The notes under the pieces are model-generated. The model saw nothing but the letters and a program-made list of their open reading frames with translations, ran no database searches and was not told the origin of the DNA. Source: Rhina ancylostomus (taxonomy: Eukaryota). Taken from it: DNA of 64,000 bases. The DNA is taken from assembly GCA_030265395.1 (NCBI GenBank), contig JARFYF010000036.1:18470943-18534942 (forward strand), in the 5' to 3' direction. How positions within the stretch are numbered: position 1 is the first letter of the stretch; each line of letters opens with the position of its first letter. This document shows positions 1 to 64,000 of this stretch, piece by piece. A program made the translations under genes and the position numbers.

Positions 1-704
1 TTTTGTGGATGAACTGGGAACTCTGGAGCTGAGGAACATTTAAACATTCTTTCAATTGATGCAGAGACAGAAGTAAATCAATGTTTACATCATATTTCTG
101 TTCCCACATAGAAGTGTAAAGATTAGCATCCAGTATAAATGTTTCATCAGCAGGGAGGCTATTTGCATTTTGGCACTCTACGTTGTGGTATGGTTGTGGA
201 TGTGCACAATTTCCAGAGGTTTGAATTCACTAACAGGTACTGTGATTTGTGAAGAATTTCAAGAGGGGTCAGGGTATCACCCAATGACAAGCTACACTCT
301 ACCATGTCTATTAAAATAATCTATTTTCATGATGATGATTGGTCACAAGTGGCTTAAAGATGAGTTGAACTCCTGGGACAATGGCAGCTCTCCACCGCTC
401 CTTGCACGTGAAGCCTTGCAGAGGCATGGAAAGGACAATTACATCACCACTGTAGGATGTGGTTAGAAAAATAAACAGCAAAGAATTAGTATCAATGGGA
501 AAGAATTATGCTGGATAAAGAAAAAAGCTGCTCTAAGTTAAGAAGTTCAACAACCAGCAGATCAATGCTAACTGTTGTGTTTTTGTTGCCTATCCTGTAC
601 ATCCATAATCTGGTACTACTTGATTCTTAAATGAGGAATTAACATTTCTATCAGGGCAGTTTGAGCTACTCAAAATGTTGCTCTCAGACACTACAGTGTG
701 TTTG

Positions 705-918
705 AGACACAAGTGACTGCAAATGCTGGAATCTGGAGCAAAAAACCAAACTGTTGGAGGAACTCAGTGAGTCAAGCAGCAACTGTGGAGGCAAAGGGAT
801 GGTCATGTTTTGGATCAAGATCCTGCACCAGTCCTGATGCAGGGTCCTGACTGAATTGTCGACCATCCCTTTGCCTTTACAGATACTGCTTAACCCATTG
901 AATTCCTCCCACAGTTTG
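705..918. mobile_element. Penelope-derived inverted-pLTR (foldback) element
   Basis: Left arm caaactgttggaggaactcagtgagtcaagcagcaactgtggaggcaaagggatggtc is the imperfect reverse complement of right arm gaccatccctttgcctttacagatactgcttaacccattgaattcctcccacagtttg. Degenerate hammerhead-like core cagtc-ctgatgc-agggtcctgac near 830-850. Confidence 0.8.
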
Positions 919-1277
919 AGAGTTTGGTTCAATATTTTCACCTTTTGTTGTGTGCCCTAGCCCTAAGGTTACTCAGAGCATCTTATTCATTTTATTGAGT
1001 ACTGAAGTAAAAGGGGTATAAATGATCTCATTTTGTAATCGTCCACAGGCAGCCATCTACCTTGCTTAGGCCAATATAGATGACCTTAATCCTTTACAAA
1101 TTTTAGGTGTCAAACCACCTCTAATGTCAGTAAAACCAACAGACTGTGTAGATTCAGTTCCTGTGCTCATGCCAGACAAACTGACAGTGAGAGCAGATTG
1201 TAAACCAAGCCCCATGTCAATTTAACTAACCTGCAGAATAGACTGAACCTTTGCCAAGCAGGATTCTAATACAAACC

Positions 1278-1326
1278 GCAAGTCAATTAAGGAGCTTTGC
1301 AAATCAATTAAAGAGCTTTGCAAGTC
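1278..1326. repeat. 21-bp tandem duplication (about 2.3 copies)
   Basis: gcaagtcaattaaggagcttt / gcaaatcaattaaagagcttt / gcaagtc. Confidence 0.85.
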
Positions 1327-1777
1327 TTGCATGCTTGCTTGCACCAAGCTGTTCCATACTGACCATCTCAATGTGAAAGGTGGACTACACTCCACATGTA
1401 ACAGGGAACTTTATACCTATCTAAGGCATACTTCCACTGATTTCTTTCCCTGAAAAGAAAGATAAAAATCTGTTCCTGCAACTGTAGACTGCTTTGCGGT
1501 CTGACAATTTGGAATCAACATATCATCCAAAATTGCATGACGAATTAACCAGCTATAATGGCTAAAGATAATTTTGCATAGAATAAGAATCAGGAACTCT
1601 TTCAGTCTGTGAATTCTATCTTGTAGCTTGTGTCATCTAACATTATTTAGTGATAGATCATTATTTATTGATCTTGTACTCCAGGATTCTTCCCAGCTGG
1701 AGTCAAGGACCTGGAATGGAGATACAATAATGCACTGGCTTCCAAATAAGGCAATGAATAATTTTATGACTATGTTG

Positions 1778-2090
1778 ATCAAAGCTCCAGGGACCTGACT
1801 TCAATTTTGCCCATTCTCTTTATGACCGTGTAGGCTTCTTCTGGATGTTCTGGTTTCTTCCCCCATCCAAAAGACATGTTACAGCAGCTATTCTTCAGTT
1901 GGCTGATGTATGTTATCCTTGGTGTAGGCTGCTGACAAAAAGAATCACAGGGGAATTGCTGGTCATGTGTGAGAGAGAATAAGTTGCAGGGATACATGGA
2001 AGTAAGGAGTGGGACTCAGATGAATGGGATCCCTCCCTGGAAGCCAGCAACCCTATAGTCTAAATGGCTTCCTGCTGTGTTGGTATAATT
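1778..2090 (+). mobile_element. tRNA-derived V-SINE (HE1-like), degenerate
   Basis: Head cagggacctgacttcaatt; V-core ttctctttatgaccgtgtaggcttcttctggatgttctggtttcttcccccatccaaaagacatg; CR1-like tail ctaaatggcttcctgctgtgttg. Confidence 0.65.
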
Positions 2091-2439
2091 AGAAAAGATC
2101 AGTCTGAGATTAGAACATAAGATCAGTAAGTCCATGTTTTCACAAGAATGAAATCATTTTTTCTGTGTGTATATATATATATGCATATATATAAAACTTC
2201 TCAAATAAAATCAGCACTGATTTGCAGGCTGACTAAATCTGCTCAAGGCCTGGTGAAATGATGATGCACAGAGCCAAGTTGTGCACATCATATTATGTTA
2301 CATTCTCTATAATTGCATTTTAGGTTGCTTGCGCTCAGATTTACGTGCTAATTCTTTCATTTATACCAGCTTCAATTGTGCAGATTTACACTGTATATAA
2401 CACACCAAAGAAATTATCAGTGGAGCATCAGTGCATTAA

Positions 2440-3172
2440 TGTGCTTCACCTGTGAACCTGAGGGTGTCAGTTATTACATCTGGTGCTCTGGTGTAGCCTC
2501 TTCTACATCAGTGAGATCCGATTCAGATTGGGTGACCTCTTCATCAACCACCTTCGCTCTAGCTGCCACAACAGTCAGGATCTCCCGTTGGCCATCCATT
2601 TCAATTCCACTTCCCATTCCCATGCCAACATGTCTATTCACAGCCTCCTCTACTGCCACTTTGAGGCCAGTCGCAGGTTGGAGGAGCAACACCTCATATT
2701 TCATCTTGGTGGTCTCCAACCTGATGGCATCAACATTTCTCTAACTTCTGGTAACCCCTCCCCTCTTTTCATTCCCACTCTTCCCTTCCCTTTGTTTTCC
2801 CTCATTCCTGTGGTGCCCTCACCTCTTTCCCCTCCCCCACCCTCATAACCTGCCATCTGGTTCCCCACCTCCTTCCCTTTATTCCTTGGCCTACAGTCCT
2901 CTTCCATCGAATTCCTTCTTCTCTAGCCTTTTGCCTCTTCCCCCATCACCTCTTAGCTTTTCACATCATTCCCCTTCATTCCCTTCTCACCTGGATGTAC
3001 CTATCACCTGCCAGATTGTGCTCTTCCTTTTGCCCCCACCTTTTTATTCTGGCTAATGCCCTCTTCCTTTCCTGTCCAGATGAAGGGTCTCAACCCAAAA
3101 TGTCAGCAGTTTATTTCCCTCCATTGATACTGCCTGACCTGCTGAGTTCCTCCAGCATTTTGTGTGTATTGC
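2440..3172 (+). mobile_element. Penelope-like element 3' part: GIY-YIG endonuclease remnant, pyrimidine-rich 3' region and pLTR
   Basis: FTCEPEGVSYYIWCS, then after a frameshift LFYISEIRFRLGDLFINHLRS...HFNSTSHSH...RRLEEQHLIFHLGGLQPDGINI (ORF 2483-2848), matching the PLE GIY-YIG C-terminus. Ends in pLTR gatgaagggtctcaacccaaaatgtc...ctgcctgacctgctgagttcctccagcattttgtgtg. Confidence 0.9.
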
Positions 3173-3389
3173 TTGGTGTGCTTTATTTCTATTTACTTCT
3201 TGGAGTAATCTTTGGAGTATTTGCAAATGTAAGTGCCCTTGAAACAAAATTCATTGATATAACTGCAATACTTTGAAGATTATATCTATTAACAATTTCT
3301 ATGTCTGAGAGTTTTCCTCTTAAGTAGTGGAGAGAGTTTTATAACATCCTATCATTCTTTATCCAAAGAACAAGGAAGTCACAAGGGAA

Positions 3390-4030
3390 AGCCAGTATGT
3401 TGTCTCAAAAATGCACAGGAACTACCTGAAAAAGTAGTGAAGGATGGATATCTGAGGGCTTTGGTGTGCTCATCAGAAGCAGTTTGATAAGGTTCTGTAT
3501 CAAGGTTTGCAAAGAAGATAAAAGTACATGCAACTGAAGACAAATTAGCCAGATGGATAGAAAATTGGATAAGCAATAAAGTGCAGAAGGCAATGATAAA
3601 TGAACATGGTTATTTCTTGGGGATGCTGGCAGGTTGAGTTCTTCTGAGATCCTATCTAGGTCAATTTTCTTTATACCATTCATATAAATAATATAGAGAT
3701 TGGCAATGCTAATAAGATTAGAAGAAATCTGAATCGCAAAAGGTCATGCAAACAACCATCAGGTATAATAGTGAATAAAATTACTCAGGTGGACTTGGTC
3801 AAACTCAGAACTGGGAAATAATAAATTAGATTTAAGGTGGTTAAATATGGAAGATAATTTACATTGATTCAGGAAACAAGAACTGTAGGTTGATGTCCTA
3901 CTGACAGCAGTATAAATTCCAGAATGTTTCTGTACAATTATCAATCATGTCCAAAAAAATATTCAGTTAATGTAACATTGGAGGTTAGCAAGGCAAATCA
4001 TGACTCTGGTGTGTCCTGAAAGCGTTTTAT
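3390..4030 (+). mobile_element. Old CR1 LINE RT fragment (probably resumes at about 4440-4800)
   Basis: Translates with frameshifts to QKQFDKV...KKIKVHATEDKLARWIENWISNKVQK, matching CR1 F.KAFDKV...WI..WL..R.QRV. Confidence 0.65.
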
Positions 4031-4034
4031 TTTA

Positions 4035-4380
4035 TAGAATCACATAAAAATTACATAAAAGTTGTAAAAGAAGACAGGCCATTTGACCCAAATGGTCCAC
4101 ACTGCATTAATGATCCCAACAGTTTCCATTCATCTCTCTTTATCTACCGCCTTACAGTATATTTTTCTATTTCTTTTTCATCCTTATCTAGATTCCCTTT
4201 AAATGTAATAATACTATTCACATCAGCTATTTCTTTTGGTCACCGGCTTTACATTATTACCTTTGCATAGGCTGAAGAAATTTCTTGTGCATTTCCCAGT
4301 GGACTGACCAATGCCTATCTGATGTTTGTGGCCTGCAATTTTGGTCTCTCCCACAAGTAGAAATCTAAGAATCTCAGGTT
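4035..4380 (-). mobile_element. CR1 LINE 3' end
   Basis: agaagacaggccatttgaccc...gaagaaatttcttgtgcatttccc...ctgatgtttgtggcctgcaattttggtctctcccacaagtagaaa is the reverse complement of a CR1 ORF2 end and 3' UTR. Confidence 0.6.
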
Positions 4381-5887
4381 ATCATTATTCATAGATAAAA
4401 ATATATTGGAAATACTTTACAGTTTTAGTCACTTCAGCTTTAAAAATACATTAATACATTGCTGAGGCTACAAGTATTGCAGGATTCAGGCCGCTAAGTC
4501 ATAATGATAGACTATCAGAATTGAAATTATTTTTCACTGCAGAAAAGAATTGAGTCTCTATGATTCGGGTCTTTAGCATAACGGATAATATTGATGTAAC
4601 TTTGTTTAATTTTGAGTATGATCCTGAGACTAGAGGGCATAACTACAAAGTACAACAACAAAGATTAAAATGACTTTTTTCCTCACAGATCATTGATGCA
4701 TAGGATTGATTTCCTTCAGGAAATATGAATTCAATGAACTAATTTAAAATGAATGGCATAATTATCTACCTAGAAATGGAATTTGAAGCTAATTATGATA
4801 AATGTAGACATTTGCAATTAAATAATTTAGCCAACATTGAGATGCATGTCATATAGGACATGACAATATTATCCAGATGAAGTCCATGGTTTAGGCTTCT
4901 TATAGGTGTTACCATACAGCAAACAATTTAAATAAGAGTCATGCCAATGTCAGTCACGCACAGTCTAATGAAGATAATGAGCTTAGTCATCTCCATGGCC
5001 TTTTATTGTAATAAACTTTCTTTATATACATTCTGTTTGGAAAATGATTGCTGCACTTAAATCTGAAAGAAAACTAGAACCTCTAGTTCTAGAACTTATG
5101 AGCAAGTTACAGAGCCGATCTTTCTTGGTTATCATTGTCCTGGAATTTGCAATTATAATGACAGTAAAACCATCAAAGCTTGCCATCATTACAACAATTT
5201 CTGGCATCCATCCATACATAAGTATTTGACTGTGGAATTCTGGAAATTGCTGTTTGTGATGCCCTGCACTTCCATAAGAGCTGCTGATGCAGCCTTTGGA
5301 AATGCAATCAATACAAAATTAGTATCTTGATGAATATTTCGATTATATATGTACTACTTTTTTCTGTATAAATAAATGAAAATGATATACTATGTGGAAT
5401 GAGATTAATGATGTACCAAGCATGATTATTGCTGAACAATCTTTCTCTTGGAAGAAAGTTAAAAATTTGATTGTTTAAAAACTGATTTTACTACTTTAAA
5501 GTACATGACATTTCAGCTTGCACCATAGACTCATGTGCAAGTCACAACCTTTATTTTGCTTGCAATGATTACAGTGTAAATTACAACCGTTTTTATCCTA
5601 CTCCACTGTCCAGAAGTTTTCAGTCTCATTGGCTGATCAGTCTACCTAATGCTGAATGCCATAGATTGCTGATAGACGGCATCAATTCATAGTGACAAAG
5701 CAAGCCTGATCTTTGTGAGCAGGTTTTTTTTGCAAGGTCCACAATAAACAAAGTCGTTCCTTTATAAACTCCCTAACCACTTTTTTTTTAAAAGTTCAAA
5801 TCAAAGGAAGCAATGCTGGAGAGTGAGAGGAAATAGTATTTGGGAGGTTCAGAAGGAACTTTTGCATATTTCAGACTGGAATGATGG

Positions 5888-6007
5888 AGTCATAGCAAGA
5901 TACAGCACAGAAACAGCCATTTCAGCCCATCAAATCTGTGCCAACCATCGTCTCCCATTTACACTAGTCCCACATTTATCCATCTTTTATTCTCCCCGCA
6001 TTCCCCT
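5888..6007 (-). mobile_element. CR1-type tail of a SINE or LINE
   Basis: gtcatagcaagatacagcacagaaacagccatttcagccc...ttattctccccgcattcccc. Confidence 0.55.
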
Positions 6008-7229
6008 GAGCTAAAATGAAATGAGAGTTTTCTTTATTCATGTTAACGTGAAATGAGATTAGGCATAAGGATACTCAGACCATAAGGATAACTGGTCTAG
6101 GAAATGGCAACGTTTCTGCACTCACGCAATAATGTCTGTTTTCTGAGGTCGGGTTGAAAGAAGTTATCGGCAGCACATAGAGAGAATTCCTCTGCAGCCT
6201 GCTGCACCACATCTGATCTCAGTGTGCTTGATATTGACCTTGGGGTGGGGGGGGTGGGGTAGAAGTGGAAAAAGTGTCAATCTCATACCAACTTTTCTCA
6301 CTTTGATGAACACAGAATTTAGTAAGGGGGATAAAAAAGGCCCTCATCTCAGCTTCCATCAACATACAGGCAATTTGAAGTTGAGGAAACAAAACATAAT
6401 TGTAATGGTCTTTATTGTATTTCAAAGATTTTTCAAAAGCTATGTCTGCTCAAAATTTTACTGACTTTGATAATGTAAATGATGCAATGCACTTTAAAAT
6501 AATCATTTGATGCAGACTGATCCTTAATTTTTGTCCAGACAATCGAAAATCATATAAAAGCCTTGTGTCGCCAATAGCTTTTAGGAACTTGAAGTTAAAT
6601 AATTTCTTTCATCTTAATTCAGTTCCAGGCAGACAGGAATCCACAGGCAAAATGGCTATTGTCTTCTATGAGCAAATTAGTATTTTATCAGCATCCTTGA
6701 TTACATCATGAAATTTGTAATCAATCTAACTCTTCCTCTGCAGCCTCAGATTCTCAATACAGCAGTGGTTGATTTTCAGGTCTCTTGCAACCCTTCAGCA
6801 GAACTTCTGTTTTAAAGAAAATGAGAGTGTATAATTTTCTCAGTGACAGTCACTCTTAAACCAAGTCAAACTCTCAAAAATGGCATTCTCAATATTTCAA
6901 TAATAGATCCTTAATTATAGAGAAATATCCATTGTATCTTTCTTCTTTGAGAGGGATTTCATCCTCGTACCTCTCAAGTAGAATATAAGGAAAGTGCTGC
7001 CATAAGATCCACAACACACTGTAGACTTAAACAGTGAAGCAGCAAGCCCAATAGGAATAATAAAAGGAAGGAGCACTCTCTAGTACTGACCAATATACCA
7101 AAACAGTTCATATTATTGCCAGTGATGGCACAGAAATGGGCATTGTAGAATGTTATGAGAAACATCTATAGTATCTTCTGTTTATTTCAGACTTCCACCA
7201 TCTGCATTATTTTGCATTGGATTGAAAGT

Positions 7230-7570
7230 AGTTGTTGTTTTGCAAACAAGTATTGCAGCAAATTGGTTTGCCTCAGATGACGATGAGATTAATGTGCTTT
7301 TGGTGGTCTTGGTCGAGGGATACATACTGAGCAGAATCCAAGAAAATGTATCCTCTTGGAATAATGTTGAATGATCTATTTTTGATCCATCTGTGCAGGT
7401 AGACAGCAAATTTATCACATCAACTGAAAGTTGGCTTCTCTGATAATAACAATGTAGTTCTGCCTTAGTATTGCAATAAACTGTTGACCTAAATTGTGTG
7501 CATTAGAGCAGGACTTCCATCCACAGCCTTCTGTTTTAAAGGTGAGAGAATTAAAAATGAACCAAGCTGA
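7230..7570 (-). mobile_element. Deu-SINE (SacSINE1-like)
   Basis: Reverse-strand Deu core ggtcgagggatacatactgagcag...gatctatttttgatccatctg...ctgaaagttggcttctctgata and tRNA-like head caggacttccatccacagccttctgttttaaaggtgagag. Confidence 0.65.
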
Positions 7571-10500
7571 TATGCTTGTAAATTGTCAAATACATTCTGT
7601 TTTTGGCAAACTATTTTTATGCAGACACCATTTCTATGAAACCAGTATCCCTTTAATTAAATATAAGGGATTTCTAGAATCCTACAATAAAAATGAGCTC
7701 TACAAAGGGAATCGTTATTTTATCAAGCACAGCAGTTGAACAGGACCATATTTCTCTGTTTGTTGAAGTAACATTACCAGGTTTGTTCTGATTACCTGCT
7801 GATCCATAAAATGTTCTTACGCAGTTGAAGGTTGAAGCTATTGATTTTTTTTCACAAGCTATCATCATTTTGACCTTGACAGTGACTATTGAAACATTAA
7901 GCCTTATCAGTTGTGATTACAGTTCTGGAGAATGGGAAGGCTGGGGGTTGGGAAGATGAAACAAACAAACTAGTGATGAACAGAATCAAGATAAGTTCCA
8001 TATGATGTTAGGAAAAGCAGAACTGAAACGCCAACCCACTGGTCACCATTTTCCTGAATGCTTTGGACTGTTATTTGGTTCCCAGCAATGGTTATCAGCT
8101 GCCCAGCATTGTGCTCCTGCCTGGAAATCAGCAACTGGTTTTGGGTGGGAGACTCACTGTAGATAGTAGGATCCAGCATGGGAGTTAAAATCTTCTGAGG
8201 CTCAAAGTTTGTCATTGAGCTTGGCCACAACCCACCTGATTCAGAATCAAACCATGGAAATTCAGTTCAGAAAATATATACCTTTTCTGTTTATTCTTCA
8301 TTCACAGATGCTTCCTGACAAAGTATAAAGGTCTTGGCATTTCCTCTATATGAATGGTGGTGATAATTATCTTCTTGTTGTCATTGGAAAACCATATGTT
8401 ATAATAACATCACTCTTCACTGTGGATTTCTGTGCCTTTGAAATAATATGTACGAATGGCAAAAGAAAGAATTATCTCACTGCACAAATTAACATGTAAC
8501 ACCTTACTACTTTACATGTGATGCTACCTCACTTCACTTGCTTTTGTCACACTGCTTGGCTCACCTTATTTGCTTTAATTGCAATGTGATAGTGTTGAAT
8601 GTCTCTAATGAACAGAACAGTCAAGTGTGCATTTCTCTAGCAATGCCAACAGCTCCAAAAGAAACTGTCACAAGAAAAAAAATGGTGTTGTTTTGAAACA
8701 TCATTAGTACATTGCAGTTGTTCATATTCTATAAAAAATTGATGATGAAAATTATTTTACATACTGTTAAACAACCATAGCTTTAGCAAACTTTAGATAT
8801 TAATGAAGTGGAATTGTTAACATTTTCAATTGCATTTTACATATTCTATCTATTCCAAAGGGTAAACCATTCTTACCCTTCGGCACTTGTTGTCCATTAC
8901 ATTGGTTGTCATAACTCAAGGTAAAAATCAATATTTAGTAAAACAATTTTTAGTCATCTACATAACTTCACTAAAGACTATGGCAGCAGTTTTAGGAACT
9001 GCAAGATTGAGAGCAACACTAGTTCTATGCCCCTATTAATTGCATTCTCTTTTGAAATCAATGAAGAATAATATTTTGCAAGGTGTTAAACCATCATCCC
9101 ACAGATTACCTGCCCAGCAAGTTAGCTTACTATTACCTCACCGCTACAGAGGCACTAGAATTTCAGTGTGGCACCATACACCTTGTCTGTTTATGAACTG
9201 GTTGGATGGGCCAATTTTCGATTTGTTAACTGCTCAAATAATGACTTGTTTTTTTTTCTGGCTTCCAGCAATTAGCAATAGATCTTGAAGGGCCAGAGTT
9301 ATGCTTGCAACAAGATTACTTATTCTACTCATGCTTTATACATTAATCGAGCATTTCATTAGACAGGCTTCAATCTTATAAGGCATTGACCCACAACTAA
9401 TTCTTTACACATGTTGAAGTGCAAGTGCATTCATGTCAAGATCCAGCCTTGCCTGTTTGGTAATTAAGTCAGAGAAATTACATTTGAAGATCCATAAGTA
9501 AAACTAGTCTCCGCACAAACTATACAATTAATTGCAAGTTTCCCACACCAAGTACCTGCAGAATAAGCCTTAAGTTAAATATGTGAGTTTAAAAGTTCTG
9601 AGATGTGTCTCAGGTGGTATAGTGTAGGAGCTTAAGGATGTAAAGGATGTTGATGGGACACCTGGAAGAGAGAATGGGTTAATATCAAAATTGTTTCTAG
9701 CGTGTATAAACCAACATCTTGATACACAGGATGTAAAACAAAGGTGGGACATTATTGGAGGATGGGGAAGACATTGTGGGTGTTCCCTCCATGGTGAATT
9801 TGGAAGTGGATAATGGGCCTCAAAAGAAATTCCACCAGTTCTGTCCAATATGTGACCACCGTGACCAACAAGGCAGACAGTAACCGAAGATACAGAATGG
9901 CAGACAGCTGATGGTGGAGCAAGGCTTCTGAATTTTCTAGGTTTTTATGTCAATATATTATTGGTGTTGATGTTCACCCACAGGTTCTGCTGGAGACTAG
10001 TGGGAGACAATTCTCACCAGTTGGGGAAGTAGATTGGGTGAGACAGAGCAGTCTGGAAATAGTGATATTAAAGTATCCAGTGGAATCCAGAGCAGAGAAG
10101 GCCAAAGATTTACTGATAGGATCTTGAGAGCTTTCCTTCTTCTTCCAGTTTTCTTTATTTAAATTAACTTTACCAACCCTACCTAAGCTTGTGAGTGGCA
10201 GCCAAGGTTTCACGTCAGGTGAAGCTGGCACTGAACATTGAAAGCACCACAGCAAAACAAAATCAGGTTGCTTATTACACTGCATGTGAATGGCATTGTC
10301 ACATTTACGAGGCCAATAAAGCTAATCCTGTTGCCTTAGTTGCTTTTCACTGGGCCTGGTTACAGGATGTTGTCAATCTAATATGCAATTATACAGTATC
10401 TGTCCATCTCAACAGTAGAGAGTTTCAGTAAAACTTTCAAGAAGTCATTTTTTTTTCTGAGGCAGTGCCAGAAGCCTTTTTCTTTAGCTCAAAGTGTTCT

Positions 10501-11305
10501 TCAAGAACTTTGGGTTAAGTCATGCACCCAAATAATTGCCTGGCAACCTTTAACTGCAACATTCTTATCTGTTGTGCAGCAAGCACAACCAATGGACTCC
10601 ACATTGTTACTGAACTCTAGTTCAGTAGACCTTGCTACAGGTTTGTGACTGAATGTAGCCTGGCATTATGGAGTTTTTCTTTCATTGTGGGACACCCAGT
10701 GTCTGTCATGAACTTACACCTGGCTTATGGTTAATCATCATCTCATACTGATAAACTGACTTATCAGTTCACAGGGATGACACGGGAAAATTTGCAATTT
10801 GCAGACAATCCTGGTTGGACTTTTCTCATTAACATTTGAATGTTATGTTAACTATCTCAGTGGGCATGACATATTGTCATATCTTCTCTTGCTCGGGTTA
10901 TCTTTCACAACAGCCCTACATACCCTTCAAAATAATATAGAACAATATAATAATAGATCCATAAATAAATAAATTTAATTGATAAATAATAGTATATAAA
11001 ATGGCATTAATAGAACATGAACAATAGACCTTGTGTTTCTTACCCATCCAATAACTTTTCATCCAGATCATTACTTTGCTTTTTTTAACCTTTATTTTGT
11101 GTTGCCTAAGCAAAAGCCTTCTAAATTACTTAGAAGCAATTGTTTCTTCAAACAAATCTGGGAAGTGTGTTAAGCTTTACCTTTAAGAAGTCCCCAGTGA
11201 GTGCCACTGATTCATTTAAGTGTGGTTAATGAGGACCTGAATTATGGATTCCATGTGGTTCTCCAGAACTGAGAAGGATTGGTATAGGTCAATGCAGCAA
11301 AGTCT

Positions 11306-11415
11306 ATGGAGCTAAAGGAGTGAACAGAACTGAGGTACAGATCCACCATGATCTAACTGAATGACAGAACAGAGATGAAAGGTTGACTGGCCTGTTCCCC
11401 TGAGTATGTTTCTAT
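11306..11415 (+). mobile_element. CR1 3' UTR fragment
   Basis: gaggtacagatccaccatgatctaactgaatgacagaacagagatgaaaggttgactggcctgttcc. Confidence 0.55.
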
Positions 11416-11649
11416 ACTGCAAACTAAGCTCATGGTCTAAGGTTTTATGGTTAGTTACAAATGATTCCTTTACCTGGAGTCTGCTGCCATTTGGGGGAAG
11501 AAATACAAGAACTAAATCCAACCTAAAAGTATCCCACTTTTGCTTAACATAAGTGTTCAAATATTCAGATTAAATTTAGCATAAACTGGCTGCTTTGAGT
11601 ACATCTTGAAGTAAATGATCAATCTTTTTAATAAATAACAAGACGTCTC

Positions 11650-11810
11650 CTCAAGCCTGTCATTCTCTGCCGCTCTGTAGCTGGATCCTCTGTACACTGG
11701 AGAAACTCTAATTGCAATTTTGATTTATCTCCTCAGTTCTAGCTTAGTCTCCCAGACCCATCTTATTTTCTTCAGACTCAATGTTGAACTGCCAGTGGGG
11801 CTTTCCACTA
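11650..11810 (+). mobile_element. Highly decayed Penelope GIY-YIG remnant
   Basis: ctgtacactggagaaact = LYTGET; catcttattttcttcagactcaatgttgaactgccagtggggctt = HLIFFRLNVELPVGL (cf. HLIFRLGTLQP.GLN). Confidence 0.45.
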
Positions 11811-12077
11811 TAGCACAGAGTTTCTGTGAGTAATACCCATCTACCATCACCACTACCCCTCCCAACATAATCTTGTTTGTCCCTCGACCTCACGGCTCTC
11901 CAATCTGTCTCTTTTCTGCTTGATTTGTTTTGACCTTCTAAAACAAAAGCCTGATTTATTCTTTATCTATTTTTTCTATTGTTTCAGTTCACTTTGCACC
12001 TTTTAATTACAAGGATCAATCCTTTCCTGCAGTTTACTTTATCATGTGCCTATTTCACTCTGCTGTTTCATCAAGCT

Positions 12078-12176
12078 CAGAATCAGAATCAGGTCTATTA
12101 TCACTGACATATATTGTGAAATGTGTTGTTTTGCGACAGCAGTACAGTGCAAGACATAAAAATTACTATAAGTTAA
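12078..12176 (-). mobile_element. Rex1/Babar-type LINE 3' tail
   Basis: (cagaat)n microsatellite then ggtctattatcactgacatatattgtgaaatgtgttgttttgcgacagcagtacagtgcaagacataaaaattac. Confidence 0.55.
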
Positions 12177-12905
12177 TAGCTGTCATTGTTACCAGCTAAT
12201 CTGCCTCATTACTTCTGCAGCATTTCCTATTTGATGCCTTTTCTTGTCTGTTTTGTTTTAAGATACTTCTGTTTTCCTTTTGGTGTTATCCCACAACTTC
12301 CTTGTTCACTTATTCTTGAGTTTTTAAAAGGAAAATACTGCTCATCCTCGCCTACAACAAGTTCAGCTCCATATATAAAGGGTTCTAAGATGTGTAGTGT
12401 TTAACACATCAAAAATAAAGCAAACAATGTGATATTGTATTTTGTCTGTATTTTCCAAAGCCAAGGAAGTTGGAACAGTAAATAATCCTTCAGCCAGTGG
12501 AAGTTAGTGAGGTTCTGTGTATTTTGCCTATTTTACATTTGAAAAATCATCCCCAGACATCTTCATTTTTCCTACAGAATAATATTTTGACATAAAANNN
12601 NNNNNNNNNNNNNNNNNNNNNNNNNNNNNNNNNNNNNNNNNNNNNNNNNNNNNNNNNNNNNNNNNNNNNNNNNNNNNNNNNNNNNNNNNNNNNNNNNNNN
12701 NNNNNNNNNNNNNNNNNNNNNNNNNNNNNNNNNNNNNNNNNNNNNNNNNNNNNNNNNNNNNNNNNNNNNNNNNNNNNNNNNNNNNNNNNNNNNNNNNNNN
12801 NNNNNNNNNNNNNNNNNNNNNNNNNNNNNNNNNNNNNNNNNNNNNNNNNNNNNNNNNNNNNNNNNNNNNNNNNNNNNNNNNNNNNNNNNNNNNNNNNNNN
12901 NNNNA

Positions 12906-13158
12906 GGAACTCAGCAGGCTAGGCAGCATCCATGGAGAAAAGCAGGAAGTCAATGTTTCGTGTCAGGACCCTTCCTCAGGACTGACGATAGGAAAAGGGG
13001 AAGCCCAATATATAGGAGGGAAAAGCAGAGCAGTAATAGGTGATTTGTCATAGTTGACCATCTGCTTTTCTCCACGGATGCTGCCTGACCTGCTGAGTTC
13101 CTTCAACATCATAGTGTTTTTCATCTAGGTTCCAGCATTTGCAGTCCTTTGTTTCTCT
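12906..13158. mobile_element. Penelope-derived inverted-pLTR element, young subfamily
   Basis: Left arm ggaactcagcaggctaggcagcatccatggagaaaagcagg against right arm ctgcttttctccacggatgctgcctgacctgctgagttcc. Minus-strand hammerhead motif gtc-CTGAGGA-agggtcctgacac-GAAA-ca-TT-gac at about 12949-12982. Left end lies in a gap. Confidence 0.85.
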
Positions 13159-13199
13159 GCTAATTCAAATCATGGCATATGCCATCCAAAAATGTCTGA

Positions 13200-14710
13200 G
13201 AGCTCTGGGTCCAGTAAAGTGAAAAAGTAAAGTGACAGCATCCCAGCATCCAGACCTGTGCTCCAGAACTAGGCAAACTTCTTGTCAAGCTGTTCCTATA
13301 CAATTTCAACGCTGACAACGTGGACATTGCCAAGATATGTCCTGTTCACAAAAAGAAGAACAAATCTAAAAGACCAATGAACACCCAAACGCTCAATGAC
13401 CAGCGAAGTGTTGTTGAAGAGCTATCAAGCAGCACTTATCAACCAATAACCTGCATATGATGGCCTATTTGAGATTTGACAGGAACTTCCAGCTGCCTAC
13501 CCAATCACTGCCATAGTCCAAACTTAGACCAATTCCACAGGTGAGGTGAAATTGGTTGGCTTTGACATCAAGGCAACACTTGACCAGGTGTTCAATCAAG
13601 TATTTGGGTCAAAATGATATCAATGAGTATTACTGGAAAATACNNNNNNNNNNNNNNNNNNNNNNNNNNNNNNNNNNNNNNNNNNNNNNNNNNNNNNNNN
13701 NNNNNNNNNNNNNNNNNNNNNNNNNNNNNNNTCTGATCTCCAAGGCAAGATTCCTTCCAGTTACTGCCTGTGTTTGTCCTGAGGAAGTACCCTGACTCCA
13801 GTCTTGTACCAGTGTGCTGCGTTTGGGTTCTCTGTGAGTTTGCTCCAGATCAGCATTGTGACAGAAGCAGTCCATGCCTGTATGCAACAAGACCAAGTTA
13901 ACATTTAGACATGGGCTGAAATGTGGCAAGGAACATTCACACCACAAAAGATCCACGCAGTGATCATTCCAAAGCAACACAAATTCTAACCACTAACTCT
14001 GGACATCCAATGGCAAGAACATCCCCAAGTCACCATTGACCAGAAATGCGACTTGACCACCTGTATATAATACTCTGCAGATCAGAGACCAGGAGCCCTG
14101 CTGCTAGTGACTCATCTTCTGACACCTCAAAGCCTTTCCATCATCTACAAGATCACAAAAAATTAGGAATAGATCCTCAAGCCTGCTCTGCCATTCAATA
14201 TGATCATGGCTGATCTTTCCCAGGATGCAACTCTTCTCTGTGCCACTTACTCATAGCCCTGAAGTCCCTGTTCTTTCAATAACACATCAGGAGCATGACT
14301 GAATATACTCTCCATTTGTCTGGATGAGTGCAGCTCCAACAACAGTCAAGAAGATTGACACAATTCAGGGCAAAGCTACAGTATGTGCTGACTACAAAAT
14401 GAACTGCAGTTACTCAATGAGGCTGCTCCCAAATTCACAACCTCCACCACCAAGTAGGAATAGGGCAGCAGGTGCATGGAATATCACCATCTATCTGCAG
14501 GTTCCCCTCCAAGCTATCTGCCACCCTGACTTGGAAATCTATTTCTGTTCCTTCATCATCACTGTGCTTAAATGCTGAAACTCCCTTCCCCAACAATAAA
14601 TGAGATGTACTTACACCAGAGAGAATGCAGCAGTTCAAAGTGGCACACCATCACCTACTCAGGAGTAATTAGGGTTGAGCAATAAATACCCCCAAAAATT
14701 GAATAAATAA
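13200..14710 (+). mobile_element. CR1/L2-group LINE, decayed RT to 3' end, interrupted by a gap, an LTR and a CR1 tail (about 14150-14280, minus strand)
   Basis: TCAPEL...LVKLF, IAKICPVHKK, ALDIKA..D-like and EAVHACMQQD...WA.MWQ..F motifs across frameshifts; 3' end ggagtaattagggttgagcaataaatac...gaataaataaaa. Confidence 0.75.
13732..13863 (+). mobile_element. 3' part of the 385-bp LTR family (5' part in gap)
   Basis: gatctccaaggcaagattccttccagttactgcc...gtgtgctgcgtttgggttctctgtgag...cattgtgaca matches about 37000-37121 and ends TGACA. Confidence 0.85.
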
Positions 14711-15317
14711 AAACGAAAGCACAGGATATTTCATCCTGGATAAAAGAGCAGCACTATAGTTATTTCCTTTGGGAGGAAAAGCAAATACAATTATTTGGAA
14801 TAGGTGGTCTGTCAGGGTCAAGCAATGAAAGTGTGGGATATTAAAAAAAAATCAAATCAAAAACATTGGTAACACTTGGATTCAAAGTTTAGCTACATGG
14901 TCACAGGAGCAAAGAAGTATAAAACTTGTAGGGAGAATTTTAACACTAACTGCCAATATATCACAAACCTGATGTATGGACCAAATGATGGAGGCAGGAA
15001 AACATTAGTATGGTAACGTTATAAATAGACTTGACAGCAATCCTGTCTGTGACAGATAAGGAATAAAATTTGGCTAGTACTGAACTGAATTAATGAAATC
15101 TGACCCATCCAATTACTTAAGGAGGATGTCATCATATCCATGTTATGTGACATGAATTAATATAAAACAAAAATATTCTTTAAAAAATTTCATAGTGCAA
15201 GGCAACATTGTGTTCACTTTTTGAAATAAATTTTAAATGCATCATCAATATAAAACACAAACATTTTTTTCCAACTGTTTAACCAGAATGGTTACATGAA
15301 AGTGAACATTAAAAAAA

Positions 15318-16512
15318 ACAATAACTGCAGAAAATACTCACCACATCAAGCTGAATCTATAGGAAGAAAAACAGAGTCAATGTTTCAGGTCGGAGACCCT
15401 TCATCAAAACTGAAGAGGAGACAAAAGAAGTGCAGGGAGGGCATGGAAGGGTGATGTCTCTGATAGGATAACACCAGGATGACCATAGAGATAAGCTGTA
15501 AGCATTGTTATCTGGTCAATGAGTGAATGGGAGCAGTTAGAAGGTGAGAATGTAGACAATAGAATGTGGGAGGAATGAAAGGCAAACCAGGAGGACAAGC
15601 CCAGCAGACACATCTTCCCATCTCCTCCCCTTTCTGCGTTTCACAGGGATAATTCTCCTCACGACTCCCTGGTCTACGCTTCCATTCGCACTAACCACCC
15701 CCCTTCTTATAGTACTTTCCCTTGTAACCACAACTCTTGTCCTTTCACTTCTTCCCTTCCCACCATCCAGAGACCCAAAAACAGTCTTTCTAAGTGTAGC
15801 AGCAATCCACTTGCACTTTTTCCTATCTCGTGTACTACATTCGGTGTTCAGAATATGGTCTCCTCTACCCTGGAGAAACCAAGCACAGATGGGTAATTAC
15901 TTTGCAGAACACCTGCATTCAGTCCGCAGGCTGATGCTGAGCTTCCCGTTCCCATCCCACTCCCACTCTGACCTCTCTTCCTGTATGGTCACAGTGAGAC
16001 CCAATACAAGCTTGAGGAATAGCACCTCATTTTCTGTCTGAGGTCATTGCAGCTTTGTGAACTCAACGCTGAAATCGACAACTTTAGGTAACTTGATGTC
16101 TTTGTCTCTATCAGCCATCCATCTGTAATATTAGCTCAGCACTTTTTCCTTCCTTTTTTTCCTCTGGGAATTGATGACATATCCAGCCTGACCTGCCAGG
16201 CATGTCTTCATGCTCTGCATTCCACAATTCCCACATTCTTTTGATGAGGTTCTTTTGACTATGTTCTCTCTCTTTCCAACTGCTCCCATTCACTCATTGA
16301 CCAGACAATCATGTATACATGGTTTCACACTATCAGGGACATCCATCTCCCCCACAGCTTCACAGGTTTCTTTTGCCTCCTTTTCAGTTCTGACAGAGGG
16401 TCTCTGGCCTGAAAGGTTGACTCTATTTTTCTTCCCACAGACGTGACCTGACCAACTGAGTATTCCCAGTACTTTCTCTTTTTTGTTTCAGAACAGTTAT
16501 GTGTTCTGCAGT
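15318..16512 (+). mobile_element. 5'-truncated Penelope-like element with an inverted 5' copy of its 3' end
   Basis: Internal GIY-YIG remnant (ggagaaaccaagcacagatgggtaattactttgcagaacacctgcattcagtc = GETKHRWVITLQN / FAEHLHSV; cttgaggaatagcacctcattttc = LEE*HLIF). Arms about 15320-15570 and 16250-16510 are inverted copies (tctggtcaatgagtgaatgggagcagttag vs ccaactgctcccattcactcattgaccaga). Confidence 0.85.
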
Positions 16513-16996
16513 TTTGGGTAAAACTCCCCCCAAGAAAACGAATGGTTATTAATTGCAAAACTTTGTAGTATCAGCTTTGCAATATAATGTGTTTTAATTC
16601 TATTCCAAATTTAAGGACTTTTGCAGAAGGTTACCTGAATTAATAGCCTTCTTTCTCCCTTGTTTATCTGTTTGCTTGAGCAACTTATGAGGCTATTACA
16701 TTACAGGTTCAGCAGGCTGATTTGAGAAAATATAGAAGTCTGTGAAAGATAAAGCCTTCCCACTATCTTGAATGGAAGTATAGCCACTGGAATATGGTAA
16801 TGCATGCATATAGTGCACTGCTGTGGTTCTGCACAATTAAACAGGAATCTTGAAGGTATTCACTTGAATGGAGCTTTTGTCCTTAAATTGGTATCTATGA
16901 ATTCAAGATTTCAACAACTTTAGTTTGAACTAAGTTTTCTCTAACTTTAGTCAGAAGAAACAAAGGACATTTTGCTCTCTCTCGCATTCTTCAATG

Positions 16997-17355
16997 AAAG
17001 GCCTGGCTGGAGTGGACATGGACAGGATGTTTCCAGTAGTGGGAGAGTCCAAGACCAGAGCGTCAGCATAAAAGGACGTCCATTTAAAGCAGAGAGGAGG
17101 AGGAATTTCTCTAGTCAGAGGGTGGTGAATCTGTGGAATTCATTGCCACAGACAACTGTGGAGGTTAAGTCATTGGGTATATTTAAAGCAGAGGTTGATA
17201 GGTTCTTGATTAGCAAGGCCGTCAAAGGTTATGGGGAGAAGGCAGAAGAATGAGGTTGAGAGGGAAAAATAAATCAGCTATGAACGAATGGTGGAGCAGA
17301 CTTGGTGGGCCGAATGGTCTATTTCTACTCTGATGTCTTATGGTCTTATGGTCTT
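16997..17355 (+). mobile_element. CR1 LINE 3' end
   Basis: RRNFSSQRVVNLWNSLPQ..VEVKSLGIFKAEVDRFL, then 3' UTR ending gggccgaatggtctatttctactctgatg(tcttatgg)2. Confidence 0.92.
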
Positions 17356-17384
17356 CAATGAAATCAATATTAAAGTGTCTCAAA

Positions 17385-17532
17385 TATAGACAGAAAGTGC
17401 TGGAAATACTCAATAGATCTGGTGACATCTGTGGAGCAAGATGCAAAGTTAACTCTGCTGCTTGTCCTGCTGAGAATTTCCAGCATTTTCTGTATTTATT
17501 TCAGACTTCCAACATCTGCAGTTTTTGTTTTC
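17385..17532. mobile_element. Short Penelope-derived palindromic element
   Basis: agaaagtgctggaaatactcaatag ... central gttaac ... ctgctgagaatttccagcattttct...tcagacttccaacatctgcag. Confidence 0.7.
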
Positions 17533-18082
17533 TGATTACAATGTGCAAAAAGAGGTTCACTCCATGATTTAGAGATCTTGATTGTGCAATGGAAGGATAC
17601 ATTTAATGCATTTAATATCCAGGATTAACTTTGTCATTTCTGACTAAAAAATGGAAATGGTTGAAGTAGTAGAAGTTTCCAGATGAGTTGCCTGAGAGAA
17701 AATGTCTGTTGACTAAAGTACTATTCATCAGAATTAGTGGCACATGAGCCTGATACCCAGCCCACAACTTGGACATATTGCCCTTTGTTGTTGCAAACCT
17801 GCAAGTTAATACGATGGAAAGAACACAGGAGTCCATTAGAGACAATGAGTCTTGGCATTGAAGCTGCTGGGTGGTATCAGTTTGGAGGCCGGATATGAAG
17901 AGAAAATTCATATTTGTATGTTGCCTGCCATGCATGTGGTATGTTCCAAAGTGCTTTGAAGCTAATGAGGTCCACTTGAATCATAGTCACAACTATAAAG
18001 TAGAAATCCTGACAACTAGTTTGAGAGCAAGATGAGCTTAAGCTCATGCAGAAATGATAAAAGCCAGAAATTCTCTGCTCCT

Positions 18083-18192
18083 TATGTTGATACTGGCCAA
18101 TGCTCATAAGAAATCCCCTGCTCTTCCTTAAAGTGTTGCCATTGGATTTTTTACATCCACCTGTAAGGTAAGTTAGTGTCTTTGTTTAACAT
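18083..18192 (-). mobile_element. Deu-SINE core fragment (possible continuation at 19841-19895)
   Basis: atactggccaatgctcataagaaatcccctgctcttccttaaagtgttgccattggattttttacatccacctg...gtttaacat matches the reverse Deu core. Confidence 0.65.
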
Positions 18193-18235
18193 ATTGGTAT
18201 TGGTATGGATTTTGGTTTATTATTGTCACTTGTAC
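18193..18235 (-). mobile_element. Rex1/Babar 3' tail running into a gap
   Basis: (attggt)n then ggtttattattgtcacttgtac, the same tail as at 18623. Confidence 0.75.
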
Positions 18236-18334
18236 NNNNNNNNNNNNNNNNNNNNNNNNNNNNNNNNNNNNNNNNNNNNNNNNNNNNNNNNNNNNNNNNN
18301 NNNNNNNNNNNNNNNNNNNNNNNNNNNNNNNNNN

Positions 18335-18622
18335 NGGGCTGAAGGGCCTGTTTCCATGCTGAGTGACTCTGTGACTTAAGAGCAAGTTATAAAGGGTTTA
18401 ACAAAGGAGCAAATAAGAAAAGACTGTTCCACTTTCAGGAAGGTCAGTAATCAGGACACAACTTGATAGCAATTGGCAGATGAACCAGAGAGGACATTTG
18501 GAAACGTTTACTGAGTGAATTGCTGTGATTTGTAATGTGTTGCCCGTGGATGTAAATTCAGTTGGAAAATTGAAAAGGGAATTGGATAAATCCTTAGCAG
18601 GAAAATAGTTTAAAGGGATATG
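18335..18622 (+). mobile_element. CR1 fragments: a tail at 18335-18378 and an older ORF2-end fragment at 18385-18622
   Basis: gggctgaagggcctgtttccatgctgagtgactctgtgact; then agactgttccact...gggaattggataaatccttagcaggaaaatagtttaaagggatatg. Confidence 0.7.
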
Positions 18623-19840
18623 TATTGGTTTATTATTGTCACTTGTACCGAGGTACAGTGAAAAACTTGTCTTGCATCCCGATCGTACAGGTCAATTCAT
18701 TACACAGTGCAGTTACATTGAGTCAGTACAGAGTGCAGTAATGTAGTACAGGTAAAAACAATAACAGTAAAGTGTCACAGCTACAGAGAGAGTGCAGTGC
18801 AATAAGGTGCAAGGTCACAACAATGTAGATCGAGGTCAGAGTCCATCTCATCATATAAGGGAACTGTTCAATAGTTTTATCACAGTGGGGTAGAAGCTGT
18901 CCTTAAGTCTGGTGGTATGTGCCCTCAGGCTCCTGTATCTTCTACCTGATGGCAGAAGAGAGAATGATCTGGGTGGGTGGGGTCTTTGATTATGTTGCTG
19001 CTTCACCAAGGCAGCAAGAGGTAAAGACAGTCCAAGGACAGTAGGCTAGTTTCCATGACGCACTAAACTGTGTCCACAACTCTCTGCAGTTTGTTGCGGT
19101 CCCGGGCAGAGCAGTTGCCATACCAAGCCATGATGCATCCAGATAGGATGCTTCCTATGCTGCATCGATTAAAATTTGGTGAATGTTAAAGGGGACATAC
19201 CATATTTCTTTAGCCTCCTGAGGAAGTAGAGGTGCTGGTGAGCTTTCTTGACCATGACATTACATGATTTGACCAGGATAGGCTGTTGATGTTCACTCCC
19301 AGGAATTTGAAACTCTCAACCCTCTCGATCTCAGCACTGTTGATGTAGACAGGTGCATGTACACAACCCCCCTTTCCTGAAGTCAATGACCAGCTCTTTT
19401 GTTAACATTTGAGGGAAAGGTTGTCATGACATCATGCCACTAAACTCTCTATCTCCCTCCTGTACTCTGACTCATTGCTGTTTAAGATACAGCCTACAAT
19501 GGTGGTACAATCTGCAAACTTGTAGATGGAGTTAGAGCAGAATCTGGCCACTCATTCATGTGTATAGGGAGTAGAGTAGAGGGCTGAGGACGCAGGCTTG
19601 CGGCGCACCAGTGTTGAAAATAATCGTGCCAGAGGTATTGCTGACAATCCTCACTGATTGCAGTCTGTTTGTTAGAAAGTCAAGGATCCAGTTAGAGGGA
19701 GGTGTTGAGTCCTAGGTCTCGGAGTTTGATGACAAGTTTGCTTGGGATTATTGTCTTGAAGGCAGAGGTGTAGTCAATAAACAATAGCCTAACATTGGTG
19801 TCTTTACTGTCCAGATACTCCAGAGCTGAGTGTAGGGCCT
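18623..19840 (-). mobile_element. Rex1/Babar LINE, 5'-truncated (RT domain to 3' tail)
   Basis: Minus strand reads [39 protein letters not shown] and LPSGRRYRSLRAHTTRLKDSFYPTVIKLLNSS, the typical Rex1 RT and C-terminus. Tail caagtgacaataataaaccaata. Confidence 0.9.
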
Positions 19841-20454
19841 CATCTCATCAAAAAGATGACCATATACAGTACCAATAGTTCAGTACCCACAATGTTTCAG
19901 GTGTGGAGAGGAAAGCAGTTGTTGCTCTCAGTCTCTTGTGTTCTCTATGTACCTTCCAAGAGTTCAGACCTTTACTTGTCAAATTCAATTACAAGCAGGT
20001 TACTAGTATGTAACTCAGTCTGCTTCCAGTTCACAAGCTTTCTGGTAGAAAATTTGAGCTGATTCTATCCTCTGATTCTGAGTTCTGGATGGGCATTATA
20101 TGGGCATTACCACTGCCTGATCCAAGCGCTGTGGGGTCCTGAAAGAGTAGATCTGCCAGTGAAATTGGGACTCTTCTCACTAAATTACAGACAGCTAAAA
20201 TAATCAGGCAGAATCATCAGACAAGCAGAGGAAGTTCATCAGTTCCTTAATCAGTGCATTGTGCTGCATTTAGTTGCTAGTTTTTAATGTGCCTCTCCAA
20301 CAATGCCACCAATCCCAATTCTTCAGGAGGCAGTATATTATGCAACTTACATAATATACACTGAGCTTGAATGTTTGGGATATGTTGCAAGTGATGAGAG
20401 TATGTGGGTGACTGAATACTGTTCAGTTCACATTATTTTGGTTTTATTATTATT

Positions 20455-20890
20455 GTCTTATGAGGATAGGTTGAGTGAGCTTGGGCTTTTCTCTTTGGAA
20501 GAAAGAGGAAGAGAGGTGACTTGATAAGAGGTGTACAAGATGATAAGTGGCATAGATCAAGTGGACAGTCAGAGACTTTTTCCCAGGGCCACAATGGCTA
20601 ACACGAGGGGACATAATTTTAGAGTGATTGGAGGAAGATAAAAGAGGGATGACAGGGGTAAGTTTTTTTACACAGAGAGTGGTGGGTGCGTGGAACGCAC
20701 TGCCGACAGAGGTTGTGGGGGCAGATACTTTAGGGACATTTAAGAGACTCTCAGATAGCCACATGAATGATATAAAAATGAAGGACTATGTGGAGGGAAG
20801 GGTTAGATGGATTTTACAGCAAGATAAAATATCAACACAACATTGTGGGCTGAAGGGCCTGTACTGTACTGTAATGTTCTGTGTTCTATT
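20455..20890 (+). mobile_element. CR1 LINE 3' end
   Basis: SYEDRLSELGLFSLE; FFTQRVVGAWNALPTEVVGADTLGTFKRL; tail gtgggctgaagggcctgtactgtactgtaatgttctgtgttcta. Confidence 0.93.
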
Positions 20891-21267
20891 ACTAATTAGA
20901 TATGCTGATAGGCTCCTGTCCATGTCTAGCACATGCCTGACCAAATACAGTGTGCAAACAATGTTCCACAAAACATGATTAGCTATAGATTTAGCATCAC
21001 TTCCAAAAGAACCTGTTTCATTTTGTACTCAAATTAAAAGCAAAGATGATAAATAACAGAATCTTGTCCATTTAGCTCAAATGACAACACTGATTACTGT
21101 AGCATGTTAAACTATTTAGAGGTTCACCAGAGCAAAAAATGATATAATGTGATCTGCATTTTGGGTCATGCTTGCACTTTTTTTCACTGAAAGGTTAAAG
21201 TTTCTCAGCCCATAAGAACTATAATATAATGTTTACATGCAAGCCTATAACCAGAGAGCAACAATAT

Positions 21268-21562
21268 AAAACAAAGGAGACCTAGGTTAAGTGTAATGGG
21301 TAAGAGGATTAGAGGGAATCTGAGGGGCAGATTTTTCCATCAAGGTGTAGTTGGAATCTGGAACCCACTGGCAGAGTAGGTAGTGGAGACAGGTACTCTC
21401 TTAATACTTCAGATGTACATAGCAAACACAAATCGCCAAGGCAGAGAGAGGTAGGGACCATGTCCTGATAAATGGGATTAGTATTGTTGGGTGTTCGATG
21501 ATTGGCATTGACACGATGGCCGGAAAAACCAGTTTGCATCATGTATGATTCTGTGACTATGA
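21268..21562 (+). mobile_element. CR1 LINE 3' end (older)
   Basis: ggttaagtgtaatgggtaagaggattagagggaatctgaggggcagatttttccatcaaggtgtagttggaatctggaacccactggcag...tgcatcatgtatgattctgtgact. Confidence 0.75.
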
Positions 21563-21569
21563 ACAACAG

Positions 21570-21750
21570 AAGCAGAACAGTGCCCTGATAAGTTGAGCTA
21601 CTGTTTCACAACTCCAGTGACTGATGTTCAAACCTGACCTTTGGTGTTCTCTGTGCAGAGTTTGCATGTTCTCCATGCAAAAATTAGTGTCAATAGGATT
21701 AGTGTAAATGAGTCATTGATGATTGGTGTGGACTCATTGGGTCTAGTCAG
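21570..21750 (+). mobile_element. Internally deleted V-SINE
   Basis: ctgtttcacaactccagtgactgatgttcaaacctgacctttggtgttctctgtgcagagtttgcatgttctcc (tRNA head plus start of V core), then a CR1-like tail. Confidence 0.6.
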
Positions 21751-23074
21751 TGGGTCTAGTCACACTATTGACTAACAAGAACACTTTTTAGGTGGGAGAG
21801 AAAGCAAATGTCTAATGGTACTTGCAGATCATGATCCATATTTTTCTGCATGTTATTTTTCTTCTAAATTTGCACTGGTTTTTTCATGCACACTTGAAAG
21901 TGAAAATGCAAAAGCCTAATGATGCTGAAAATGCATTCTGAGATTCTGAAGTAAAATGTAATTGCTTCTAATCTGTAATTGCTTTCTCCACTATTTTAGC
22001 AGAAAGAGTGAACTATTGTTTAAAAAAGGTCGATAGTTCTTTATGAATAAACAAATGCATTAAACATGTTGTAGTTTAAAATTTCCTCTAAATTGCAAAC
22101 AAACCTTTCATTGTATGAAGATACTTCTCTTAAGATACTTTGCATAAATGGACCAATCAACTATAAGAAATTTACCCGAACAAATGTGCATCTAATTAAA
22201 TGCAGCACAAGTGAAGCATGACAAAAAATGCATCCTCATGTATATCCACATATATGGGTTTATCCTTTTACATGCATATAGCAAGTTGTCTTGTTGAGCC
22301 TTAATTAAGTGTGAAAGTAAAACAATGGCCTAATTGCAAGAGGCTGAATGTTTCTTGCAGGGTGTCAAGAAGAAGATGTAACAGAAAAAGTGAACGAAAT
22401 AGAAATCCCATCTGTAGCACAGTGAAAAATGGGCTCAAAGAGAGGGTCAACTCACAGAGTTAAGAAATGCAAAGCAGCAGGAATGAAGAAATAATGATGC
22501 AAACAATTGGGAAAATACATTTGGAGAGCAATGATATTTATAATCTGCAAATCAGGAACAATGCCAAAAAAATCATTCCATCTTGATCGCACTCAGTACA
22601 CTGTTGAGGAGAATTAGAGGTTCCAAAATGTATTTAAGTAATGAAATTCATTGGAATTACTATTAATTGGAATGAATTTCAAATGCAGTTTACAACACAC
22701 TGATACTACTATGTCGTGAGTTTATTGCTTCCAACCAGGGATTCATTTTAAAGCAACACTGACTGGCGGATGGCTCACATATGTGTACTAATTATATCTA
22801 TTAAATCAGATGATGATTTCTTCATATTTAGATCCTCAAATCCCTCACCCTGGTTCTGACTGGAAATAATATTCAACTTGTGGAAAATGTACAGAAGCCA
22901 ACTGTTTTATACTCTACCATTGTACACCCCATCTTATTTTCCTATCCACTCACAAAGTTAGTCTGTTATGTTAACAATAGAACTTACCTGGCAAAAGGTT
23001 AATAATTATTGACCATTATGAATTACATGATTAAATTTGTATTTAGGAACAGACATAAACTTGAAAATGAACAT

Positions 23075-23680
23075 AACTGCATTGAGTACAAGAGCTGGGT
23101 AATCATGTTACAGCTGTACAAGACATTGGTGAGACTGCACCTGGAATATTGTCTGCAGCTTTGGTTACCATATTATAGGAAGGATGTGATTAAACTAGAG
23201 AGGATACAGAAAGGTTTCACAAGGATGTTGCTGGGACTGGAGGCTTGAGTTATAAGGACAGACCGGATAGGCTGTGACTGTTTTCCCTAGAGTGAAGGAA
23301 GCTGAAGGGTGACATTATAGGGGTTTATAAAATCTTAAGGGGCATAGATAAGGTGGATGGTCATGGGCTTTTTCCCAGGGCAGGTGAATCTGAAACTTGA
23401 GGTCATAGGTTTAAAGTGAGAGGGGAAAGATTTAAAGGGGAGCTGAGGGGCAAGGTTTTCACACAGAGGGTGGTGTGTGTATGGAACGAGCTGCAGAGGA
23501 AATGGTAGAGATGGGCACAATTACATTCAAAAGATATTTGGACAGGTACACGGATAGGAAAGGTTTAGAGGGACATGAAACAAATGCAGGCAAATGGGAC
23601 TAGCTCAGGAAGGCATCTTGGTCAGTATGGACAATTTGGGCTGAAGGGCCTGTTTCCATGTTGTATAATTTAATAACTAC
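23075..23680 (+). mobile_element. CR1 LINE 3' about 600 bp
   Basis: IEYKSWVIMLQLYKTLVRLHLEYCLQLWLPYYRKDVIKLERIQKGFTRML, through to tail gggctgaagggcctgtttccatgttgtataatt. Confidence 0.93.
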
Positions 23681-24254
23681 AACATTTGGATGACTTGTAA
23701 AGGTTTAAAGCAAAACTGGACTCTATTTGGATGTTAATGCTTCACTGAAGTTTGTATATTTCTACCCAGTAAGAGTTTGCAGAAACTTCTTTAGTGTCAG
23801 AAAATATCTTCCAATATCTTTTGTTTTGTTAGAGTATTTCATTTGATTAGCAATCTGCAGATGTCAAATTAAATGCACAGGAGCTTTAAATGTGGTGTCA
23901 AAAGTGGAAGTACAAATTGTGCTTGCAACACTGCTGTTCATCCATGTTCAAAATAATAAGAGGTTGTGATAAGGTAAATAAGGAGAAATTATATTTGCTG
24001 ATTGCTGATCCAGAAAGGAGAGGACATAAAACTCAGATTATAACAGATGAACAAAAGGAGATATGAAGAGACATTGATTCGGCAGAGAAGTTGTACATGG
24101 AATCATAACCAAATGGAAGATGGGTTGTTTTATGAGGACTGGAACATTCTACCATATTATACAGAATGCAGTAGTCAGTGATTGAAATGCTGCATTGTAT
24201 AATTTTGTGTACTTCAATTAGAACAAAAAGCACAATAGGTGTTCCTTTCTGGGT

Positions 24255-24522
24255 GTCAAAGTAGTTTAAAGCACAATGTTCTCACCTTTGAGATAACAGA
24301 TTATGAGTTAAGGTTCCACTGCAGAGACAAAATCTGTGCCGATCAATATTTAACCTTCAACCAACAGTACAAATAATGGTTGCTTGGTTATTTAATTAAT
24401 TATTATTTGTACCTATTATTGACTGCTGTGATACTCTGTTAAGCAATGGCTACATAGCAAAAATTACTTAATTAACTATACAGCATTTTGTATATCCTGG
24501 GGTTGTAAAAGAAGCTATATTT
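24255..24522 (+). mobile_element. Deu-SINE (SacSINE1-like), internally deleted
   Basis: Head ctcacctttgagataacagattatgagttaaggttccactgcagagac; core caatatttaaccttcaaccaaca; L2-type tail cattttgtatatcctggggttgtaaaagaagctatat. Confidence 0.6.
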
Positions 24523-25467
24523 TCTTCCATTTTTAATTAGATTGTAATTGGTCATTTTCACAGGGTAGGTCATTTAGCGAGTGAACTAGGTTTTTACTAA
24601 ATGCCTTTTTAAAAATATAATATATTAGAGGTGACTGAAGAGCCACCAGTTTATAAATTGTGTACATGTATGTGTGAGCACACGTGCACGTGATGGCTAT
24701 GGGGGAGCAAGAAGGGCAGAGGGTCANNNNNNNNNNNNNNNNNNNNNNNNNNNNNNNNNNNNNNNNNNNNNNNNNNNNNNNNNNNNNNNNNNNNNNNNNN
24801 NNNNNNNNNNNNNNNNNNNNNNNNNNAGAGGGTCAATGTGTAGGGACTCCAAGTACCCCATTAACACCCAAGGCTTACCTGAGTCAACATTTAGCCAGGT
24901 CTGTAAGTAGGGAAGGACTCTACCTGGCAAAAAGGATCAACATGCTTCCTTAATATGTGAAATAGGATCCTGCAATGTACCGATGCAACAGGGCAGAATC
25001 TGCACCTTAAACACTCTTGCTACTTCCATCAAAACCTCCAAACACATGCAGATTTTTAAAAAATCTATATCCACCTGAATCAGTTGCTGTTTATACTCCT
25101 AGGTCCTATACCCAACAGTGCCCAGAGCTCAATCTCAACAAAGGTACAAGAAGACATCCTTAAAATTCTTTGAACCTCCTCCCTCCAATGCTCCAGCATC
25201 TTTTGAATTCTTTTTGATTTATGCTGACCTGAAGGAAAACTAGGATCTCGTATAGTTTGCAAAGAGGCACCATGATCTTGCAAATACTTTGCTAATCAAA
25301 TTTCCATTTCCCTCCATCGATCATGCCTGACCTGCTGAGTTCATCCAGCATTTTTTGTTTGTTGCAAGGGAATATATGTGAAAGGATGAGTTGAAATAGC
25401 TTAATGATGGCAATTACTCACATTAAGTTTCCAGGTCTGAGTAATGAATTATTAATTGTAAGGTGGA

Positions 25468-25776
25468 TGTCATGGTTCTGAGTTCTGGCCCTCAGTTTGG
25501 CTCCATTAATGCCTTTTGTCTAGCACATGGATTCCATGCTGGACTGATTAGATAACAATACACACCTGAGCCTCATCAGGGGCCTTGCATAAGAACCTGT
25601 GTTTCTCTGGCATCAGTTGCCAGAGTATTGGTCTACCTTTAGGTATACTTTGGTTCCATTTGCTTAGAGTGGTGTACTCTAGTGCAGTCCTGTGTTCTGT
25701 ATTCCTTTGTGAAGATCCAGTTCGTGTTGGGATTCCTCTTCTGATCTCGGAGGCAAGATTCCTTCCAGTTACTGCC
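25468..25776 (+). mobile_element. 385-bp-family LTR, forward copy (3' end in gap)
   Basis: Starts TGTCATGGTTCTGAG and is colinear with 36737-37037; preceded by GTGGA (25463-25467). Confidence 0.9.
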
Positions 25777-25876
25777 NNNNNNNNNNNNNNNNNNNNNNNN
25801 NNNNNNNNNNNNNNNNNNNNNNNNNNNNNNNNNNNNNNNNNNNNNNNNNNNNNNNNNNNNNNNNNNNNNNNNNNNN

Positions 25877-26072
25877 CTACTCTAAGCAACTGGAACCAAA
25901 GTATACCTAAAGGTAAACTAATACTCTGGCAACTAGTGCCAGAGAAACACAGGTTCTTATGCTAGGCCCCTAATGGGGCTCAGGTGTGTAATCAGTCCAG
26001 CATGGAATCCATGTGCTGGACAACAAGACATTATTGGAGCCAAATTGAGGACCAGAACTCAGAACCATGACA
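25877..26072 (-). mobile_element. 385-bp-family LTR, inverted copy (5' about 200 bp visible)
   Basis: Ends ...ctcagaaccatgaca (reverse complement of the LTR start); followed by GTGGA (26073-26077). Confidence 0.9.
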
Positions 26073-26149
26073 GTGGAGGGGCCTGTCTGACAGGCTAGAC
26101 TTATGTATGTAGGATAAGAAAAACTGAGACAACGTGATATAAAAGGAGA

Positions 26150-27190
26150 AAATGGGAAATGCCAGAAAAGTTAAGAGGAGCAGGCAGCATCTTTGGAAAG
26201 CAAAATAATTAATTAGTCAGAAAGAGAAAAATAAGTTAGTCTGAGTATCAGCAAACTCTGGGTGAAACCAAGAGAATCTCTGTGATAGAGTGAACACACA
26301 TGGCAGATGGGATAAGGAACAACAGTTGTGTAACTTGTCACTAATGTGGGTCTGGCATACCAGGACGTGTTCAGTAAGCCAGACTATACACAGATATGAA
26401 AAAAAAATGGAGAGGCAGAAAGTGATATTTAAAGTTAGGGAATTTGATATTAAGTTCAGGAGGCTACAACATATCCGTATCAAAAATGAGCTGTTGTTCT
26501 TCAAGCTTGCATCAGGTCTCATTGTAACAGTGTAGGAGGCCACAGATGGACCAGTCGGAGTGGGAGTGGGATGGTGAATTACAATATCAGGAAGCTCAGG
26601 GTCATTCCTGCAGATTGAATGCAGATGCTCCACAATAGGCTCGCCCAATCTGTGTTTGATTTCTAGAGCACAGGCGAGGCCACGTTGTGACCTGCTTAGC
26701 ATATTCCATTTGCTGTTTTCACGACTTGCTGACTCAGTTCTTCTTATCCTACACTTAAAGCTAGCCAATCCAGCAAGCCCCATGACTTTACCATTAACAA
26801 TACATTACACAAACCTGGAAACTTAAGGTGCCAATAACTGTCCCCATTTAAGCCATTTCAACTCACCCTATCCCAGACGGAGTGTTTTCTACATATCTCT
26901 CTCTCATCTTCTNNNNNNNNNNNNNNNNNNNNNNNNNNNNNNNNNNNNNNNNNNNNNNNNNNNNNNNNNNNNNNNNNNNNNNNNNNNNNNNNNNNNNNNN
27001 NNNNNNNNNNNNCTCCCAGTGAAAACTAACTTGCATATCTCTCTTTCCCAATTCAGACAAATGGTTGCAGACTTGAAATGTAGACAGTTTCTTTTTCCAT
27101 GGATGTTGTCTGATCTGTGGATTTTTTCCAGCATTTTCCTTCTCTGTTTCAGATTTCCAGCACCTGAAGTTTTTTTTCAGATTTTCAGAC
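26150..27190 (-). mobile_element. Penelope-like element (GIY-YIG remnant on minus strand) with pLTR-like ends in inverted orientation
   Basis: ORF 26217-26783(-) contains EIKHRLGEPIVEHLHSICRNDPELP; an alternate frame gives CGLLHCYNE...CKLEEQQLIF. pLTR-like sequence at about 26155-26215 and, inverted, at 27060-27180. Confidence 0.75.
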
Positions 27191-29619
27191 TTGCCTGTTG
27201 GGTTGTTAGAAGAGCTGGAAACTCAACAACTGCTGCAGAAATCATTATCAGAGTTAATTTAATTTACGGGTACCTCTACAATTCCACTAATGTACTTTCT
27301 TTCCTTTGCATTGCAGAAACTGTAGAAATTTGAGCTACAATTAGACTAGGCTGGATTGACCTCTCTTTTATTAATGGTGAGGAAGCTTGGAAATGAGAGC
27401 CCCAATCTTCAGGATCTCTTGAATGAAAAAATATTTCATATGAAATCACATTGATACTCCCAATTCAAATCAAATGCAAAATATAATGCCAGCACCTGGA
27501 AGGCCGGAGCAGACCCTGGCACAAAACAGCTGGAAAAAACTGATTGTGAACTAAATAAACTCCGCTGCCTTTCCAGGCTGTCAAGAACATCAAATTTCTC
27601 TGAATATCCCTGATACTCAAATGCTATTATAAAGAAAACAAATCAATAAAAGACATTTAAAAAGGTTAAAAATTAAGCAACATTTAATTCACAAAAATAA
27701 TTAATAAGATTTAACATAATTCAGTTAAGTGAAACAATGTAAATTAACAAATGCTTTCCCTCCTTCCATGCAGCCATTCCTTTCTATTGAAATGATAGGG
27801 TCATAACATCCAACATGGTGTATGTTCAACGTGCAGATTCCCCACAGCAACTGCACAATAAATGTCTTCAGTTCTGTTCTGGTTCTGAACGCCATGAGGG
27901 GTTTAACATGGAGTACAGTTGGGGGAATATCTGTCTGTGCAGCCAGTGGTTTCAGGGCTTCCACATTGGGAATCCTGAATGTGATGACACAATTATGGAG
28001 AAATTCTGTGATAGCTGGTATTTCACAGCTAGTTTTGTCAATTCATTAGAGCTTCCTGGTTCCCCCAATGCACCCACCAGTTAATTTCCTGTTGTAATTA
28101 AAAAAAAACTTCAAAATGAGATGCACACTTCTTGTTACCATTAAAATTAATGGGCTACATCTTGCAAGTGTCCATTTGACTAAAAGGGGTGCCAGTTAGT
28201 GTTCAGCCTAAATTTCATCCCTAATTTTCTTTCAATTAAATTGATTTCATTCAAATGAATGTACAAAACTGAGATCTTTCTCGAATTAATTTCCCTATCT
28301 CATGCAGCGTTGCCAACTTTAACTCTATGGTTTTGTCCTGTTTATCCGAGCAGCAAAATATTACTGTGCAAATGTCAGATTTTTAGGGCAGTTCTGTGAA
28401 GTCTCCTGCACTGACCCCATTATGCTATGGATGTGATTTCTCAGTGGTGCCAAACTAAGATATACGAATCCATTACACAGCACAAATGAGACTTCAGTGC
28501 ACTGGAAAAAAAAACAAATGGACCTCAACAGCCTTTTCCACTGATAAATATTTCTCAATACTTAAACTGCCAACAGTATTTCTGTAACTTAAAGTTGAAT
28601 CGCAGACCTTATAAATCTATGGGGTGGAGGGAGGGGAGGGGTAAATTGGTTAGCACTGGAAAAGGGTGCTGGAATCACAATGCACAAGTAAACCACATCC
28701 ATTGGAACTGGAGCTGAATGCACACAATAGATCTGCTGTCATTTTATCATCATAGTTTCAGCAGCCTGCCACTACAAGTTGCCAGGCAGATGCTATGGAT
28801 ATCAACAATGGACGAAAGTGGCGTGGAGGATGAGAGAGGATCACTTCAGTAACACCCTTCCCTCTCTCTTGCATAAGCTGAACTAGCAGCCATAAATTGG
28901 TAAGGATATCATTGGCTGCCGTATCTCACCCAATTCACAAAGGAGAGTGTGCTGGTCAGTATTGGGAGCATCCATCATGAAGTCATTGAAGATTAAAATA
29001 TGATTAATTTGCAGTTGAACATCGCTGCCTCTTTCAGTATTTTGGTAGTTGTTTATCCCATTGGGAGATCATGTGGAAATGAATTAGTTAACACTACAAA
29101 GTATCAAATCAAAGGCCTATCATCCAATTCATGATGCAAAACTGTAAAATCTCACATGTTCAATGTTTTGTTCCATGGCAGTACTAATTCTTCCGTAAGG
29201 ATATCTGTATAAAATCTAAAAATAGAAAAATCCATCACAGACTAATATTTTAATCATTTTGCAAATGGCCAGTGTTCAATGTGCAGTACTAATTTTTAGA
29301 AACTCCAATAGTGAAAACAAATTTAGTTCTGAGTCATGGAAATGACAAATGAACCTCAGTTTAGATAAATGTGGAAGAGTTTCTTGGTGAGAAAAAGAAG
29401 CTAAAAAAGGGAGACAAATAGGTGAGCACTGGAAACAGATGTGGATTGATGGACAATGTCTACTGTATTTTAGGCTGGTGGATAAATGTGTGTATTAGCA
29501 AGGGACTATTATCTAACAGTCACAGTTGCCACTCAGAGGCAATCTTCACCCTTTAATAGTGCAAGATATGGTGCGGGATATTTGTAAAAGCATTTTGGAC
29601 TTTGATATGCAAAGAAATG

Positions 29620-30770
29620 GATGAACACATAAGAGGACATACAACATGGTTTGTAAAAATACTCTGGATCTCTCAGTGAGAAAATAGGAGAGGTGTTCTA
29701 CATTCACAGAAGGTCCTTCAGACACATAACTAGAAGGCAATGGCTGAGGTCAAAGGTACATGCATTTTTTCAAGAACATGCATGAAGCACAGAAAGAAGT
29801 TATTAAATTTTACACAGGTTATCAAGTGAGTTCATCTTCATTCAGCATTTCCTACCATCTTCACAGCCAGCTTCACTCTCTGCTCAATTCTCTAATATAT
29901 CCACATTTTACCTTTCACTTAGATGAGTGCTCAAGCCTTCGATTCATGTTGCTTACCTCATTCTCACTTGACAGATTTACTCACCTCACACATATTGGCA
30001 TTTATTATCACCATGGCAGCCAGATCACCCCGGCTCACAATGACATAATATAGTGAAAGATTAGATGGTGGCTAAAGGCAATAAAAATGATCTAAAGGAG
30101 CAAAATCAGGACTGTGTGCTTTAATCCGCACTGAAAAGGATATTGGTGGTCATCATGGGAGGGACATTGCTGAGGTTGTTGCCTCTGGCAGGGATCAAGC
30201 TATCAATGATGAAGACATCTGCATTCCAAGTTGTCCTTCCCTTATTCCACTTCTCCTAGAATCACCAGCTTCTTTGGAATTAGACAATATATAGTTCAAG
30301 CACACACTTCTCATATTAACCTCTCCAATCATCATATCTTATTCTGATGCACAAGATAAGAGACTTTCCCAGTAATTGAAGCAAAAGGGAAGAAGATAGT
30401 GAAAGGATATCATTACGCAATCCTACATTCTCAGCCACTAACTCATATACCAGGAAATAATACATGTGGTGTAGAGCTATTTCAGAGGCAGAGCAGGGGG
30501 AAAGGTTGCATATTGGTTCTGCTACAGTGGGGTCAGATGAGGACTTTGATGGGCCATGCAGTAGAAGACTGATCATTGTATATAACTAAGTGTTTGATGC
30601 CTTGAAAGGATTGTCAGAAAGTCTGCACGATGTGTGAAAGTGGAGGGAGGAATTTCACAACATTTTTCACAGGAACATGTGCAGAACTTGAAGCTCATCT
30701 CTGCCAACGTGGAACAGATGCTCACCTCCATCGGCACACCCGTGCGGCACATTGTTTGGTGTGGCAGCTA
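29620..30770 (+). pseudogene. Fossil Myb/SANT-like (trihelix) gene of a PIF/Harbinger transposon, with intron remnants
   Basis: RRGVL..., RSFRHITRRQW, RTCMKHRKKLLNFTQVI then gtgagt at 29826 (cf. RT..QC.KK..DL). Next block ILVVIMG / DIAEVVASGRDQAINDED at about 30140-30216; third block EDFDGPCSRRLIIVYN*VFDALKGLSESL...QNLKLISANVEQMLTSI at about 30538-30732. Stops and frameshifts present. Confidence 0.6.
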
Positions 30771-32499
30771 ATCTTTGACTAGAATTTGAGAGGAAGAGTA
30801 GAAGGATATTTACCTACCCCAATCTATTGACTCAAACTGATTTCCGAGACGTGTCAGCTGCACAGGTTTTAATTCAGCGGGTATTTCCTCAGAACTCTTC
30901 TTATTCAGCCATTGTAACTGTGCTGAAAATAGTTTGGAGAATTTTTTATTGTTTCCACATTCCCTTATTTCCTGAAGATCTAAATTCAAGCAAGGTCGAG
31001 TTCTATCTATAAGCCATAAACACAGCCAAACCCCTTTCGATTTTAACTCAACATCGCACGATCCTGCAGGCACTGGATCAATAAATAATCAATGTCAGGA
31101 ATCTTAGCCAAATTTCTCCCTGAATATCCAAGGAAGAGAGGGATCAAGTATTAATGCATTAACCTGAGACCCAAATTGAACCCATCATGCAGGCTGAAGG
31201 ATTAAGCCTATGTCACTTCCAATAAAAGCAAAGTTGAAAACCTCCTATACTTAATTTTGTAACTCACTGTGATATCAGCGCTCAAATTTGTATGAAACTA
31301 AAACCAGAGGCAAAGCAGAACCACGTAACCAGAGTGTAAACGGCTATTGCACACAAATTATATTATTGTATTCTATGGGAGCGGGAGATTCAAGGCAAAA
31401 CCAATCATGGTAGGTCAAGAGTTCTTGGCACGGAAGGACTGGAGGTTGAGGAACAGAGCTTTCTGTAAATCAGAAATTTAAAGTGTGTTCCTTTTCTCCT
31501 TCATTCTACCCATCAACACCTGCACTTGTTTCTGACTGTTTCTCACAAGGTCAGACCATGAAAGCTTCTGGATCAGCATCAAAGCCACAGCTGGTTCCCC
31601 AATGTCCTGCAGGGAAGGGAAGCTGCCACCTCATCCCCCAGGGTGATACACAGCACAAGTCACCACATATCCTGAGAACAAAAATCAAAACAGCTTCTCA
31701 ACAGTATTTTAAACTCGAAATCATTTGAGATGATTGTGTGCAATAAAAGCATTTACTCAGCTAAGAATATTACCAAGAACATGTGCAGCAGGAACAATAT
31801 ATGGCAACTGGGTTCAATGTTTTATTCAATTTTGGCCATATTTTCATTGGGTTTACTTCTTGAAATAAATCTCAGTGAGATGGTTAAAATATTATAATTA
31901 CTTTGACAATAAAACTAAGTATTTCCATTGAGGAAACTTCATGTGAATAAAATAAGGAGAAAACATCAATAAATCCAACCACACGTGTTCATTTAATACT
32001 GGTGACACAAAGCATGCCACAATTATTATCAGATAATCTCAGCCACATGCCCCTGCCAGGTAACGCAATCAACAGAAAAGACAGCAATAGAAAATTATAA
32101 AATAGCTGAAATAAGTATAGAGAAACAAATGTGAATATAAGGCTATCTATCTTCCTGCCTGTGTTTTCACATTGTTTTGAGTCCTGCTTTCCAATGTAGT
32201 TTTTTCATAGGCACCAGACTTTTCCTCTTTCTTGGTGTCCATCTTGAAGTCATAAAGTCATAGCCTTTGACCATCCCTCATTAGACTGTTGATAATTCTT
32301 ACAATACTGCCTTGATTGTCTTCCATCTCTCTAGCCATTGTCTGGCAATGCTGGATTTGGCTGACATGAATAAGTCCATCCATGCTGTGACATCTGCCAC
32401 AGTATCTGAATTGCCTCTGTATGGCAGTATAGTCCTCCTCTTAAACATCCAACTCAGTCTGTGCTTGGTGCAGGCTATTCAGCAACACTGCAAACATTA

Positions 32500-32982
32500 A
32501 AAGCCTCATAGATACTCAGCTCTTCTTCATAACCTGTGCAATTACCTCTGAAGCTCAATACCATCCAGGATAAGGCAGGCCATCTGCTTGGCTTCCTATC
32601 ACCAACCTTATACATTCATTCCTAACACCAGCATGAACAACATAAGTTGTAGTTATTCAGCTGGGCTATTCTGGCTGCACTTTCTAACCAAAAAAACCAT
32701 TTACACCAAGGAAGGGCAAGAACAAAAAGCACTTGGAAATAATACCACCTGCGCGTTTCCTAATTTTGCACACCATCCTGACTTGGAAATCTGTCACCAG
32801 TCCTTCATTGCCATTGGGTCTAAATACTGGAACTCTGTCTGCAATAGCTTTGTGGAATACCTTCATCTTAAGGACTGCAATGGTTCAAGAAGGTGGCTTA
32901 CCACCACCTTCACAAGAGAAAATAGGGAGGGGAAATTAATACAGTCCTTATCAGTGATGCCCAGATACCAAACTATGAATAA
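32500..32982 (+). mobile_element. CR1/L2-group LINE 3' end (same family as 14290-14710)
   Basis: gaagctcaataccatccaggataaggcaggccatctgcttggc...caccatcctgacttggaaatctgtcacc...ggactgcaatggttcaagaaggtggcttaccaccacctt...atgaataa. Confidence 0.75.
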
Positions 32983-33489
32983 NNNNNNNNNNATGAATAA
33001 ACATTTTTTTAATTAACGAAGTAATAGAGAAATTACAAAATCATTTCAAACCAGTGCTATTAGAAGTTGTGGAATATTATAATTTTTGAACCTGTGGAAA
33101 GAGATCTGGAGAGAATATTTATATCTGTACTGGAGGTCTGAAAAATCAGTCCCAGCATTGTAACTTTAGTCTATCTGGTTTGAGTATTAAGAAGGAAACG
33201 TGAGTGTTCTAATGGAAGAGCATATCCAGTCCAAGTTACTCAACACTCAAGATCTAATATTTGAATGGATGTGTAAGACAGCTTTATGTATGGAAATAGG
33301 TCTTCAAAAATGTGAAGGATTGTTTGTATGCCACCAGTGGTGATAAAAAGAAAATCACTGATTTCAGAATTAGACTAAAAATTAATTATCATTGCATCAA
33401 CATGAATATTGACATAGCCGCTGATTTTTCTATCATGGGAAGAGAAACACATAACCAGAAACCCTTTAAAATTAAGAACATTGAGGTCA

Positions 33490-33800
33490 TGAGACTATTA
33501 GGATAAATGGAGCATGCAGTCCTCAATGAGGGGCAAATGGCAGGTTACTGATTATATGGCTGATTATGTTAATTAACTGTTTCTATAAGAGTTGAATGTT
33601 ATAAAAGGAATGCTTGGCTATAGTAATTATGAAGATATTGGCTAGAGCCAATCTGTCAATTGGAATAGCATTACAAAAGATATTGAAGGTTTGGTCAGTG
33701 GATGTACAGTATGTCAAGGTGACAGAATGCAAGCTCCTGAAGCGCACTCCAGGTATGGAAGTACCATACACAACTATTTCAGTCAGTCCATATTGGAAGA
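33490..33800 (+). mobile_element. Ty3/Gypsy integrase zinc-binding (HHCC) region fossil
   Basis: IVIMKILARA (33620-33649), then frameshifted WNSITKDIEGLVSGCTVCQ (33661-33717), then WKYHTQLFQSVHIG. Matches Gypsy GIVKMKALARSYVWWP..D.DIE..V..C..CQ...W.WP..PW.RVHID. Confidence 0.75.
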
Positions 33801-36189
33801 TGTGATTTAGCACCTGAAGATCATGTACTACCACAGAACATAAGATCTATGTCAAATAATTCACAACGAGCAATGAAATAACACACCATTTTACTTTACT
33901 TCACCACCCAACTTCAAATGGGAATGCAGGAAGATCAGACGGATTGGTCAAAGAGGCAGTGAGGAAATGAGTTATGGGAGGCTGATCAAGCATTACCATG
34001 AAATATTGACTCTCAGCATTTCTCCTAAGTATAAGGTAATGCCACTCTTCACAAAGGAATTTACTGCAGGTGAAAGTTAAATGAAGTGAAAACTCATAAT
34101 GCGTTTAAGTCTAATCCAACCTAGTTTGGAAGGGAAAGATTTGGAAAGCATTTAAGACAGGGAAAACACCAGAAAAAAAAGCCACAAGATAAATTAATAT
34201 TGGTTGTGAATAATAATTGTTATATTAAGGTCATCATTACTTCAAGGATTAGATCATGCGACATTACTTTCTGTGCATTAGCATTATTTTCTAAGAATTT
34301 CAGACAGTTGTAATGAGCCCTTAAACAAACAGTCTAATATTCTTTGAGTTCCATAGGTCTTCAAAGAAATTCATTACAGGTTAAGAATTCACTGCACATG
34401 CATACATTATACTAGGGTATTTTGTATACTTTAACTGCTCTGCTCATTGTTAGCAATGTTTTTCTGCTTCTGATTTTCTGATTTCTCCTTCAACCTGTCT
34501 GAATGATTCTGATTAAATGTCCTCGAGATTAAGTGTGACGTATTATGAAGAACTTAGAAAAGTCAAATACCAGCTCTTCAACAAATGTGTGTGGTGATAA
34601 GAATACAGGAACAAACAATTTTAGAATACCAAAAAATTAAAACTCCTTAACAACCTCCTTTATATAGGCATTTTTCTTGGATTCTTTATTGTACTCCTTT
34701 TTGGTTGTAGAATGATACAGAAGATGAATTTCTCATATAATTAGAACAAACCTTAAACATCATTAAGTAAATGCATGTGTGAATACAGCTTTGATTTATA
34801 ATTCCATTGTTTTTATGTAAATCATATTCTCTCATTGATATTGCACTAACAGAAGGATTGCTCACATTATTGTTGAGTACCAGTTTTACTGAGTTCGTGC
34901 AACATTCTTTTGTCTGGAGCCTATTACTAATTATTCTGAGAATTATTAGAAAGTTCTAACTACTTTCTAATGTATCTTATTTCGAAGCTGTCATATTTGT
35001 GGTCCAAACTTGCCTTTTAAAACTTATTATCTGAATATTTTTTTCTACTTTTCTTCCTTTCCACCAATCTCCCACCAACCATCCATAAACTCATTTCCCT
35101 ATAAGCCTCGGTAACCTCTGCAGACATTAGGTTTCTATCCACCTGTGACCCAGTTTTAAAATTTGCATTCTCATTTGCAGAACCCAGCATATCTTTGCCA
35201 ACTCTTATACATATAATCTCCAAATGTATAACCTTTCCCTAAAAATTGTTTGTTTCAATCTGCAACAGCCAGTCATGGAGCATGGAAATGGAATAATTGC
35301 AAACAAATCAACACTTACCAAAAGCATCCTTGTCACTAACAAGCATCCATCATAGATCCACTTCTACCAGTGTTGCAACATGAATCCTTTGGTTTATGGT
35401 CTACTATTCTCTTCTCAAATCTCTCCATCTTTCTCTACTCTTTTGATGTAGCTTTATACCTGTCTCTGCCCTAATGTCCCCTTCTTTAGTTTGGTGTTAG
35501 CTTTTGCTTCTGAAGCACTTCAAGATGTGTTAATACATTATGGGCATTTTATAAGTGCGAGTTGTTTTTCTGCAGCTACAAGCAATGCACTCCATCAAAT
35601 GGCTGCATTTCAACCATCTGTATTAACAGGTTACTCAGCTATGGAGCCAAACATTATAACAAAATCTAAGTCCAGTCCTGCTCTGGATTGACATTTGCAC
35701 ATGCATCCTTCCTGACAGATGTGACTGGAGAGCAATCAAGAATGGGAACCTTGGTTACCTTTAAATTTAATCTTCCTCGCCACAGGACCACTCAGGACAA
35801 TAAAAGTGGCCTGATGTCTCCCCTAAGGTCAGCTAATTCAATGTAGCCTAAAATAAAATGCAAAACCTTACTGGTATTTCCAACAATGAGCAAGTGTACA
35901 GCTAACTGGTAGTTTAAAAGTTTTTGAATTCTAATGAGAGTAGACGATAAGAATTACCTAAACATATACATAGTCTTTGCTTGTGCTGACAGTTAATATT
36001 AACTAGCTGTACTTATCTATTTTTAAGCAGTATAGATGAAACAAAACTGAGGAGGTACCTTTGCAGTGTTGTGCAATTTATTTTGGTGTTAAAACCCAAA
36101 GCATTAAAACTCCAAGGTGCAAGCTAATTCTGATTAAAAAAAGGCTGTGTAACTTTGTGCTATTTGCCTTCTGTATTTTAGTAAATCAG

Positions 36190-36540
36190 GTGAAGCAGAA
36201 AAAGGCCATTCAGCCTATTAAGTACATGCCAACTCACAGCAGAGCAATCCCATCAGTCCCATTCTTTCTCTCCTTATTTCCCTGTTGTCCTGCATCTTAT
36301 TCTGTCTCACATGCCCATCAAATCCCCTCTGATTCACAAACCTACAGAAAGGAGTAACTTGCAATAACCAATTAACCTCACAGCATGTCTTTGGAATATG
36401 CATGGAAGTCAGAGCATGTGATGGAAATCTACATGGTCACAGTAAGAACAGCAAGGTCCATACAGACAGCACCCAAGGTCACAATCAAATCTGGGTACAT
36501 GGGGCTGTGATGAAATAGCATTAATTGCTGCACCACCATG
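36190..36540 (-). mobile_element. V-SINE with CR1-type tail (HE1-like)
   Basis: Reverse CR1 tail aaaaggccattcagcct; V core gcatgtctttggaatatgcatggaagtcagagcatgtgatggaaatctacatggtcacagtaagaac; head acagacagcacccaaggtcacaatcaaatctggg...gctgcaccaccatg. Confidence 0.75.
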
Positions 36541-36597
36541 TTATCTGACAAAAGTAAACAGAAAGTTGAGGAAACCAAAATCAGGCATTCACATTAT

Positions 36598-36682
36598 AAG
36601 AAAATGCTGGAAACACTGAGCAGGTCAGCCAGCATCTGTGGAAAAGAAAACAGAGTTAATACTTCAGGAAGGCAGACCTCTT
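36598..36682 (-). mobile_element. Penelope pLTR fragment
   Basis: aaaatgctggaaacactgagcaggtcagccagcatctgtggaaaagaaaacagagttaatacttcagg. Confidence 0.75.
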
Positions 36683-36736
36683 AAACATCCCATGAGCTAA
36701 ATAATCTGTGCTCATTTTGATGCTAAATTTATATTG

Positions 36737-37121
36737 TGTCATGGTTCTGAGTACTGGCCCTTGATTTGGCCCCTTAGGTGCCTTGTTGTACAGCACATGG
36801 ATTCCATGTTGGAATGATTGTATAATGACACTCACCTGAGCCCCATCAGGGACCTAACATAAGTACCTGTGTTTCTCTAGCACTAGTTGCCAGAGTATTG
36901 GTCTACCTTTAGCTCCTAACTGCTTAGAGTGGGCTACTCTAGAACAGTCCTGTGTTCTCTATTCCTTTTTGAAGATCCAGTTTGTGCTGGGATTCCTCTT
37001 CAGATCTCTGAGGCAAGATTCCTTCCAGTTGCTGCCTGAGGAAGTATCCTGACTCCAGTCTTATATCAGTGTGCTGTATTTGGGTTCTCTGCGAGCTCGC
37101 TCTTTGCTCAACATTGTGACA
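36737..37121 (+). mobile_element. Complete solo LTR (385 bp) with 5-bp TSD
   Basis: TGTCA...TGACA termini; perfect TSD TATTG at 36732-36736 and 37122-37126; no ORF; homologous copies at 13732, 25468 and 25877. Strand is relative, since transcription direction is not established. Confidence 0.9.
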
Positions 37122-40100
37122 TATTGCATATTTCTAGATTCAGAGTATGACCCCAGCTCAGGCTGAGTGCAATAGTCTAAATCTAATTGGGACTTTATAC
37201 TTTCTTTTCATAGTGGGGAAAATGAGTGCAACACCAATAAAGCCATCCTCCATCCTCCATCCCCCATTTCCCATCATTGAATCATCAAAACTATACTTGC
37301 AGATTGGGATTCTGAATATTGAGATGAAGCTATTTCTTTTGGGTTTTTTTAACAGCAATTGAGAAATTTATGTTTCTTTGTAAACATTATCAATCATTAT
37401 ACATGTAAACTTGATCATATTATTAAGATGTGCTTACTCCTACTACAGATTGACTTTTGCTAGTTTTCAGACCAACAAAGGGAACCTTTAGCTATGATGG
37501 ACCAATGCATTTCAGAAAATGCCAAAACACCCCCCTTTAAGTACTGATCTTGTGGAATAACATTAGCAATGGTTCATAGCCTCTCCAGCCAGGCCATTCA
37601 GGCTGCCTGAGGGAAAAGACATACAATTCAGATGAAATCAAGTTTAAAATGATGAATGCTCCCTGTGTTCTGATCTAGTTCATTAAGAGTACTGCATAAC
37701 CAAGCAGAAATAAAATTAACCAAAGTGAATGCTAACTTATTGCTTTGCCTACAGTTATATTCAATCCCACCATAAGCGGCTCTGTATATTGAATTTCAGC
37801 CATTAGCACATATAATTGGGACTTGGGTTTCAGTTAAATACCCTTTAAACATAAAGGCACTGAAGTTTGTGTTGATATCTTTTGAAGTCAAGCAGTGAGC
37901 TTTGAAAGCAATTTGTTTTCTGTGTTTTGCAAGATGCAATACTATTTCTTTCGAAAGGACGGTTAAATCTCAGATTGCTTCTTTAGGCAGAACATGAATC
38001 CTATATAAAGTCAAACATATCTACTGCCCTCCTCTGCTTACTCCATAGTATTTTAAAATTCTAGATTATTGTTGAATGTTGAGGAAGATGAGAGACACTG
38101 CAAAGACTGTTATCTGAATGGTTTATAAAACTAAGTTGTAGATTTAATGCTGGCATTTTTAATAATGATACAGATTAACCTGTAAAAGACTTCTCCCATT
38201 TCATGCAACAGTAGATCAGATAATTTATAAATTATTTTTGCTCAGAAGGTATTAATCCTTCAGGACATTTGATTTAAAGGCATTTTTTCAAGTATGGTTG
38301 GTTTGTGATATTATGCTGATGAAAATATGACATTTACTCTTGTAAAGAGGCATTCAGTTCCTGAGGCTGAAATGCCTGAAGTCCAGCGGTCCTTTCTGAA
38401 GGATGCAGGGCTCAGACTTCTATCTACCAGCTGGCCTCATCCAGTGGATAGCATTGTTTTAAGATACAGTGTAGATGGTCAACACCTGCAGCATATTCAA
38501 AGAAAAAGTCAAGCAGGGTCTGTAATTGGAAGTAATAGAAAAACAATTTGCCTTTTTTCACAGTCTTTCATGTAGAAATGCTCTAGAAATAGAGAGTTTC
38601 ATAAAGGAATAACCAGAAATAAAGACCTCCAACTTACTTGGATTCAGAACCCACACCTGCTCTCGAAAGGCGTGGGAAATGCTGGGCTGAGCAAAGTTGT
38701 CGAGAATTTCCTCCTCCATCCATGGCTCGAAGCAGCAATGGCATCATGGAGCTGGGATAGATTACTTTTGGAAGGGGTAGCAGAAGGTTGGCTACAGATT
38801 TCAATGCAAACAGATAATCAAGTGTATAGATCTACAGAAAAAATAATTTCTTTGTGGGAGGTTAGATAATCAACAAGTAATGGCATAATTGGCATGATCA
38901 ATTTAAGTATCAAAATAGAGCACAGCAAAGTAGAATTACTTTGAATTTACTTTACAGAATGGAACTATGCATCCTGATGGATTATTCTCGAGTTTTCTAT
39001 AATGGTGCTGGATATTTGGTGTAGTACTTGACCACATCAGGCACATCATGAGCTTCTCTCTAAGCACTTAGTGGACCTCTAAGCCAATACATAGGCCTTG
39101 GACTCAACATCTGAGCATCATGGAGCATCGTTGACTTCAGTCAATTATTCTAATTTTTAAAATATATTTACCATTGACAATTTGACAAGTTAATTTTTAA
39201 TTGCACAGCTAAAAAGTATTTTTATTGATATGCTGATCAAAGAATCATTGTATCAGACAATCTAACCCAGCAAGTGAATTGACCAGTACTTAGATCAGCT
39301 TAAATGAAATGTAATTGTCAAAGCTTGAGATTCTCAATGGCTCACAAACTAAGTGTGCAATAGGCACTGGTCTGCATTGAGAGAGCAGAAAGATAAAGGG
39401 CCTGGAGCGTCAGATACAGAGTAATGCAATAACACCCCATTGGAAGCAACCAATTATATTTTTGATTATTTAATTCACTTTCATATGCAATTAGTTAAAC
39501 TATTGAAGCTGTTTCAGGTTATTATTCTAAAGCTTTTATGAGCTGTAATATGTTTGCTTAATTATAATCAATTAAAATGAGCAAAAATTATTGTGATCTT
39601 TTTGCCAGGAAAATCTATCAGTAAAATGATTTGATAAACTAAGATCATGTTACATTCAAAATTGTGGATACAAAAATAATCAATATATTGAATTTCTGTT
39701 AAAACCAACTTGCTTCAGGTGAATTTGTGAATTGTGCCCTGGGGATTATTTTAAAATAATAAATATGATTAATTGTACCAAGAATATAACTCCAGGGATA
39801 CATTCATAGTTCAGTAATTAAATAAATGAAATTACACAATTTATTCCTTATTTAATTTTCCCACCAGATAGAAAATATATTATGTGGTTAAATCAAATCT
39901 AATCATATTTAATGCTTATGAGTCATTGTTAGGTGGTGCTGTATTGGATTTACACAGTTTAATGTTCAGTATTTCTTTTTATCAAGAGGTTTAAGTGCCT
40001 AGAAATTGGAACAAGTTACACCAGGCTTCTGGGCACCACACAGTGCAACTATGATTAATATCGGTGATTTGCCATGTAGATTGTGAAGTCCGTGACTTTC

Positions 40101-43049
40101 ATTCCAGGTCCTCTGTGTGTCCACTGTTCTACTGCAATATGCATTTAGATGTCATATACATATTTTAAGTTGCACATGCATGTTCCATGTTATTCATAGT
40201 CTAATCATGTAGAGCAAAGCTGTACCAACTGAACATGTTTCATTGCATTTTAAAGCAGGCATCCAATTGTCAATGTTTTGGATTGAACCCCGGCATCAGT
40301 TCCTCCATAAGATTGTTTGTTGCTCCCTTTTCAGCATCACCAGTCTTCTGTGTCTCCAATGACCTCTGTAAGTTGTTTAGTGTTCATTAGGACCCCCAGT
40401 GCATCCCACCACATGGCACCCCACATAAACTTATGACCATCTACCAACCCCTCACTAACCAATCTATTGCCTGACCTGCCTGGACAACAGGCCTTAGAGC
40501 AGCAGAGACCCTCCTGACTATCTCCCATCATCTGATAGTTGATTGTAACCCCAATACACCTACATAAATGCTGATTGTTCTCAGGCAGCCACCCCGCACT
40601 CCCAACGACTAATCACAAGCCCTGGTCAGATTACTCCCATCTCTCTGACTATCCAACACTTCTTCATCTTTTTAGTCCATTGTTTTATCAGGCATTGACC
40701 AATAAAGTTGACTAGAAATTCAAAAGCAGAATGTTTTCTTTCTGAGCTTTTCTTTTATTTTTACTGGTATGAAGGATGATAATAGTCTGTTCCAAGTGGT
40801 TTGAGGTCCTGCAAAAATTTTAAAAGGAGTGGGCCCCTGTTGGTGAGATTACCACATCACTTGTGCTTGGGATGATAATATTCTCTCAAACAACCCTNNN
40901 NNNNNNNNNNNNNNNNNNNNNNNNNNNNNNNNNNNNNNNNNNNNNNNNNNNNNNNNNNNNNNNNNNNNNNNNNNNNNNNNNNNNNNNNNNNNNNNNNCTT
41001 AGGCAGTGCATTGCTTGATTAGGACTCCCCCTTATCTTTGATCCTGGACAATCCTCACATAAAATCATGACCCACCCACACACCTGATTCTAAAACTTCT
41101 CCTCACCCTCACAACTGCCTTTCTCCCCCTCCCCCAGGACATCAATGATCCCTCCGGCTCTCAAGGTCTCTCCAATCTCCTCTTCCAGCCCCAACCTTGA
41201 CCGTATACAAGCTCACTGTACTTAACTCCAGGCACCAGTCCTTCCAACTCTTCACTTCACTGACCACAAGTCCCACTCCGTCAAACCACTCACCCTTCCC
41301 TAATCACCTTCACCTCCTTCTGCATTTCTCCTGACACATCATAGTCTCCAGTCAATCCAGAAAAACTCTTCTCCCTCACAACTCAACCCAACACAGGTCT
41401 CCATTAGGTCTATATGCCTACCACCTCTGCCTCCACTTTGATCATATTAAAAGCAGGGATGGTGGCTATAGTCGTGGGCCTCTGATCCATGTGAAGTTTT
41501 CATGGTGTATTAGAATTTCAAAACACTGTGCATTATATTTGAATGATGTCTCATGGGGGAAATTAGATTTTTCTTGTTCCAAACTTAGTTAAATTTTTGG
41601 TTGCTGTCAGAAAAATCAGAAGTACAGTCTTCCAAAACTCCATTTCATTTTCTAAATGCCGCTGTGTTTACTCAGAATGTTAGTGTAGAAAGAACCCAAC
41701 AGATATTTTTAAATTGAAAAACCTGTACTGAGGTCAATAGTGCAAAGAATCACTTCAGGCTGAAAGTTGTAGGCAAACACAGGAGACAGAATTTTTCGGG
41801 GATGTTCAACATTTACTTCTAATGTCTATGGAATGTAAGAGGGACCAAAAACTGAGAGAGGTCACAAGAAAGAAGTGGAATCACTTTCAGTCTTGAAGCA
41901 TATACAATTGTGTACTTTCAACTTTAAAATACAATGTGCACCATTTTCTGTGATCTCATGTTAGATAAAACAAAACATAAATAACTGCTGGCTTCAATTC
42001 CCATTTAATGTTGCCTTCTTGAATATTCTTCAACTCCTCTAGGGATTCTTAAATGTGAAATATTGCTGGGCGACATTGGTATTTGACTGCATTTATAGTT
42101 ACTCTGTCTGCTATTTTAACAAGAGGTATTAATCTGGGCTTGCCCTTATGCATTTTGCTTTATAATATTGTGTTTATCATTGACAGTAATGAAATACCAA
42201 AAATATTCCCAATAAACAATTAAATCCTTGATCTTTTCACTCTGCTCAACACTTTTAATACATTTTTAATTGTATCTATTTACAGTTCAACTGATCTTAT
42301 TAGTTGATGAATTCCATTTTCATCACAATCAGATGAATTAATTTTACAGTTAAACTAAGAGCAAGACAAAACTACTAGTAGGAAATCAGGCATTTTTTCA
42401 AAAGCTGAAGGCTTTATAAAACAACTCTTGTTTGCTCAACAGAAGGACAACAGGAATATATTTTGTGTTTAGTGAGTCTTTCAGGGCTTCTTTGTCCCAC
42501 TGTAAATGATATTACCCATACACAATTCCATTCAATTTTCCTTGTTTGTTTCCATTACTTGGCATAATTTTATACAAAACCCAGTTCTGTGCACAGAATT
42601 CTTTTGTGTCGTTAATTGCAATCTGGAGTTCTGCATAAATTTTAACTAGGCAAATAATTTGACCTATCACATTTATTATTTTGGATGTTCAGTGATTCCA
42701 AATAACATCTCCTATACTTATGCATACACTTCTGTGAATTACTTTATGTAATTCCATATTCATGCACACTTCTAACATACATTTTCTTTGTTCAGGTGAA
42801 GACAGGCTGTCACTATTGGAAAGCGAAAAAATAGATTGGAATTCAAGGCTGAGTGGATCAATCTTTTACCATTTATTGAACCAACCATTGATTTCAATAG
42901 CAGGCAACTCATTCTGCACTAAAAATGCAATAAGTTTCTATTTATACAACACCTTTCACAGAGTATCAAGTCCTAGTAGGCATCGCAAAAGTGTCATCGA
43001 AGGAAGTTCAACACCAAGACACAAGGAGTTCTAAAATTTATGAAGTTAC

Positions 43050-43375
43050 AAAAGGCAAGGATAGGGTTGAGATTAGGAAATCTTTCCCCATAGCACAGGT
43101 GTCTAACACTTGAGGGTATAGATTCAGGATAAATTGTAAGAAGTTTAAAGGATCTGAGGAAGAAATGTTTCACTCGGAGGGAGGATGGGATCTACAATGC
43201 ACTGTCTGTGGGGGTGGTGAAGGCAGGTATTCTCACAACATTTAGATGAGTTCTTAAATTGCCAGAACATAGATGGATACAGACCAAATGCTGGTAAATA
43301 GGATTAATATAGATGGGTACTTGATAGTTAGCATGGACATGGTGGGACAAAGGGCCTGGTTCTGTGCTATTGGCC
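43050..43375 (+). mobile_element. CR1 LINE 3' end
   Basis: ggatagggttgagattaggaaatctttccccatagc...tttcactcggagggaggatgggatctacaatgcactgtctg...ggtgggacaaagggcctggttctgtgct. Confidence 0.75.
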
Positions 43376-43389
43376 CTTTTACCCCTATG

Positions 43390-43550
43390 GAATTGGAATA
43401 TTATTGTGACATGTACCAAAGTATAGTGAAAAACTTGTCTTGCATAGCGTTCATACAGATCAACTCATTACACAGTGCATTGAGGTAGAACAAGGTAAAA
43501 CATTAACAGAATGTAAAATAAAATGTAACAGCTGCAGAGAAAGTGCAGGG
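43390..43550 (-). mobile_element. Rex1/Babar 3' tail, tail-to-tail with the preceding CR1
   Basis: attattgtgacatgtaccaaagtatagtgaaaaacttgtcttgcatagcgttcatacagatcaactcattacacagtgcattgagg, homologous to 18623-18800. Confidence 0.8.
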
Positions 43551-44229
43551 CTATTGGTGATGGTGGAATATTAACTGACATGTGTAACAAAGAGAATCTC
43601 AAACTAAGATTTAGTACTACTTAGTCTTTATTAGTGTTCAAATTACCTAGACATGCCGGCATGCAATTACTTGTAATAACTCCAAATTTGATTGACTGTT
43701 CTAACTTATCACTCATCATGTTACATCACAACACTCACAGCTTGGGCTTTAAATACTACTGGTGTGAGGTAAACTGGGCAGACCCACTCAGGTGGGGGTT
43801 GTAGTCTTCTCTGAGTTCCGAACTCAGGGTCTTCCTTCTGTGATGTTGTTCCTGGGTATCACCACTGATATTCTCAATGGCACCACTTTTATTCATTTTT
43901 TTCTGATATTCCAGAAGGTTTGTTGATCTACCCCTGCCCAGGACCCTAATGACTCTGTGGTCATTCATCCAAGCATTGGGTAACAGGATGTGTTTGTTCC
44001 ATTGTTCCTTTTTCCATCCTTAATTTAAGGAACTGTGCTTCCATTGAGGTTGAGCAACTCTTCACAATTGGCTGCAGATGTCTGGTTCCACTTCCTCTTT
44101 ATATCAGTCAGTAGAGTTCATGTAAGCTTAACTTCTATTCCCATCTTTCTCAGAAAGGTTTAGCTGTTCGCCATACAGCTACAATGCTGTACAACTCCAT
44201 AGCTCTGTGAGATATGTGGAACAAAGCTT

Positions 44230-44630
44230 CATTAATGAGGTAGGTTTTAACAGTTGATTTAGAGGACGGATTTAGGAAGGGAATTCCAGAGCTCAGGGCT
44301 CTGGCAGCTGAAGGATGACTATGAATGGTGGAACATTTAAAATTATGTGTGTTCAAGAGGTGAGAATCAGGGCAGTGTATGTGACTCAAAAGCTTGCTAC
44401 AATGATAAGGAGAGCAATGTTATGAAGAGCTCAAAAGCTGGCTAGATACCTTTAAGATTATGATGATGCTTAACTGGAGACCAACATTGGTCCACAAGTA
44501 TAAGACTGAATGGTTCCTAGTACAAGTTAGAAGGTAGAACTGTCTTTGGAGGTGGAAGAAGAGAGTCTGCCCTGGATTTCATTGTCAGTTATCTAAAGGT
44601 AGCAAAGGCATGGATGAGGGAGGAAAGATG
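44230..44630 (-). mobile_element. L2 LINE 3' fragment
   Basis: gaggtaggttttaacag...ggatttaggaagggaattccagagctcagggctctggcagctgaagg is the reverse complement of the L2 AFS..AP.LWNSLP region. Confidence 0.65.
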
Positions 44631-45164
44631 ATATTCTACACGATGCTTCTACAGTTGCCCTGAACATAAAGAACTTCCAAACCATTGCAGCATTCCCAAG
44701 TCTAAAAATATTTCTACAATTTCTCATTACAGTCCTTTAATTTCCATGTCAGTGCAGTGCACAAGTCTGACACTTCTTAAACTTTTTGCAACAAATTGAA
44801 ACTTAGAACTTGTAGCCCACTAGACCGGAAAGTGGGCCACTTTCAGTCTGTTGGATCCGAATGAAACTGAAACAAAGCTGTATTAGTTTTAGATGAAATT
44901 GAGCAGGTGAAGGAATAATATGCAAAATGCATTCCTCATATTCTCATTTATGCTTAATTATGATTCAAGCATCACTTTAATTCTAAGCTATTTGTCCATC
45001 TAAACCCTGCAATTACATTATTTTTTAAAATTGATTTGGTTCAAATATTACAAAGTGGAAAGCTGAGCAGAAACATGCAGTTCTCTCAAATAGTTACCTC
45101 TGCACTTCAAGGTCCATTCACAGATTGTCAACCCACAATTATTAGTAGTTCAACATTCAACAAC

Positions 45165-45478
45165 GTTGGCAGCATAGTAGCACAGTAGGTAGTGTGATCT
45201 GAGCATCTAGGGAAACCTATGTGGTCTCTCTGACCCTGTGAGTTTCCATTGAGTACTCCACTTCTCTTCCACATCCTAAAGATGTACTGGTAAGTTAATT
45301 GGTGACTGTAAATTAACCCAATTATTGGTGGGTTGAAAAAGATTCAGGGGGAGGGTGGTGGAATTAATGGATTTGTGGGAAAAGAATGTAACAGGGAAAG
45401 AAGTGGCCAATAGGACTGATCAAAAGCTCTGAGACTTGGCATGGATTAAAAGGGCCAAATGGCCTCCTGTGATTTATA
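45165..45478 (+). mobile_element. V-SINE with CR1-type tail
   Basis: ggcagcatagtagcacagtaggtag head; tctctctgaccctgtgagtttccattgagtactccacttctcttccacatcctaaagatgt core; tail gggccaaatggcctcctgtg. Confidence 0.65.
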
Positions 45479-45479
45479 A

Positions 45480-46910
45480 GATCATAGAATGGTTACAGCA
45501 CAGAAGGAGGCACATTGTGTCCCCACCATCTCTCTACCAGGACAATGACCAACTGCTCTCTCTGCTCCCAAATCTGAAGGCTTACAGATGTTTTCTTTGC
45601 AATTTCCCCACAATGGAACCTGCCTCCACCACATCTGCAAGCAGTATATTCCAACCACACATTGCATAAAGGTTTTACTCATGTCATTCTTAATTCCCTT
45701 CCATTTCATTCTATACCTGTGACTGCCAGTCTTTAACCCCTCCATCAGTGGGAACAGCCACTCAATCTAGACCCCTCATCAATTAGTATGCTTCTGTCAA
45801 ATTTCCTCTCAGCCATCCTTTAAGAAAAGTTAACAGTCTCAGTCTCTCTAATCTAACTTTTTAACAGCCATCTCTCATTCCAGGACCATTTGGGTAAATC
45901 TTGTCTGGACTTCCTCAAATACTCTCACATCATTCCTTTTATATGGCAACCAGAAATGAACACCATAATCCAGTTGAGACTGGATCAATGTTTGGAGAAG
46001 TTCAACATGACTTCCCTATTTTTGTGCTCTGTGCTTCTTCTGACAAAGCCCAGAATATTAAATGCCTTTTTCCTACTTTCTCAATCTTTTATGCTACATT
46101 CAATGATTTCCATCCATGTGCACCCAGGTCTCTCTGTCCTGCATATTTTTCAGAACAGTATCCTTTATTACCTCTTCTACGTCCTACCAAAATCCATGAC
46201 GTCATACTTCTCTACATTAAAGCTCACTGACCATGCCCCTGCCCATTGTGCCAGTCTCTTCATATATTGCTGAAGTTTACCATGACCCTCTCTGCAGTTC
46301 ACAACACTCTCAAATCTTGTGTCATCTGCAAATTTAGAAATTGTGGCTCACACCTTCAAATCTAGGTCATTAATGTGGACCAAACAAAACAATGGCTCTA
46401 ATTCCTGGGGAATACCACTATTCACATTCCTCCAGTCCAAAGCACAACCATTCATCATGATCCTCTGTTGTCTGCTACTTAGCCAACTGTATATCTACAC
46501 TATTGCTTTCCCTTTCATACCACGTGCTTCAATTTTACTGATAAGCCTGTTATGTGCCACTTTATTAAAAGCCTTTTGGAAGTCCATATACATCACATCT
46601 AATCCATTATCCCCAGAAAAAGTTCTATCAAATGCACTAAACATGATTTACTCTCAATAAATCAATGCTGGTTTGCCTTAATTAATCTGTTTTCTTCCAG
46701 ATGACTATTAATCCTTTCTTGGATCAACGTTTCTAAAATCTTCTGACAATTCAGGTTAAACTGGCTGCATTACATTCCTTGCCTTGTCCTTACTCCCGTT
46801 TTTTAAACAAGGGAATAACATTTGCCAGGCCTCAGGCATTATCCCAGCATCCAAAGAGCACTGAAAGATTATGGTCAGGCCCTCACACTTTGTTCCCTAC
46901 ATCCCTCAGA
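45480..46910 (-). mobile_element. Old CR1 LINE (RT to 3' end)
   Basis: gtgccactttattaaaagccttttggaagtccatatacatcacatc = DVMYMDFQKAFNKVAH on minus; aatttgcagatgacac = FADDT; tail atcatagaatggttacagcacagaaggagg. Confidence 0.85.
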
Positions 46911-46949
46911 ATCCTTCAGTTTTCCAAGAAAATATGAGAAGAATTCTTA

Positions 46950-47023
46950 TTGCCTCCTGACTAAAGTTAGGAGTCATGTTGCTGACTCATGTCCTGACTG
47001 ATGTTGCCTCCTGACTAAAGTTA
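46950..47023. repeat. 20-bp direct repeat flanking a 34-bp insert
   Basis: ttgcctcctgactaaagtta at 46950-46969 and 47004-47023. Confidence 0.85.
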
Positions 47024-47632
47024 AGTTGTGGCACCATAGGGAAGAAAGGATCGATTCCTGTGTTAGTTTCAATCTTCATGCCAGCAAAATAAGAACGCTA
47101 GGACATAGCCGACTCTAATAAAATTGCTGCAAGGATAATGATAAAAAGACAACATTTAATTTGTGGGAAGTGTCACATATATGATGATTTGCAAAGGCTT
47201 GAAATGTGAAGTCATTTTATGGCAATGTGACAAATTGCTCAAGAAACTGGTGATGACAAATACGTTATTAAAATGCTTTGGACTATAGCTGAAATAGTAC
47301 TTGTTGGACAACAGAATTTACCAGCATGCTGACACTGTGGCAAGAGCAGGACCAAGATATCATTTATGAAGAGGTGAGGTACTTAAACGCAAACTGCCCT
47401 GGGAGGAGCAGAATGTTGAATATCACATAAGAGTATTACTCTCATATGAATGAGAACATATCGAAGCTATAAATAAGCTTTAGTGAAGTATCTAAATCAA
47501 ATGCATATAGGTGTTGAGTCTCAGAGCTCCTGAATAGAATAAAAGATAATATCTCTTCAAGTGTTATGATTGCAACTGGTCCTCTGCAGCTAATACTATT
47601 GCAGGAGAGCAGCTTAGTGATGAAAACCAAAA

Positions 47633-47780
47633 ATAAGATACCTTTATTAGTCACATGTACATCGAAACATACAGTGAAATGCATCTTTTGCTTAGAGTGT
47701 TCTGGGGCAGCCCGCAAGTGTTGCCACACTTCCAGTGCCAACATAGCATGCCCACAACTTCCTAACCTGTACATCTTTGG
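47633..47780 (-). mobile_element. Young V-SINE with Rex/Babar-like tail (5' part in gap)
   Basis: Near-identical to 50630-50780. Confidence 0.85.
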
Positions 47781-48982
47781 NNNNNNNNNNNNNNNNNNNN
47801 NNNNNNNNNNNNNNNNNNNNNNNNNNNNNNNNNNNNNNNNNNNNNNNNNNNNNNNNNNNNNNNNNNNNNNNNNNNNNNNNCTTTGCCTGGGTTTAACATC
47901 TGAACATTTTTATTAACCAGCACCAGCTTGGCTTGCTTTCCCTCTCTTTTCACAGCCACTTCCTGTTCCCTCAGTGACCCCTTGCATTGCCTACTTGGAA
48001 CTGTAGTTCTTTATTATAACTACATAATAACACATAATTACACAGGTTTGTATTGTGGCTAGAACTTCTTGAGCGTCTGAAATTATTCATTCCAACAATA
48101 CCTCTACCATTTGTGCCTTTTGATTTTATTGGCAATTGTGGCACAAGCCACTCAAGGTGAGCTTAAGATTATTGAATTAATAATGAAGCTCAAAGATATA
48201 GGTGTGTGTTCAGTGAAGGATGACCATCTAGGAGTTTTGGAGCATCCTTACTCCTACCTCGTCTCTTGGGTATTGTTCTTAACAAACTGTTGTCATTGCT
48301 ATAATGAATAATCAGGGACAGAGAGCATAACTAGAGCTCTGTAAGCTGCTGAATTTTCCTTAATAATTTTCAGAGTTGGGATCAATGAAGGTTACTTCTT
48401 TGCCTGGAGATAAAATGGGTTAATTGTAATTATTCCTCTGTATGTAAACTGCTTTGGAAGATTGAGATAAAATCACTAATTACTGATTAGTGATTTTTGC
48501 AAGTTAGGAGCAGAAGTGGGCTGCTTGAGCCTGCTCCACATGTCTTTTGGGTGATTTGTTTCAAATGAACTGTTTATTGGAGCAGAGTACGTTAGCCAGC
48601 CAATACTATAACCCCTCATTAATCCCAGAAGTCAAAGACAAATTTCTACCCCATTGTGTGTCTCTTGGTCAAACACAATAAAAGGATTGACAACCATATG
48701 GTTGTCAAATAGAATTGGTCTGACTGCATGATTTTTGTCCTTCCATTCCTTTCTAAAATTGCCATCCCTTTTCAAAAAATCCCTTCCTCCCCCTCTCTCC
48801 ATATCCCTCATGCTGTTCCAGGGTGCTCCTTAAGGCCTCGCACTGCACAAAGTTCTCTGGTGAACCAGTACTGACCAACGTTGTTCTTAGTTTTGCAGTG
48901 TGAGGTAAAAGTCAGGGTACATGGTTGGAAAGTTGAGCTACTGCATTGTCCTTTTGTGAGTTCAAAGTTAGGCACAATAGCA

Positions 48983-49190
48983 GACTGGAGATGTTGAGGC
49001 ACGATAGACTTCCAGTCTTCCACTATCTTGAAAAATCAAGAAGTGCTGAAGCAACAGCATCCCTACTACCTTTCTTACATGAGCGAAAGGAACTTTTGAA
49101 CCCAGATTGGTCTAATCAGCCATCTCTGCACACATCGCAACACTATTGTCTTGATTTCATGGTCTTACTCAAGAATGAGTGACGAACAGC
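48983..49190 (+). mobile_element. RTE-clade LINE 3' end
   Basis: EMLRHDRL (cf. WE.LA.DR..W) and F*TQIGLISHLCTHR at 49094-49138 (cf. RTE C-terminal FRARIGL.SH.RTH), then a short tail catggtcttactcaagaatgagtgacgaac. Confidence 0.65.
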
Positions 49191-49559
49191 AACCTAGGCT
49201 AGTAGGTTCTCATTCAAGACTGGCTGCAAGAGTGGAGGCTGGATGTTCAGTGGTGAATGACTCTTCCTGGCTGCCCAGATCCTTAAGATCATCTACAAAC
49301 TGTGAGCCAGGAATGTGATTAAATACTTTTATCTTACCTTATTGAGTCCAGCTCAAATTACTTGAGAAGCTCATCACCATTCAAACCATCTGTCTGTTTA
49401 TACATTCAGGAGATGTGAGTATTCCTGGAAGGCACTTGCACTGGAGAAACTAAATGTAGATTGGGTGACTTTTTTTGGAACACCCTCCATTCAGACCATG
49501 AGCAGAATCCTGAGATTCTGGTCACCTGTTCCTTATCTCCTTTTGACTTGCTCCCAGTG

Positions 49560-49910
49560 TCCTCAGCCTTCTTCACTGTTCCAGTGACTCAAAGAATAAC
49601 CGCTCCCCTTCCAAGAACATACATTACAGCATTCTGAACATTGATAACATCAGATATCAGTATTTCCTTTCATGTTATCAATGCCATCTCTCTTTTTGAT
49701 TCAATCTTTCCTTCCACAATTTCAAATACTTCCCCTTCCCTTTCCTCTTGCCTTCACCCTTTCTCTGAATCTTAAAACTTGTTTGTCTCTAACTTTTCCT
49801 GAAACACAACAAATAACTTTGTCTCAGTCCCTGCAGATGCTGTCTGACCTGTTGAGTATACTCAGCATTTTTTGCTTTCACAGTACCTGCAGTATTTTGC
49901 TTTTCTGTCA
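49560..49910 (+). mobile_element. Decayed Penelope 3' end and pLTR
   Basis: cctcagccttcttcactgttccagtga; ends ctgcagatgctgtctgacctgttgagtatactcagcattttttgc. Confidence 0.6.
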
Positions 49911-50627
49911 CGGTGCTCTCAGTTATTGGCTATGCCTGAGACATTTTGCAGTAAAAATTGTTCACAATCCCATTCCCGTTATTAGATCAGTTTGGGTATG
50001 TTGTATTGAGAAAGCTAAGTCACAAATAAAAAGCTATTGTGCTTCTGTAGATGATGGCAGGACTGCTGTAATGAAATGATTCTGATTTCAATGGCTAAAG
50101 CATTAGAAACAGGGACCCCACTGATGTCTAGTATAGGCTGTTTTGGCTAGGTACCAGAAAATGACTCCGCAGTAAACTGGTTAATGATCCTTTATACCCA
50201 GAGCACCAGGCTCCCAGTAGAAGCACTTTCTACATTTTACACTGGAGTTAAGTCAAATATAACTATTATTCTTGTCCAACAATTTTTATGCATAACCTTA
50301 TTGAACTTGAATTCCTATTGCACATAGTAGCCTCTCAACATAATGAGAAGCCATGTTTCTTTCCTAAAGTGAATTCTTCACTTGCTCAGTGCAGGAGATT
50401 TTGTTCCAACAGAGAGCATTAATAATGTCTTCACTCGCTTTCCTTTTTCTGTGCCAGCCTCGGTCTTTGTGTTCTCCAAAGTGTCTCCTTCAGTGCAAAC
50501 CCTTATCCCCTCATTTATTGTTCTTCCTCAGCTCCAAGTACAGTGAAAACTTCCTCCTGCACACCCACTGTGGTGTATTTGGGTGCACCTTTCATCTGTT
50601 GCACTGCTGATTAGTTCCAACAACAAT

Positions 50628-50893
50628 AAGATTAAGATGTCTTTATTAGTTACATATACATTGAAACACACAGTGAAATACGTCTTTTGCATAGCGTGTT
50701 CTGGGGGCAGCCCGCAAGTGTCGCCACACTTCTGGGGCCAATATAGCATGCCCACAACTTCCTAACCTGTACATCTTTGGAATGTGGGAGGAAACCGGAG
50801 CACCTGGAGGAAACCCACGCAGAAACGGGAGAATGTTCAAACTCCTTACAGACGGTGGCCGGAATTGAACCCTGGTTGCTGGGTGTCGAAGCA
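50628..50893 (-). mobile_element. Young tRNA-derived V-SINE with Rex/Babar-like tail
   Basis: B-box-like gggttcaattcc on minus (about 50860-50872); V core tctttggaatgtgggaggaaaccggagcacctggaggaaacccacgcag; tail ctttattagttacatatacattgaaacacacagtgaaat. CpGs retained. Confidence 0.9.
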
Positions 50894-53806
50894 AAAGTTC
50901 TCTGTCCTTTTAAATCCAGGTCCATTCCCCAAACCTACCCGAACAACTATAAAGTCATTGCCATTCAAAGCATTCAGTTGCAGTCCAAATTGCACTCTTG
51001 GGGGAAGGACGATGATGTAAATTTCACCAGCTATGAAACTGCAAGAAAGTAGCAGGAAATTTCTAAACAAACAAAGTGAAGTGATTTACAGGTGACAGCT
51101 GAATGATTCCTTTGATGCGTTCTGTTTCCATCCCTTGCTGAAGTAATGGGTAGAGATGAATTCTTGAACCTTGCTTGAATTTTCAAGAATTTAACGCTAC
51201 TTAGGTTTTCCTTAATTAATCCAGCTGCTGAGAGAAGCTGGCTTTAAGTAAAGCAAAGAGCTAACAGTGTGTTTGCTATTTTGATAAGATCACAGCAAAT
51301 TAAAAATAACCATAATTAGTTGGAAGAGAGGGAAATGACATTTATATTCAAACCTTGAAAATGAAAGGTCAAATAAACATGATGTCAGTGATAATCAGGC
51401 CATAAGTAGGATGATATGAAACCAGAACAGAAACATGAAGCATAATGCCTCGAACCAATTAAAAGCTGAATTTTAAAGTATGAAGATCCATTCCCTGCAT
51501 ACACATTGGGAATAGTAATTTCCAATCTCTGTTAAAATTGAAGAATGATGGATTACAGAAAACAAAACTGCCTAATATTAACATGCTTTTATTATGCAAA
51601 ATGAATCTACCTCCAACAGGGAAAAAATGTGAACTTCTGTTTCAAGAAATGGCAAGAAAAGATCAAGACAAATCAAAAAAGTAACAACTAAAGTTGGATG
51701 TGGATGCACCACAATTCCTTCTGAGAGACAACAGCTTACAAATATTGATATAGCTTATTTCCTAAAAATCAATAATACACTATACAAGACACCACACTCA
51801 GGTAGCAAATTTCAAAGCAATTGATTTAAGGCATGACCAACAATGACACAGTCATCTTCTTGGCATCTGAATCAAAAGTATTCAACCAACAAAGGTGTGT
51901 ATGTCTCCTCAAAAAAAGATCAGTACAAAGATTGTGTCCTGACAAATTTAATATTATTCTGATAAATGTATATTTTCAACTTGGAAAAATAGTGGATCAC
52001 AGCCTTCAATGCCTTCCGTAACTCGTAATATTCTGTGTTTCTTTTAGAATGATGGGAATTTCCATGTTGTTTATCTTAGCTGGAAGTTTTCTGATTCATT
52101 ATTTTGTTCATTTGATTTGGTTCAAATGCACAATGCAAACTATGGGTTGAAAGCACATGTATGCACAAACTGAATGGAATGAACTTTGGAACAAATAATC
52201 CGTTATCAAAAGACTTTTCAGACCACCAGCTACATACAATGGAGACTTCTGTGCCTGCTACCAGCACTATCTGATTGTTAATTGTCATTATATAATCACA
52301 CAGAATTTGGGGTTGTATTGACAACATTGTCAGTGTTTGCTATTACAATGCTGTAAGATTGACAGCAACTACTGGCTCTGCATACTCAGTTGAAAGTAAA
52401 ATTCCAGATATTTCTGTCAGTGATGCCTTGCTCCTTACACAGGACACAATGTTCCAGTCCTCACAGTTGTAATCAGCTTGGACTCAGTGATACACAGCAA
52501 CTTCTTATGCATTATTGTCATTATAAGAACTATTGGAAATGTTAGGTCATTATTACAGCTAAACCAGAATTAGCTCTGTGTAAAATGCCCTTCAATACTT
52601 ACAAAATTCAAAAACATTTTTACTGATTTTACAAATAACAAAATAAATATTTGTTAAAAGTTCAACTTCTACCATAATTGCTCGAAAATTTTATTTGAAT
52701 TTCAATGAAATATGGAAACAAATAAATAAAATTAGGGTAGTTTACTTACTGGTGTGTTTGTGAGAATTCTTCAATATGATTGCCTGCTCTACCTACTCGA
52801 AGATCTCACTCTTGTTGGATATCAGTGACCCACCAAAGAAGATGCCTGATCAGATTTCAAAAGCAGACAAACCCACCACAGTGCCTGTTTAATTTTTGTG
52901 ACTATGTTTCTTCAAGTTGAATGAGGAGAGCAGCCCCAGTGAGTCCATTGTTTGTTCCCTATTCTTGTGTTCATTTTCCTGTGTGTTCTCCTGCACATAC
53001 ACACAGATGCCAAGAAAAGATGACTGCTTGTTTAATCTGGTGCCTAAATACTTCAGATCTGAAACTTAGTGAGTGGAAATCCTAATACCAGGATCTTGAG
53101 TAGATGTCTGACTGCAAACTGGAGGCTTTCCAGACAACAAAAGGCAAGAAAATTGATGGATCCCCAGCAGGTTCTACAAGAATTACCATGACTACTAAAG
53201 TTTGCTGGGGGAAAGAATATACATTCCAACATGCATCCTGGCTGTTTTATATATGTAGTGTTTAAAAGCTGAGTACTTACTGCATGCAGAAACATATTTC
53301 CTACTCATGTTGATTTTAGGGTCCTGAATGCAAAATTGTGCCCATTATCTAGTTACATCGATGTTTAAGATACCACTTGACCAATCCAAAGGAAGAAAAA
53401 AATGCCCTCTGTATTTTCAACTAGTCACAATTCAGGACTTTTTCACTGGTAAAATTTCTGATTCAGCATCTGACCCAATAATTTTGGCTCTATTCTGTGA
53501 TCAGACCATCTCTTGATTGTTTCCTCTCAGCACCTGACAGTCGGTCCATACAAAGTCTGACGCATGAAACGTGATCAGAGACCAACTTATTCCTGTTCTT
53601 GGCTCTCAGTCCTAGTGACATCTGAGATGTTCCTATTCATTTGGCACTACCTTTAATTCTACCAAAAGAACTACCAAAAGGGAGCCATTTGGCAACAGGG
53701 TAGTCAGTGGTCTAACATACACTAATTCCATCTTCTCAACACAAATGAATGCTCCGACTTCTGCCTGCTACCTGTATTATTAGATGCACATCTTCTCCTA
53801 TGACTA

Positions 53807-54401
53807 GGGAAAAAAGGACTGCAGATTCTGGAATCTAGGTGCAAAAACAACAAGATACTGGAGGAACTCAGCAGGCCAGGCAACATCCGTGAAGAAAAGC
53901 AGGCGGTCAACGTTTTGTGTCAGGACTCCTCTTCAGGACTGAAGATAGGAAAAGGGGAAAACCAATATATAGGAGGCAGAAACAGAGCAGGCGCCTCATG
54001 GTGGGAGGGGAGGGGATGTAAAAAAAAAGGCCAGCACCTCATATTCTGAATTGCAACATTAAAGCCTAATCGNNNNNNNNNNNNNNNNNNNNNNNNNNNN
54101 NNNNNNNNNNNNNNNNNNNNNNNNNNNNNNNNNNNNNNNNNNNNNNNNTGGATCTGCTCTCCCCTCCTCTCTCGCACCTACCTATCATTATCTCTTACCT
54201 GCATCTACCTATCCCCATCTTGTGCCCACCCTGCCTCCCCTCCTTTGTCCACCTATCACTTCTCTGTTTCTCCCCCTATCTATTGGGCTTCCTCTTTTCC
54301 TATCTTCAGTCCTGAAGAAGGGTCCTGACCTGAAAAGTTGACCACCTGCTTTTCTCCACGGATGCTGGCTGACCTGCTGAGTTCCTTCAGCAACTTGTTT
54401 T
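53807..54401. mobile_element. Penelope-derived inverted-pLTR element with about 14-bp TSD (gap in centre)
   Basis: Arms 53807-53990 and about 54255-54401 are inverted copies. TSD ttctcctatgacta (53793-53806) / ttctccaatggcta (54402-54415), 2 mismatches. Confidence 0.85.
54309..54342 (+). ncRNA. Minimal type-I hammerhead ribozyme motif in a Penelope pLTR (probably degenerate)
   Basis: gtc-CTGAAGA-agggtcctgacct-GAAA-ag-TT-gac: stem I gtc/gac, core CUGANGA, stem II ggtc/gacc, GAAA. Stem III differs from the aacgtt seen at 53909-53914. Confidence 0.6.
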
Positions 54402-54532
54402 TTCTCCAATGGCTAAATGCTCAGAAATATCAATAGGAAGCAGAACAGGTAACATATAGCAATCATCCAGTGGAGCTTGACATTGAATGGAAACCAAAAC
54501 AAATTCTGATACTGGAAATCTTTAATAAAAAA

Positions 54533-54706
54533 GAGAAAATGCAGGAAACACTCAGCAGGTCGGGCAGTATCTGTGGAAAGAGAAACAGACTTAAATGTTT
54601 CACATATAAGATCTTTTGCCAAAACTGAAACATTAACTCTGTCCCTCTTTCCACAGATGCTGCCTGACCTGCTCAGTGTTTCCAGAATTTCCTGCTTTTA
54701 CTTCAG
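54533..54706. mobile_element. Compact Penelope-derived palindrome
   Basis: ggaaacactcagcaggtcgggcagtatctgtggaaagagaaacagacttaaatgtttca vs tgaaacattaactctgtccctctttccacagatgctgcctgacctgctcagtgtttcc (about 60-bp arms). Confidence 0.85.
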
Positions 54707-55521
54707 AGCTTGACACTCCTCTGTACAATCCATGCAGCTGTTTATAACTGCTGACTGGATACTCAGTTTGCTTCAGCTGATGAAAGGGCTTGTTTGGCTT
54801 CACTTTGCTTTCTCCATGACTTACAAAAGGACGTCATTAACCAGGGTGACAGAAGGGTGCCTTGGGCTCCGAAGAATTATTCTCCCAATCTTCCTGTTAT
54901 TTCCAAAAGAACTAACACAGACAAAAGTTCCATGTATTTTGGCTGTGTTGTGGATGTACATTTCAATGAGAGCACCTTGCATAAGATGTTGGTCCTCTCA
55001 AACTGATGCAGTATAACCTTTTTATGTTCACATAATCCATTGCACTGTGTTTGAAGGTTTTGTCACCAATCAGAATATCACCAGTCCACTCCTGTATTTT
55101 CAGAAAAGGAACAGTTCAGTGGGAGTTGACAGTCTTGTAATGCTATAGTTCTTGATGAATAGGAAAGCAGATTAATGTGCTGACCTTCATAAATAAAGCT
55201 GCAGTCACCTGTCTGATGCACTTCTAAGTTAAAAAAAACCAGACTAACATTCTCTGAGTGGACCAGAGACAAAAACAATTGGGAACCGTGGTCATATTCA
55301 CATACACTGACACATCGATCCCAAGACAGAAGGTTGTTGGAAGGTTATTTTGAAGCAAGTGGCTTTGTTCTATCACCATCTACCAGGTGAAACTGCACCC
55401 TCAGAGACTTCACTATTCTACCCTTTTACTGCATCTGTATCAAACGGGTACACATGGTGTTAAAGATCAGAATCAAATGATACGGTTTTGACATCAAATC
55501 AAATCATTTCAGCAACTTTAA

Positions 55522-56367
55522 GATTACATAGAACAGTACAGCACAATACAGGCTCTTTCGCCCACAATGTTGTGCTGACCTTTATACCTCGCCTAAGACT
55601 ACAAACCCTTTCCTCCCACATATCCCTCTATTTTAAATTCCTCCATATGCTTATCTAGCAACCTCTTAAATTTGACCAATGTACCTGCCTGCACCACTGC
55701 CCCAGGCAGTGTATTCCATGCACCAACCACTCTCTGGGTAAAAAAACTTCCCTCTGATATCTCACTTGAACTTCCCACCCATGATTTTAAAGCCATGCCC
55801 TCTTGTATTGATCATTGGTGCCCTGGGAAAAAGGTGCTGGCTGTCTACTCTATCTATTCCTCTTAATATTTTGTATACCTCTATCATACCTCCTCTCATC
55901 CTCCTTCTCTCCAAAGAGGAAAGCCCTAGCTCCCTTAAACTCTCCTCATAATGCATACTCCCTAAACCAGGCAGCATCCTGATAAATCTCCTCTGCGCCC
56001 TTTCCAATGCTTCCACATCCTTCCTATAATGAGGCAACCAGAACTGGACACAGTTCTCTAAGTGTGGTCTAACCAGAGTTTTGTAGAGTTGCATCGTTAC
56101 CTTGCGGCTCTTAAACTCAATCCCACGATTTATGAAAGNNNNNNNNNNNNNNNNNNNNNNNNNNNNNNNNNNNNNNNNNNNNNNNNNNNNNNNNNNNNNN
56201 NNNNNNNNNNNNNNNNNNNNNNNNNNNNNNNNNNNNNNCCCTTCCCCAATTAAATATCTTCCTGTCCTCTTTGCTCCTCTTCTTGCCCATGACAATTCTA
56301 AAGGTTAGGGAGCGGTGGTCACTGTCCCCCAAATGCTCACCCACTGAGAGATCTGTCACCTGACCTG
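55522..56367 (-). mobile_element. Young CR1 LINE spanning the endonuclease C-terminus to the 3' tail, with RT hidden in the gap
   Basis: Right of gap: GQVTDLSVGEHLGDSDHRSLTF (APE SDH motif). Left of gap: FINRGIEFKSRKVTMQLYKTLVRPHLENCVQFWLPHYRKDVEALERAQRRFIRMLPG...FFTQRVVGAWNTLP and tail. Confidence 0.93.
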
Positions 56368-56429
56368 TCAGAAAAAACAAAGTCAAAAATTCAGATGTAT
56401 GACAATTAATGACATTTAAATATAATAAA

Positions 56430-57800
56430 TAAAAACTGGTGTAGGCAATTCAGCTCCGTGTACATGTTCTATCATTCCATAAGATCATGACTGATCTTTA
56501 CCTCAGCACTATTTTCCTGCACTGACCCCATAACCCTTGATTCCCATAATATCTAAACATCTATCAATCTCTACTTCAATTTGCAAAGTGACTGATCTTC
56601 CACAACACTCCCGAGTACAGAATACCAAAGGCTCACTATCCTCAGGTTAAAAATATTCTACTCATCTCTATTCTAAACGGTTGACCCCTTATTTTGGGAC
56701 AATGACCTTTGGTTCTTGGCATCCTAGCCAGGGAAAACAGCCTCTCCGATCAAATCCCATGAGAATGTTGTATATTTCAGTGAGCTCACCTCTCATTCTT
56801 CTAAACTCAATGGTGTACAGATGTCTGTTTAATTGCTCCTCAGAGAACAAACCCAGCATCTCAGGAATCAATTTGTTGAAACCTTGCTGCATTTCCTCTG
56901 TCACAATTATGGTCTTCCTCACGTAGGGAGACAGGCCTGTGCTCAACATTCCAGTTGAGATTTCATCAGGGCCCCATATAGCTGGAGCAAGATATCATGA
57001 CTATTATACTTAAAACCTCTTGTAATAAAGAACAACATGCTGCTTGTCTTCCTAATTGCCTGCTCTTTCTGCAACTTAACTTTCAATGATCTGTCTACCA
57101 GGATACATGGGTCTCTCTGAATATAATACCTTTCAACCTCTCACATTAAAAAAAATACTCTGCACTTTTGATTTTTTTCGACCGAAGTTGATGACCTCAC
57201 ATTTTTCCACATTATATTTCTTTATGTCCTTGTTCATTCACTTAACTAGTCTCTATCCCCCAAAGCCTTTCAGCATCTTCCTCATAGCCAACAGAGCATG
57301 TAGCTTTGTATCATCAATAAACTTGGAAATATTACACAATCCTCTCATCCAAATCATCAATATAGATGGTGAACAGATGGAATAGCAGCACTAATCCTTA
57401 AGGCACCCACTAGCCATAGCCTTCACATGCAAAAATGACCCATTTATTCCTGCCTCTGCTTTATGTCAGTTAATCAATTCATGCCAGTATGTTACCCCTA
57501 ATACTGTGCATTCTAATTTTGTTTGATATTCTCTTTGCAGTGTCTTATCAAAGGCCCTCTGAAAGTCCAAATAACTACATCAACTGGTTTGCTCTTACAT
57601 ATTTTCCTAATTACAATCTCAAAAAAAACTTTAACAGATTTGTCAAACATGATTTCCCATTTATAAAACCATGTTTACTCTGCACCATGCTATTATTACT
57701 TTCCAAGAGCCCTGTTGTCATTTCCTTAACAATGGACTCCAGCAATTTCCCCAGAACTGATGTCAGGCTAACTGATTGATGGCTCCCTGTTTTCTCCTGC
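56430..57800 (-). mobile_element. Older CR1 LINE (RT to 3' end)
   Basis: SVSLTSVLGKLLESIVKE...SKHGFINGKSCLTNLLKFF; gactttcagagggcctttgataag = DFQRAFDK; tail at about 56440-56500. Confidence 0.9.
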
Positions 57801-58019
57801 TTTTCATCGATAGACTGAAAAAGAAGCACACACATGGAAGTGGAGCAGGAAGAGTCAGAGATAAGAATGTGGAAGCAAGATAAGATTTAAAAAGCTCATA
57901 AAGAAAGTAAAAGGATGTTGAAATATAGAAGAGCAAATATCAATGTGAAACAACGACGAACAGAGTGAGAGAAAGCAGAGAGGATAGAGAAAAAGAGACC
58001 TTGGATAGAAATTCATTCT

Positions 58020-58285
58020 CCGAATGAGGAGTCTTCCATTTAAGTTGAAGATAAGGAGGAATATCTCCAGAAGGTTCTGGCCACTTGGGAATTCTCTATC
58101 CCTGAGAGCTCTGGAGGCTCCAAGGGCAAAGACTGAGAGACAATTGAACTGCAAGGGAGTCAAGTAGTTTGGAGTGAGTATGGGAGAATGGCCAAGATTG
58201 GATCGACCATGATCTTATTGAATGACAGGGCAGGCTGAAGGGGCTGATTGGCCTACTCCTGCTCCTGTTTCTTATGTTCTTATAT
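58020..58285 (+). mobile_element. CR1 3' end
   Basis: tttaagttgaagataaggaggaat...tgggaattctctatcc...ccatgatcttattgaatgacagggcaggctgaaggggctgattggcctactcctgctcctgtttcttatgttctta. Confidence 0.8.
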
Positions 58286-61094
58286 TCTCAGCTTCATATG
58301 TTACTTTCCTATTCAAACAACTTAGCTCCATTAACTTCAATAATTAGTCAGGGACCAATGGATCTGCATCCAAATCATACTCAGTGTGAGTACCCAGCAA
58401 AGCAAGCCCAGACCTGCTCAGTACTTGTCCAGGAGACCACGTGGCAATGCCTTGCTTGCTGGTTAGGAAAACAGATGATCCAACTGAATTTAAAGAAGTT
58501 TGTCAGTCATGTTCAAAAATAATTGGTTAATATTTTGTCTATTTAGCAACTGCAGCTGAAAGCGTACTTCCTTTTCTAAAATGCCTCAAGAGATCAAGTA
58601 GTCCTTCAACAAATTACAATATACACTAGCACTATATGATAAGTTAAAGTCTTAATTGAAATATTCTATTTTTCAAATTATTTAATCAGTTTACTTTGAT
58701 TTTTATCAGACATAGCAACCAAAAAAAAGGACAGTTTCAGAACTGATCCTAAAATTGAATGAATACTAAATGCATCATTGTCACTTATTTATCAAATGAT
58801 GCTCATGGGATTTATCCTTGCATTGCTAACTTCATATGCAAAACTTGTTCTTGGTAGGAATGAACTGGGATCACTAATCCTCAGTCTATTAAAGATGGGC
58901 TTACTGACGATCTGTTTTATGCCAGAGAGCTAGGCAGAATTCAAGGCACAAAAAGTCTGCATTTAAAAATAAATTAGTTTTCCCTTTATAAATGTTTCAC
59001 ATACAGCAGAAATATTAACTATAAAGAATTTAGAATATTTTTTATCACTGGCAAAGAAAATCTGAGAAGTTGAGTCATTATCAACTCAAAGCTACAATCT
59101 TGATCGGCTTTTGTCTATTTTTGGCCTTGAAATGGTGGCAACTTAATTAAAATTCACTTGATTTAAAGCAATGTCTTAACCTACAGCAGCTCTAGACTGG
59201 CCTTTGTTCTNNNNNNNNNNNNNNNNNNNNNNNNNNNNTTCCATGGGGTATATCAAGAAACAGAGAGTAACCCCAATGCTCCATCTCTCTTGCTTCTCAA
59301 GCAATAGATGTTTGGATATCAGGTTTAAGTTAACTGTTAAAAAGGGCATAATTGAAACTTAACCTAGTTTATGTCACAGCAATAAAGGAAACTGATAGAA
59401 GTTGAATTACTTACTTAGTTTCCTCTTGGGACATGGATGACAGTAGGGAGGCAGAATTTACTGGCCCTTCCTGGTTATCCCTGATGGGATTAAGAGTCAA
59501 GGACATTATGGCCCTATATCTGAAGATATAGCAGCCTGGACAGGTGGAGTGTTTCAGAGTTCCAAACAGGGAGTAAAAGTTTTTTCTTGCATGCACTGAT
59601 TTTAATATCACAGTATAAAACTTCATACCTTAACTGATTCACTGTCTCAAAGTCAATCCAACTAACAAGTTCTAGATGGATGAGAAGAATCTCATAGCAA
59701 CAGCAATTAAGGACCCTGCAGCTGCGACTGGGAGTGAGGGGCACTTCTGACCCCCAGCTATGGGCACCCATTCTTGGGAGTGGTAGTTATGTGACAGAGG
59801 TGATGAGAAGGTAGGTGGCTTGATCATGTGGCCTTGAAGAGAAAATTACTGGGAACTCTGGAATGATGTCCAGGTCAAAACAAGCCAAAAGCACCCAACC
59901 CCAGGGTCACCTTAATCACTTGACCTTGGTCCTTTTGGGTGAATACCACACTGGTACATGCACATTCAATAGTGAACTGAGTTATGAGCTATCGAAGACT
60001 ATCAAGACACCCAGGGGTGGAACTTAGGAAACATGTGTGAGACCTACTCAATGCTAGAAATCTGTTCCACTGAGATACCTCTTGGATGCAAAGGTCAGCT
60101 CATCCGGCCCATGGAAAGCACATGAGGACTCTGTGGGCTGTGATTCCATGCAAAGCCCCACCACTATATTATCAGTAAGCAGAAAGTAGCTTGTGTACCT
60201 TATAATTGATATTCAAATAGTTCAAATGGCTAAACATTTGACAATTCTTTCAGGCAACTCTGATTGTTATGGATAAAATCCAATTATGTTTAACTCGCAT
60301 GCAATGAAAACAAAATAGTGCACCTTTGAGAAGTTGTTTGCCAAGATGGTATGGGTTGAGTTACAGTATACAACCGATTAATTTAGCAAATTGTGTCTTC
60401 ACTCCTCCTATATGGAAAACTTGTAGGCACATTTGCTTTAATGCACCGAGAAAGGTTTGTCCTTTTGAATGGAATGCATGTTGATGATGTTTGCTGTTTG
60501 CATATAAATCTGCATCATGGAAACTGCTTGGAGAAAGCAAATTGCTTTTTCCTGCAACTGTGATATACATCTTACCAAAGAAGCATGTTTTGATAACTCA
60601 AACTGCTATTCCTTAAAGTTCAAAGCATGCAGCTATTTAAAGCTTTTCATGATTCACTCACTGATTAGAGCCAGTGATTGAACAGTTTCATAAGACAAGT
60701 AAATAATTTACTTATTCTGGGTCTTTAGCATTAGCCAGTGTTTTTCCAACAGACTGGTTTTGAAAGTATCAGCTATTAACTTTGATGTGTGACTTTACTT
60801 TCTCAGTAAATTACTAAACATGCAATAATGCAACAGAAATAATCTCTGTTCTTGTCACATTTCATAGTGCCTTCAACTCGTCTTTTTATATTTTTTCTCT
60901 GTGACTTATTTTCTGTGCATCTGTATCTTCCATTTTCTTATCTGGCTTTGAGATTTTCCATTTATTTGTGTTTATATTTTCCTATTGCCATATTTGTCCC
61001 CTGAGTACAGAATGATTCCATTAATAGTCAGAGTCTACGAGCAAAGTTTTTCAAAGGGAGTTTAATAAGGTACTTCCAGGCTTACTTTCACCTG

Positions 61095-61590
61095 AATGTC
61101 CCACTCCCTCAATGCCTCCATCCGACATGCAATTGCATTTGCATCTCTTACAATGATGCCACCTTCCACACCAGTGGTTCTGATGTTTCTTCCTTGCTCT
61201 GCATCTGTGGACTTTTCCTTCCCCACATTATAGCCAACAGGGCACTCAACAGTATCCACTCCATTCCTTGCAGTTCTGCTCTCTTCTTGCCCAGAATGAG
61301 GACAGCATTCCTCTCTTCTCTCCTTTCAACTCAGCAACCTCCTCTCCTCTTTCACCTTGCTCTATCAGCCGTTTTATCATTTAATTTCTCCAGCTCTCCA
61401 CCCTAACATAGATCTTACTTATTTTTCATTTCCTCACCTACCTTTCTCTTCATCTAAAAGAATGTTTCACTTCAAACAATTCCCAGTTCTGATGAAAATC
61501 ATCAACCAGAAATGCTAACTCTGTTCTTCTCTCCATGGATGCTGCCTGAACTGTGATTTCCAACATTTTCTTTCTCATTTCTAGCATCTT
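61095..61590 (+). mobile_element. Penelope RT-thumb remnant plus pLTR
   Basis: tgcatctcttacaatgatgccaccttccacaccagtggttctgatgtttcttcc (cf. RICSDDATFHTSASDMSSF); RALNSIHSIPCSSAL; pLTR cagttCTGATGAaaatcatcaaccaGAAAtgctaactctg at about 61483-61522. Confidence 0.7.
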
Positions 61591-62634
61591 TACTATTTTA
61601 CATGATTTTTGTAATAAGATAATGTATTTAATAAAACAGCATTTGAAACTTATTGGATTTAATCCGGCAGGAATTATACCTGCCTCCACACCTCTCACAC
61701 TGGGTATTAAATTGGTGTTCATGTACCTGTATTCACTCTGGCAGAATCATACAGATATATTAATTACATTTTTTAACACTTTACTATGTTTTTGTCCATT
61801 ATGTGCAAGAATTTGATAAAAATCATATCAATTTTGTTCACAAATTTCAGCAAATTGCTTCTGGGTCCTTAGTGTTTATAAGGCACTTACATGTGGAGAC
61901 ACCAAACATGCACAGTGATACCCATCAATGTAAAATGCACAGATATATGGCAATTTTGTGAAGTTCATTAATGTCAGAGAGTGGTGCAGACAGTTCACAA
62001 GGAATGCGGGGTTTGCTTCAATATAACTTGAAAAAGACCTATCTGACCTGGTCTAAGACCATGGAGTTTGGGGCTACCCTCCTACCCCTACTGTGGGATT
62101 ATTCAGACCACTTAGTGTCAGACTTTAACCAAAATGAGACCTAAACCACACGTTTCCAATGCAAAACATTGGCCTGATCTCTCCCCTAAAGTAGCCAATT
62201 GCCTCCCCATCCTATCTCCACCACATGTCGTGACCCAACCCTCAAGATTCTGACATGCACACAACTGAAGCTCTAACACACCACCCTTTGGTTTCTCTAA
62301 ACCTCTCTCTGCCTCAGTGGAGTTAATGACAGAAAAGACTTTGTAAAGTTACAGTGTATGAGGATGATTCTATTCTGTAAGATGGCAGTGGCTTTGCACA
62401 CAGTAGAATATTGCAGAAGGGGGTCCAATGCACCAAACATTTTCAGGCACAATACACATTACCAGTTTAATGTGGCTTTCCTTGCTTGAAACAACTTCTA
62501 GTCCATTACCTTTCACAGAGATAATCTTCATTTAACCACAAAGATGGGAATTAAACAAGTAATACTGAAGTTTTCAAGTGCCCAGTCACTTCTTTAGAAA
62601 CTGAAGTTTTGACAGTCTATTTCCATTAATCCAG

Positions 62635-63169
62635 GACATAAGAACACAAGAAATAGAAAAAAGATTAGCCTATGTGGCCCCATGCACCTGTCTGCCATTC
62701 AATAGGCTCATTGATCTTTTACCTGAACACAACTTTCTTCAATAAACCTATATCTCTTTACTTGCATTAATGTCTAAAAATCTGTCTTTAATGTATTCAG
62801 TGATAGATCTTTCACAGACCTCTTGGTTCAAGAATTCCAAAGATTCACTGCTCTGTGGGGTACCTTCTACCCTTGTCTTATCTCTGTCTTGAATGGCTGA
62901 CTATTGCCCTTAATTCAGGACAATCCAATATAGGGAAACACCATCCCTGCCTCTACCCTGTCAGGCTCTATATGAATTTTAAGTGTTTCAATGAGATCAC
63001 CTCTCATTCTTCTAAACTCAGGAGGCTGTAGGTGCAGTCTGCTTAATCTCTCGTTATAGGACAATTCTCCTCATGCCAGCAATCAATCTCATAAATCATC
63101 ATTGTACTCCCTATGTTGAAGTATAACATTTTGTAGATAGGGAGACCGAACCTGTACACAATATTTCAG
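62635..63169 (-). mobile_element. CR1 LINE 3' fragment
   Basis: gtttcaatgagatcacctctcattcttctaaactc = EFRRMRGDLIET on minus; ggagaccgaacctgtacacaatatttcag = LKYCVQVRS; tail gacataagaacacaagaaatag. Confidence 0.8.
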
Positions 63170-63475
63170 AGAAACAAAGGACTGCAGGTGCTGGAATCTA
63201 GATGAAAAACACAATGATGCTGGAGGAACTCAGCAGGCCAGGGAGCACCCATGGAGAAAAGCAGGCGGTCAATGTTTTGGGTCAGGACCCTTCNNNNNNN
63301 NNNNNNNNNNNNNNNNNNNNNNNNNNNNNNNNNNNNNNNNNNNNNNNNNNNNNNNNNNNNNNNNNNNNNNNNNNNNNNNNNNNNNNNNNNNNNCTGGCCC
63401 GAAATGTTGACCACCTGCTTTTCTCCACGGATGCTGCCTGGCCTGCTGAGTTCCTCCAGCATCATCATGTTTGTC
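63170..63475. mobile_element. Penelope-derived inverted-pLTR element with perfect 14-bp TSD, inserted in CR1
   Basis: Arms atgatgctggaggaactcagcaggccagggagcacccatggagaaaagcaggcggtcaa / ttgaccacctgcttttctccacggatgctgcctggcctgctgagttcctccagcatcat. TSD acacaatatttcag at 63156-63169 and 63476-63489. Confidence 0.9.
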
Positions 63476-63691
63476 ACACAATATTTCAGGATTGTTTATT
63501 GTTCAGTGAGATCTTTCTGTCCTTCAGTGATAAAACCAAGCATTGAACTTTTGACATTCACCTGTGGAAGTGGTGGGGAATTTAGGATGCCTTTGACAAC
63601 AGCTGTTCTCCATTGTGGGTTTACTAAATTTGGACTCCCCATGGATTCTAGCACTTCAGCACTGGACCTATATCATTTTAAACCTGGCACC

Positions 63692-63934
63692 AGATGATAG
63701 GGTCAATGCACACAGTCTTTTTCCCAGGGTTGGGGAATCGAGATCTAGAGGGCATAGGTTTAAGGTGACGGGGAGAGATTTCATAGGACCTGAGGAGCAA
63801 CCTTTTCATCCAGAGGGTGGTTAGTACATGGAATGAGCTGCCAGAGGAGGTGGTTGAGGTGGGTATAGTAACAACATTTAAGAGTTACTTGGACAGGTAC
63901 ATGGATAGGAAAGGTTTAGAGGGATATGGGCCAA
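63692..63934 (+). mobile_element. CR1 3' fragment
   Basis: DRVNAHSLFPRVGESRSRGHRFKV...; cagagggtggttagtacatggaatgagctgccagaggaggtgg. Confidence 0.88.
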
Positions 63935-64000
63935 GATTTCAATAGACACACCAGAAAACTTCATTCTTGCCATATACTTATCTTAACATTTGGTCCTTTA

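What the first reader, a model, noticed from the sequence alone, without database searches (positions are those of the whole stretch)
25463..26077. Inverted LTR pair bounded as one unit by a single 5-bp TSD (LTR turned into a TIR-like element)
Seen: the layout is GTGGA-[TGTCATGGTTCTGAG...forward LTR...gap...reverse LTR...CTCAGAACCATGACA]-GTGGA. The same family occurs as a normal solo LTR with a 5-bp TSD at 36737-37121, so the TSD length fits. The two arms differ by many substitutions and a 10-bp indel (gattagataacaatacacacc vs gattacacacc), so this is not one read set assembled twice. Both arms share aggtatactttggttcca, which the 36737 copy lacks. Established: LTR retroelements integrate with direct LTRs, whereas Ginger DNA transposons use a Gypsy-like integrase with TGT-starting inverted termini and 4-5-bp TSDs. 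Inference, three options: (a) integrase joined two identical LTR ends of an aberrant cDNA; (b) this is a non-autonomous LTR-derived TIR element; (c) a template switch between the LTR's imperfect terminal inverted repeats rewrote the 3' end after insertion.
Basis: partly seen in the sequence, partly recalled or inferred. Interest (0 to 1): 0.7.

Follow-up and report, generated by a model that had tools for sequence, protein, structure and literature searches.

The report
Inverted LTR pair, one insertion site
In a shark or ray genome, two copies of a retrotransposon end-repeat face each other at one genuine insertion site; this is probably a rare integration accident rather than a new kind of mobile element, but its centre is an unsequenced gap.

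Summary
The layout is confirmed. A new in-window test shows it is one insertion. The pair sits in one arm of an older inverted repeat. With the pair removed and one GTGGA kept, the flanks align to the host's other arm with no gap at the junction (72/91 and 60/83 identical). This makes a mis-join, or two LTRs at separate sites, very unlikely.

The arms differ at 13 of 193 sites plus two indels and are closer to each other than to the solo copy. The centre is unknown: another 100-N gap in the window spans about 1.5 kb of missing LINE.

Best reading (0.42): integrase joined two 5' (U3) ends of a tail-to-tail cDNA. Both normal ends of this family read TGTCA inward.

The TSD fails the Ginger1, animal Ginger2 and GingerRoot definitions. 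LTR identity is inferred, since no poly(A) signal or internal region was seen. The structure is real and odd, probably a one-off.

The parts
25463..25467 (+). left target-site duplication, GTGGA
   Evidence: single copy in register with the host's other arm
25468..25776 (+). left arm: first 309 nt of an LTR-like unit, starting TGTCA, runs into the gap
   Evidence: 256 of 299 sites identical to the solo copy; homologous up to the last base
25777..25876 (.). 100-N placeholder gap, true length and content unknown
   Evidence: 8 of 13 gaps in the window are exactly 100 N; another 100-N gap spans about 520 missing LINE codons
25877..26072 (-). right arm: inverted copy of the first ~205 positions of the same unit, ending ...TGACA on the + strand
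   Evidence: 180 of 193 sites identical to the left arm, 2 indels; terminal 15 nt identical to the family's 5' end, not its 3' end
26073..26077 (+). right target-site duplication, GTGGA
25377..25462 (+). host repeat, part left of the insertion
   Evidence: aligns to the reverse complement of 26785-26875
26078..26162 (+). host repeat, part right of the insertion
   Evidence: aligns to the reverse complement of 26699-26781; 0 of 1000 random segments score as high
26699..26875 (-). second arm of the older host inverted repeat, used as the empty-site control
36737..37121 (+). complete single (solo) unit of the same family, TGTCA...TGACA, flanked by TATTG at 36732-36736 and 37122-37126
13732..13863 (+). 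3' end of a further family copy with the normal ...TGTGACA end; its 5' part lies in an 88-N gap; followed by a LINE reverse-transcriptase remnant
   Evidence: weak tblastn match of the right flank, E 1e-4

Best explanation
This is a one-off, old integration accident of a Gypsy-type LTR family. The family's own integrase made one concerted 5-bp staggered insertion using two 5' (U3) ends instead of one U3 and one U5 end. The donor was a tail-to-tail cDNA: a fold-back or mis-transferred plus strand, or two cDNAs paired in one integration complex and later joined at their free ends. Any long palindromic centre was then lost or lies in the gap. The arms started alike and have since drifted about 7% apart. 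The structure is not expected to move again. SHOWN: one site, true TSD, two 5' ends, arms more alike than either is to the solo copy, symmetric end motif. INFERRED: LTR identity, the donor's structure, the single event, loss of the centre, immobility.
For: The empty-site alignment has no gap at the junction; of spacers 0-11 nt only 5 keeps both flanks in register (score 68 vs 60). The TSD length equals that of the solo copy, which points to the same enzyme. All five visible termini read TGTCA inward and fit the Sushi-clade 5' integrase motif TGTYANR, and the inverted 5' end fits the 3' motif CNTNACA (motifs from PMC3601003 Table 3), so a second U3 end should be an acceptable substrate. The right terminus carries no 3'-end-specific base. 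The arms share 20 diagnostic sites of 184 ungapped columns plus a 10-nt segment against the solo; Fisher p 0.004 and 0.018. Aberrant retroviral DNA ends joined to further viral DNA in either orientation are documented (PMC5041404, passages).
Against: No direct precedent for a two-U3 integration with a clean TSD came up in searches or 47. The aberrant HIV integrations usually lack a short clean TSD. The in-vivo rate is my guess. The centre is unseen, so double insertion predicts the same visible sequence. Arm similarity can equally reflect a shared subfamily, and the only test (37 nt shared with the 13.7-kb copy: 2, 3 and 4 mismatches among the three pairs) does not discriminate. No AATAAA or ATTAAA occurs in any of 4 copies (only 2 include the 3' part) and no internal region was found, so even LTR identity is inferred.
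Confidence: 0.42

Rival explanations
1. Double insertion. A second copy inserted in the opposite orientation into one TSD of the first, giving GTGGA-[unit>]-GTGGA-[<unit]-GTGGA, with the middle GTGGA and both 3' ends (about 280 nt if both are complete solos) hidden in the gap.
For: Published precedent: an inverted tandem of two Rover LTR elements with the target motif in the junction (PMC5932611, passages). It needs only normal integrations and explains the 7% difference and the 10-nt indel without further events. A 100-N gap here can hide far more than 280 nt.
Against: It needs an exact second hit on the same 5 bases. The precedents involve elements with strong target preference, whereas GTGGA and TATTG show none (2 TSDs only). 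Both copies must also come from the same subfamily.
Confidence: 0.22
2. Post-insertion template switch or break repair. A normal solo unit was rewritten: a polymerase copied at least 205 nt of the opposite strand back to the 5' end and returned at the shared terminal TGACA, keeping the original junction and TSD.
For: It explains the clean TSD with a normal integration. The two normal ends share 5 perfect and 10 of 15 terminal bases. Switches that create inverted repeats are a known class (PMC5453318, passages). A perfect 7-bp hairpin lies 4 nt outside the right TSD (40 such in 62,691 bases; p about 0.04).
Against: At least 205 nt is long for the local switches described (clusters of a few tens of bases in the passages seen). 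The return must fall within the last 5 nt, since no 3'-specific base survives. The hairpin was noticed after the fact and is weak.
Confidence: 0.15
3. A non-autonomous (or, if the gap hides an integrase, autonomous) TIR element built from two inverted LTRs and moved as DNA by a Ginger-like enzyme.
For: Its shape is that of a TIR element, with TGTNR termini and arms in or above the Ginger TIR range of 40-270 bp. Bao et al. proposed exactly this origin for Ginger1 TIRs (PMC2836005 Discussion). A multi-copy family would be met in a random window far more often than a one-off (inference).
Against: Only one locus is known, and the other two insertions in the window have a normal 3' end. The TSD fails Ginger1, animal Ginger2 and GingerRoot. 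No transposase or integrase family was found in 122 stop-free frames of at least 75 aa (insensitive to decayed genes). No evidence for a resident mobiliser was seen in the listing of one search.
Confidence: 0.09
4. Assembly artefact: a chimera of two haplotypes or paralogues, or a fold-back read error.
For: The centre is a gap in a fragmented short-read-type scaffold (13 gaps in 64 kb). The host is itself a repeat, so collinearity with its second arm does not strictly prove the two contigs come from one copy.
Against: The arms differ by 6.7% (95% CI 3.6-11.2%) plus indels, against shark nucleotide diversity of 0.002 (PMC10587355, passage), so they are neither alleles nor a fold-back copy. The junction bases are continuous with non-LTR flank on both sides. 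A paralogue chimera needs two opposite insertions at the same host base.
Confidence: 0.06

Closest known systems
Inverted tandem of LTR retrotransposons by double insertion (Drosophila Rover; McGurk and Barbash 2018, PMC5932611)
   Same: Two LTR-element copies in opposite orientation at one target site.
   Different: There the target motif is seen in the junction and is a palindromic AT motif. Here the junction is a gap, only LTR sequence is visible, and no target preference is evident.
Solo LTRs of Gypsy-type (Sushi/rGmr1-like) retrotransposons (Benachenhou 2013, PMC3601003)
   Same: TGTYANR end motif, TG...CA termini, 5-bp TSD, about 385-nt unit.
   Different: No AATAAA, normal 3' ends miss CNTNACA by one base, no internal region seen. 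The pair has two 5' ends.
Ginger1, Ginger2/Tdd and GingerRoot DNA transposons (PMC2836005, PMC6839031)
   Same: TGT-starting long inverted termini bounded by a short TSD. The inverted-LTR arrangement is the one Bao et al. hypothesised as Ginger1's origin.
   Different: TSD length and sequence differ, no transposase is seen, only one copy is known, and the arms derive from a family that otherwise has asymmetric ends.
DIRS retrotransposons
   Same: Inverted long terminal repeats (search listing).
   Different: DIRS use a tyrosine recombinase (listing) and, as I recall, make no TSD. Here there is a true 5-bp TSD, TG...CA ends and solo copies.

Membership tests
Gypsy-type (Sushi-clade) LTR, for the repeated unit | 5' integrase motif TGTYANR / TG...CA short inverted repeat | tested here: met
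   3 of 3 5' ends, and the reverse complements of 2 of 2 normal 3' ends (motif)
Gypsy-type (Sushi-clade) LTR, for the repeated unit | 3' integrase motif CNTNACA | tested here: not met
   0 of 2 normal 3' ends (TGTGACA, one mismatch); the inverted 5' end does fit
Gypsy-type (Sushi-clade) LTR, for the repeated unit | AATAAA poly(A) signal near the 3' end | tested here: not met
   0 of 4 copies on either strand, only 2 of which include the 3' part (feature). Not filed as a Sushi member; it works like an LTR.
LTR retrotransposon (general) | short TSD, usually 5 bp | tested here: met
   GTGGA and TATTG; usual length from PMC6839031 passage
LTR retrotransposon (general) | direct LTR pair around gag-pol with PBS and PPT | not testable with these tools
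   No such element in the window; no animal genome collection available
Ginger1 | 4-bp TSD, CCGG or CCGT/ACGG | tested here: not met
   5-bp GTGGA
Ginger1 / Ginger2 | TGTNR termini in inverted orientation | tested here: met
   TGTCA at both ends
Ginger2 (animal) | 4-bp TSD within AT-rich RTATAY target | tested here: not met
   only Dictyostelium TDD-4/5 have 5-bp TSDs
GingerRoot | 6-bp TSD, 100-150-bp TIRs | tested here: not met
   5-bp TSD, arms at least 196 nt
Ginger-like TIR family | integrase-like transposase between the TIRs, or several dispersed copies | not testable with these tools
   centre is a gap; only 64 kb available
Double-insertion inverted tandem | third TSD copy at the junction between the two elements | not testable with these tools
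   junction lies in the 100-N gap; feature
DIRS | tyrosine-recombinase integration without TSD (the no-TSD part is recalled) | tested here: not met
   a true 5-bp duplication is present

The most novel reading that the evidence does not exclude
The pair is one copy of a dispersed elasmobranch family in which two inverted LTR 5' ends act as TIRs and are cut and pasted with 5-bp TSDs, possibly with integrase sequence in the gap. It would be the missing LTR-to-Ginger intermediate that Bao et al. 2010 hypothesised.
Probability: 0.09. Interest if true: 0.85.

Novelty: new variant of a known kind. Interest (0 to 1): 0.4.

Why it matters
How an LTR retrotransposon could become a TIR DNA transposon is described as unclear in PMC2836005, and inverted LTRs are the proposed raw material. 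This locus shows that such a substrate (two integrase-type 5' ends facing outward, bounded by a true TSD) can arise and persist in a vertebrate genome. It also defines a simple genome-wide count that would test the idea. If the count is one, it is a curiosity about integrase end-pairing or double insertion. If it is many, it is a new route between transposon classes.

Tried and rejected
Rejected: two LTRs at separate nearby sites with a chance GTGGA, and a long-range mis-join (empty-site alignment). Rejected: inversion by recombination between two distant opposite LTRs, which would not leave matching outer TSDs (inference). Rejected: simple in-place flip of part of one unit, because the visible arms already total 505 nt against a 385-nt unit. 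Rejected: allelic flip (divergence far above shark diversity). Considered unlikely: retroposition in trans by a LINE or Penelope enzyme, because both ends stop exactly at the TG terminus with the family's TSD length (inference).

The first null gave 2 of 890 segments at or above the observed score (maximum 270). I attribute these to segments overlapping the query itself; with that region excluded the result was 0 of 1000 for each flank.

Led nowhere: Rfam on the whole window, 0 matches. Pfam on 122 stop-free frames, one sub-cutoff chance hit. PDB sequence search with frame 2462-2845, 0 hits. The host repeat's family therefore stays unconfirmed; 'Penelope-like endonuclease remnant' is only my recollection of the peptide's look. 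The 37-nt overlap with the 13.7-kb copy could not date the arms. The pair could not be folded because of the N run. Dating with the epaulette-shark pedigree rate gives 2.5e7-2.5e8 generations, usable only as 'old'. PMC11899658 (passages) deals with direct LTR tandems and gave nothing on opposite orientation. No animal genome collection was available, and the bacterial/archaeal, phage and plasmid collections were not searched as they do not hold this taxon, so copy number and orthologous sites stayed unchecked. No supplements were read; Supplemental Table S2 of PMC5932611 lists further inverted tandems and may bear on the precedent.

Full report
Observation. The described layout is in the sequence at the stated coordinates: GTGGA 25463-25467, a forward arm 25468-25776, 100 N, a reverse arm 25877-26072, and GTGGA 26073-26077. 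The arms match at 180 of 193 sites with two indels (K2P 0.071). Over the shared segment each is further from the solo copy at 36737-37121 (K2P 0.19 and 0.17), which has a TATTG duplication. A fourth copy, 3' end only, lies at 13732-13863. The window holds three family 5' ends and two normal 3' ends (exact matches). Two random 5-mers here match with probability 0.0015.

Context. A LINE frame at 55765-56136 has its best hit in Hypanus sabinus (82% identity; 34 hits among 301 candidates), so the window is from a cartilaginous fish, probably a ray (inference). The scaffold has 13 gaps, 8 of exactly 100 N and 1 of 10 N. This fits a convention in which 100 N marks read-pair-bridged gaps and 10 N marks cycles (PMC5411770, passages), but I cannot show which assembler was used. 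The placeholder says little about length: across the 100-N gap at 56139-56238, residues 242 to 762 of a full-length LINE protein are missing, about 1.56 kb if that LINE was intact. Three of 13 gaps, including this one, lie between inverted arms within 700 nt. That is what real hairpins do to short-read assemblies (inference).

The decisive in-window test. The left flank 25377-25464 matches 26785-26875 in reverse, so the pair sits in one arm of an older inverted repeat whose other arm lacks the insertion. With the pair removed and one GTGGA kept, the flanks align to that arm without a gap at the junction, 72 of 91 identical on the left and 60 of 83 on the right. None of 1000 random window segments reached either flank's score. 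Of spacers 0-11 nt, only 5 kept both flanks in register, although the gain is modest (68 vs 60). So exactly 5 bases were duplicated at one site. A residual caveat is that the host is a repeat (related pieces at 2462-2845 and 15874-16033). Its family is unconfirmed.

What the unit is. All five visible termini read TGTCA inward and fit TGTYANR, the Sushi-clade 5' integrase motif (PMC3601003, passages and section 12). The two normal 3' ends miss that clade's CNTNACA by one base, and no copy has AATAAA or ATTAAA. No internal region is in the window. It behaves like a Gypsy-type solo LTR, but membership is not established. The right terminus of the pair is pure 5'-end sequence, no normal 3' end is found within 22500-29000, and both arms stay homologous up to the gap. 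The arms share 20 sites of 184 ungapped columns and a 10-nt segment against the solo, with 7 and 6 sites private to the right and left arm and 1 site where all three differ. They are significantly closer to each other than to the solo (p 0.004, 0.018). At 6.7% (CI 3.6-11.2%) they are far beyond allelic diversity in a shark (0.002; PMC10587355, passages), so this is not one locus assembled twice, and the structure or its parts are old.

Mechanism. I rank first a single concerted integration that used two 5' ends of a tail-to-tail donor (0.42). The TSD length matches the family's, the end motif is symmetric, and no second coincidence is needed. The step from symmetric ends to in-vivo U3-U3 pairing is inference. 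The aberrant HIV integrations I read about (PMC5041404, passages) show viral DNA joined in either orientation but usually without a clean short TSD. Double insertion into one target (0.22) predicts identical visible sequence plus a third GTGGA in the gap. It has a precedent in two inverted Rover elements (PMC5932611, passages), but needs an exact second hit by a family with no visible target preference. A post-insertion template switch (0.15) keeps the original junction through the shared terminal TGACA, but must copy at least 205 nt and return within the last 5 nt; the local switches in PMC5453318 (passages) are short. A mobile TIR family (0.09) has shape on its side and nothing else. Artefact is 0.06, and 0.06 is left for routes not considered. 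These weights are judgements, not computed values. Together the three one-off routes carry about 0.8.

Comparison with known systems. The pair looks like a Ginger element (TGT-starting inverted termini) but fails the TSD definitions of Ginger1 (4 bp, CCGG/CCGT), animal Ginger2 (4 bp, RTATAY) and GingerRoot (6 bp) (PMC2836005, passages; PMC6839031, passages). Bao et al. suggested that Ginger1 TIRs arose from two opposite LTRs flanking an integrase (Discussion section), so the idea is in print as a hypothesis. I found no description of an LTR-only inverted pair under one TSD in searches (0 papers; 3 papers, all DIRS; 3; 15 of 23 listed; 15 of 18 listed) or 48 (7 of 9 listed). From these six searches I saw listings only, apart from PMC5041404, PMC2836005 and PMC6839031, read as cited above. 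The library lacks most subscription papers and repeat databases were not available.

Verdict. This is a real, single-site inverted LTR-like pair: a new variant of a known kind (inverted LTR tandem or aberrant insertion), most likely unique and immobile. Interest is 0.4. It would rise sharply if a genome-wide count found sister loci.

Noticed in passing
window 25377-26875: The host is an older ~890-nt element (after removing the pair) with ~175-nt inverted arms at 72-79% identity and a decayed coding-like centre related to 2462-2845 and 15874-16033. It looks Penelope-like from memory; not confirmed by Pfam or PDB.
   Followed up: partly
window 26081-26095: Perfect 7-bp hairpin with a 1-nt loop, 4 nt outside the right TSD, in a cluster of mismatches against the host's other arm; 40 such hairpins in the window, p about 0.04.
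   Followed up: partly
window 26781-26788 (minus strand): Opposite the GTGGA target, the host's other arm reads GTCATGG, which is also bases 2-8 of the LTR-like 5' end. Probably chance; unexplained.
   Followed up: no
window 56139-56238: A 100-N gap splits a LINE ORF2 remnant with about 520 codons missing across it: either a kilobase-scale hidden stretch or an internal deletion.
   Followed up: yes
window 12905-13159, 53840-54408, 54528-54699, 63203-63476, 15497-16319, 734-931: Many other inverted-arm repeats, several of one abundant family; two have assembly gaps between their arms.
   Followed up: no
window 24727-24826 and 32983-32992: The flanks of these gaps overlap by 8-9 nt, suggesting zero or negative true gap length.
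   Followed up: no
protein P0007: A reverse transcriptase labelled Klebsiella pneumoniae is 73% identical to the window's LINE frame; likely contamination of a bacterial record with vertebrate repeat DNA.
   Followed up: no
window 13732-13863: Further family copy with a normal 3' end and an 11-nt insertion relative to the solo, at the same position where the left arm's contig ends.
   Followed up: partly
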